Positions 1 to 64,000 of a DNA stretch of 64,000 nt are shown piece after piece. This stretch comes from Trichosphaerium sp. ATCC 40318 (taxonomy: Eukaryota; Protista; Tubulinea), in contig JALMLS010000256.1 in assembly GCA_038496445.1 (NCBI GenBank), positions 1 to 64,000 of the forward strand, written 5' to 3'. The notes under the pieces were generated by a model, which saw nothing but the letters and a program-made list of their open reading frames with translations, was not told the origin of the DNA and did not search any database. A program made the translations under genes and the position numbers. Every line of letters begins with the position of its first letter. The stretch's first letter is position 1.

Positions 1-3000
1 TAATGTTGACACGATGTTATAGCTGTAAGAGAATCAGAAGTCGTTTCAGCAGCTAAATCTACTAGTACGTTTTTTTGGAAAAGCCAAATATAATGTCTTG
101 TATTAATCAGGTTAAAATAGAACTAAGGAACAAAATTCAGGAGTTGACTGTATGACATGGTGTTTTTTTTATCCCTAAGTTGTCTTAACTTATTGTATTC
201 ACTTTATTTCTTAGTATATCATCCCTTGTTTACTACCTATTGATCCAGATGAATCCAAGTTAGAGGTAAGTAAAGACTAAGCATCCTTAGAAAATATGCT
301 AATGGGCATGAAAATTAGTTGGTATTCTCTAAAAAGCTACCTGATAGATTTTGCTCAATTGTTCGAAGGTACTGTTAAACAATTATTTGCTTTTTTGGTA
401 ATGACTGTTTAGGTATAAATTTATGTTCATGCCTATCGGATTTTCTGCTTCAGTCGTTGTAAGGGCGTACCACTTGCCACATTTCAATATTGTACGTATT
501 AGATAAGTTAGTCTCATTTTTTTTTGGATTTCTTCTTGTGAATTGAAATGATGTGAACTGAAACTGGTTATAGCAACTTTGTTGGCAAAATGGTGTTATA
601 ATGAAGCGTGGAAATAGAAATCCAATCTTGTTAGGATTATTCTACAATCCACATCTACGCACTTTAGATGTTAATGTCAGATATATAAAATTACACAAAG
701 GATCCGTTTCTAAGGCGAGACACCTTCTCAAATCAGTCGTACGTGTAATCTGCTGGCATTCAACACGACAAAGCAATTATGTAAACATGCTTTTACTTAT
801 GTTCTTAATATAGCTTGAGATGATAAACAATTTGATTGAAGGTGTTTACAGTAACAACTCCGCTGAGAAGTTTGCTCTTTGTACAAAATGTGCAGCAAAA
901 GGTCTTGATGATCATCCTATAGAAACTAGTGCATTAGAAATGCTTATAATGAAGAGGGAGAAGCAAGCATTATGTTCTATTCTAAATGTGGAAATTAAGT
1001 ACGGAAGATTCCAGATGGTTGAAAATCACGTTTTCTGTTCTTTTTCTCGTATACTTATCGTATTGTAGTTTGATTGATTTATGTCCGGATCTATTACTTG
1101 CAGCAAATAATATGATTGAAACATCTACACTTATAATTGGAGAGGAAATTGGAGAAGGTAAAGTTGTTGTTTAGAAGTCTTTGGAGTATAAGTTAATCGT
1201 TTATTTTAAGGCGCTTTCAGTAAAGTATTCAAGGGAACCTATGAGGGTAAAGATGTTGCTATAAAGAGACTTCGTACAGGATCAGGTATGTCATTAAAAG
1301 GGTATACTATCAATACTTCAACAATTCTTCTAGTTTTGTTTTCTCACATTTTTTGTTCAGGTAATCAAGAGGAGCTTGTTCAAAAATGGCAGGAGATTCA
1401 ACAAGAAGCTTTTATAATGGCTGAATTTAATCATCCAAATATTGTTCAGTTTTTTGGTGTTACACTTCAGCCGCCTCAGCTTGTACTCGAGTTGTTAAAT
1501 GTGCGTAACAACGTTTCCTTTTATTTTTTTGAAAACAGAAAAACCCTCAAACACTCGCTAACTTGTACAAAGGCTGGTGATTTGTTTGAATTACTACACG
1601 ACAAGAGTTTCGCGAACAAGGATTTCGCTTGGATTACGAGATTACAACTTGGTATAGATATTGGTAAAGGTCTTGAACACATGCATAAACTTGTACCTCC
1701 TATAATGCATCGCGATTTAAGGAGTCCTAATGTACGTTCTTACAAAAAGCTTATTCGAAAGTTTGGTTCTCGGTTCTGTTTACAATACTAATGATTATAC
1801 GTAGATATTTGTACGTACTCTTGTGATAGAAAAGCAGCTTCATAGCACATAGCTTGTGGCAGATACCATTTATCCTGTTTTTTCTTATAACCTGTCTAAT
1901 CTTTATTTAGCTCCATCGTGAAGGCGATAAGTTAATAGCGAAGGTGGCAGACTTTGGTCTCAGCCAACGTGTGTCTTATAGAGCCAGTGGTATCTTAACA
2001 ACATGGCAATGGATGGCACCAGAAACCTTCGATTCTGCACAGAGTAAAAACTATACTGAACTAGCAGATGTGTACAGTTATGGCATCATCCTTTGGGTGC
2101 GTGATTATGCTTCTCTTATTTCTTCTACGCTTCATATATATATTATTTAGAATTCTTTTGCCCTAACGGTTACTTAGGAGCTTTGTTCACGTGAGTATCC
2201 ATTTGATGAATACCAGATTTATAAAAATGACTCAAGAGGGAATCAAAGCAAGCATATAAATCCCGAAAACTATAATATCTAATAATTTTTTTACTCTAGT
2301 TGCTGTTGGCGATAAATACGCTATGCAAGAACGTATATCCAAAGAGGTATACTTTTTTTTTTCTTTTTTTTTGAATTGGCTTACTGAGTTTATGTGTAGG
2401 ATTTGAGACCTACTATTCCGCCCAATACACCTAAACAAGTGGAGAAAGTCATAAATGGGCTTTGGAAGAGGAAACCAAGTGATAGGTATCTCTTTGCTTC
2501 AACAACTTTTTGAGTTGTTCTTGTTTTTTTCTAGTTTTGATTAGTATGATTTTCCTTATTTGTATTTATGTAGGTGGCCTTTGGGTATTGCTATAAAGAC
2601 TTTAGATAATGAATTGAATAAAGTAAAGCAAAGTATGACAGTACCAGATGATAAGATAACGCGTAAATCGTCTATCTCTACAGTACGGTTTCTTTGTTTA
2701 TTTTTTTGCTACTTTTGGATTTGAAAGTCTTTTAATGTGCTCTCTAGGACAAGCGAAGTCTGAAAGCTTTTGCCATTGAGCGTAAAGAACTAATAATTGA
2801 ATTGGAACGCCAAAAGTGGAGCTGTAATCGTGCTATGGCTTGTAGATTGTACGTCTTATTTTTTTTTTTTCTTCATTCTGATAAATTTTAGCGTTCTTGA
2901 TTATATTTCGTCTCACAAAGATCCACTTCGTGATCCTTATAGTACAATACCTAATGTAAAATCGAGAAAGTTCAGGAGTAATCCTTATCACCGTAAGAAT

Positions 3001-4138
3001 TAAGGAGACTTTGCTCTTTATTGACCCTTTTGTTTTTTATTCCAGATGTATTTGTTCGAAGACAATCAGTTACTGAAGAAGCTAATATCTTGCTCGAAAC
3101 TACTCAACAACATCGTACAACATCACTAGCAAAGAGAGAAATCCTTATTGTGCTACTTGGTTCGTTTCATACTCGATAAGGTGGTTACTAACTGTGAGTT
3201 TCTTAGCTGCTTGGCAACTTGACTTAGCTCAGTTGGATATCTTTTCATTGCCATACAAAATGAGGTTTGTTTTTTGTGATTGAATTTTGTTGACTTTGTG
3301 TTGTTGGCGTTATTCTTACATGGTTTTGTTCTTAGATTCTTCAACTATACTGGACAACGTAGTATTGGTGCTAAGGCATTGTTGACAAGATTCGATGACT
3401 TTACGGAGTTAGGTTGTCTGTACTATATTGACCTTGCTGAGTATCCTTTTTTTTTGTTATTTTTTATTTTATTTTTGGATTGCGGTTTCAAGGTTGCTCT
3501 TGATCCGGCATGTCTTTTCTTTCTTGATTTTCTTCTTAACTAGCATTGACAAATAAAAGACCCTTTTCACTTATCAAGCTGCTTTGAACAGTATCAGTCA
3601 ATTATGCGAAACTTCCGACAAGGTAATTTTTCTTGATAACAAAGATTTTTTTTTGACTTTCTGATGTTTAGGTGTTCTTATTATTCTGTTTGTTAACTTT
3701 GATGCTTTCTCTAAATCTTACAAAACCGGTGATTTGGATAAATTTATTTTAACACTACGTACGTATCCGTGACTGCTTACAAGTCATAAAAGTTTGCCAT
3801 GTTTTTTTTTCATAACTAACATTCTTTTCCAGCAACGAATTACCTCGATGGTGCTGGTGAGCATAATCTAAATCCACTAAATTCCAATGATGCTATAAAT
3901 ACTATACGCACAGTTTTTAGTAACTCATTTAGAAAAAACGGCACGTGTCACGTGAAAAATTGTTTAAAAGTATTTTCAAACTGCAAAAAAGTGCAAGCTT
4001 TTTTTGGATTGAGTTTACTAAGTTGGTTGTTTAGGTCGGTGGAGAACGACTATATTCCATGTCCAAGACCATGTAGATATTAATGATGGAATGCGTTTCT
4101 ATACAAAGACGTACAGAGAAGAGTTTGCTTTTGCTTAA
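1..4138 (+). CDS. Roco/LRRK-type protein, 5' truncated: COR C-terminal part + TKL kinase + G-gamma-like + degenerate G-alpha-like domain (multi-exon)
   Basis: Spliced exons give COR motifs (YIIPCLLP, FMPIGF, WQNGVI), the Roco linker CTKC...LCPDLLL, and kinase motifs IGEGAFSKVFKG, VAIK, HRDLRSPN-IF, DFG, WQWMAPE, DVYSYG. These are followed by ELERQKWSCNRAMACRFVLDYISSHKDPL..NPY and FFNYTGQRS..IILFVNFDAF. Stop TAA 4136-4138. Confidence 0.9.
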
Positions 4139-4344
4139 AGTGACCTTGTAGAGGTTGATAAAGTGCTAGTAAGTAGTACAAAATAAAAATTGTGTAAATT
4201 ACTTTATCTCTGTTATCGCCTTCACTTTATTTCATTTTGGGCTACTTAACTTTACATGTTCACATGTTTAGTTTACTATGGTAGCGAGGATCAAATACTT
4301 GATGCACAAGAGTCGTTATTTAGGATTGTTGTTCTTTGAGTACA

Positions 4345-5332
4345 CTAAAATATTCGTTGATATAATTCACGTGTTTTGTCTTTGTCCATATGATCGAGCC
4401 ACACTACTTCAAGTGTCTTTGCATTATGTGACTAGAGTACAATAAGTAGTGTAGCTGTTTCAAAAGTTGGTCTGGTTTGATGTCTTGTCTTACCTCGACG
4501 TGTAAGTTGTGGTGTTTTAAAATTGATACAATGGCTTCTCTTATATCATCTTGTTTCCAAACTTCAACATTAGCTCCATACACTTGTAGAATATCTGGGA
4601 ACGTATTGAGACTTCCTTTTCCGTCGGACGCCTACACAATTCTGATAAGTAAAAAAGAGAAAGAATAATGTTATCTGAACACTTGATACTGTACAGAATC
4701 TTACCGCTTGTGAGCATTGTTTTAGTATGTATTCTACAACTGCGTTCATCCTGGGAAGTAAATTCTGATATGTAAGATACTTCAGCTTCAATCCTGTTTG
4801 AGTATTGTGTTAGTGAAGTGATGCGATAAGTTGGGTGTTGATTCTCTTATGTTGTATTACCGTAGTCCTTCCAATTAGCTTTTGAAATATCGTAGTCAAT
4901 ACAATAAAACTCAAGGGCTATCATCAAGTCAAACACTGTATCCATCGTAAACCGTCGTGGGATTATAATACATCCAGAAGTGTAAAACGAAATAACGTAT
5001 TTGAAGAAATCTGGATATCTGAAAAAAACCCTCATGATCAGCCACGTGACTTGTTTAGAATAAACAATAAAAAGCTTACTGAGTAATGATAATAGCTCCT
5101 GAATTATCACTCTTAAAGGTTAGAGAAGATCGTGATGTCGAGACACCGAGTAATCGTCCAAGTAATGTATCAGGATGAGAAGCAAGCAGTTCTGTTCGAA
5201 GGATATATCTGGATCGTCTTGAAGTTGTTTTATGGCGCACAACAAATCTTAATACATCTTCCTACATACTATATTAACCTTCAAATTAACTCAAGTCATA
5301 AAACAAGGTACAGAAGAGGTGTTGTTGGCCAT
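4345..5332 (-). CDS. KCTD/T1-type BTB domain protein
   Basis: Spliced: MANNTSS|EDVLRFVV..LLASHPDTLLGRLL..|YPDFFKYVISFYTSG..LEFYCI; stop TAG at 4345. Confidence 0.75.
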
Positions 5333-5602
5333 ACGCTGCAATAAATTCAACCATTACTTAACAAATCGTTCAGGCTTAAGCGCTTTGTTTAAGTTGGTTT
5401 ACTAATGTAGTACTTTTGCACATAATGCGTTTTTAGTGGGTGATAACAGATAACATTTCGGAACATGTGGTCGGCTTTTTGTGTACAACAAAATGCTGAA
5501 TATGGAGTTTTAGACAGACAATCAACACCACGTGCTTCAGAGGGTAGTTGGTAGTTTATTTTTTTTGTATGTTTACCCTATTTTCTAGTGCTATTGTAGG
5601 CT

Positions 5603-6954
5603 CTACACCATTATTGGAGAGCTCAGCCTTATACCTACAGTAATAACTCTTTTATTCCGTTTATGTTTATACGGAAACAGCAAACTTGGCTTAGTAGCAA
5701 GCACAATGATGATGCATAAAACAGTAGCTAATAAGAATGCACCAGTAGAACCTCCTACAATAGGTATGAGGTACTTGTTAAGAGTTGTTTTTTTCTGCAT
5801 CACAAGATGAAGTATCAAAAGCAATGATTAACTTATTGCCTTCAAGCAGTAAAAAAGTAAGAAAACAACAATTTAATGATTTCTTAAAACCAAACATACC
5901 AAATACCTGATACCGCAAGACAATCTTCCTCTGAGAGTATTATTGTAGGCACCTCAGTGATTTCAGATGTACATGATCTCATGAAAGAAACAAGTTCAAA
6001 GGAAGGAGGATATGAAAACGTGTTATTAATAGTTAGCTTAGCATCTGTTTTGTACGTTAGTAATGGTCTTTGACAACGATAACTTTAACATACTTTCTAG
6101 ACTTAAGCAATCGTATGAGTTTAACATAAGAGGACCATTGATAGTTACAGTACTGTTTACGCATGTCAAGTTACCTAAGATAGCTTGTTAAACCTTTTGT
6201 TTCATCTAAATGAAAGAAACCATTACCTTGTATTTTTAGAGACGAAGCTAAAGACAGTGTGGGAGGTATTAAATAAGATGTTGTAACAGTCCATGTTTCA
6301 TCAACACAAATAGCAGCTTGTACATCTGAAGCAAAACCGCCGCAAACAATATTTAAGGAACCACTTCTTGGTGCTTCTACTGGCTTACTTGTTGGCGTTT
6401 CTGCTGGCTCACTTGACGGTGCGATTGGCAAGGATGTTGGTGAGGGCGTTGGTGGTGTATCCGAGGTTAACGTATAGCCTACTATCAACCTGTCAACTGA
6501 AATCCATACACTGTTTTCTTTTGTTTTATCCACTGCTACAACATTGTATCCAGATCCTGATAAGAGCTGTTCACTACCTACACCACATTATAAGCACAGT
6601 GAACACTAACAACAACATAACGTGTACGTACCAGTTGAGTTTATACGCCATACAGAATCATACGCTGTGGCTATTATTGTGTCGTTTCCAAGGGATACAA
6701 TGTTTGTTATTCCACGTGATGTTGTATAGGGTCACCAAACATAGTAAAGGATGCTAAGGTGCCATCTTCAGTAATATTGGCTGTTGAAGAAAACCAAGTT
6801 AGCAAGAATAGTTTCTCAACAGAATTGTGCGTTTTTCAAAAATGATCATATAGCGTTTATAGAGTTGTATTAGCAATAAAGATCCAAACACAAGCTACGT
6901 ACCTAATTGAACGCATATAAATGCGCATAGTACCGTTACTATGTACAATCGCAT
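5603..6954 (-). pseudogene. Short copy of type-I surface-protein family (signal peptide, P/T stalk, Cys-rich domain, TM), two frameshifts
   Basis: Signal exon MRLYIVTVLCAFICVQL joins directly to the ANITEDGTLASFTMFG exon. Contains CGGFASDVQAAICVDETW and a TM segment followed by YKHKR. Frameshifts near 6715 and in the homopolymer near 5790 (either could be an assembly error). Confidence 0.7.
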
Positions 6955-7356
6955 GTCTGTATCACAATACCCAAATGCTTGTCTGTATAACGCTAAACAG
7001 ACATGTAAATAAGTAGAAAACTCGTTAATCTCTTTTTTTGCAGCGTTTCCGTTACTTTTTATGGCCAAGAGCGCTAGGACTGCCGTACCAACGTTTTTGA
7101 TGCTCTAAAGATACGAAATAGCCGTAGTTGCTGTAACGCAAGAAGGAAATTACACAATTTTTAATGCAAGTTCCAAGTTTGGTATTCGGTCCTTTTTTGG
7201 AAAAGTCCCACCTCTGGTAGTATTTTAGAAGGCCTGTTACTGACAATAACAAAGACTAGTTTTTTCTTAATTTTTTCTTTTTTCTGTTGAAAATACTGTA
7301 CATTGTTGCTAAACTAACTTGGCCTTTGGTCACCAACGCTATTAATATATTAAATT

Positions 7357-9599
7357 TTAAGCAGCTTCTTCAAGAGCTACAAAATTAGAAGGGAACAAAC
7401 CAGCCTTTTGGTTAAGCTCACCTAAAGGAAGAAAAAATAAGTCAATCAAAGCGGAACTGATGACAATATCGTCTTAACGTACCAGTCCACCAACCGGACT
7501 CATCTTGTTCATATATGAGTATACGATCACCTTCTTTAAAAGAAAGCTCTGTTTCATCTGTAGCATCATAATCATATGAAGCAATGCAATAAATCTCATC
7601 GTACTGTGTTAATGTTAGTAAAAAAACCCCCACACAATTTTACACCACCCTAGTGTATAACATACCTCTTCAAGTTCTTCTGGTTCTTCTTCTAAATGAT
7701 GCTTAGTAGGTGAAGGAGGTGCTCGAGAAGGTGAGGGCATATCAGGTTCTGGGTTGACTAATAATTCGTCGTTTAAAACATACATACATATATACTTAGA
7801 TATTCTATAGAATATTGGTTCGTTTTAAATCGTACCTCCGGCAGGAATTGATAGTGGTGCTACAGGTGGCGCCATTGGTGGTGCCTTTGATGGTGGTCCA
7901 GCTTTAGAAGACGACATAGGATTTGCTGGCGGGTGGTTTGGTGGTGGCGGAATAGAGGAACTCTCTAAAACTATTTGTAAGCCGTAACAATTTTTTTCTA
8001 AGTTAAGCTACCTGATTCTGCCTTAACTGGCGCTGGTGCTGCTGCAGTAGGAGCAGGTTTTGGTTTTGTTTTTTCTGGTGCTGGCCTTACAGATGATCTT
8101 GTAGATGGTGGTGCTGACCTATTACCCACAAATGGTATAAAGTTTGTAAAAAGACCTTTCTGTTTTCTGATAGAAACACGAACAGGCGCTTCTGCAACTT
8201 GCTAAAGCAAACAATTAATCTTGCGGTTCAACAAACATAATCCATTCGTACATCATCAGGGTCACCATAAGCAACATATTTGGGCATTCCTGGCATTTCT
8301 GTACCAGTTTGATTCGCAGAAATCCAAGTGGTCAAATTGTTATCAGAATCAACACTTAAACAATATTGTAAGGACATCGGGAGTTAGATATTTTGCGTAC
8401 TTGTCTGCACTATCTATAATACTTTGGGTCTCTTTTGGTATCTTTTCTTCATGTTCATTTAGTATCGAAGCTAATTTAGAAGCAAACATCGCTGTGGAAT
8501 CAATACGGGCTTTCTCGATCGTTTGCATTTTCTGTGTTAAATTTAGTATGTTTAATAGAAAACTTTGCATACAGCAAACGCAGCACGTGTAGTCCTTTCC
8601 CATTCTGGTCTAAAATTAACTAATTTATCAACACATCCTTTATACTCATTATCAGAAGACTCCTTCTGTTTGTGTGCCTTGACTTGTAATTTCTCCATCT
8701 TGACATGTTGTCAATAATTTAATACTACACATAAGTCGTACCTTTGCTAGTTTTGATGATCCCGATGCTTGGGCTTGTTTAAGTTTATTATCACTCTCTT
8801 CACTGGCTTGACACATTTTATAGTGATGATCTTTAGCCTGTAAACATAAGTATAAACAAAAGGAAGTATAGCTGGAGCGTTTTAGTTTTTTGTTTAGATT
8901 TTTTTCTAATTTCGTGGATAAACAAAGCCTGTTTTGGAATTTATTGTGGAGACGTTTCTATCAAAAGAAAAAATTAAAACTTACCTTCATTACTGACGAG
9001 TAGTATTTGGTATACTCTTTATTTGCTTTTGATGCTGTAGCAACCACTTCTTTTTTTTCGCTTGCTTGTTGCTTTGAGAATATACCAATCTCTGAAGCTA
9101 GCCCAGTTTTAAGCGATGCAGCCAATGCACTAAAAATCAAACGTTAACCAAAACAATACGGTGTTTTTTACATGTAAAAATGTGCTATTAGTATTTTTAA
9201 GTGTAATACGCTTTAAATAAACCGTTTTATAACGCGCGTACTGGTGGTGTTGTGCTTTTTGATTGGTAACATCAACAAGTGTCTGCATTAACGTAGTTAA
9301 CGTGCTGTGACTGTATTAGAAGTATATTAACGCGTGTTTATGTACCTGTATCCTTGTTCCAATTGAACTAACTTAGAAGCATGTGATTTAACTAGTTTCT
9401 CGAGCGCTGATGCGTGTTGCTCCTCTACTTTGGATAAAGAAGATACAAAATTACCAAGTTCATCAAGTGCTTGTTTACTCTCCGCTGCGCGGTTTAGAAG
9501 CACGTCTGCACCCCCGGGACCCTACAGAGCCTTAATGTTATAATTTGTACCCAGATTTAGGTTTAAACGCACCCAAAAATTATCAGCGTAGTCTGTCAT
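7357..9599 (-). CDS. F-BAR + proline-rich + SH3 protein (PSTPIP/Cdc15-like)
   Basis: MTDYADNFW|G..DVLL..EEQHASALEKL F-BAR start; Pro-rich linker; SH3 YDYDATDETELSFKEGD..GWWTG..GLFPSNFV. Confidence 0.9.
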
Positions 9600-10083
9600 G
9601 CACGTCGAGGATTTGTAAGCGTTTGAAACTGCTGTATGAGAAACTTAACGTGCTTAAGGCCTGACATTTGAGGGTAAACACTTCAATCTCTTTAACACTG
9701 TACACAAGTTACATCACTCTCAGGTGCGTTTTATTTACCGCCGCTGACGGTTCGTTTGCGCAAACGAACCATTATGCTAGGAGAAACTGATAAACGATTG
9801 TATTTGATACTGGGGTATGGCGTTGAGTATTCGAAAACTGATCTATACTTACAGAAAACGGTGGAATGATTAGTATCATTGAAAGCCATTTTTCCTATCA
9901 AAAAAGGAACTTCCCTAAATTGAGTATTGAACACTTCCATCTTCGTTTTAGACAAGTAACAAGTGGTACGTGCGAACGTGGTGTTCACAATTCTCATAAC
10001 AAGCGATCAATAGTGTCACAAAGAACTGTTTTGTATCTCACACTGGTTAAACAGGCGAATTGTTTAGTTTAGAGAAAGGAGAA

Positions 10084-10396
10084 ATGCGATTGTTATTATT
10101 TGCAGTCCTATGTGTGCTGTTACGCTCTCAAATAGGTACGTGTCGTCGAATACATGTTCTTTAGTTTCGTATACGAACATTGGAGAGATTTTCTCTTTTT
10201 TACTGCTGAACTTGCTTTCGTGGTTGTTCGACGCTCGTATATAAGACTTCATTCAACGTCTTCTCTTCTAAGACATTTTGATGAGGTGTTGCGAATGCTC
10301 AAACATACTTCTCAAAGACAGCGTCACCAAAGCCAGGAAAGGTTCTAGGGGGGAGCTTTTCAGGTTCAGTATTTGAAGTAGATCCGAATGCCATTG
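10084..10396 (+). pseudogene. 5' fragment (exons 1-2) of the surface-protein family
   Basis: ggagaaATG..MRLLLFAVLCVLLRSQI g|gtacg parallels the signal exons at 35625, 33124 and 6954. Exon 2 (YFSKTASPKPGKVLGGSFSGSVFEVDP) aligns with YSAMTASNNQEKVLLGLRGALSELAP of the 33 kb copy. Confidence 0.65.
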
Positions 10397-10599
10397 GTAC
10401 GCAAGTAATGTGAGGAATTGACCCGGATTATTGACAACAAAGATTGTCGACAATCGTATTTTTTGGCTTGTATTTGTTCATCACTGAGCATTCAGTACAT
10501 TCTAACAAGCATCAAATATGAAATTCACGTGATAGCATCCATTTTATCAAATATGAGGAATGGAAATTATTTAGGTTATGAGTTACACGGACTGAAAAA

Positions 10600-11607
10600 T
10601 GGAACATTGTCAAGAATGTCAAAATACCGTCATATGCACGCTTTCATTCAACAATGGTATGTGAGAGGGTACAGAGTTAAAGTAACAACGTTTAAAAGTA
10701 GTGAACAGCCAAAAAACTTAAGCAACTCATGGAGATATTGCACAATAATTTTGAACGCTCTAATTATAACCGAATATGCCCGACATATAGTAGATAATGT
10801 ACATAAAATTAATTCACGTTTTTGTTTACTGCTAAGGACTTGGCGATGTTTTTCCAAATGGGAACTACATAATAAAATTCTCTCTAGTGGAGAAACACTC
10901 AACTGTTAAGGAAGCGGATGATTCTATACATCGATTGTCAAAGCACGTGTAGACTATGGTTTTGAAGCTTTTAGGAAAGAAACGTTGCTTGATTGAAAAA
11001 ATTCTGATTTGTGCAATGCTGCAAAGCTGGTTGAAACGTTAAAGGGCACACGAAAGATGAGAATACGTGTAAGAGAGACGTGGCCTTAGTTGTAGGATAG
11101 TAGCGTAATTTATTAATGACATACGTAATACATTCAGAGAATACATTTGTGTATTTCGTCAAAGTTCACAATGAATATCTTCGTGGAAATACTTGGAAAG
11201 AATGCATACTGAACATGGTGACGTTGCACGTTACACTGGTTGACAAGGTCTTTAATACAACTCTCTATAAACCTGAGCTTCACATTATACTTAATATCTT
11301 TCACAAAGCTATCCCTGTATATTTCCATAAACAAGAAATAAATGACTTGTTTTCAAAAAACAAGCCTAAAAAGAAATCTACGTCAACTAACACAACTCAT
11401 CTTGAAAATTTTAGGTGTGACGTGTTCAACTCTCTTCATCTATGCAAGGTTTATCGTAGAATCAATTGCTCACTGGTATTTCGGATACCACTTGTTTTTT
11501 GTTTCTGTTACATTTTTTTTTCTTTTAATTTATTGAATATTAGAGAGCCGTTCAGCAACATCTTCACAATAGGAACTACAATCACGGATATTATTTACAC
11601 CGGCTAA
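10600..11607 (+). pseudogene. Unidentified intron-containing gene or relic
   Basis: Exon-like blocks (MEHCQECQN..|AKKLKQLMEILH.., GDVFPNGNYIIKF.., ORF 11116) with splice signals, but an in-frame TGA in one plausible exon; no family recognised. Confidence 0.3.
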
Positions 11608-11906
11608 TGCAATGCCTTAGTAGTAGCGTTGATCCATTTCTCTATTCTAAAATTGCAGCATTTTTAGTGTGCTTTAAAAAAAAAACCCACTAGCCATTGT
11701 TAATCCAAAGACCCTGGTACCCCAAGCAAATTTACCCCAAATGTGTCTCAGGGACGTTTATGCGGCATCTTGTTTCTCACTGCCACTACTGGAATATGTA
11801 AACCAAATACTTAACTTGTAGAAATGAAAGAGAGTTGAAGCTTGTTAGTGTTTGTTTTGTTAAAGTACCTGAAACGTTTTTTTTTCTTTTATCACATGAC
11901 CATGCA

Positions 11907-12548
11907 GATGTAGGTAGAGTTATATGTCGTGTATTATGCATTGGCAAGTGTTTTGACGTAATAGGAGTACTTGAATCTTTTTCACTCCTCTTCCTAATTT
12001 TGGCTCAATAGTACCAAACTTTAACTCATAAAAATAGTAGACATTTTTACGTTTTGTTTATCCTTGAAAATACTTAGAATTCTCTTCTACAATGTGTCTC
12101 TAAAATAACTTCACCCCACAATGCTCTTCTCTCGCATTGATACTTTTTGCTTGTTATAATGTAAATCTTGGTCTTGTAAGTTAACGCTCATCCCTGTCTA
12201 CTGATTTTACTAGTCCATAGCTCATGTAGCGGTTATGAGTGTGTTAGAATCGCGAAAAACACCAGAAAGCAAGTTAGCTGCACATTTACTGAACGGAACA
12301 CAAACTTGCTGTTTTGCACGGCCATTGTGATCTCGTCTGTAGTTTTTGGCGTTTTAAAGCGATCATTGCTCAATTCATTAGAAAAAAAACTTGGTAAGGT
12401 CTGGCTTTCAATCCTACCTGACACTTTGCAACCAAAGTTGGTACTATTGAGCCAAAATTAGGAAGAGGAGTGAAAAAGATTCAAGTACTCCTATTACGTC
12501 AAAACACTTGCCAATGCATAATACACGACATATAACTCTACCTACATC
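11907..12548. repeat. Inverted repeat, about 115-bp arms (11907-12022 and 12434-12548)
   Basis: gatgtaggtagag...tagtaccaa is the reverse complement of the right arm, identical except one indel; about 410-bp spacer; no TSD seen. Confidence 0.95.
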
Positions 12549-12635
12549 GCGGTTAGTATCACGTGATAAAAAAAAACTCTTTACTTTCGCAGTATCAAGA
12601 AACTCTATGTATTCTTATACAGGCGTGTTTCCCAT
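12050..12635 (-). pseudogene. Decayed gene (MGNTPV*EYIEFLDTAK|VELYVVYY..) whose second exon forms the right arm of the inverted repeat
   Basis: ATG at 12635, GT-AG intron with tactaac branch point, several in-frame stops. Confidence 0.4.
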
Positions 12636-14485
12636 AGCAAGGTTAGAAGTCGTTTTAGCACAAAACTTTTTGCGTTTTAAACTTATTTTCCGGTTAAGTT
12701 CACCCTTAAGTGATCTGCTGACACATATTTCACAAACCATTCCAACGAAACTACCAAATGCCCAACAAAACCCCCCTCCGTAACTATTCCAACAAACTAC
12801 CCAAACACGCACCAAAAGATGGAACAACAGAGCGTCGTCACAACAGTACTGAACCAAGTGTCACAAGTAGCTCGGATGGGGTATGTTTATTTTAACGCAT
12901 TTAATTTGATTTTTGAATTCTGGGCGTTAACTTTTCTGTTGTTTGCTTTGCCTAACATAATATTAGAGCCCGAGTGTGCACTCTTATCGTGAGAGCCACT
13001 GACCTGTTGGGGGCCTTATGGAGGTTAATTCATACCTCTGGCTTGTACAAGACTGCATGTCAAATACTGCCAAAACTTTAACGCTGTAATTCAGTGATCC
13101 AAAACTTCAACTCTGTAATTCAGTAGCGAAGATGAATATATGTGTCGCAAAGCGACACGTATATTAAACGTATTTCTCATTTTAACCATGGAAAATACGT
13201 TTGATAAACGTGTCCACAGCGATGTCTACAGCGATACGACGTTTTCACCAATTGTTACGAATTCACTTCAGTGAACCTTGCTGTCCGTGCTACAAAATCA
13301 CGTCATCAAGACCCTTCACCGGTGAACCTGCCTGAGCGGGTGAAGATGTGGCTTGTAACTCTAAGTGAGATAAACTTAATAAATATAACTTTAACCTTTA
13401 ACAAGAGTTACAAGGTACCTCTTTACACAATGGAAAATAAGTACCAAATACAAGAGTTGAAAGCCACATTAGTGTTCGTTTTGTTTCAAATAATTGTCAA
13501 AGTTTTTCTTTTTTTTTTCTTTTTTTTATCACGTGTTCTGGAAAATCCATTAAATCAACATGTAAGTATATGAAGTTGTGTACACTATCAAACTCAATGT
13601 ACATTAGAAAGCAAGGTTTCTAATAGGAACATGCGTGTATTTTGGTGCTAAAAGTGTTCGTATTGAAACTTGACAAACTTCAAACATGTTTGTCAATTAG
13701 GTACTTGGGTCAATTTCGTGTTGTCAAATGTAAATGGCCAACGTGTATTGAAGAAGACTTGACATACCAAGATTATATTGACGCAATGCTATCAGCATCA
13801 ATTTAATAAATATCACGTGCGTTTTTAGTATTTGAATGTCCTGATCTTGAACTTTTAAACGTAGCTTAACATCAACATAAAAAGTGGTTAGATTGTACTG
13901 ACATTGACAATAGGACGCTTTGGAGGCGGAAAGCTTAGTCTTTGGTGGATCTGGTGTAGCCACGCGAGCCTATTTATTCTACATTTAGGCACTTGTGCGA
14001 TTAAAGAAAAAGGAAAAGAAAAAGAAAAATGGCCATGTGATGAAGTTTACAATATATTAAATCAACACCCGCTTGATGTGTCGGTGTACACAGATTGATC
14101 CGTCTCCCTTGAGTGTATTTACAAAACCGAGGTATTTGTTAGGATTACTTTTGTTTTGATTGATTACGTACATATGCTACAACCTTGCCCTGGTAGCATT
14201 TATTTAAGCTTCAATTGTTTGACGTCAAGCTCCATACAGGTGTAATGTAGTTTGATTGAATTTGGGAAGGGATGTTTATTATATTATCAGATGGCATTCA
14301 AGGCGCAAGGGGTTTTGATTGTTTACTACTCGCCGTTGTTTGATCTACCGTACCTGACTTTCTTTTCTCAGTCTTGTCTAGTTAAACCAAACGCCAGAAA
14401 TGTGTCACATATTCATTCAAGTCAAACTTCGGGACTATCTAGCGCAACTATTTCGTAACAAAACTACCCTGTAAAGCCTCACGTG

Positions 14486-15729
14486 ATGATAAAAAGGAAG
14501 GTAACCACAAAAAAGCAAACGTATGTTTAAAATAGGTCTATTTACGCATGCTAACTCACTGTAGTGTTAAGAAAAGCGTTTTAGGACTCCTGATAGATAT
14601 TTTAGCGCATATTTATCAAAAAACGATAGCAATGATTACGTCTTGGCAAACACGTGGCCTAGACCTCCTGACTGAGGTTTTAGCATATATTTTGCTTAAA
14701 ACGACGAAACCAAGGATTACGCCTTGCCAAACAAGTGACCTTTTAGACCTCCCGACTGAGATTTTAGCATATATTTTGCTCAAAACGACGAAAGCAAGGA
14801 TTGCAGCATGCCAGACATGTCATCGCCTTGCTTCTATCGTTCACGACATTATCGGATATGATAGTGTTTGTATTTCAAGACCCTCTCAAGCTCTAGTGGC
14901 TATACAATATTCAAGTACTCTCCAACACTCAAGAATCAAACTTTTTGGAACCTCCATTTCTGATGTGGTTGCCAGAGCATTTACTGGAGTGACTGAAATT
15001 GAGCTCTTTGACACCAATATAACAAATGAAGGCCTAAAGTCATTTGCTGGCATACACACAATTACTATTAGTAAATGTCACAGTATAACAGATGAAGGTA
15101 TCAAGGTACTTGCTGGAGTACATTCAATTAATATTGCAGGTTGCGATATAACAGATGAAGGCCTCAAGGCACTTTCTGGAGTACATACAATTAATCTTAG
15201 AAAGTGTCACAATATCACAGATGAAGGGTTAAAAGCACTCTCTGGAGTACATTCAATTGATCTTGTATGGTGTTGGCTAATAACAGATGAAGGGTTAAAA
15301 GCACTTACTGGAGTACATACAATTAATCTTGCAGGTTGCGATATAACAGATGAAGGCCTCAAGGCACTTTCTGGAGTACATACAATTAATCTTGCAGGTT
15401 GCGATATAACAGATGAAGGCCTCAAGGCACTTTCTGGAGTACATACAATTAATCTTAGAAGGTGTCGCAGTATCACAGATGAAGGGTTAAAAGCACTCTC
15501 TGGAGTACATTCAATTGATCTTGCATGGTGTCGGCTAATAACAGATGAAGGGTTAAAAGCACTCTCTGGAGTACATTCAATTGATCTTACATGCTGTTGG
15601 CTAATAACAGATGAAGGGTTAAAAGCACTTACTGGAGTACATACAATTAATCTTGTAGGTTGCCGTATAACAGATGAAGGCCTCAAGGCACTTCCTGGAG
15701 TACATTCAATTAATTGTTTTAAAGTCTAG
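14486..15729 (+). CDS. F-box/LRR protein with triplicated F-box motif and about 11 near-identical 21-22 aa LRRs
   Basis: Exon 1 MIKRKVTTKKQT, intron 14521-14564 (gtatgt..ctaac..tag), then one 1.16-kb exon: LLDLPTEILAYI F-box and VHTINLxxCxxITDEGLKALSG repeats. Confidence 0.9.
15030..15715 (+). repeat. Tandem 63/66-bp LRR-coding repeats
   Basis: Recurring acagatgaagg(cctcaaggcactt|gttaaaagcact)..ggagtacat(a/t)caatt units. Confidence 0.95.
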
Positions 15730-15830
15730 GCTATACAAGGACAGCTCACCAAGCCAACGATTACAAGCAATTATTTGCATACAAGATACATAGTTCCTTC
15801 GATCGCCAACAGAGCACCAAAAACGTGAAG

Positions 15831-16160
15831 CTACGAACTTCCGCCCAAAATGTTAAAAGGGATTTGAACCCTTCCCATCCTTTCCACCTGAATGTTAGGG
15901 AGAAAACCAACTCCCAGTTGACCGGGCAAGTCAAATGGTAATTGTAAGGTTGTAGCGATAAATGTAAGTTTTGTTGAATATGTGTTGAATCTGTTTCCAT
16001 GTGTCATCGAGCTCATCTTTAATTACTTTTCTATGAACTGATATTGGCAACAGACCTTTCGAATGTGTAGCATTGTTATAAAGCTTCCATGTCCATTTGA
16101 TCAGGATAGCCATAGCCACCTGGCCATACAAGCTTAAGGAAGGCAATTTGTGAAGTGTCA
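15831..16160 (-). mobile_element. Possible 3' fragment of non-LTR retrotransposon ORF2
   Basis: AMAILIKWTWKLYNNATH resembles the WxxWKxRN motif at the end of L1/Tx1-like ORF2; frameshifted; no poly-A or TSD seen. Confidence 0.35.
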
Positions 16161-16284
16161 GAATTATAAGGGAAAGCTAACTGTAACGACTTGACCGTCA
16201 GACGAACAAACAATTAAACATCTTTATCTATCGTGTCATAGTGTTTGTTTGTGAACTATAATTAACTCTGTGTTCTACATCAAG

Positions 16285-16921
16285 CTGACATAAATGACAA
16301 TACAACCCTTGCATCTTTCACAATGTTTGGTGAGCCGTTATTTACAGCGAGTCAACCCCGTTCGATAATTAACCTTGTATCTCTTGGAAACAACACAACA
16401 ATAGCATCAGCTGATCTCACTACATGGTTAGTGTGCAAACACAACAGGTGTGTATATTTGCGAAAGAACAAAACATGGGCTTCCCAGAGTCAGCACTAGA
16501 AGGCTCTTATCGAACATTCCAGCCCATTCATAACATTTGTAGGTGGGAACCAGATTATTTTCACTGGCTCCTCATTTAGTGTTTTGGCAGCTAACCCTGC
16601 AAACGAAAACAATGTTTGGATTTCAGACTGCCTAATGTTAATTGATTTTATGGTAAATAGAGTAGCACCTACAACAACCACCTGTATCACCCACCGTGTT
16701 TTCAACTCCAACGAGTGTTCCAACTCAAGAGTCAACAAGTGTGCCTACTGAAGCACCAACACGTGCTAATAGTCAGTGCTTGTCACAAAATGATACCAAT
16801 TGTTGTGGTGGGTTTACCTCGGATGTACAGACTGCTGTATGCGTTGATGATGTATGGTCAGTAACGACATCATATTTAATACCTCCTATGCTTATATTAT
16901 CTTCGTCTCTGATCATACAAG
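16285..16921 (+). pseudogene. Internal fragment of the surface-protein family (frameshifted, lacks 3' exons and TM)
   Basis: ADINDNTTLASFTMFG..NVWIS..PT stalk..CCGGFTSDVQTAVCVDDVW..IIQG|gt; frameshifts near 16435 and 16680; the following GNLTW exon is absent. Confidence 0.8.
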
Positions 16922-17272
16922 GTAAATTATAGTGATCTTGCAAGCCAAGTTGGCGAGAACTTGAAAATTATCGATATTGATAGACACAGTTGGTAATTGG
17001 CTGACAGGGAATATGAAACGCTCATTACAAGTTGATGACTTGACCGTTAGGGAGCTCATAGGGACGTTCTCAATAACTGTAATGTTCTCTAGCATGGAAA
17101 CAGCAAAATCAGGCGGTGATCTATATCTGGTCACCAAAGACAACTTGGTCAGACCGTAAGTTGTAGGCACCAAAGCGTAATGATATTACAACAGTAACAC
17201 CCAAATTCGTAGCTCTACACAATCGACACTGTTGGTTCAATGTACAATCAGAAGAGAATGCAATTTGGTTTA

Positions 17273-19240
<1,968 letters not shown>

Positions 19241-19596
19241 TGTTGATAATGCTTCACTATACACAAACGTTGATTAAGTGACAGTATCAAGTCCACTAAT
19301 TGTCCGCACAAACGTCAAATAAAAAAGTTGCACTTGTTTTTCTAAACACCACAATGACGTAAGCCGGTTAAAAAGTCTTTGAATGTAAATCACTACTCTA
19401 GAGTAGTAGCAAAAGTATCTATCTTTGTCCATAAGGTTATCATATATTTGTTGTGCTGATTGGCTAAACCCAACTAAATTAATAAATCACGTGGTTTTTT
19501 TTTCTTTAATTGGTGCGTGGTAATGTCAAAAAATCATTTTGCTTTTAATTTTTTATTTTCTTTGAATTACACGTTACATTCTAATCTCTTTGACCT

Positions 19597-20830
19597 CTAC
19601 TTCTTTTGTTTGGTACCTTTTGATTTACCAGGCTCTATTGAAGGTTGTTAATACAATAAAGTCACAATAATAATACAAATGAAGAATATAACAAGACACA
19701 AACAAGATGACTTTCTACTTACTTTTTTTTGATGTTTTTTTAGCTGCCTTATCAGCCTCTTTAGCAGCATAAGCTTCTGGGTAATCCTTCTTCCATTGCT
19801 CCATTTCTTCTTCATAACGCTTTTTGGCTTCTTCAACCTTATTAATGTATGGTTCTTTCTCAGCTAAACCAAAACTTGAGTTCATTCACTGAAAAAGTAG
19901 AGTTGACTTCTGAGAACTTACCGTCTGATAGCGCTCTCCATTTAGCTCCAAGATGAGAAGCAATCTCTTTTACCTTTAGATCAGGGTTCTCTTCAGCGAC
20001 TTTAGCGCGGTTTTCTCCCATGTAGATAAAGTAGGCAGTAAGTGGCCTCTTTGGTTCTCCTTCGTATACTGTTTTCTTTTTCTTTGTTGTACGCTTCTGT
20101 GCCTTTGCTTTCGCAGTTTTAGACTTTTTCTTTGGCGCTTCGTTATCATCTGAAGCCCTCTTTCTCTTCTTTGGAGATTCTAAATCAAAGAGAGGATCAG
20201 AGGAGACCCAGGATGGATTTTACAAAAAAAATACCAATCGCGTAGATGCGTCATTTTTAAAGTGAGATGTTCAAAAACTTTTGGTGATGTTCACGAGTAG
20301 CCTGTATTTGTATTTGGCGTATTTTATGCTTTTTACGCAATGAAATAGTATTGCTATGGCGTCTGTACCTTTTGTTGATGATTTTGTTCTGCTTGTTGGT
20401 GGCTCTATTATGTACTCCGCTTCATCAGCTTTAGCCTCGTCTTCTATGCACCTAGCGAAGTGTACGTTAAAAGCTCGATTTGAAACCCAAAAAAAAATCC
20501 CATCAATTGGCCGTACCTTTCAATCCATTCATAGCTCACTATGTACTCTATATCCTTCTCCTTGTAATTATTGTACGAAGCACTCCTTACGTTTTCGGAG
20601 AGTGCTACATGCGTAAATTCTCCAGCACTCTTCTTGGCCGTTTTAAAGACCTTTTGAGGATTGTGAGCATGTAACGGGCAAAAAAAAAAGGTCTTTTTAC
20701 GTGACATGTTGATCAAATGATCATAGTATGCACGTACTTCGCAACCAAGCGATTCTAGATCCTCGCTATATTGCTTGTATTTATCCGCGCCTGTAATAAC
20801 AACACGGAGACCTTCAAGTGGTTGTGACAT
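19597..20830 (-). CDS. BRCT + HMG-box protein
   Basis: N-terminal PLEGLRVVITG..LESLGCE..FTHV..IVSYEWIERCI (BRCT); basic linker; PKRPLTAYFIYMGENR..EIASHLGAKWRALSDAEKEPY (HMG box). Confidence 0.85.
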
Positions 20831-21084
20831 GGCTGAGCTTTGGATGTCGTTTGAGAAACGTTGGATTTGCTTTGACACAGAGATTTTTTGAAATGTCAAC
20901 ATTTTTCACCCCAACTTAAAAATGCGGTGCTGTAAGTCCACTCTCACTCGGATTGGGGTGACAACATCACTTACACCCTTCTAGATGACTTAATTTGTAC
21001 TCCTCAAGGAACGCTGCATCAGAATCGCTAGTGGAAATTTGTCATTGGATACACAACATTTGAAGAGTTTTTTCAAAGACTTAT

Positions 21085-24000
21085 TTAATTTACAGTAAGG
21101 TTGATTCTTTTGACAGTGAGTACAGACTTATATTCAAAAACCAAGTTTCTAATGAGTTGCCTGTAGTAAAGCGCATTTAGCAACAATGAAATAAACAATT
21201 CTACGCAGTCTAGACGTACCTAAAAAAAGGTGCTTCCTTTGGATTTTCAACAAAAGGTTCGAATTGATCAAGATTTTCCCAAAGTTTTAGTTTGAGAGTG
21301 TTATAATTATCGCTTATGATCTCTGTAACCTAAAAGAAAAACTCGTAAATTAAAGGGAAGATATAAACAAATTCTTTACCTTTGCTGGTGTAGTAACTTC
21401 GCCTGGATGTTCCTGAGACCATGCCTTAATTTTCCTTGTGAAATGTTCTAATATTTTACGAATATTTGAAAAGTCACTAGCTAGAGCTGTGTCCTTCAAC
21501 TGGTCAACTAAAGGATCGATTGTATCAGTAAAATTGAGTAATATAACATAGAAAAAAACAATATTTAAAACAAGTACTTCATACAAAGAGAACAAGCACG
21601 TGCAAAATGATGAAATAAAAACGATTGGTGAGAAGAATTGTTTTAACGTACTGCTCTTTTGAAACTCTTGGAGCTCATTGCAGTTATGCATAATCTCATA
21701 GTATAATGCATCATAATCGGACAGATAAGGCAAGAAAGTATCTCCAAATGTAATGAAAATGTTAAATATATTTACAATCTAAACAAGTAAAGTAAGAAAA
21801 AACCAAGACAACAAACTTTTCCAAGAAAAATACGTGACATTAACTGTCAAATGTCAAAGAAACACTCAAAAAAGTGTCACAATGTGTCACATGTCTCATG
21901 TCAAAACAAGAAATTTTCAACAAAAAAAAAAGAAGTAAAGGTCAAGAACGTCTACTAACCTTACGGCACAAGCCAACAATTTCAGGATTTTCAAGCAAAG
22001 CATCAGTTGAAACGAATTTTAAGACACGAAGCAAAGTAAGCCATAATTCACGCCAAGGATAATCTAATCGTTGTCTGAACCTCTTCTCATAGCTTAAAAT
22101 ACGTTGTAGAACATCAATTGCCAAACTAAAAGCAAAGCACAAACAGTTAGCTATAACCCTTTCAAAAAGACGTAAAGATTGCACACGCACCAATATAGCT
22201 CTACGGGGAATTTCCGTTTCATGTTATGCTTGATAAATCCGAGAATAACATCAACTACACCACACATTGTAGGGCGTTCTTTTTGAGTCACCAAACGCTA
22301 AATATTGTAAGTTTTATTGAAAGAAAACAAAGTAATAAAAAAAAGGTTACTGGTGACATACTCCGCTTTTTAATAGTGTTGTTTCAATTAAAAGACTATC
22401 ATCGTGGAACAGTTGATTTATAAAGTCTTTTTCTGTTAATACAATGTATATAATCAAAGCTAATTTCCCATAACTCTGTTGCCTAGAAAAAGATAAAGTA
22501 AACAAGCATGCCAACAAATAAAAATAAAGTCTATCAAGGAGATCTATACCTATAGTCATTCACGTTTGCAAGTAAATGTGATGTCAACGTAAAAAACGAA
22601 GGGAATAAATCCGATACAACAAGTGTTTCCTCCTCTTGAGTAGGTGCAACATCTATAAAAAGAAGAAAAAAATAAGCAAAACCCACTGTCTTCTTCTTTC
22701 GCAAATTTTTTAGAAACGCACTATAAATCTTAGATGGGTCTACTGTATTCACGTTTTTATTTGCAGAGTCTAAAACATTTCACGGTTAGCACAAACACAG
22801 CAAAAAAAATCATAATAAAAAGAAATGAACTCACTTTTGTCTGATTTCTCTGAGAACAGCACACGTAGGAACTCCTCATTGTTACTAACCAATTCATATA
22901 ATCCTAGAAGCATGCCACCTTGATTTTCGAAACTAAAAACTCAGCATCAGCAGGCTAGAGGCGACAAAACAAAAAAAAAGAAAATAAAATATCAGTAAAA
23001 GGGTAAAACAAACTTCTTTACGCACCTCTCTTGAGCTTTTTGCTCAGGCTTAGCCCAAAATAACGAAGTTATAAATGAGTATTTATAATTCTTCTCTTCA
23101 AGGACATGTTGATAAATCCTACAGACAGTGTTAAGCAAACAAAGTAACAACCAAACAACAAGAAGAACATAAAGAAAAAAAGAAAACAATTAATCGTACA
23201 ACGTCATTTCTTTGCAAGTACGTTCCATCGTCTTTGCCATAGCCCTTAGTGTATTTTCTCTTCGTAAACGCTTCAGTTCCGTTTGATAAACATTCTTAGT
23301 CTCGTATTTTTGATAATTCGTTAAAACTACTAAAAGAAACACAGCGTTGAAAGTCATAACTGATTCTTCGGCTAATGAGCAAATCTACAAAAATAAAATC
23401 GTCAATATAAAAACCTTACAAGCTAGTTGAAATAAATAAACGTCATTGAAATGCGCTTTAATGGTTTTTGTAGAATGGTTTTGGTGGAAAGTTTTTTTCT
23501 TGTTTATGCGTCATCAATTAGGAGTAGGAGACGTTGTACGTTACATTGCAAGGTTAGTACACGCCATAAAAAACCATTTTGTCTGTAAAAAAATAAAAAA
23601 AGATACACGTACAGATGTCAATGTGTCAAACAGCTCTGGTGTCATTATGTACTCAATAAGCGCATTTTGATTAATATTATCCATAGCAGTTACAAATATT
23701 GTTAGTAGATTAAGTGCATTCTCCTTTAAAGAAACTAACAGAAACCATTAACAAACAACCAAGCCAAAAAAAAAAAAAAAACGTAAAAGAAAATCAAATT
23801 GTGGCTACGTACTTTCACCATTTCCTAAACAAATGCCCTGAACACATTCCACAAGCTCAGAAAAAAATGATTCTGCATTATCAGCGCCACAGACGAGATT
23901 AATAACGTTCAAGTTGAAACTCTCATATTTTTTACGAAACATGCCACGTAGAAGAACACTCAAAGTCTAGGCACTGTAAAGATAATACCACATGCAGGGC

Positions 24001-24578
24001 ATGATTAATAAGAAAAAAAAAACGTACTTCCAGAGCGTGGGCGACACGAAAAGAGTTTCATTTTGTAGACAGCGTAAGCAGTGCTTAAATATTATGTTGA
24101 GGTTGCGCTAAAAGAATTAGCAACAGAACGCATTTATGACATTTTGGTGGAAGAAACAAGGAAATTCGTTACAATTAGTGTATGTAACAAGATGCAGCAT
24201 TGACAAACTCAAAACGGTGAGAATAAATTGTTCCCACCCTTTCTGTTATGTCAAAGAGTCTAGAAAAAGTGTACAAGTAATATTTGACGTGCCCGTAACG
24301 TAAGTAACTTATCTTCACTACTTAGAAGCACAAAGCGCTCGATCATTGGTATATTAACTTTAAGCAGTAAGACTTCATCCCAGAACTCTGGGTTTCGTTC
24401 AATTGATCTCCCTACGCAAGGGTGTTACCCTGAGGTGGTTTCTTTGCGGTCTAAATTATCTTGAAGTTCGTACTGCAAACGCTGCTTCGTAAATAGCCTG
24501 AAACTTTGTTTTACGTTGCGCAGGTGACGCCACTTGCTGTTCTTTAGGTCCCAACAAACTTTGAAGCGGTGAGTCCAT
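21085..24578 (-). CDS. ARMH3: Armadillo-like helical domain protein 3 (C10orf76/UPF0668, DUF1741)
   Basis: LDYPWRELW, NIFITFGDTFLP..YDALYYEI, NYNTLKLKLWENLDQFEPFVENP match the DUF1741 C-terminus. Confidence 0.88.
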
Positions 24579-24739
24579 ATTGCCGTTATTTCTACAATAT
24601 ACTTCCTGTAGAACACCAATTGTTTCTTCAAAAACTAGCCACGTGGTTTTTTTCGGAACTGTGGGAAAACAAACCAAAATCTCGTTGTTTTGACTTTTTT
24701 GTTCCTGTTGATTTTTAAGTGTCAAAAGCCGTTAATAAA

Positions 24740-26032
24740 ATGTCAGAAGGCGTAGTGTTAATCACTGGAGCATGTGGTAACCTTGGGTATAAGCTATCAA
24801 CGTATTTAAAAGAACAATGCGTCAAACTGGTGCTTCTCGATATAAAATTTCGTGACGCGTTTCGAGACCAATTCAAGGATGCTCAGCTCATTACCGCAGA
24901 TTTGAGGTACTACATTTTGTTTGACAGGACTTATTTTCGCTCTAATACTGCTAAGAACATGGAATCCATCGTGGGTGGACTCATTTAACGGTGTAGATGC
25001 TGTTTACCATTTCGCAGCCCAAATGCCATTGCCAGATGGTAACTAAATGCTTCTGTGTATCAAGGCTTACAGCTGTAGCAACATGGGAAGATTCTGCAAG
25101 ATCTATAGACATAACATCCAACGTTCTCTTTGCTGCCTCTAAAGCAGGTAATCAATATATTTTGAAATATTGACAACACGTTCTCTTACGAATTCGTTGT
25201 TTCTCACAACTTCTCAGGTGTTAGACGATTTGTGTTCGCAACATCCAACGTGCGTAACGATGCATTTACGCTATCATTGTATATACTAACATGATTTAAG
25301 CACGTGATGGGTGGATATGTTTACAAAAACTTACAACCCGGACAACTAAAAACTACATTACCACCTCTTGTAGGCACCAAATTCACCTTAGGCGCGTTTA
25401 TATCAAGGTTTTTGAACCACTATTCAGGCTTAACATTTAACTTAGGCAAAGTGTCAAAGGATTCAACGCCATACGCTTCAGCAAAGCTACACGGTGAGAG
25501 ATTATGTGAAACCTTCGTTGGCTCTGGACAACTCAATTCTGCCATAGCTGGTAACCCAATCATGTGAACTCTATAATCTTATAGTTTCTAGTACGTATTG
25601 GGTGGTGTAACGTAGGTAAAAATACTCCAGATATGATACGTGCTATAGGGTAGACCAAACTGTAATTTTTTTTTTTGACTGTATTTTGACTAGAGAGCCA
25701 GTTTCATCCGACGTTTTACAGCAAAGTGCCGTTGATAAAACAGATAAATTACAATCGTTACTACTCAGTTGGTTCCGAGGCATGTGGTTGAGCAATGACG
25801 ATTTTATTACACTTATGGATCGGTGTCGGCATGCAGACCTTTCTTCTGAAAATAAGTATGTACTTGTAAATGGAATGTCTAGCAACAAGGACCAACTATG
25901 GGATCAAACAGTTGGTAAAGAGGTACACAAATTAATGATCATATGTAGGCATTAGTATACTAATAATACTCCTTTCAGGTGCTAGGATATCATGCTAAAA
26001 GCGATGCATACTCATTTCTAAAGAGCACTTAA
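24740..26032 (+). CDS. NAD-dependent epimerase/dehydratase (extended SDR, uronate-dehydrogenase-like)
   Basis: VLITGACGNLG, RFVFATSN|HVMGG, YASAK, VRIGW, MWLSNDDF. Confidence 0.9.
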
Positions 26033-26095
26033 AATAATAGAAACCACCATACTGAAAAAATGTGATGGTACTAAGCGTCGTTGTTAAGCAAGTTT

Positions 26096-27099
26096 TTATT
26101 CTTCCTTGGCAGCCTCTGCTGGGATAATTTCCTTTTTATTCTGATTAATATACTTCAACCATTTGTATTTGAATAAATAGTAATTAACAAACATCACGGG
26201 AATAAAGATATCCAAATAATTAGTGCTTTGATATGCAGTTCCATACGCTTGAGCCACAGCTACTACTTTACCATGTGCATTTAGAACAGGTCCGCCAGAG
26301 TTACCATCTATACATTGAATACTTATGTTAGTCGTGACAAGGATGAAGACAGAAAAAGAAAAAAATAAGAAAACAGTACGGGTGACGATGGCATCTTTTA
26401 GTATCATGCGTGGTCCACCGTTTACCATAGACAAAAATGTTGGTGCATCGCTATAAGTAGTTTTAAGGTTACCACCATTAGGGTAACCAATACATATAGT
26501 CTTATTCCAAGGCCAAGGAAAATTAAACAATTGTCCCTAAAAAATAAATCAATTATTGGTACTTTTTTTCAGGTTGCAACTTTATCATCAAAGTCAAGTC
26601 ACGTGCTTAGTTTTTGGAAAAAAGAAAGAGCATAAATGAAGTCGTACTTTTAGTGGTTCCCTTGGTACGTCTTGTGGTAGCTTAATAACAGCTAGATCGT
26701 ACTTTTCAGAGTATATAATTACGTTCGATTTCAAAAACGGCACAACGAGCTCCCCAGGGAATGTCAAAATCCCAAATTGTTTTAACGGTTTAACAACATG
26801 CGCATTTGTTACCACAATGTTTTTCGCTGTATAAAGAAAGCCTGTAGCAGAGCTTATACTGTCTATTGTTGCCCCAGGTACTCTAATATTATTTGGTATT
26901 TGAATCTTCGCTATGGAGCCTTTGGCCGCACTAATAGCTTCGCCGTTAACGCCTAAACGTTAAATGTTACAAAAAAAATTGCTATGAAGCTTATGTCACC
27001 ATAAATGCGGTTGTAAGCGTAAGAATACGCTATATACGATAGTGGGATAAGCGCTAGGAAAGCTTGACGCCCACGTAAGCTAGCTCGCACTGTATTCAT
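26096..27099 (-). CDS. Trypsin-like serine protease (Trypsin_2/HtrA-like, no PDZ) with N-terminal hydrophobic segment
   Basis: ATGF, VVTNAHVV, DLAVIKL, IGYP, GNSGGPVLN catalytic triad motifs. Confidence 0.9.
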
Positions 27100-27224
27100 A
27101 TATAATCAATGTGGTTACCAGTATTGACACCTATGCGCACTCATTGTTATGTGAACAAGCGAAAAAAAGTTGTAGAAGAGTGTCCAACACATTTCAACGC
27201 TTTTTTCGGTTGTCGAGTATCAAA

Positions 27225-28980
27225 ATGGACAGATTACCACTCCTTCTCTTATTTGTATCCGTAGCATTATGCTATACGCCTTGCATTTGGAGAGGGATCC
27301 CAGGTCAATGCATTGCTGTAGCAAACTGCACAGGAAGACCAATACCAAAGTAAGACACCGTATACTCCTAGATTCTAGGACATTATTTCCAAAAATGCTG
27401 TATTTACTCTTTTAGCCTATGTACGGCACACGGGCAATGCTGTTTGCGTCGTGCTATACCTTTTACGCGTGGTACATGGCTTGGCTACTCCCAATACACG
27501 AAAACAGAAAGCGATGTTCTGTGCGTACAAACGAAACGCTATAGCGTAATTAGCCTCACTTTTATTGTAGATACGCTATGGTAGAACTTCAAAAACGAGG
27601 AGTTAACAGAGTTTACGTTGATGTTTGGAATCAGGTACGACAACGTTCGAAAATTTGTACTGTAGAGTGATAACAGCGTAACAGGGCATTGTTTACTTTC
27701 CATCGCCAACATTCGAAAACATTTTCGGTAATGGGTCCACAGGGTACTTATATCATCTCCAAAGCATATGATTTATACCACCTATAGAAGGGATATCCTT
27801 GGATGGGCTGTAAATGCCGGTAGACGACTAAACATGTCCGTAAGTGCCTGGAATAAATTACTAATTAGGCAACTTGCCTTTATCCAGCATGATCACACTT
27901 TTTTGATTTCTTGACTTGTTTATTGTCTTATAGTATTTGTAGGTTGTACCTTGGTTTGAATATGGATTTATGGCATCATATAAGTCTACACCTTCCAACC
28001 AGTTTACAAGAGTACTAGATACATCATTGTTTTCTTGAAGCTAAGTTTTTTCGATTCATCTAGTATGTAAGTAGTCAAGGATGGGCTCTTGGTGTATGGA
28101 ATAACTATCTCTGGATGGATCCAAGAAAACCAGCTGTTGTAGATTTCCTTGTAGGAATCATGGCTGGTACGTACAAAGAATAGATGTAGCTCAACATTTT
28201 TTTTTTTCTATTGTGGAAAGATCATTTCCTTGCTACTACTAGTGTTCGGAAGCTAACTAATTACTTTAGATGCTATCAAACTATATCCTAGCGTAAATAT
28301 GGTACAAATCGATGATCACTTTGGCATGCCTGTCTCGCTAGGTATAACAACAGTACTACAGTTGTTTTACTAAGTGTAATATTTAGGCGGTACTAAATCT
28401 GTTGTATCACAAGTATCACGGTTTGTCTCATCGAAAATCAGAAGTGTGGAGTATGGTGCAAAAATATCATTGGCTCCTTCGCCAATAGCATTTTCGAAAC
28501 AGCACGTTGCTGTGCGTTATTTAACAAACCTTTTTATTTCCAAGAAATCACATACTAAACAGCATTGTTTTCGTAGGTTTACTGGGATGACTACGTAGAT
28601 GAGAACCTGTTTGATGAGTATGTACCTCAACTGTATACCACCACTATTCAATCATTTCATTCCTTGATGACACAGACACTACCTGTACGTAAACAAAGAG
28701 CGTAATTGTACAAAACGATCTAACTGATTTGTTTTCTTAAGATATTCTCACAAGCAAAGTTGCCTCTACTCAATATTGCTATCAGGTACATTTCTGTTCC
28801 TCTTTTTTTCTCTACTTACAGTTCCACAGAGGTGTTGGTAGCTCAGCTGCTACTCCATGGGATGCATTAAAAGCAATGATTATTGAGTGCGAAAATGCAA
28901 TTGGAGGCGGTTGTTCAATATGGAAAGACTCTGCAATACTCCAACAATACCCAGACCAATTTTCTCAATTGTGGGGATGA
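27225..28980 (+). CDS. Secreted GHL10/DUF187 (YddW/DigH-like) glycosyl hydrolase with N-terminal Cys-rich module
   Basis: Signal peptide; GQCIAVANC..LC..CC; RGTWL, GVNRVYVDVWNQG, DILGWAV, PWFEYG, WMDP..VVDFL, QIDDHF, VPQLY. Confidence 0.85.
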
Positions 28981-30019
28981 TTACAATTGAAATGTAAGAA
29001 CTAAATAAACCATCACCTACTAAAATCTTATGTTGCAAAAAATATACTATCCGCATCTTCTAAAGTGTCCACCTTATAACGTTTAGTATCAAGATCAAGT
29101 GTAGGTCTATACAGTTTTGTTGTTAGCTTTAGTGCTTAATACAACAAATAAGCACCTCATCATTGTATTGCACCATCACAATTCCGCAAGGTTTTTGTGC
29201 GTAGAATTGATATTGACAAGCAAATATTCTTTCCCCACTGTTACAATTGTTTGTCAAGAGTCTTGGATACATGGAAAACGTCATGATAAAGAGTGGTATG
29301 GAAATGGATAAGTTTTAAAAAGCAGTACAGTTACGTTGATATTGTGAGACATGCTAAGTACACTTCTTATTATGTAATATGATAAGTTGGCTGAGGATGT
29401 ACTAATGGCACACTGCAAGGAGATACAACATTTTTTGTGGAGCCAGGAGTTTTGATGCTGGCGTAGTGAGTAGAGCAAGTATAATAAAGAATACCGTAGC
29501 TTAATACCAAATCTATGGTTGAAGTAGTACTACAATACACTCAATAAGCCACGTTTTTTTTTTGGTGACGCCCTGCATTGTTACTAGCAACTTAATTTTT
29601 GAAGAAACCTCGCTACGTATTACTCTAGGTTTATTGTGCTATCTACAATGCTAAATAGTACTCCATAAAATGGCGAAAGGTTTTCTGGAGTTGAGGTTTT
29701 TTTTTTTCAACCAATCATACGAGATAGAGCTTCGTACGTCACTCTAATATCAGGCTATGTAATAGCTGAACATATCTCAATAATACCAGAAAGTACAAGC
29801 GCTATCGCGTGAATTTTGTTGCTGTGTGAGACCTGACATCTGTTATTAAGGGAGCATGCTCACTACTCCTTTTGTATCACTGCTGGTTATTACGAACATT
29901 GTTGTAGCCATTAATATCTTATTTTACCTCAACAGCCACTTTTATTTGCTGAATGTCCACCAGCCTTATTCGCACTTCATCAATAAATATCAAACAAACA
30001 TAAACAGAACAAGCACCTC

Positions 30020-30293
30020 ATGTCTACTTGTACAACATCAACAACTATGCGTTGGATGGGCCTAGCATTTGATGGGCGTATAGTCAAATACGAAAGAAGC
30101 GGTAATGAGTGGCACCAATATGACAACGGCAAAAAGATTAAGACCTTTATTCACAAGGAAATCATCCTAAAAGAACGGATGTTACAAGGTTCATATCCAA
30201 CAAAGTGGATGCGACATATTGGCTCTCGACAATAATGCAGCGTACTACGGAGGAAAGAAATGGGCTGCTGGTAAATTCTCTGATGATGATTAG
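30020..30293 (+). pseudogene. Small intronless beta-rich protein relic
   Basis: KYERSGNEWHQYDNGKKIKTF..LDNNAAYYGGKKWAAGKF only by frameshifting; family not recognised. Confidence 0.3.
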
Positions 30294-30934
30294 ACTAGCC
30301 GTACAATGTAAAGCTACATTCAATAAAAGTATTATCTTTGCGATACACAAGACCAAACTTTGTTTGACTTTTTTTCTTTTTTGCCTTGTGAAAAGGCAAT
30401 CGTTGAACCTCAGCATTTCCTAAAAGTAAGTTACTGATAAGTTACGGATAACATTCAGAAATCCCAGTGTTGTGATCATCTGTTCGGCATTTCCTTTAAA
30501 TTGGACGCCAGCAGAGTGTCAAAATAGTAATTAAAAATTGCATCACAATGGTGAATAGTACAACGGCCAACTTACAGAGCATCATTACTGTGTTACTGAC
30601 CAACAAGAAGGTAACTATGGTAATTGGTTTTAGGAGGTGTGGGATCTGTGATATGTAAAAGGTGCAACATTCTCAAACTCCCATTTGTTTTTCTTACTTT
30701 GCTCGGTTGTTTGTTTCTCGAAAAACAAGCGAGGATAACAAACTGAAGTTGAATAGAAGAAGCGCACAAAGGAACTAGCAAAAGGGTTGTTTGCAAGCTT
30801 GGACTTTGGTTTGTGCTTGGATAGCATGAGTGCTAACAACAGCATTATCATAAAACAGGTTTAATACGCCGGTAGAAATAAACATCTTTTGTAAATCCCA
30901 CGTGATTATTACTTTATTGACTGTTACAACTTTC

Positions 30935-33124
30935 CTAGAACATTGTTCCTTTTGCTTTTCCTCTAGTACTTTTTTTGTATGGAAACAAAAATGCTGGTCT
31001 CAAAACAAGCACAATTATAATAATAACAATAGCAACAAGCAGTATTACACCTGAAATACTTGCTATTATTGGTACAAGCAACTTATTACTTGATGATCCT
31101 TCTGAATTGCAACGTGATGTATCAAATACAATGACTAACTTGTTACTTTCTAGGCAACTATTAGTTGCGTGTCAATACTTCAATCTGCGTACCAAGAATA
31201 CCTGATGCAGCCACGCAATCAGTGTCCGTCAGTTCTATTGTGGGTAAATCACTAACTTCATTGTCACATGATTCATTGAAAGAAAGGAAATCAAGTGAAG
31301 GTGGGTATGAGAATGTGCCATTGATGATTATCTCGGCATCTATTGGTTTATGTTAAGTTTTTTAAATTGTGAACTCTGGCTTACTTTTTAAGGTCAAACA
31401 ATCAAATGTAGTTATCTCTGAAGGACCGTTGATAGTGATAGTACTATTAGCCCATGTCAAGTTACCTTAAGAGGAATTATTAGTACAAATAGTTCACTGA
31501 ACTCAGTGGTAAGAAAAAAACCAACAATACCTTGTATGTTAAGAGATGAAGATAATATAAGTGTAGGTGGTACCACATATGATGTTGGTACTAACCAAGT
31601 GTCATCAACACATATAGAACTTTGCACATCGGAAGTAAAACCACCACAACAATTGGCATCATTTTGTAACATCAAACAAATACTACTATTGGTAGCGCTT
31701 GTTGGCATACTTGTAGGCATTTGAGTTAAAATAGGTGCTTGTGTAGGGGTATCTATTGGTGATCCTGTAGGACTAATTGATGGTATACTAAATGCATCAA
31801 TTGAAACCAATAGTTGTCCCTGTCCTATAAACCATACACTCGTATCTGATAGTGGGTTCAATGCTACTACACTGAACGATACATTAGTAAAGCTATCATA
31901 GCTGCCTAGTATAATTGAATAAGTAGATCCTACTGCAGACTCAGAAACAACAAAAACTTGGTCACAATCAAATAATGTAAGTCAACTCATTCACATGTTT
32001 GTTAAAAGTACGCACCTGTTGTGTTAACAAACCATAGCTTGTCGACAGCAGAGGCAACTATTGTGTTACTTGCAGGAGATACAATAGTTATTACTGGCGA
32101 AGTGTTGCCAAACATGGTGAAAGACTCAAGGGTTGTGTTATCGCTAATATTGGCTTTAAAAATATCCAGTCAGTTCACAGGCTGGTGAATTACGAAAAGG
32201 TGGTCACGTGCAAACATTTTTGTGAGCCCAAATACCATCATCAAGTCCTACCATCAACCAATCACCCATAAATGTGCAAGCCTAAATATAAAAGGTAAGC
32301 ACCTTTAGCGGTAGCCTTTGAGAAGTGATATACGTACTCTTACAGATGATACAATACTGGCATCTATGTATCCTTTTCTCGTTGGAACTAATGAACTGTC
32401 AAACTCGTAGACATGGAAACCCTTCAATGGTCCATCAGTAATCGCAATTACCATGTATTGATCATAATCGTCGATTGCAATCTGTCCAATATGAGCACTG
32501 TCAGCTGTAACAGTTTGCTCAGCGTTTGTGATGTCAAACGTATCAACAATTGAATACGTTGAAACGTTGAAAATAACCTTACGCAAGGTCAGCACAATTT
32601 TCCATCACGTGATTACACTCACAATGTTATTAAATTTTCCTCCTCCAACGTAAAGATGTGTCTTGTCACCATTAAATTCAAGGCCTTTGATCTCAGTTTA
32701 AAACCAACAAACAAGAAGAAAAAAGTTGATATCTCACCTCCTGGTTGCTCTAGTGTAGTGTCAAGTAGGGCTGAGCCTCGATAAGGTTGTGTGGATGTCC
32801 CTGCGAGGCTTAGAATGCAATGTTTGTAGTTTTCCGTACCAGATGGAGCTAGTTCTGATAGTGCACCTCTCAGCCCGAGTAAAACTTTTTCTTGGTTGTT
32901 TGACGCAGTCATGGCAGAATAACTTCTACTTCCAAAAGAAAGATCTTAAAAGAGCGTGTAAGTAATCTCCCAAGCTTTAAAATACTCATGACGCATCGTT
33001 TTAGCGTTTTAAAACAAATTAAAACGGCTCATAAAGAAAACCGACTAAAGATACTAAAAACGCGATACGTACCTATATGAAGGCATGTAAGTGCGCAAAG
33101 GACCGTAATTAGGCAAAACCGCAT
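30935..33124 (-). CDS. Type-I surface protein (family member, apparently intact)
   Basis: MRFCLITVLCALTCLHI; beta-rich N domain; PT stalk; CCGGFTSDVQSSICVDDTW; GNLTWANS; TM IIASISGVILLVAIVIIIIVLVL; basic tail. Confidence 0.85.
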
Positions 33125-33228
33125 TTCTTGATGAAAAGGGAGCACTAGGACTACCGGTTTACTTTTATCTTTTGTTGATTATCAACAAGAGTGTTGTAGC
33201 GAATTGCCTTTTAGCCAGCGAACCAGAC

Positions 33229-34625
33229 TTAAGGGGGCAGTAACTTAACACAGTTAGCATACCTATACCCAAACGACTTAATAGAAAAAGGTACAAGTGA
33301 TCCCTCAATAGACGCAAACTGTGATACCAGATCACAGTTTACTAGGCAACATGAGGCAACAAAACAAAAAAAAACATCACTTCAAAAGTAAAACAAACTC
33401 GCTGCCAATGGTCAATGGTGGTAAAGCCTTAGACTACCTATACCAGTTGTTTATTTAAAGAAAATGATACAATCAGGGCATTGGAAGCCATTGTACACAT
33501 GTGGTGTTAGTGGTATGACCGTTACTTGTTGTTGTTCATTGAATAGTGCCTTTGACCACGTGGCTTTAACCACGTATACAATAGCTATTGAATGTTATCT
33601 TGTGGTACACACTTAGTTTATTTAATTGCTGTGACTAAAACACTTAGAGTACCTATACCCCAATGACTTAAACACAACTATTGTGTAAGTGTCTAGTAGC
33701 GATCCTGCTGCCAATGGTGAGACTTAATTTCACTTAACCCCCCAGTCCCCTAACACAGTCCCCAGAAATTATATTTGGAAAGTTTTATGTTAAGTCACAC
33801 AGTTTTCAACTGCGCTTTAAACTATATTATACGTTCTAGTGCTTGAGCAGTAGTTTTCCCTGTATCAAACAAGCGCTACACGGGATTATAGTTTGCAAAA
33901 CAGACCCTTGTCCTTAAAACGAATTAATCTTCTCAAGGTGTATTTTTACAAGTGCGTAATACACTTTTGGATGCATAAAAGTGAGTTTAGTGTCAAACAA
34001 ACCGAAAAATCACATAACTTGCCAAAAAAAGCGAAATTGTAAAAACAACATATTTTTATAGCTTTGATAGCGTTTTTGTAACGGCTTATTCGCATTTAAA
34101 GGAAAAAAAAGTCAGTGTGTACAGTTGTAACAAAAATCCACAAAAGGTAGACCTCAGAGTATCTTAGAACGTGTTTTAGAGGTGTTTCAATACACATGCA
34201 AAGATTTAAAGCCTGTTTTAAAAAAAAAACCCTTACTGTTCTTAAAAGTACTGTGTACCACGTTTTTACAGCGTTTTTATACCTCACACATACTTTATAT
34301 GCATTGTAAATAGTAAAGTAGAAATACTACATTTCTCATCCATCGTTATTGTTCATATTCCACTAACACGCTTTTGTACAACATTTAAACCGCTTAGTGA
34401 GTGGTAGGGGTTGGTAGGGGTTGGTAGGAGAAAGTTGCTACAGTTACATTTTTTTTTCTACCTTTAAACTGAACACACAAAGCTGCAACTGTCTACATAC
34501 ACGTAAAAGCATAAAAAAACGTTATTGAAAGCATAGAGAAAGGCATTAACACTCTCATAAGCTTAAAAACTTAAAAATAACGCCCGAAAAAGAAGGCGCC
34601 ATTAAGCCGTGGACTGCCCCCTTAA
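33229..34625. mobile_element. Non-autonomous TTAA-specific DNA transposon, Kolobok-like
   Basis: TTAA|GGGGGCAGT (33229-33241) ... ACTGCCCCC|TTAA (34613-34625). Internal direct repeats acctataccc..gacttaa (about 33261 and 33651) and gctgccaatggt (about 33401 and 33707); (ggtaggggtt)x2.6 near 34403; no ORF. Confidence 0.7.
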
Positions 34626-35624
34626 TTGTACTATGTGTCAAACAGTCAAGACGAAGTCACTTTTTGCAAGAAATGTACTGGAAACCAGGTTTTTATTGAT
34701 CTAGACAATCAAACATATTTGACACTTTATGATATAACTACTACATTCTCAACAAAGTGATTCATAGCATTACATGTTGGAGTCATTGTTACACGTGATT
34801 TTGTACAGCCACACATGATATTGAACTGGTTATTTAGTTGTTTGTTTTCTTTATTACTGAATCATGTATTGATGATGCACGTGATGTACCTGTGAATGGA
34901 TTTTGTATGTAGTCGTGATCTTAAAATTGTCGAAATTCCTAGTAAGCGTGGCATTATGAAAGCCATTGCAATACTGTGCTAGCTTTTGTAACTTCTTCAA
35001 GATGAATACGGTACCCACTATACCAAAACAACTCTAGATACCTCACAATACTGTTTTGGATGATTTTGCAGTGACTCAAAATGGTATTATCCAATGGAAA
35101 AAAGAGAATGAAGATACTCTATGAAGTACTTTTGGTGGAATGAGAACAGTGAGTGCCAAGACTGTTGTATTCAAGAAAGGTACTTCAACATCTATTTATC
35201 ACGTCAAACTACAGAACAACAAAGTTTTGATGATAGCTAAGAGGGGTAAACCAAACGAACCTATTGAGAATAGCACGAGGCAACTTAATGCTTACTGCAG
35301 TTACCTCTAGGTCGCATCAGTAACGTTTATTCAATGTAAAAAAATAAGATAGACAAGTTCAGAAAACGAAAAAACCCCAACTTTCTAACCTCCAAATTAG
35401 GGTCGTAAAAATTCCTTACTAGTTCAAAGTTCTGCAACTCGGAGCTCGTAAAACTATTTAAAGGTACACTCAGTATTGAGCACGTAACAGTACGAAAGTC
35501 GACATCACATCGAGAATGTAACCTGACTAACTTCTATACAGGTATCCTTGCAAATAGCTGTACGTTGATCGTTTAGTGCTCACCAAGTGATTTCCGGCAA
35601 AATCTCGCGGATTTAAGCGGAGAA

Positions 35625-38244
35625 ATGAGTTTTCATCTATTTATGCTTACATGCGCTCTCGTATGCATTCAAATAGGTACATAAACTACATTCTAGTAGT
35701 CCTGATCGTTTTTCTTTGCATGAGTTTAAAGGTCTTTGGCTAAGACTTGATTTTTACTTTCATTACCTGCAAATGCTCTTTACAATTGTTTAATGGCGTA
35801 TAAGCGTACTTACCTTTCTATTCTTAAAAAGACGTTACGGAATCCTCCGTTAGTGGACCAACTACCATTGCACCCACACCCGCACCAATAAGAAATATCG
35901 AATCTATGCTTGTGTCGAAGAATCTAATGCAACTAATTTTTGGCTTTAACTCAAGTGTATATCTGCTAGATGAAGGTAACAATAACCAACAATCCTACGA
36001 TGTTTTTACAAGTTCTTACTAGGGTCCAATACCTCAAGTCAAATTCTTAATGATACCTACCTTGATGGAAGTGGAGAACAACCAAGAGGTAAAAGAATCA
36101 CTTACTACAATTGTTTTCCTTTTTTTTTCTTTATTCTATGTAGACAACTTTTTGGTTTTTATCTTGTTTTTGCGCTTGATGTGTACTTACTTTAATAAGG
36201 GATTGCTTTAAAATACGATAAAAAATATCTGTATGTTGGTGGAGGAAGATTTACAAATATTGTAAGTTGACAACAGATACACACATTTCTCTGGTGATTT
36301 GCATTCTTTTTTTTTTCTTTTTTTTTTTTTGACTTGGTTTGCAAGCGCTTACAAGCAAAAGTACTTTTCTTTTCCGAATAACAAATACTTAGGTCGTTTT
36401 TAATATGACTACAATGGAGTGGGCAGGTGGTTTTAATATCACAAATGCGAACCAATCAATCACCGCAAGCAGTGCTGAGATAGGGCAGATGGCAATAGAC
36501 AAGCTCGGTGTATTTTTTGTAATTACAATTACTGGTGGACCATTACAGGGTATCCACCTGTACAAGTTCTCAGGTTCAAACATTATTCCGAGCAGACACG
36601 GATTCATAAATGGTAGCCAGCATTCATATGTAAGAGTATGTAAAAAACCTAGCTACACCTGGCATTGAAATATTTACAATCATCTAGGCGTGTACATTCA
36701 TGGGGGATTGGCTTATGGTAGGACTGGATAGAGGCGTTTGGGCCCATAAAAACTATGGTAGGTGTTCTTTTTTTACAGGAAAAATAAAGTAATATTGTTT
36801 ACTGTTATCTGTACTTACTACTTGCCTAGCCAATATCAACGATAATACAACTACTGAATCATTATCATTATTTGGTGAATTCTTAAGCGATACAATATTC
36901 GGAGTGACAAACATTGTAGCCATTGAGTACAACGTACTAATAGCAACAACTTATGATGCTGTTTGGAGAATAGATTCCTCTGGTGTGTATAAGGCATAGT
37001 CAACTAAGTAGTCTTTTTCTTCTCATAAGGTTGTGCTTAGGTGCCGTAAAAATTGAAGAAGGACTAAGATACAATTCTTTGGCTCTAGATCCATTCATAG
37101 AGAATACTGTATGGCTTTCATCCACATCAAATACCTCAAGAATATACGATGTTATACCGACGACTTTATCGCCAACAGCGCTCCCACCTCCTACTACACC
37201 GCCGCCTACAACGGCGCCACCTACGACATCATCTCCTACTACAGTCTCACCCACAATGGTGCCTCCTACAACATTGTTTCCAACTACACTCCCGCCCACA
37301 ACAGTGCCGCTTACAATGGTGCCTACAACTCTCCCACCTACAACTTTGTCTCCCATTACCGTCCCACCAGTAGATGAAACACCGACTTCGCAACCGCCAA
37401 TGGCATTACCTCCAACCACATTGCCTCCAACTAGCGCTCCAACAGCAGCGCCAGCAAGCTTTAAAACTGTTGATTGTTATGCTGCGCAAAACAATACCAA
37501 CTGTGTTTGCAATGGTGGTACATCTGACGTACAGAAATCTAAATGTATAGATGGGCGGTGGACACTACAAGAGGAATATATAGTACCGCCTATGCTTTCT
37601 TTGTCCTCATCTATAGTCATACAAGGTAAATACAAATACTAGTGTATCAAGTTGTTTACTTTTTCATAGGCAACTTGACATGGGCAAACAGTGCAATTAT
37701 TGTCAACGGCCCTATTGAGTTGACTACATTCGATTGTTTGACTCTAGAAAGTAAGTTCAAACCTTGATCTACATTGTTGATAATGAACTAACACAAAGAC
37801 AACAAATAGATGCAGAAATAGTGATCAATAATACTTTCTCATACCCTCCTTCATTTGTTTTTCTTACTTTCAATGAATCATGCAATGATGAGATACGCGA
37901 TGTACCTAAAATAACATTCACGGTAGATAATTGTTTGGCTGCATCAGGTGTATTTGGTACGTCAGTTGAATTATCAGAACAGTGCTATGTGTGGTCACTA
38001 ATGGCTTTTTTTAGAAGGCAACAAGTTAATCATAATGTTTGATACTTCATCTTGTGATTCACAGGAATCATCAAATACGTCATACTTGATACCAAGTATA
38101 TCAGCTGTTTTGACAGGCAGTGTAATACTTGCTACAGTGATTTGTATTATCTACGTACTTGTTAAAAGACCTGTGTGGCTTTTTCCATACAAGAAAAAAG
38201 CAAGAAGAGGCAGAGGCACAATTACAAGCATAGAAACTGGATGA
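35625..38244 (+). CDS. Type-I surface protein (family member with expanded mucin-like stalk)
   Basis: MSFHLFMLTCALVCIQI; IGQMAIDKLG; long PTTxx stalk; CVCNGGTSDVQKSKCIDGRW; GNLTWANS; TM then YKKKARR. Confidence 0.88.
37155..37455 (+). repeat. 15-bp (PTTxx) mucin-like coding repeats
   Basis: About 15 PTT-based pentapeptides in ORF 36983-37642. Confidence 0.85.
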
Positions 38245-38510
38245 ACATTCAAAAAAAACACAATCTACAATAAAACTGTGACGCCCATATTTGTACTTTT
38301 TGAAGTTTAGAAACTTGTCAGCTGGCTTTTTGAATCTACTCAGGTCACAGGGTTGCAGGTGCCCTACAACGTGCTGGTCATTGCAATGTTCTTTTTTTGA
38401 CTAGTCAAAGTGATTAAACACAGTTCCTGTAATAAGTTCCTGTGGCGCTTTTGTACCAAAACATAATTTTAATACATCCAATCGAGTTAATCTAAGTAAA
38501 CTACAGCACT

Positions 38511-39574
38511 ATGGCTGAAGAGGAGCAAGAGAAACAACAGTTCACCCACTTACATCAAGATAAAAAAATAACGATAAATCCAACTCAAAATGGAGCAAAG
38601 ATAACTGTAGAAATAGTAGGGTACGCGAAACCGTCAAATGTTACCAATAAAACCAGCATTTACGAACTGAGCCGTGTATAAAAAGTAAACGAAAGCGTCT
38701 TTTTAACGCAAAAACGCTGTGTGTTAACGCTACACGTGTTTATAAAGAGTCGTTTGTTATTTTTGTTTACACGTGATTTAGAGAGTACAAGGTGTACGAA
38801 CGCGCTTTTTCTATGTCTGAACTGAAAGAAACAAGCCAATGGCTCACCTCCTTTGAAGATTTAATACAAATGTTCACTAAGGTATTCGATGGCTCTTACA
38901 ATATGTTTTCGTTAGATGAAGTGAAAGAAAATGAAGAAGAAAAAGAACTAAGAATTACTCTTTCCGTCACTGTTCTGTCACCAACAAAAGTCAATTTCAT
39001 CCTCAAGTATGTCGAGCTACCAGAAATTAAACGACTAAGAATGGTGGTACAAGATTTAAGAAGTCAAGTCAACGACCTTTCAGGGAAGGATGTTGTAGAA
39101 AGAGTGGTAGTTGAACAACCGAAAAAACACCAACCAGTAGTTGCATGCTTAACTGCATTCGCTAAAGATGGAGCACATATGCTTATGTGGAACGGCTGTA
39201 CTATTCCTTTCAACAACAATCATTTCTCCAAGGCAACAAATAATACCCAAGTAGTAGTAAAGGCAGCTGGTACGCCTAATAGCTTTCACAAACAAACATC
39301 AATTCGCTGACTGACATCCTAAATAGGCATATACAAAATACAAGCATTTGTGCACGTGGCGAACACTGGTGCTGGTTCATATGCGAACTGTTATATAGCC
39401 ATAAATGGGGCGCAGAAATTATATGCATGGCTTCACAGTAATATCACATACAACGCATGTACAATGCCTATCATCCTTCAACTCAATGCAAACGATTATA
39501 TTTCAGTAAATGTTGGTCCTAAAGGTTATCCAGATGCCACTAGAAATACCTTACTGATTGAAAAACTTGATTGA
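38511..39574 (+). CDS. Coiled-coil + C1q/TNF-like C-terminal domain protein
   Basis: 3 exons; LRMVVQDLRSQVNDL coil; VVACLTA..NNTQVVVKAAGIYKIQAFV..LQLNANDYISV C1q-like jelly-roll pattern. Confidence 0.7.
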
Positions 39575-39803
39575 ATCACAAACACGCACTGTTTAACAAG
39601 AGAAAACACTTAATAAATAACCTAAAACAAAACAACATATGGTTTCTTTTTTTTATCTTTGAACACGTGATGAACTGATTTTACCTTAAATAACAATTCT
39701 ATTTTAATGTTAAGTGTGCTTTTTAAAAGCCACTCCTGATTTGTAGCACGTGACTTTTCTGTTCAAAGTAATAGTTGATGGTTTTTATTCGACAACGTTT
39801 ATG

Positions 39804-40421
39804 TCAATAACAAACAGTTAATGATTTACTTCCACTGTTTCTTTCTATCATTTTGTAGTTCCCTCTTGCTTTACTTGCTTGTTTAGTTTGAGTTCTTCTG
39901 CAACCGCTCAAAACGATCCGAGAGACTGAATCAAACATTATTTTGCGTGGATTGAGTGATACTGGTTCAGGATCCTGTCATCGAGACAGTTCTCGCCCAA
40001 TAAATAGTCCAGAGTTTCGTATTGTTTCACTTCTACCAATAAGGGTGGGTTCCTTCAGTTTCTTATTGTTGGTATGAGAAATCTTGAGTCAAGGTTCCAA
40101 AACATGCAGCATTTCATTGAGACGCTCATACTGATGAGCTTCTAGAACATTCCGTATAGCATTTTTGAATAGTGTTATTCCATCAGAGCAATAAGAAGAG
40201 CATAGTAGAGCTATAGCAGATTTATTTTCTTCTGCGACATGTCGAATGATCTTCATACATTGTTTCGAAGTTAATCTATCATGTTGTTTCTTAAGAGCTA
40301 TGCTAGCGTAAAGAACTTGATGATTGTTCTTCTTTGCGTTATTGATGTGTTTAATAATAGCTCTTATAGCTTTCTTACTCGCTTTCTCCATATCCTTTGA
40401 TACGAGCATACCATGTATCAT
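39804..40421 (-). pseudogene. Intronless ORF (110 aa) continuing in frame past two TGA stops
   Basis: The frame stays open after TGA 40089 and TGA 39978 until 39804; no family recognised. Confidence 0.35.
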
Positions 40422-40917
40422 GTTGTTGTGTGCGTTTAGGTGTAAAATTAATGAAGACCCAAGAAGAAACTTACGGGTGACCCACGTGCTTTAACTGATT
40501 TTTGTTTTTCCGATGATCCGATACTATAAAGCCAAGGTAAAGGCGTAACTGTATGATACTTCTATTACTCACAGGAGGAAGCACAGGTTAATTACAATAA
40601 GGAATCTATTTTTTTGTGTTCAGAGAACGCTGATGACTTAAGTTGGTTGACGACGTCACTTAAAATCACATAGAACTCATAAACGCACGTGCAAGTGGAA
40701 TAAGGAGAAAACGTGTTTATTGGGGTTTTTTTGTAATCCTCTTGATAATTTACATTGGGTGTTTTTTGTACAAAGTGTAAAGTAAGGTCCAGCTGGTTAC
40801 CTTTTTTTGTGTTGCGTTTTGAAAAAAATCGAACGAAAAAATCGTCATTTATGACGTTATGTCATTTCATAGATTAAACGCTAATCTCTGAATCTTGGCC
40901 TCTTGGACTCACGTCTA

Positions 40918-43900
40918 TTAGTACGTTTTTGTTTAGATTTACCTTTCCTAAAAAAGAACAACAGTTAGAAGAAAGTTGTTTGGGAATAAAAGAAAAAGAC
41001 TATTTTACCTCTTCATTATGAACGATTTTGAGCGTGTAATCCCTTCTTCATCGTCCATATCTCTCCTGCCTGAGTATTTACCGCGATGAGATTGGGTTTG
41101 TATCTTCTATACAGGTATATAAGCATGACAAAGCACAAAACACCTTAACGGCATCTAAAAAAAAAGCAAAATAAACGTACTGCAGATGCTGTGGATGCAG
41201 CCTCTTTTCGCTCTTTACGTGCAGCTTTGGCTTTTTCTAATTTTTTACGACGCTCTAACCTTGCTTTTCTCTTGGTCTTGGTTACCTCGTCACCAAAAGT
41301 ATCTGGGCTTGAAAAGCTCGACTAAAATAACATTAACGAACGGGTACTCAAAAGGAAGGTTGTTTTTCCAATTCCAACTTATCTTTAACGAGCAGACGTA
41401 CATTCACGTGGTCCGAAACTGTTTTTCCTTTATGACCCCTTGGCGTTGAAATATTTGCGCGTGTAACATCAGATGCTGCATAAAAGTCAGACATATTTCA
41501 AAGCAACCACACGCATAGAAAAAAAATTTTGTGTAAATTCGTTTAAACGTACCAGACTTAACACGTCTTATGGAATCACTAGAATCCATGTGTGAAAGTG
41601 ATGACTTCTTGGCTGGAAAAACAGGAAGTTTGGCTCTCTTTATCCTGGTGAATTTTTCCATCACACCTAAAGAAAAAACTTTAAGAAACCAAAAAAAACA
41701 GGCAACAAAAAATGAATTATCAAGTGCTTACCTTGACTGGTGCGCAATTCGCGCCTTCTCTTGTATTCTTTTTCCATATCAGTACTTTTACGTAACTTAC
41801 TTGGTTGTTTACCAATTGATGTACTCAACACGCCTAATATTTAAAGTGAGAAGATAAGAAAAATATGAGAAAGTCTTCGTGTGCAAACATACGAGCTGAG
41901 ACACAACCACGAATCGCATCATCCTCTCCACTCCAGCTATCACTATCTCTACTTTGCTTAAACAAGTTCGAGTCTTTAGGCGTAAAGAAGCAAATCTCAT
42001 GCAAGTTAAGCTCTGAAAGTTGTTTATCAAGGTCTATTGGTTTCCCTGCTAGATCTTCAACCTTGTATCTCTTGAAGCTCAACTCTGGTCGCTTAGCACA
42101 TAACTAAACAGAATATTAGAATAAATAGAAGAAATCTCCAAAGAACATGATAACCGTTGATTTAAACTCATTAAAAGCAATGCAATATGCGTACTTTTTT
42201 GATCAGTGAGCGCACTGTAGTGTTGCCCTTAAAAGCAACAGAGTGTCTTTGTGTATTTGGTAGATACACTATAACGCGATCTTCTACACACACAGGTGCA
42301 GGTGCTATGTTGATTATTAGTTTCAAAACATACCAATCATGTGACATTCATACCTCCTCCTGAACCGAATAAATCATGTTCCATTTGGTCCAAGGCAGCA
42401 CCTATAGTACCACTACGACCTGGTATGGAATCATATGATGACACAGATATCTGTGTCCTTAACAGAGCAGCTCTAGGGCTTGGTTTTGGAGCTACACGTT
42501 GTGGTCGCTCTACAGACATTTGTCTTGCGAGCTTATTGGTTTGAACTTGTTGAAAGTTTTGTTTTAGTAAAATACGTTTTTGTTCCTTCGCAGCTTCCTC
42601 TAGACATTGTATTAGTTGCACACTCTTGAACACAACGAACAAATAAGAAATTACCTTGTTCTTTAACATCCTCAACTGTTTGAGATGATATTTCAGGAAA
42701 CATTGTTGAAAACACAGCAACAAGAGCTTGTATTACTCTGGATACACCTATCAAGTTTTATCAGAATTTGCTATACTTTCTGAATAAAAAATCGTACTCT
42801 GGTAAGATTCACTGTTCGGTTGTGAAGGCATCATTGCCCATCGTTGTATTGCTATTAAAGCAGTTTCAATATCTAATACTACGTTTACGCAAAGACGTTT
42901 GACAGCGTCAAGTTTATCCTAATTACGTAAGCCTGTAAGTGTGCAAGTGATAAGTTGTAATGTTTTACCTCATTTTCAGGGCGTGGTACAGCTGGTGAAG
43001 GTGACCAAAATGCGCTTGAAAGGCTGCCAAGTTCTACACGTATATTGCGTAAAAATACGCATACAGGTTGCGCATTTTCTATGGTATTTAAATGACGTGC
43101 TTTCAACTCTACTTTACACAAGAAAGGCTACAAAAAAAGTAAATTATCATAAAATGTCTCCTTTGACAAAGTAGCTTCAAAGACGTTACCTTTAGGACCT
43201 CAGATGTTGTTAATGAGATGTAAGATTTCATAGCATCTATTTTTTGAGTGTCATCCTTAGCTTCTGCGTATCCAGGTATAGCTAAAAGCATATTTGTAGA
43301 TTGAGATTCTCTTCTCAATAAATCTTGAATATGCAAGTTCAAAGGTCTCATTGTAAGTTTTGATAAATCAGCATAGCTAGGAACCATCGCACTGCCTAGA
43401 ATTATATAAATAAAGGGAAATAAACCTTTCAAAGCCTAAGAAATGGTTTTTCATCAACTCACCAGGATGTAAAGCCAAAAACAAAGAAAAAACGAACAAG
43501 AAAAAAGTAGGCAAAAAAAAAAAGCAAGTGATTGACGTACTTATCATGCGATCTTTGATGTATTTAGAAAACTCTATTTTACCAGAATGATACGCTTTTA
43601 TTAATTCTGTATCACGTATTGGATTATCATCAATAATAGCACCCTCGGAGTAATTACCTTGAAAAGAAAAAATATTAGATTAAATTCCAAAACAATCTTT
43701 TTTTTTTTTGACTTGGACTTAGAAGACATACCAGCCAAAAGAACACAACATCCAATCGACATCGGTAAGTATTCAACATAGTTTCCTTTAATATTAAGGC
43801 TACACTAAAAAAGAAACAGTTACAACAATGTTAAAAACGATATTTGTGAAATAAAACTCTGTGTTTTTGAAAAAAGAAAAAACTAGTTCATACCAAGTTC

Positions 43901-45352
43901 GAAAGTTTTCCAAGTTCTCGTGGTAAAGCGTCAATGCGATTATAACTAAAATCAAGAGAAATAAGACTTGTTATATTGCATAAGAAGTCTGGGAGAGCTG
44001 CTAAATTACAACAACTGCAAGTAAGCGATTCTAGTTGTTTTAATTGTGTCATAGTGCTTGGAAGGTGTTCTAGTTTCTCATTGCCTAATAAAGTAAGAAA
44101 AAGGTAAAAAAACTGCTAAATCGAGTATTTTTCTGAAAATAAGACCCCATACGTGTGAAATCTAAACCCTTCAAGTGGGTAAGCTCTCCTATCTCTTCTG
44201 GAATGACCACAATGTTATTATGAGAGAGATCAAGGTAAACTAATTTTGAAAACGAGCAAAGACGAGCAGGAAACGTTTCTAATTGATTGCTACGGTATCG
44301 CAACGATATCACGTACTCTACAAAAAAATAGGTTAGCAAAAGCCAGAGAAAAAAGCTTGAAAATCGTGCCCAAGTCAACTAAAGAGTATGGCAAGTCATT
44401 AAACCTATTGCCATCAAGGTTTAAACGCGTAACCCATGGTACTACAGCTTCAAGTTGCGTTTCTGAAGGAATGACCTTTGAAAATCGGAGTTAGGTTTTT
44501 TCGCATAAAAGTGTCAACAAAACAAGTATTACGCACTGATAAGCCTAGACCAGAAATATTGAGCTCATCTAAACCGAATTCTGTTGTTTTAGTAATAACT
44601 GACTGCCAGCTCCTTGTAAACGCGCCTGCATCATTACTATTAGCTCAAAAGTGATCAAAGCAATTAATTAGCTTGTAAAACTCAAAAATGGACAAAAAAG
44701 GCTCGTTTACTTTTTTTTTCTCTTATTCAGAACGTACTTTCTGTCACTGTAACTCGTGGACTTTCTATAGCCCTTAGAGACTCTAACCAATCTTCTTTGT
44801 CTTGTACACTCTCAGTTTGGAAGTTGTGGTTTGCAACTCCAATACGAATACAAAATTCGTGTCTGCCCTATGTTTTATGAGCAAAGAGGTGTTTTGTTGA
44901 GTATTTTGTGTTTCGTTATTGTAAAACAAAAAGTTTTCTCCCACAAGACATTCTTTTTATGTACAAACCTCTGAAGCAATTATTGTGTCATCTTTTGGCG
45001 TATCCAAAGCTTCAAAGCAACCTTTTTGTAAGTTTATCCTGTAAGTCGGCGAACCACCTAGTTTTGTATACCCAACCATGAAGAGCTCTGTTTTGCGTTA
45101 GTAAGAAAAAGGGAACGGTGGTGTCACCTTTTTGTGACCCAATATCGCCAGCTAGCTCCCAGTGGAGTCGTGACCACGACGTAGGTACGCTATTGTCCAT
45201 TGTGACGGAATACCATAAGAAACCCATCTATTTACAGTTAGTAACGTTTAGTTCGCATATCAAGGGTGTCGGAGTAGTATTACTTGTTTTGGTTGCTCAT
45301 CAATGCTCGCGCTTGATTGTAAGACTCCTTGTTCTTGCGCGTACGAACCCAT
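40918..45352 (-). CDS. PH + LRR + helical/CUE-like + Ras-binding (ubiquitin-like) domain protein
   Basis: PH (HEFCIR..NFQTESVQDKEDWLESL); about 7 LRRs (YLDLSHNNIVVIPEEIGEL); STMFPEISSQTVEDV (CUE-like); VIVYLPNTQRHSV..TTVRSLIKKLCAKR..IDLDKQLSEL (RBD). Confidence 0.75.
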
Positions 45353-45627
45353 GTGGGAGTTAACAAGAAAGGTAGCAAACAATACAACACAAAACGGAGC
45401 TTAAAAGCTGTCACTTAAAAAACGAAGTCACTACGTTTTCTGAAAATCGGGAGTTATTGTTGCAATAATATGTCACAACAGTACAAAAAACAAAAGTACA
45501 AAAGCACTTGCTGAGTTTGAACCACAAGTTACAAAAACGAACTTTGATAAAACGAAATGTTGCAATAGTTATTAATACGCCCAACAACGCTTGTGATGGG
45601 TTTTATAGGTATTTTTTATTTAAATCT

Positions 45628-47008
45628 TTAGAAGCACGCGTGTCCTTGTCGTGTAAACGACAAACTTACTGTAGTTCCCTTCATAACCTCTGAAGTAACA
45701 TTTATTTCGCCCCCGATGATTCCACAATACAATTTAGACATCGGCAAGCCAACACCATATCCAGATAATGGAGCGCCAAAATTACCTATAAAACTATGAA
45801 CAATAGACCGATTACAAATAGGAGAACAAATCGTTTTCAAAAAAAAAAGTTCAAAAAAATTCACCTGAATACGTGTACGTTGGGTCTTCTTTAGGTTCTG
45901 TAGTACTAAAGAAATCAAACATTTTATATTTAACATCATCTGTTATCCCTAGTAACAGTAAACAAAGCTGTAAACGAGTAATTATGGAAAACTTCACAAA
46001 AATTATTTTGTCTGTTTTTATCAAATCAGAACATGCGTACCGATACCCTGATCTTCTATACTTATAGTAAGCGCTTTTATTGTTTTTTTTATGTCTATCT
46101 TGACGGGTTCTAAATCGTAATCACCAAATTGTTGCTTTAACGCCTAAAGAAACTCATTTAGTCTTGTAAGCACTACCACTTCAACGCTTGGAAACCAAAG
46201 AACGTACTGTAGCCTTCATTGCGTTCTTTAGTAGCTCTACAAACACGTATTGAATGCTTGACTCATCGCAAAACTAAAAAAAATTAGTACAGATTTTCTA
46301 AAAATACGTCATACCAAGGTATGTGCGTCATCTGAATCAGGAAGTTCAACTTCAGGAGCTTCCCCCATTTTATCTATAGTTATGCTGTAACTTTCAGAGT
46401 CTGCAGCTTCAAGGACATCACGTATACGCACACTTTATAGTAAAAAATTAATTAAAACAAAAAGCAAGTTATAACTTACTGTTTTATGTTTGTAAAACTC
46501 TCACTGCCAGTGTGTCGTTTATACTCTGCATCAAGCTCTCTAATGAGCATTCGTGCTACTATCACATTTGTATGTGCTCCATTCAGCATGGCATTAACTT
46601 CAGTCTGAAGTACGCCATCACGTGGTTTTTGTAAAACTGTTTGTAAGTTTATTGCTGAGCTTTCAAGAGATTTTTTAGCGTCCTCTATGTCTAGTAGTGC
46701 CTTAGGAATACCATCAAAGCTAGTTGAAGGTCCTTGAAGCAATGTAGTCACGATATCGTTGTATTGAACAATACTATTGTTTAAATCATCTAAACGCTAA
46801 AATTATATGAGAAAATGTGGTTTGCATCGCATACCTTACTTGTAGCGAAGCGCTCAAGTATTTTTTGTTGATATTTGCTTCTAGAAGCCAGCTCGTCTAT
46901 AACAAACGCTGTGGCTCGCGTTATAGAATCCTTCGTAGTATTTTTTCTAAATTCAGCCAGTTGGTGTAGTGTAAGCCTGCTGGGTGTTCGCAATGCGCGT
47001 ACGAACAT
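45628..47008 (-). CDS. Divergent mitochondrial PDK/BCKDK-like GHKL kinase
   Basis: TPSRLTLHQLAEF; N-box FVELLKNAMKAT; G1 IEDQGIG; G2 APLSGYGVGLPMSKLY..GG..GT. Start codon uncertain. Confidence 0.85.
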
Positions 47009-47203
47009 AAGAAGAACGACGCCGGTTCGTTTGGTAAAAGTGGGAACTGCTGAATGGCATTGAAAATCTTAAACTACCTGGAAAGTCGCATATTTCGCTC
47101 ACGTTGCTTAAAATACAGCCTAACAAGCAAGCACAGCCACTCACAAAGTCGGGAGATTTTAACACATACCAAACCACGTAGGCGTATCGTAGTTGTAGCG
47201 CTA

Positions 47204-48635
47204 ATGAGTGATCCTACTGCTCCAAGCATATGGCGCTACAGCCCAACGGGAATTGGCCGCGTACTGTACGAATCTAAAGTACGACGCGTTCTGTACGTAA
47301 TAAAAGCGTGACAAACTGTCTAAGAAAGCTCTTTCGGAAGTTAATATCATTTTTTTATTCTAAACTAACTAAACGGGCATATTTTGTATTTCTTACGCTT
47401 ATTCATAGCGTTGTACTATGTGCAGCAGCATTTCTTTATTTTGCAACAGCAATCTATTTTGATGCAGCATTGGGAGTCCTTACTTTTTCGTTTCACCTTG
47501 TAGTACCATCAGTACAGATGCTTGTATCTTTATGCCTATATGGAATACTTTCTGCTATTGCTTGGTACGCTTATAACACATTTACACGCTTGATGATATC
47601 AGTTGACTTATTTCACGTGGTTTTTTTCTAGCTTGATTGCATGGCAACCAGTGTCTATTGATGTTGCTGTAGCATACAATGTAGCTCCCTTGACTGTTGT
47701 TTATGTGTCTATGCTTGTTCTTGAACAGTTTTGTTCGAACTCAAATATTTGTCACATGTCTAAAGCAAACGCTATTGTATTTTCATTGATTGGTGCTTAT
47801 GTTGTACTGGGTGCTCGTTTATCTTGGAGAAAGATTGCTGCATGTGGTATAATAGTTGGTGGATTTGTATTAGGTGAGACTGGAGAGTATTAAAGTATCT
47901 TAATGATTAATTAGTTGTTGCTGGAGATGGTACTGTATTCAACTGGTATGGTGCTTTGTTTTCTGCATCACATGCACTTCTTATTGCACTATGTGGTGTT
48001 TTTATCAAGAAAGCTCTACCATACGTCAATTATAATCCTCTGTAAGTATATCAACTGTTGATGTGTTCACACTTGGGCAACTATTTTGTTGTGCTAATAC
48101 ACTTTAGGCGATTACTGACATATAACACGTTTTTATCACTGGTTCTTCTATTGCTTATTATGTCTACAACAAAAAAGATTGACATTTTCTTCAAACGAAG
48201 CTTTTGGCAACAGAAAGAACGCATTTATAAAACAGTGGTATGCCCTCACTTTTCACAATCTCAGTTTTTTTTGTATTCCACAGTTCACTAATATTGTTTT
48301 CTCTTAGTTTTCGGGTGTTCTATCGAGTGTCATCAACTTCTCTATTGTTGTTATAATAGCTTATACATCACCTTTAACTAATAACATACTTGTTATTGTT
48401 AAATCATGTTTTCAAATGATACTTGGATGGATTACGTTATCCGTTTCAATATCAGTTCAAGTAAGTTGTCACACTTTTTCTGTACTGACGCTGAGTCAAC
48501 TAGGGTGTTTTTGGTGTCGGGTTAACATTAGCAGGGTGCTTTTGGTATCACCGTGTCTGGTACTTGGAACTTGTAAAGGTACAAAGGAACGATGCCGAAC
48601 TCACGTCTGTAAATACTTCAATACCTTCAGATTGA
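47204..48635 (+). CDS. Nucleotide-sugar transporter (GDP-fucose transporter/SLC35C1-like, DMT fold)
   Basis: Multiple TMs; IAACGIIVGGF, FIKKALPYV, RLLTYN, YTSPLTNNI..KSCFQ. Confidence 0.8.
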
Positions 48636-48698
48636 TGCTTCCAAAAAAAAAAAATTGTACTTCTACAAAAACTGATAATAAAAAATAACAGTGAGAAA

Positions 48699-51600
48699 AT
48701 GAGTTTGCGAGCGCTGACGATGGCATGTGTCAGCTGTTCAACAAGACATTTCGCGTCAAAAAGACCAATTTTGCATACGGTAAGTGCAGAAAAGACAGAC
48801 ATTTCCAGAAAATTCTGGAACCTTCTAGAAACCAAGTCCCCACAAAGTGCGAAAATTCCTACCTTTTCAGTTTTTTATGGTAATTCAGCTCACCATACAT
48901 CTGGTACAACTCACATGGCTAGCGATAAACGAAACCTAGGAAAAAGTACCAGTCCACGCACCGCTCGGTTAAAAAAGCGGAGGATTGTTATTTTAGGCGG
49001 AGGTTACGCTGGTACGTATTGATAACGAAACAAAGCATGTAGCGCGTTGTTATGTGGAAAAATAATCAGAACTTTTTTGTATTGATTTGAGAATGACGTC
49101 ACTAGGTAGTAGAATAGCTAGACACCTCGATAAAGATAAGTTTTGGGACGTAACACTTGTAGACTCCAAAGTGCGTAAAGTTTACCCGTTAAACTCACTT
49201 ATGATGAGCTCACGCGCGTGTGAGCCCTGGGCTATACTCTTCTTAGCTCGTACATACTTTTTTATGCTAATTGCTTTTTACTTAAAAGAGCTACTTTGAA
49301 AATACCATTGCTGTGCTTCCAGTGATAACAGAACCGCGTATTTCCAAGTCTGTCGCAATATCAAAAAAACTTGTTTGTTTGCACACAAACTACCTTCCTA
49401 ACTCTCGCGTTGTTGTTGAACCGGTACGTACATAATATATCAATGAATGGAAGCTTAGCTAGTTGTAGGTTAAAGAAGTTACTCCAGAAAAAGTAATCAC
49501 TGATAAAACAACTATTTTTTATGATTACCTAGGTACGTCATGATGTCTGTTGGTGATGTCTTCTCACCACCTTCTCTTTTAGTCATTGCCACTGGCACTT
49601 CATACAAGTCAAAGATTAAGTCTCAGTGCGTTTTTTTTTAATATCCACGCGGATGATCACGTGATACTAACAAAGAAGAAATGTTTAGAGATACCGAAAC
49701 AAGTTACAGATTAGAAGCTTTATCTTCAGACGCAATGGAGTTAAAAGAAGCTAACAAGGTTGTTATCGGCGGTGGAGGTATAGTAGGAGCTGAATTAGCA
49801 GGTGAGATTATAACACATTATCCTGAAAAGGATGTCACCATAGTGCATAGTAAAAGCAAATTGGTTGACGAGTAAGTTTCAATTTGTAACGTTTTTCTGT
49901 CTTCTTCTCATTTTTTTGCTTGCAGGCAAGCTTCCAGAGCTTCTGAGATCGTCTATAAATATTTGAAAAAGAAAGTACGTCATTAGGCACTGTAGTTTCT
50001 TTGATTTTGTTATCACCTATGCGATGCATCCTCCAAGTTTTGGCTCTGTAGTAATCGGTTTTTTAGGGAGTAAAGATAATCTTAGACTCTAAGTTGAGGG
50101 AGTCTAAAAAAGATCCTAGAACACTTGTAGTAAAGAAAGGAACCGAGAGGACGAGGATTGACAATGTCGATAAAATATACTGGTGTACTGGACCTAAACC
50201 GAACTCTTCGTTTATGGAAAAGGTACTTTAAAAAAAGTTACATGAGATTTAGGCCTTTTCCTCGATTATTGTTATCACAGACTTATGTGTTGTAAATATA
50301 GCACTTTTCAAATAACTTGAAGAACAGTCATATAGTAGTGAACCAGTTTTTTCAAATAAAGGGTAAGCGTGCCTTCATAAGAAGCAAGAATTTTTCTTCT
50401 TATTTTTGTTGGTATATTTTTTAGTTTCTAATACTCTGTAGGATATCCAAATATCTTTGCAGCTGGTGATGTTACACACTGGAAAGAAGCAAAAACTGCC
50501 GAACGTGCTATAGTTCACTATGAGATAATAAAAGAGCACCTGAAACGGATTGCTAAAGGGAAGCCTTTAAAGAAGACTTACAAAGTAAGTAGAATATCAT
50601 AGTATTGAAGACGATGTTGTTAAGTGCATACGCTTTAGGCAACGGAACCAAAAGCTCTTTTTATAAGCCTCGGAAGCGAATATGCTGTTATGGCATCTAA
50701 TGCTGGGTATGTGTACATTGCCGTCATGGATAAAATCTTCACGTTTTTGTATTGTTTTTGTACTAATACCTCTCTAGTCCATGCACTGCTGGGTATATCG
50801 CACTTCGAATGAAGTTAGCTATATTCAAGTATGTAATGATAACACCCTCTAAAGCAGATAGAGCTGTTGCCACAAGATCACGTATGTCAATTGTTTTGAG
50901 TTCTTTTTTTTTCTAAAGCACATTTTTTAGAGATGGAAAAATCAGTTGAAATAACATGTGATAAAACAGTATTGATACTAAGTCCAGAAGCAATATCTAG
51001 TAAAGGATTGGTAAAGGAGTTATTACTCAATAATGTTAAAGTAAAGGTGTTGGTAAGTGAAAAATATTGAAGAAAAAACTGAGAAAAAAACTAATCTTGA
51101 GGTTTTTTAGCATTCAACAAAAACCCCTGAAATAGATGAACTTGTTGCTTTGTTCCCTGAGTATGGTGAAATAAAAACTATCAAACAAGGGATAAAGAGT
51201 CATCTGGAGAATGTTATAAAAGGTACAGCTTAACTTTTTTTGCTTTGACTTTTGTTGAATAATATTAACAGCTTTTTTTTTAAAAGCATGTGATATCATT
51301 GTGTATGACCCAAAGCATAGTGATGCGGTGACAGAAATGAAATTGCATCTAGATGCAATAAAAAAAGTTGGTCATAAATCAAAACATTTTGTTTATATCC
51401 GTCCAGGAGAGGTACAATTCATTTTTTACTAACTTTTTTTCCTTTGCTGTTTAGTTCTTAGAAACGCTTGTTAGTTTGGGTTCCTAACTACTTTTTCCTT
51501 AAGGCATCGCAGTCTTTTGACTGCAAAACAGAATTACAAGCAACTGATGCTTTAATAAAGAGTGGTGTTAATCACGTGATATTAACGTATCCTGGCATGT

Positions 51601-52288
51601 ATGAATGGCTTTCAAGTTTTGCTGCACCACATGTCCAAATGCAAAGAACATTCTATTATCCACTACCAAAAAACCTTCAAATAAGCTGGGTACGTATAAT
51701 TGAAGAAGAACTAGAAACCATTATATCCTTCCTAATAACAAACAAACCTGAAAAGAACAACCTACCAGGAAGTCCGGACTGACAGGCTTTTATTCATTTT
51801 TTGCACTTTTTTTGTGTTTATTTCTTCGTAGCTTTCAAGCAGGGATGTTGTAAACTCGTTAACAAGTATTATTGGTAATATTGATAAATACTCAAACAAA
51901 GTAGTACGAATAACAGGTCCTGATTTAATATCAGGACCAGAAATTTGCAAGTCAATAGCTCAATCTGGTGCGTTATCTCTAGATATTGGTAAAGCCATAT
52001 AATGACATCCGTCTTTTTTTTCGATGCTCCCTTGTTGGCAATGACTTCTGATTTTTTTTTTGTGTAGTATCAGATGATGTAGACTTCAAAGCAACTAAAG
52101 ATAAGAAAGAAAGCTGTGATTTTTTTGTTGGTTGTGGATTCCCTGAAAAACTTGCTGTAGAGATTTCAGCTAAATATTACAGTCCAGGTTTCACTTCAGA
52201 TGTTAATAGTAATGTTAAGTCTTTATCTGGTTATGATCCACAAACTATTTCTTGTTGGATTGAAGAGAATGCGCACATGTTTTTATAA
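48699..52288 (+). CDS. AIFM2/FSP1-like FAD/NADH oxidoreductase fused to NmrA-like domain
   Basis: IVILGGGYAG, YDYLVIATG, VIGGGGIVGAELAGE, NIFAAGD. In-frame junction at 50881/50931 into an NmrA-like region (ISW|LSSRDV..ITGPDLISG..LSGYDPQTISCWIEENAHMF). Alternative start 48915. Confidence 0.85.
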
Positions 52289-53058
52289 GTGTCATTTGAA
52301 AAAAGCTTGAAGGAAATAAAATGATTACTTGAAGTCTTATTTATTGGATTGAAACCAGTTTGCTATTATTTTGTTAGTGGTAGTTGTATGACGAAATACA
52401 TTTTCATTACCCACTAGAACCCGTGTTAATGAATAAAACGGTTTATGATAGTACCTACGGTGTGTACAAATCTTTGTACCCAGCCTTAAAGGCTTTTACT
52501 AGTTTGAGTATTCACACCTGACAAATAAATGCCATCTAAAAAATCGAAAAATATCGGAATCAATATGTTAGCTACTTACCTATACGAAATTTCAGTCGAA
52601 CTGTGCCATAGAAGCCCACAATAACAGTCCTCGGTATGGAAGCGACACGACCGCATTGATAATTTGTTTAACCATCTAACGGTGAAGGTATGTGATTTCA
52701 AGAACGTTGACTGATAACGCGAAAAGTACAAGTTGAGATACAATCTAACTGGCATATACGTTACACTTTAGACTAACGCTGAGCGAGGCAACAGTAAAAA
52801 CAAGAAACACAACGTTCAAGCTGTGTTAGTGAAGAATGATCTAAGGATGTTTATATAAAGCTTGCCCAAAGATGGAAATAAAAAACAAAAAAAAGAGTGA
52901 TGTTTTAAAACCAGCAAATACACTCCATGTAATGCTTAAGGCCCATGGTACAATTCATGGCAATGACATCCTTCTTGACTTAAGTGAGTTAAGACATTAA
53001 AATGAGCTTTTACAGAAGCTGTGTTTTTGGAAAGAGAGCCAAATACTCTCAAAACACT

Positions 53059-54899
53059 ATGGAGGATCTACCAATTGAAATGGTATCAACATTAATCAAA
53101 AAGAACCCAGTTAGATTTTGTAAATAATACATTCATTAATAGGTGTCAGAAATACTCTCACACGCATCTAATACCACCGATATGGCTAATTTTAGTAGTG
53201 TATCCAAAGCGTGGTTTGATTTGGTTTACACAAACAATGCGCTCATAAAGAAGCTTGCTAAGGAACACTACAAGGTTGGTATGCTAGAAACACCTAACGT
53301 CGGTTTACCTGGCCCTGTACGACCAAACTCGTTACTACTCGCGCTTATTAGTTGTTTGAAAGCATAAATGGTGGCATATATTACGAACTATGGTATCTGC
53401 GCGTGTTTTATTTCTAACAACCGATGCGATGAGAGACACTGTACTAAGTGACTTAAAAGAGCGTATGATTGCTTTTGGGTTCAGGCAAGTGGCAAACGGT
53501 TGAGTTCTTTTTGAATTCTACCGAATAGCTTTACATCTACGCGGAATAGTTCTCTACGCGTACACAACTACATATCGTGTTTCATTTAAATCAGGGACAT
53601 TTTTTGGATAAGAAACAAGGGAAAAACTTTTCAAAGTCCACGGAAATCACGGAAAAACTGCGTTTGAGTTTTGCCCAGTCCAAACTTTTATTTTCAGCTA
53701 GCATTCGCTTTGTAGGAATATGTGGGCGTACGGTATTCATTACAAAAGTTCTTAGCCCAAACAAAAAATGTCCCAGTTTTAAATGAAAGTCGACATGTTT
53801 TACACATGCTACGCGCGTAAAACTTTTTTGTTTTTTACATTGGTACATAAATCGAAAACTAATATATACTAGACATATTGCCTCTCTTGAGTTCAACGCT
53901 GTCATTTCTTCTTGCGTAGATAATGAAGAAGTTAAAAAAAAGACTGTAGAGCTAGCTGCTGTAATTTCTACTTATGATGTTGTTATCAATTTCTCTGATG
54001 GTAATTGGGACAATGCTGAGATTGTAAGACCAATTATGGGTGATGTTTTAAGTGATATGGTTGATAGAGGATGTGGTGTTATTCAGGGCGTCTTCTCACA
54101 CTGTACTTTGCCAGAAAATGTTGGAGGTAGATGGGAGAAGGAACAGTATGATCCACTGTTACCAAGGACAAAAGGTAGAAGCCAGCTAAGGTAATGTTAG
54201 TTAGTTCATTTTTTTTGAAGTTAATTTTTTTTTTTACTAGTGGAACACATCGCTTGGGTGAGGTTTTAATGCCAGAGCATTTTGTGATGACAAATATAAC
54301 TAATATTGAATGCGGATTCATAGGTAAAAAACTTCATATATTTCCCCAAAGGGGATGCAAGAAAACAATAAGAAAAAAAAAGAAGACTTTTTTGAATAAT
54401 ACATCCATCAATTTCGTGGCAGATGACTACTACTGAGGTGTTGGCCATCTACCACAAACTTTATGGCATTGTAGTATTGTTTTGTTGTATTATTTTTTTA
54501 TTGTTATTATTTACTCACAAGCCTTTTGTAGCGCCTTGTGGTATTCTACATCCAAAAGCTAAAGTTATTGCCAATGCAAAAATTACTCATACTGAGTTTG
54601 GTACACCTCCTTTAATTATAGATCTTGATTGTTTCAATGGACGTGTAATGTGCTTAAACTACTATCTTGCATCAACTGTAGGGTACAACAAATTATTTTT
54701 GACTTTAAACAAAACACTTAGAAAGAAAGCTTTTGTTTGCACTAAAAAAAATATTTTTTGCACACATTGTGTTGTATCGCTTGTATCTGACATGTATTTT
54801 AGGTACTATACTGGATGGGATGCTAATACAGATGGAGGTCGTTTGATAGCCAATTGTATAATATCTTGTTGTCCATACAGAAAACTACCTTGTTTGTAG
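53059..54899 (+). CDS. F-box protein with uncharacterised alpha/beta C-terminal domain
   Basis: MEDLPIEM|VSEILS..SSVSKAW F-box; YDVVINFSD..GDVLSDMVDRGCGVI..GGRW..LGEVLMPEHFVM..WDANTDGGRLIANCI. Confidence 0.8.
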
Positions 54900-55299
54900 T
54901 GATAACGACTACCTCACCATTGTTTTATTAAATAGCAACTTTTTTTTTTCCAGTTTGCTTACTTGTATTATGGATGAAGAGGTACTCCTATTGGAAGACC
55001 TGACATTAGAACTTGACTAGACCAGGTAATTAGCTTCAATAAAGATGGCCTTAAATGAGTATAAACAAAACAAATGTGAAAAATCACAGTATTTTGTTTA
55101 GTGTGTTGTATGAAGTTCATGTGCATATAAAAAAACACCATATATATAACTGTAATGTGTGTCAGTAATAACTCGGACGGTTTGTAAATGAAACTTATTA
55201 TTCAATCCGAATCACCATTACAATGATATTAGAATTTTTTGCACTGGCAAGTGCTCCCTTTTATACTTCACAAAGAACCAAAAATAATTTTATGTCTCC

Positions 55300-55385
55300 A
55301 TTGAGAGCGTCATCTATTAGTTTCTCACAGCCACCAAGATTAATGGTATGAACTCCGGCAAGTGCTTTGATCCCGCCATTTGCTA
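55300..55385 (-). pseudogene. Relic LRR unit of the 14.5-kb F-box/LRR family
   Basis: GIKALAGVHTINLGGCEKLIDDAL. Confidence 0.65.
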
Positions 55386-55939
55386 CGTTTTGGAAAAATA
55401 TCACTAACAACTCACATTTACTAAAATGCTTCTTTGTCTACGAATAGCATTGAGGGTAGGGTAAGCAATTTTTTGGCAGTGCACGGTGTAAAAATGTGAC
55501 CATATAGATGGCGGTACGCCATCAGGAAACTCTTTAACTACAAGATCAGAATTGGTAGCATAGGCAGCAAAATTATTCATCCAGTATTTCGTCCCAGCTT
55601 CTGTTTGGATTTTGACTCCATCGAAATGTTAGGTGACACAAAATGTTTACACATACATATTCTGCCACATTTACGAAAAAGGTAAGGTTGTCTCAACACA
55701 TCACATAAGGCTACCTTTCCTCCGTATATTTTTTGCAACGTATTTAAAGACAATACGCGGAGAAAATGTTGTTTTAAGGCTGCTGCAATATATTTTTATT
55801 TTGGGTTAAGTTATGATTTAACCATAGTTATCTATATAACTGTTGTATCCTGTAATACAATAATATCTTAAACTCTTACTCTTTTGTTCTTTTCTTATTC
55901 GAATCAAAGAAATCAATCTTTGTCAGTTTCGAGGTTCAT

Positions 55940-58900
55940 CTCATGAAGGCTTCAGTAGCCTGTCTTTTTTTTTGTGTATCTCTTTTACTTCTCCTTTATC
56001 CCGAGCGCTAGTCAATGAAGATTATAAGAGCCTTCCAATTTCATTGGTGGCTCTTTCTACGCGAACCAAACTTCCGTTCATCAAGGAGTTCAAATATTTG
56101 TTATTCATGGTTTTGTGCATGTTTATCACTCTCGATTATGGGTCTTTAGGAGGTGTAATACGTGGAGAAAAATAGTTATGGCCAGGCTTGAAAACTATAA
56201 AATCTTCTAAGTCCGCAACATCATCATTAACATGCTAAAGCGAAAAGTCAGAAAAAAAGCAGATTTGAAAAAAAACACAAAAAAAATGGTGTTTGCTTAC
56301 CTCAAACTCTAATACTTGCTGTATGTACTGATTATTGGTTCTGATCCGTTTCCTACCACTTCTGTTACCTGCAGACAACCTTTTCCTATTTGAAAGCTTG
56401 TTAGTAACCACCACGAGAGGGAGACTTTTTTCTCCTTTTGAAGCTGGTTGCAAGTATTTTGTTTTTTGTTACCTTTTTGGCAAGTCTACAGCAAGTGCAA
56501 CACTTGATTTCATGCGCTCTACAACATCCCTGAATGGTTCCATATTATCAGGTTGTAAGAATAACTCAATGGCGCTACTACTAGCGAATTCCAAGAAACG
56601 AGACTCAAAACGTTCCACTTTGTATAATAAAGCAGGTACTTTGGTTAACTTTAAGGAAGAATTATGAGCTTCTTATCAACATCTATAAATTAACTTACCG
56701 CATTAACATGTTGTTTAGCATCTATCCATTCCCTATAAACCAACACATACTCCGCAAGACTGAAAACAAACTCGAAAATTGAACTATGTTCTTGATTCAA
56801 ATCATCGCTTTTTTTTAGTTGTTGTAGATGGTGGCTCATTGGAGATGCAATCATCAGTAGGCTCGATGTTATACCAGCTATACGTTGGTTTATGGATTTT
56901 TGAAAAGGATCAGGGGCACTCAACAATAACTGCAATTGTATTGGCAAGTGCACAAGAAGTCCAATATCAACTACAAAGTGTGGTTAGTTTGGAAACATGA
57001 GAAGAAAAAAACTTAGAAACAGAAACGTTTCTTAACTAGCTACACACAAAGTTTTGTTTGTCTGTTTTTTGTATTAATATGATTGATATAATAAATATTA
57101 GACAAATATGTGACATCTCTGCAAAGTTACAATGCACAAAAAAGGTTCTTTGAAAAAAGACTTTTAAGAAAAAAAGAGGAAACCCCTTTGCAAGGCGTAC
57201 CTGGTGTTTTCTTTTTTGCTTCAGCCACTTGAGATATAAATAATTGTGTAACTGTATTTACTGCTGCAAATTTTACTCTTTGGTTATATAAAGGCAGAGG
57301 AGGGCTTTGAGTTGAAGCATTATTGATTTCTGATAAAATCTGATAACACAATGACACGGATGATTCTTGTGGCATATGCGTGAACAAGTATGTCATGAGT
57401 GCTCGTGTACAACCAGGTGTGATCTCATAGCTCTTTAGAATATTCTTGGCAATATCAAAAGTCTTGGTTATATACACTGTACGGGCATCATCTAATTTGA
57501 GTTTAAGAGTACGGGCATCATCTAATTTGAGTTTAAGATTTTATCACTTCTAACAACTCAAAAAAAAAAAAAGAGAGGCCGTGCATACCCGGTGAATTAT
57601 CAAAAAGGCCTGTTGTTGATGTCATAACCTCAATATACGATAGAAGATTTGATACAGGCATGCTAATCTCCATTTCACTATTAATATAATTAGACATTCG
57701 AAATGTTGCAGCTGATAAAAAAAAAACTTGCCGCTGAAAGTGTTGAACAAAGTAAAGCGCTAAAAAATCATAGTCCACTTCTGATCGCTCGAACGTAACC
57801 GATTGCATTGTTACCAATGGTTCTGTATGCTCTGTATTTTCTGAAGTATGGATAGGTACATTTACAAAGCTGGTTTCATCCACAGAAGCATCTCCCGTTG
57901 TATCGAAAGAAAAATCATACTCAAAGTCAGCTGCATCATCATAGTCTATCTCTTCTTCCAAATGAAGATCAAGAGTAGTAGTTTCTGTATCTTGTTCGCC
58001 ATTTACTTTCTACCATAAATATTTAGAACACGTGCAAATCAAAAATTCTCGGAATTTTCTCAAAACTTGTACCTGCAACGGAATGCCAGTTTTTGCACGT
58101 ATTGTGCCTCTAATGTTGATGATTTCTTCTACATGAGTAATATCCCATTTCAAGCTATCAATAGGGAAGCTTTTACGTAGTAGAAAAATGGAATGCTGAC
58201 CAGCAATCTGTGTCACTTTAATGGCCGTTGAAATTGCTGATATTAAAGCACCACGGAGCGTAGATCGTCCATCAGTAGGATTCCTTTGTTCGCCCACAAC
58301 TGTAGCTATGTATCGTCTAAAAATAATGAATATGTTGACAATATTATAGGTATGAGGTGAGGAAAGAAGCTTTAAAAAAGACGTACCGGTAACAAAACTT
58401 TTTGTTGGCATTTTTGTTGAAACGTTCAAAAAATGAAGAATGGAGAGATTCTTCAAAGAGTTTGAAGAGTTTACCAATAATTTCCGTTAGTATAGATACA
58501 CGAAAGCCAAATGAAGGTAATTGATCTGTTGGTACGCCTACAAATTGTTGTGAAGTAGTACGTTGACTTGATGAAGATTTCTCAGCAAGTTTTTGTCTTA
58601 TGGCGTCCAAGTTTTTGTGCCAAAGTTCAAGGATGTTACCAATCACTAATACAACTGTTGATGTAGCCTCAAGTGATAATGATAATGATCCTTCTCTTTG
58701 TTCTATAGCCATAGATAAAAGTCTCATACATGTGGGAATAGATAAATTATAATCAAGAGTTGTTGTTTGACGCTTCTTTTGAAGGAAACTAAAAATTTCC
58801 AAAGCTTGAACAGCCTTGACATCTGGTAGACAAAAAAGTCTTCCATTAATAGTTTCTCCATAATTAAGGCAATATTCAGCCAATAGAGGATACATCGGTG

Positions 58901-61828
58901 CTATTTGATCTATCCTTTGACTGGTAGATATCCTCCAACTTTCGCATTTCGGGAAAGGAGAATTATATTCTTGAAAATCTTCGTCTAACATTGTATCTTC
59001 CAAATATACATTCTTAAAGTTTGATGCATCCCACTGAGCGGTTTTAAGTGACGCATTAGGAGTCTTAAATCCGCATGTCCGAAGAAAGGGAAATAGGTGA
59101 GTGAGGGAAGCAAAAAAAGCCAAAAGAGTGTTCGGCATTTTCTTAGTTTTTGAAATTTGCGACAGTAGCATCAAACATGATACTAAATGTACCAATGAAT
59201 CACGTGGTGTTATAGTAGCCAATCCATTAACTTCTTTTACCGTTTTCAATGTTTCTTTTTTTTGTGTTGATCGTGGTACGGTATCTACAAGGTGATCTTG
59301 AAAAAATTGTTCCATTGAGAAGGTTCCTTTATCCAAATATCTTTGAAAGCGTTCACAAAGCAACATCTGCATTTGTGACAATATTTTTGGTGATAAATTT
59401 GCTTTGCCTGAATTTATAGCATATAAAAGACGTAGTATACACTCATAAAGCGGTTTCTTAAGTGATAAAGGCAACTTCATCGCTGATTCAATTTGTTGAA
59501 AAATAGTGATTTGCTGTTCTTCTTTAATGGACTCTTGCGCTAACAGTAAGCAATAACCGCGACATGCTAACAATCTACAGCAGAAGGTTAGGACTATCAC
59601 ATTAAATATTCCTTTGTTAACTTACCTTGGGAGCTCATCACGTGACAACAAGTACTTACGTAACAAGATCATGAGTTTATCCTACATTGAGCTTTTAGTA
59701 TACGGAGAAATTTGTTGCTAACAAACGCACGTGAAAAGATTTGCTCAGGTTCGTCAAAGGTACAAATGCGCTTAATACACGCTCTGCTATAGATCTTTCG
59801 AATGAAGTCAAGTACATTATCCTATAAAACAGATAGCCTTAGATACAAAGAAAGTTTCACATTTCTTACCAGTCTTGTAAGCTGCTACAATGATGAGGCA
59901 AAAAAGCAATACAATCGCGAGCAATAGTTTCAAGCACAGAGCAATATAAATTATGTAGTGCTCCTTGAGACTTGTCACCAAGTATACCAAAGCAAACAGC
60001 AAGTACATCACTTCGTGATTCTGCATGACGTTTGAAAAGCTACAAAACAAGAAATGGTCAAACGTATTACCATAAAAATGTTGCGTACCTGTACTAACAG
60101 TATTTCACCTACAAACTTTGCTATATTTTGTCCTCGTACTTCACAAAAATATAGAGCCATTTGAATAACATCAGAAGCACGAGGATCAATCGCAGGACTA
60201 CGCATAAATGTAGTTATCTTCCTTTTAAGTTCAGCATCTGTAAAGACAAAAAACTTAGATGAGACTGTTAAAGCACAACGCTTTTTGAGCATACCATCGA
60301 TGCAATCCTTTCCAAGCCACTCAACTACACTAGACATTGATTTTAAGCACTATAGGAGAAATAAATAAGCACCAATAAAGAAATATTAATTGAGGGGTAG
60401 AGCGTACTTTGTGTTTGCAAGAGTCGATCGAAGTAAGAGTTAGGAGTAGCATTAAATCGTATGTGCCAACAGGAACTTCTGTAAACTCTTCAGGTAGAGA
60501 ACTATTATGTACACCACGTTGCATAAGAGGAGCATAACAAGCAATAACAAGCTCAGATAGTGTCAGTGAATGCTTCAGAGCCAATTCCGTCACAAAAAGC
60601 GCAGTTGATAGATCGTCACTTGAAGCCTAAAATAAAAACCAATTAGCTAAGATTTGGGCGACACCTGTGTTTTTCCAACAACAGGCTATTGTTTAAAGAT
60701 AGCTTAAAATTATTCTAATAAAACCAATGTCACGTGAATATTACATAAAAACTGTAAACTCATCTCACGTGAACACGTACAATGCTGACAACTTTTCTTG
60801 TTGCGTGAATCCAAGTAATGTTGTTTGATTGCTCAGCAAATAAAAGGCAATTCTTAACCAAGCAATTACTATTTATATTCGTAGTAGAAGTGGCATGTGA
60901 CATGGTAGATTTACATAGGAGCGACAGCTAGATAGTAAAACAAAATTAGTACAAAAATTTCTTTGATTACAAAAATAGGGTTTTATGAAGTTTATTTCTA
61001 CTGTCACGTGCCTGATTTTGTGATAAATTTAAATCTGTTAGAATTTCTAACAAGTTTGGAAATAATTCAAAAGTATCGCTAACGCTCACTAGTCTATCAA
61101 TGAACCTGTTTCGAATTGCAACTAAAATTTTTTTTAGTGACACATGTCATATTGGGTTTTTTTTTCAAACATTGCTCAAATGATGGCGTAAAATATACCT
61201 GTATCAAGATTTTTAAGCTTACTAAGCACCATTAGTACTCCAGGAATAAGATTTAAAACAAGTTTTGCGCCTACGTGTATGTGTTAGCGAACGCGAGACA
61301 AATCTGTCTCATTTTTGTTATTTTTTATTTTCTGTCAGAAAAATTACCTTCAACTGACCCCAACGGTTGTGTTGGTGTTATAATGTGTACCAAAATTTCT
61401 TCAAGGCGTTTAGCAGTTGCTCCGTGTTCTCTAAACCTGTAATCAGAATAAACCGCTAATACGTTAAAGTAATGATTGCAAGCGATACCGCCAGCGCATT
61501 TAACGCCTTCAAGACGGCTTCTGGCGTAAAACCGCCTGTTGTTTTTATGGAGAGCGTACATTTCGTTAGTTGTATACTTTAGAAGCGCCAAAGAGAGTTC
61601 AGAAACTATTCTGAAGGCAGTTTTACCTAACAGTGTGTTAAACATCGAATAATCGTTGCTGAGGCGTATTGCACCTTCTCTTTTGTCGTTTTGGACTAAT
61701 TTAATAGTTTTTAGGAAAGCACTGTGTCTTGTTTCGTTATTTTGTAATAATCGATGTAGCGACGCCATATCATAGCTTGTAGAAGCATTTTCGGCACTAC
61801 GACCATTATTGTCACGGACAGCGTTCAT
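55940..61828 (-). CDS. FANCI: Fanconi anemia group I protein homolog
   Basis: VLNLIPGVLMVL, RNRFIDRL, RLLACRGYCLLL, LKKPLYECI and KVPALLYKVERFESRF occur in the order of the FANCI solenoid motifs. Ends approximate. Confidence 0.75.
57479..57538. repeat. Exact 30-bp tandem duplication at an intron acceptor
   Basis: gtacgggcatcatctaatttgagtttaaga x2. Confidence 0.95.
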
Positions 61829-62177
61829 TATCACCCAGTGAGTAGGTAGGTAGCCAATTGATACATTAACGGAAGAATCTGTCAAATAATACTTTTTCGC
61901 GGTTAAATTATTTACTTTTCTTTACCATTTTTTTCTGGTTTTTTTTTCGTCACATTGCGTTTGTCATACTCAACATTACTTTACTCGCTCAAAGCGCTGT
62001 TGCCATATTGTCATTATGAGTCACGGATTGTATTTCAACAATTTATATTGCACACGTTTCTTTGCCATTCATGCAGCACCTACAAATCGTTCGATTTGTG
62101 TGAGTCCGAAACCATAACGAGGTAAGTAAATACATTGAGTTAATTTATTTTCTTTATAATACATTTCACGTCAAACC

Positions 62178-64000
62178 TTAAACATCTTCTCCTTTCTGTT
62201 CTTGTTCCTTCTCACCAATATCTTTTACAACTATGGATGGTTCTGGTGAAGAAACAGTACTTAATCTACAACTCAAAGTCACTCATGGCGTCCATAAAAC
62301 ATTATAAATAAAACGAAAGAACAGGCAACGCTTTGAAAAAACATTCATTGCTTGATTTACCTAAACAGAAGCCTTACCTTTTGCCTCAGGCAAATCACGC
62401 AAGCTTCGCCTGAGTACAGTAGGATTGACTCTGCTATTTGAAGCGTACAAGATTGCAATCATGCCGCATACTGCGCCCAATGCGGCAGGAGCCCATGGAC
62501 CCACCCTTTGCATTGCCATACCTCCTGAAAAACAAGTAAGATCGAGAATAGGATTAAAGGCTTATTACTTACCCAGTAATGGTGTCAAGGCTCTACAAAT
62601 ACTCTCAAGTGAGTTACTTAACCCTACTACTGTACCAACAGTCGATTTTGTGGCAGTCTATAAAGAGAGTATGTCAGAAAAGAACTATGATACTAGCTAA
62701 AAGAAATAAACTGTATGTTACTTACCTTTGTTATTGAACTGACTAAGCTTGTTTTTATTACACTACCAGTAACCATGAATGGAATGAGAACAATCATAAG
62801 CATAACGATTCCCTTTGTATAGACCAAAACTAAAAGCAAAAAAAAATTAACTTCTTATCATAAAAGGTTCATAAATTGTTACCTAATAGACAAATTGTAT
62901 TGATAACAATAGATCTCCATATCAATATTTCCTCTCTAAGAAATGTTAGTTTCTCAGTGAGATCAAAACGCCGGTAAGCAAAAAAAAAAAGGAAAAGACA
63001 ATGATCGTAAAAATTTACCTGACACGTGTCACCAAGTATGGAAGTATTAACGATGATGTGACTACTGTTACTATACCCATATACGATAATAAAAATCCGT
63101 TAGACCTTGGATTAAGTCCGAGCTGTTCTTGCAGTATCAAAGAAAAGTTATGAGAGTAAAAGAATTGAGCCTACGTAAACCAATTACAATTTTAAAGCAT
63201 TGACATTTTGCACTAAATGAATATTCACTTACCAGTAAAGTGATAGCCTGTAATATGATGAAATGACGCAGGATAGGAGAAGATAGAGCGCCCCATGCAT
63301 CGCTACTAAACCAAGATGATGATTCTGATCCTTTCTTTGGCTGTGGTTCTGGTCTTTTGTTCATAGTTGTTGATTCCGGTAAGAAAAAGAAAGCTATTAT
63401 AATGTTGAACAAATACATGCTACACGAAGCATATGCTGCCAATTTAAAGTCAATTCCTGCCAAGTAACCACCAAGTGCTGTGCCAAGGATCCAACCGAGT
63501 CCTGCATAAAAAAGGAAACTTAGAAACGCGTGTACAATCTCGATAATAAATCTTTTCCACGCGTTGACGTACCCACTGATGTACCCATGTATGATAACGC
63601 ACGTGTACGTTCCTCCTTTGTTGTTACATCGGACATATAAGCGTAGCTTACAGACATTGTTTGTTTAAATAAACCAACAGGTATGCGACTGTAGCATAGG
63701 TCAGAGCATTGAAGAAAAAAAAAGCAAAAGAAGAAAAAAACTTGGGTATTGCCCCAAAAAATATCTTTCGCCACGTGGCGCCATAAGAGCGTTTGTAGTA
63801 ACGCGTTACTTACCTGAGAAATAATACTGTGAGTGTTGTCGCTTGACTAAGACCAAAATAAGAAACGAGCGCCCCAGCAAAGCTGAGTAGCAACACGATC
63901 TTACGGCCTACTTTATCGCTCAATCTACCCACTTTTTGTGACAATTAGCATTTTCTCGGTTTTTATACGCGTGACAGTATGACGTACTTATGCTAGCGCC
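62178..64000 (-). CDS. MFS transporter (TetA/SLC22A18-like), 5' end outside window
   Basis: GRLSDKVGRK motif A, SRIPVGLFKQT..AYMSDVT..ERTRALS..GLGWILG..LGG. Confidence 0.9.

Follow-up and report, generated by a model that had tools for sequence, protein, structure and literature searches.

An orphan C-terminal extension of a transcribed Roco-type kinase gene in Trichosphaerium sp. ATCC 40318 and its weak resemblance to G proteins

Introduction

Roco/LRRK kinases are intensively studied because of LRRK2, and the cross-talk of the C-terminal propeller and the GTPase with the kinase is still a debated question. A stretch of 64,000 nucleotides of contig JALMLS010000256.1 from the intron-rich protist Trichosphaerium sp. 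ATCC 40318, here called the window, contains a Roco-type kinase gene that continues, at positions 2748-4138 (+ strand, as for all features below), into a C-terminal tail of 283 residues. A preliminary description had interpreted this tail as a G-gamma-like segment followed by a nucleotide-dead G-alpha-like domain, and had proposed that the kinase binds a G-beta with both. The questions are what the tail is, whether it belongs to the kinase protein, and how far its resemblance to G proteins reaches.

Results

Gene structure and transcripts

The gene extends beyond the 5' edge of the window; the visible part begins at the end of COR-A, and the expected position of Roc and of any N-terminal repeats lies outside. 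Five exons (215-265, 319-368, 413-491, 574-738, and 814-998) encode the end of COR-A and COR-B. Their blastx matches fall in the COR-B regions of the Roco proteins P0039, P0142, and P0140, for which the Roc, COR-A, COR-B, and kinase domains were confirmed with Pfam. An HMM for COR, which was built from Pfam-verified Roco proteins, matched residues 1-183 of the spliced model with an E value of 5e-30. The TKL-type protein kinase is encoded by the next ten exons (1069-1157, 1211-1285, 1361-1500, 1573-1731, 1805-1810, 1911-2096, 2178-2247, 2300-2346, 2400-2485, and 2574-2682), and the motifs VAIK, HRD, DFG, and APE are all intact. Pfam detected PK_Tyr_Ser-Thr (PF07714) on kinase exon pieces (6e-12 and 2.5e-11), and a kinase HMM matched the spliced model with an E value of 3e-86. 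These domain matches support the assignment of the gene as a Roco-type kinase with COR-B and an active-looking kinase domain, and the identity that had been proposed for the part upstream of the tail was thus confirmed.

RNA contigs contained the kinase joints 1500/1573, 1731/1911, and 2247/2300 in spliced form. Between 1731 and 1911 the contig has exactly the six nucleotides ATATTT, which are encoded by a microexon (1805-1810, Ile-Phe) after the catalytic loop of the kinase and are flanked by AG and GTACGT in the genome.

The tail is encoded by nine exons (2748-2848, 2892-2992, 3046-3159, 3207-3264, 3336-3440, 3549-3622, 3672-3758, 3833-3940, and 4035-4138) and ends with the stop codon TAA at 4136-4138. 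Eight of its nine joints, i.e., 2848/2892, 2992/3046, 3159/3207, 3264/3336, 3440/3549, 3622/3672, 3758/3833, and 3940/4035, were confirmed by RNA contigs of run X1. The exon chain proposed earlier therefore stands for these eight joints, while the joint between kinase and tail, 2682/2748, is deduced from the frame, which stays open, and from the canonical splice sites GT..AG, the region 2488-2811 being uncovered by RNA contigs. The tail is expressed and spliced in the way described earlier, and its reading frame continues that of the kinase, at 2682/2748 by the open frame.

All tail peptides quoted in the preliminary description were found in frame at 2748-4138, but two of the exon boundaries that they implied had to be corrected on the basis of the RNA contigs. 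First, exon 3549-3622 begins with QIKDPFHLSS, after a U12-type intron (3441-3548) with the 5' site GTATCCTT and with TTCTTAAC at 3533-3540, the As of which are located 10-11 nt from the 3' end. The GT..TG termini of this intron are non-canonical, and its ends are set by a loose end of an RNA contig, ...TATTGACCTTGCTGA, which joins straight to 3549. The U12 motifs were used as given in bioRxiv 10.1101/2020.10.12.336362. Second, exon 3833-3940 continues as far as ...SNSFRKN; the intron that follows it, between the last two exons of the tail, is of the GC-AG type.

Searches for relatives of the tail

Pfam searches at E<=10 with each single tail exon revealed no family, and a phmmer search of the PDB with four tail exons yielded only noise from de novo TIM barrels. 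Neither Roc nor WD40 was found in the tail by HMM searches of the spliced model. A leucine-rich repeat reading of the exon with the motif TGQRS was rejected, because the score of the ESM Atlas LRR_6 clusters, 0.66, was at noise level and LRR periodicity was not seen by eye. With the kinase as query, 1.84 billion representatives yielded no homologue, and the same was true for a word-indexed search of a set of 5.8 billion proteins with a tail ORF and for two scans of metagenome contigs. The one protein that these searches did return was a kinase with 27% identity. Within the window, tblastn revealed no paralogue of the tail, the weak matches at 16067-16329 being due to chance, and Rfam and tRNA scans were empty. 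Literature searches, which covered open-access text, agree with the earlier statement that no protein with a kinase-GGL-G-alpha architecture has been described. The presence of a real orphan extension on an expressed Roco kinase gene is verified.

The G-gamma-like block

The first block of the tail comprises 68 residues (2748-2848 and 2892-2992, with the joint 2848/2892 present in RNA). G-gamma subunits, and likewise the GGL domains found in RGS proteins of the R7 family, bind G-beta/G-beta-5, and the block shares with this family (PF00631) a helical stretch, a DPL motif (here HKDPL), and further on an NP-aromatic motif (here NPY). The spacer between DPL and NPY has 17 residues, in contrast to about nine in canonical G-gamma, and fails a version of the pattern that requires 7-12 residues. 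The literal G-gamma pattern that had been claimed for the block did not hold, as there is a K where an R is required, the S sits one position too early, and the spacer is too long. When the pattern was formalised, the tail itself failed to match it, and an alignment with the S/A and Y positions of G-gamma needs indels, three of them for the spacing. When the two exons were used separately, neither half matched Pfam at E<=10 or the PDB. The motif pair itself is rare: DP[LIVMF]-x(5-20)-NP[FWY] was found in 9 of 20000 shuffled tails and is absent from other proteins with 225,512 residues in total.

The G-alpha-like part

The second part of the tail was compared exon by exon with G-alpha (PF00503), and an in-register signal was obtained for two of the six proposed blocks. 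The first of these is exon 3336-3440, (R)FFNYTGQRSIGAKALLTRFDDFTELGCLYYIDLA, which has TGQRS in place of GGQRS. Its in-register sub-profile gave p values of 0.0115 against shuffles and 0.007 against real decoys, hhalign put it at the predicted place in the 364-column G-alpha profile (P 0.054), and the phmmer alignments to P0314 and P0294 had the same register. This exon is the best candidate for a G3/switch II/beta4 block of G-alpha. The second is exon 3672-3758, (G)VLIILFVNFDAFSKSYKTGDLDKFILTL, a candidate for beta5/G4/alphaG with IILFVNF-D in place of IILFLNKxD, i.e., with NKxD degraded to NF-D. It was aligned by the G-alpha HMM with tsmiLFLNKkDlfeekikk, the in-register p values were 0.0255 and 0.004, and hhalign also put it at the predicted place in the profile (P 0.016, 40% identity over 15 columns). 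The two motifs are 56 residues apart in the tail; in G-alpha-i (G-alpha-i1) the spacing is about 60 residues.

The remaining blocks gave a different result. The exons proposed to encode alphaN/beta1 (3046-3159 and 3207-3264, ...AKREILIVLLAAWQLDLAQLDIFSLPYKM, with P-loop and alpha1 absent) had no in-register G-alpha profile signal (p 0.09-0.36; hhalign P 0.66), and the same was true for the exons proposed to encode alpha4, beta6/'TCAT', and alpha5 (3833-3940 and 4035-4138, linked by the RNA joints 3758/3833 and 3940/4035; p 0.44-1.0; hhalign P 0.25). Exon 3549-3622, QIKDPFHLSSCFEQYQSIMRNFRQ, which had been proposed as alpha3, did not match its in-register sub-profile. Its best match to the G-alpha profile was out of register, to EKIKK..L..CFPEY, and as it fits another part of G-alpha equally well, such matches evidently arise easily. 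Of the five G-alpha blocks that the preliminary description had claimed, only those with GGQRS and IILFLNK-D rose above chance in the comparison with the G-alpha profile; alphaN/beta1, alpha3, alpha4, and beta6/TCAT are unsupported.

The lack of the P-loop, of NKxD, and of the whole helical domain, which had been described before, was seen again. In place of GxGESGKST (G1) the tail reads LLAAWQLDLAQ, and EILIVLL is separated from TGQRS by only 24 residues. A missed exon between these two is excluded by the RNA joints, and so short a distance from beta1 to G3 cannot accommodate alpha1 and beta2, which are core elements of the fold. Switch I is also absent. At G3 the tail has NYTGQ instead of DxxGQ (D replaced by N and G by T, GQRS retained), at G4 VNF-D instead of NKxD, and at G5 HVQDHVD instead of TCAxD.

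For the tail as a whole, a diverse HMM, which was built from 82 fetched G-alpha sequences, scored 2.1 bits, and 89 of 5000 shuffles and 85 of 5000 decoys were as good (p 0.017-0.018). The decoys, which were real proteins, were used as well because the shuffle null is too lenient: even unrelated COR and kinase profiles reached p values of 0.0065-0.02 with it. The hhalign comparison of the tail with the G-alpha profile gave P 0.037 and a probability of 1.4%. The best-of-130 comparison in phmmer gave a p value of 0.04-0.08. In the phmmer alignment to protist G-alpha, 83 residues of the tail are co-linear with the part from beta3 to alphaG. No match was found with an HMM of Gs only, and neither Smith-Waterman (z 0.4-2.6) nor semi-global alignments (z -0.1 to 0.6) with three G-alpha sequences were significant. 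The summed piecewise G-alpha score was higher than those of 1999 of 2000 shuffles and decoys (p about 5e-4), and the control profiles (Roc, kinase, COR, and WD40) gave piecewise p values of 0.0065-0.31. For the whole part, profile p values of about 0.02-0.04 lend weak support to a homology with G-alpha, and on present evidence the resemblance of the tail to G proteins consists of two short motif blocks and one rare motif pair, with no domain match.

Discussion

The best explanation, which has about an even chance of being correct, is that the tail is a transcribed, lineage-specific, non-enzymatic C-terminal extension of a Roco-family kinase (...COR-A/COR-B, intact TKL kinase). It would start with a helical, proline-ended segment, followed by a part of about 215 residues with five hydrophobic, putatively strand-forming runs that alternate with helix-like stretches. 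It is predicted to be unable to bind or hydrolyse GTP, because P-loop, NKxD, and TCAT are missing and neither alpha1 nor the helical domain would fit in. A descent from G-gamma/G-alpha is possible, and the chance of a G-protein ancestry of the tail is perhaps somewhat below even.

The LRRK2-type Roco kinases with WD40 are organised alike, with COR-B followed by a TKL kinase and a C-terminal module directly thereafter. P0142, P0015, and P0063, which are closest to the kinase domain described here, have matches to WD40-type propellers after the kinase, whereas the 283 residues of the tail are an orphan sequence that has neither WD40 nor Roc nor another recognisable domain. The extension occupies the position that the WD40 propeller has in many related Roco kinases, and most likely it would serve the kinase as a module for docking or autoregulation.

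In the proposal of the preliminary description, the tail would be a GGL segment plus a nucleotide-dead G-alpha Ras-like domain that has lost the helical domain, and it would hold a free G-beta on two faces and couple heterotrimeric signalling to the LRRK-like kinase. A propeller recruited in trans would then take the place of the cis WD40 of LRRK2-type proteins, in agreement with the position of WD40 in the related kinases. The in-register matches at G3/switch II and G4, their nearly G-alpha-i-like spacing, the piecewise sum, for which the control profiles were weaker, and the rarity of the DPL...NPY pair all speak for this proposal. As context, G-alpha has been expanded to 26 genes in the Physarum genome (PMC4758236). 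A precedent for the fusion of a heterotrimeric G-protein module to a TKL-group kinase is provided by the RGS-domain TKL kinases of dictyostelids and choanoflagellates (de Mendoza et al. 2014, PMC3971589); in those the module is an RGS that acts on G-alpha rather than G-gamma- or G-alpha-like sequence, and the tail shows no RGS. However, none of the tests is significant by conventional standards when the free choice of a family is taken into account, and four of the proposed G-alpha blocks are unsupported. In addition, the fold would lack alpha1 and beta2, the G-gamma spacing requires three indels, and the GGL halves match neither Pfam nor the PDB, so that the proposal is regarded as unlikely.

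Alternatively, only the second part might be derived from G-alpha, as a pseudo-GTPase remnant fused to the kinase that, independent of G-beta, would take part in dimerisation or affect the kinase or Roc-COR in cis, while the GGL likeness arose by chance in a helical linker. Every statistical signal that was obtained concerns the G-alpha part and the fit to the G-gamma pattern is loose, but the G-alpha signal is equally weak for this alternative, and it would have to treat the DPL...NPY pair as a chance event of 1 in 2000; this alternative is considered quite improbable. That the tail is separate from the kinase protein, either because transcripts retain intron 2683-2747 (read-through of the donor at 2683 leads after 13 codons to a stop at 2722-2724) or because it is translated separately, would fit the lack of RNA contigs around the joint but is highly improbable, as the two exons are only 65 nt apart with canonical GTACGG...AG and the frame is kept, no start codon precedes the Met of '...RAMACRF' in the first tail exon, and space for a promoter is lacking.

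Taken together, the orphan extension of this Roco kinase is verified, and its link to G proteins is a weak lead. Should the tail turn out to combine G-gamma with a dead G-alpha, this would be the first case in which G-beta-binding surfaces are fused directly to a Roco/LRRK kinase, and it would represent a natural experiment on the recruitment of a propeller.

The gene and its C-terminal extension

Positions 215-4138 of the forward strand hold a single unbroken coding chain of 24 exons and 783 codons with one terminal stop; the window, at about 35% G+C, consists of AT-rich eukaryotic DNA with numerous short introns. The assignment to the Roco kinases was confirmed with HMMs built from Roco relatives (COR, kinase, Roc and WD40). 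The spliced model matched the COR HMM (E 5e-30, residues 1-183) and the kinase HMM (E 3e-86, residues 200-464), the kinase exon pieces matched Pfam PK_Tyr_Ser-Thr, and the exons at 413-1044 aligned with COR-B regions of Roco relatives. The Roc domain must be located upstream of the window start. The closest proteins among 1.84 billion representatives were kinases with 31-50% identity. A domain scan of seven close proteins revealed Roc/COR-A/COR-B/kinase in six, three of which had WD40-type propeller matches after the kinase. The kinase search also returned P0001, a database protein of 1069 aa with 15 partial kinase-domain matches, which could reflect a gene model that was mis-predicted or built from repeats.

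The tail following the kinase occupies 2748-4138, precisely from its first exon to the stop codon, and every peptide quoted in the preliminary description was present in the translated exons. RNA contigs from a small public run (X1) contained the kinase joints 1500/1573, 1731/1911, 2247/2300 and 2485/2574. The RNA-seq check proposed for the exon chain was positive for eight tail joints (2848/2892, 2992/3046, 3159/3207, 3264/3336, 3440/3549, 3622/3672, 3758/3833 and 3940/4035), while the kinase-to-tail joint 2682/2748 was outside contig coverage. Because the contigs leave 2488-2811 uncovered, this joint rests on sequence features: the intron is 65 nt long (GTACGG...AG), the frame is kept across it, and the tail offers neither a start codon of its own nor space for a promoter. 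From frame and intron sites, exon 2574-2682 of the kinase is predicted to be joined in one protein with the tail exon that begins at 2748. The contigs differed from the window at 1973, 1980, 2301, 2444 and 3883, and the RNA source is a different strain or allele. Four differences are synonymous and one is a Ser>Ala exchange in the tail, a pattern compatible with a constrained coding sequence.

A 6-nt microexon of the gene, ATATTT (Ile-Phe, 1805-1810), follows the kinase catalytic loop HRDLRSPN and was present in the RNA contig between 1731 and 1911. Two introns of the gene are of the GC-AG type (2248-2299 and 3941-4034), and RNA contig joints support both. Intron 3441-3548 is U12-type, with a perfect GTATCCTT 5' site, a branch-like motif TTCTTAAC 10-11 nt from the 3' end and non-canonical GT..TG ends, the junction being fixed by the RNA contig. 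The branch motif is the classic TTCTTAAC, in contrast to Physarum polycephalum, for which TTTGA was reported (bioRxiv 10.1101/2020.10.12.336362). The U12-type intron is among the features reminiscent of myxomycete-like amoebozoans. Elsewhere in the window, an intronless 393-aa ORF with F-box and LRR_6 (Pfam 9e-49) lies at 14548-15726 (+), and a subtilase (Peptidase_S8) fragment at 17273-17791 (-).

Relatives of the tail

The tail was not present in the 150 nearest kinases, and no paralogue was found within the 64-kb window. In a set of 5.8 billion proteins, none of similar length had a word in common with a tail ORF, and two metagenome scans for relatives of the tail or gene gave nothing useful. 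The tail exons, searched singly, had no meaningful match in Pfam (E<=10), among PDB sequences or in the ESM Atlas. The tail matched neither the Roc nor the WD40 profile.

Resemblance to G-gamma and G-alpha

The tail had been proposed to consist of a G-gamma/GGL-like block (2748-2992) and a nucleotide-dead G-alpha-like block. The literal G-gamma pattern did not hold, as the sequence fits it only with shifts. The tail does contain the G-gamma hallmark pair DP[LIVMF]...NP[FWY], which is rare: it was absent from 225,512 residues belonging to other proteins, turned up in 9 of 20000 shuffles of the tail, and had the tail site as its only occurrence when the window was translated in six frames. The spacer of the DPL...NPY pair has 17 residues and fails the 7-12 residue version of the pattern.

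For the second block, G-alpha sequences were gathered by a scan with a back-translated G-alpha motif, which matched eukaryotic DNA in four assemblies labelled bacterial: L003 (BSPN01000361.1), L002 (OZ219972.1), L004 and L005. In a Paracoccus marinus assembly the match was a 765-nt contig resembling GNAS cDNA; in three MAGs the G-alpha genes were split by introns, and in one of these, a Stappiaceae MAG, the gene lay on a "chromosome 21". Contamination or mislabelling is the probable cause. Two matched stretches served as queries and yielded 120 proteins of the Gs/olf type and 120 G-alpha fragments from diverse protists, both sets carrying PF00503 throughout.

Compared as a whole, the 217-aa G-alpha-like part gave no match to a Gs-only HMM. 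Smith-Waterman alignment with three G-alpha sequences gave z 0.4-2.6. When G-alpha with its helical domain deleted was aligned semi-globally, z was -0.1 to 0.6 relative to shuffles, and 6-25% of real decoys did equally well. An HMM built from a diverse set of 82 G-alpha sequences scored 2.1 bits, equalled by 89/5000 shuffles and 85/5000 real decoys, and placed VLIILFVNF-DAFSKSYK... onto tsmiLFLNKkDlfeekikk. With hhalign, P was 0.037 and the probability 1.4%, in a partly different register. In phmmer, tail residues 57-139 were co-linear with the stretch of the protist G-alpha protein P0314 that extends from RLIDVGGQRS to ILFLNKDD, but 8% of shuffles and 4% of decoys equalled the best-of-130 score.

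When the exons were scored singly against the full G-alpha profile, their summed best scores exceeded 1999/2000 shuffles and decoys. The shuffle null was judged lenient, because the Roc, kinase, COR and WD40 control profiles gave p 0.0065-0.31 in the same summation. Half of the signal came from exon 3549-3622 on the wrong part of G-alpha (EKIKK..L..CFPEY). Each exon was also restricted to the profile region assigned to it in the preliminary description. Two of the proposed blocks then scored in register, namely the TGQRS/switch II exon (3336-3440; p 0.0115 against shuffles, 0.007 against decoys) and the IILFVNF-D exon (3672-3758; 0.0255 and 0.004), while alphaN/beta1, alpha3, alpha4 and beta6/TCAT gave no in-register signal. 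The hhalign values per exon agreed (P 0.054 for G3, 0.016 for G4, 0.25 for G5 and 0.66 for beta1). The signals agree in direction and register, but each has a p of about 0.005-0.05, and the hypothesis on which they were measured had been chosen from the same sequence.

Interpretation of the tail

The tail is without P-loop, NKxD and TCAT, and the proposed absence of P-loop, NKxD and helical domain was verified. Only 24 residues separate the beta1-like from the G3-like run, too few to accommodate alpha1, switch I, beta2 or the helical domain. Because of these absences and this short space, the tail, as judged from its sequence, cannot be a working G protein. At least one of its two parts may truly be derived from a G protein, at somewhat below an even chance; that both parts are so derived and that the module binds G-beta would be unlikely.

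As had been supposed, no description of a kinase-GGL-G-alpha architecture was found in open-access text. The nearest precedent is the RGS-TKL kinase fusions of dictyostelids and choanoflagellates (PMC3971589); in Physarum the G-alpha genes are expanded to 26 (PMC4758236).

The safer statement is that the tail forms an orphan C-terminal module, expressed but non-catalytic, which occupies the position of the WD40 propeller in relatives and presumably has a role in docking or autoregulation.
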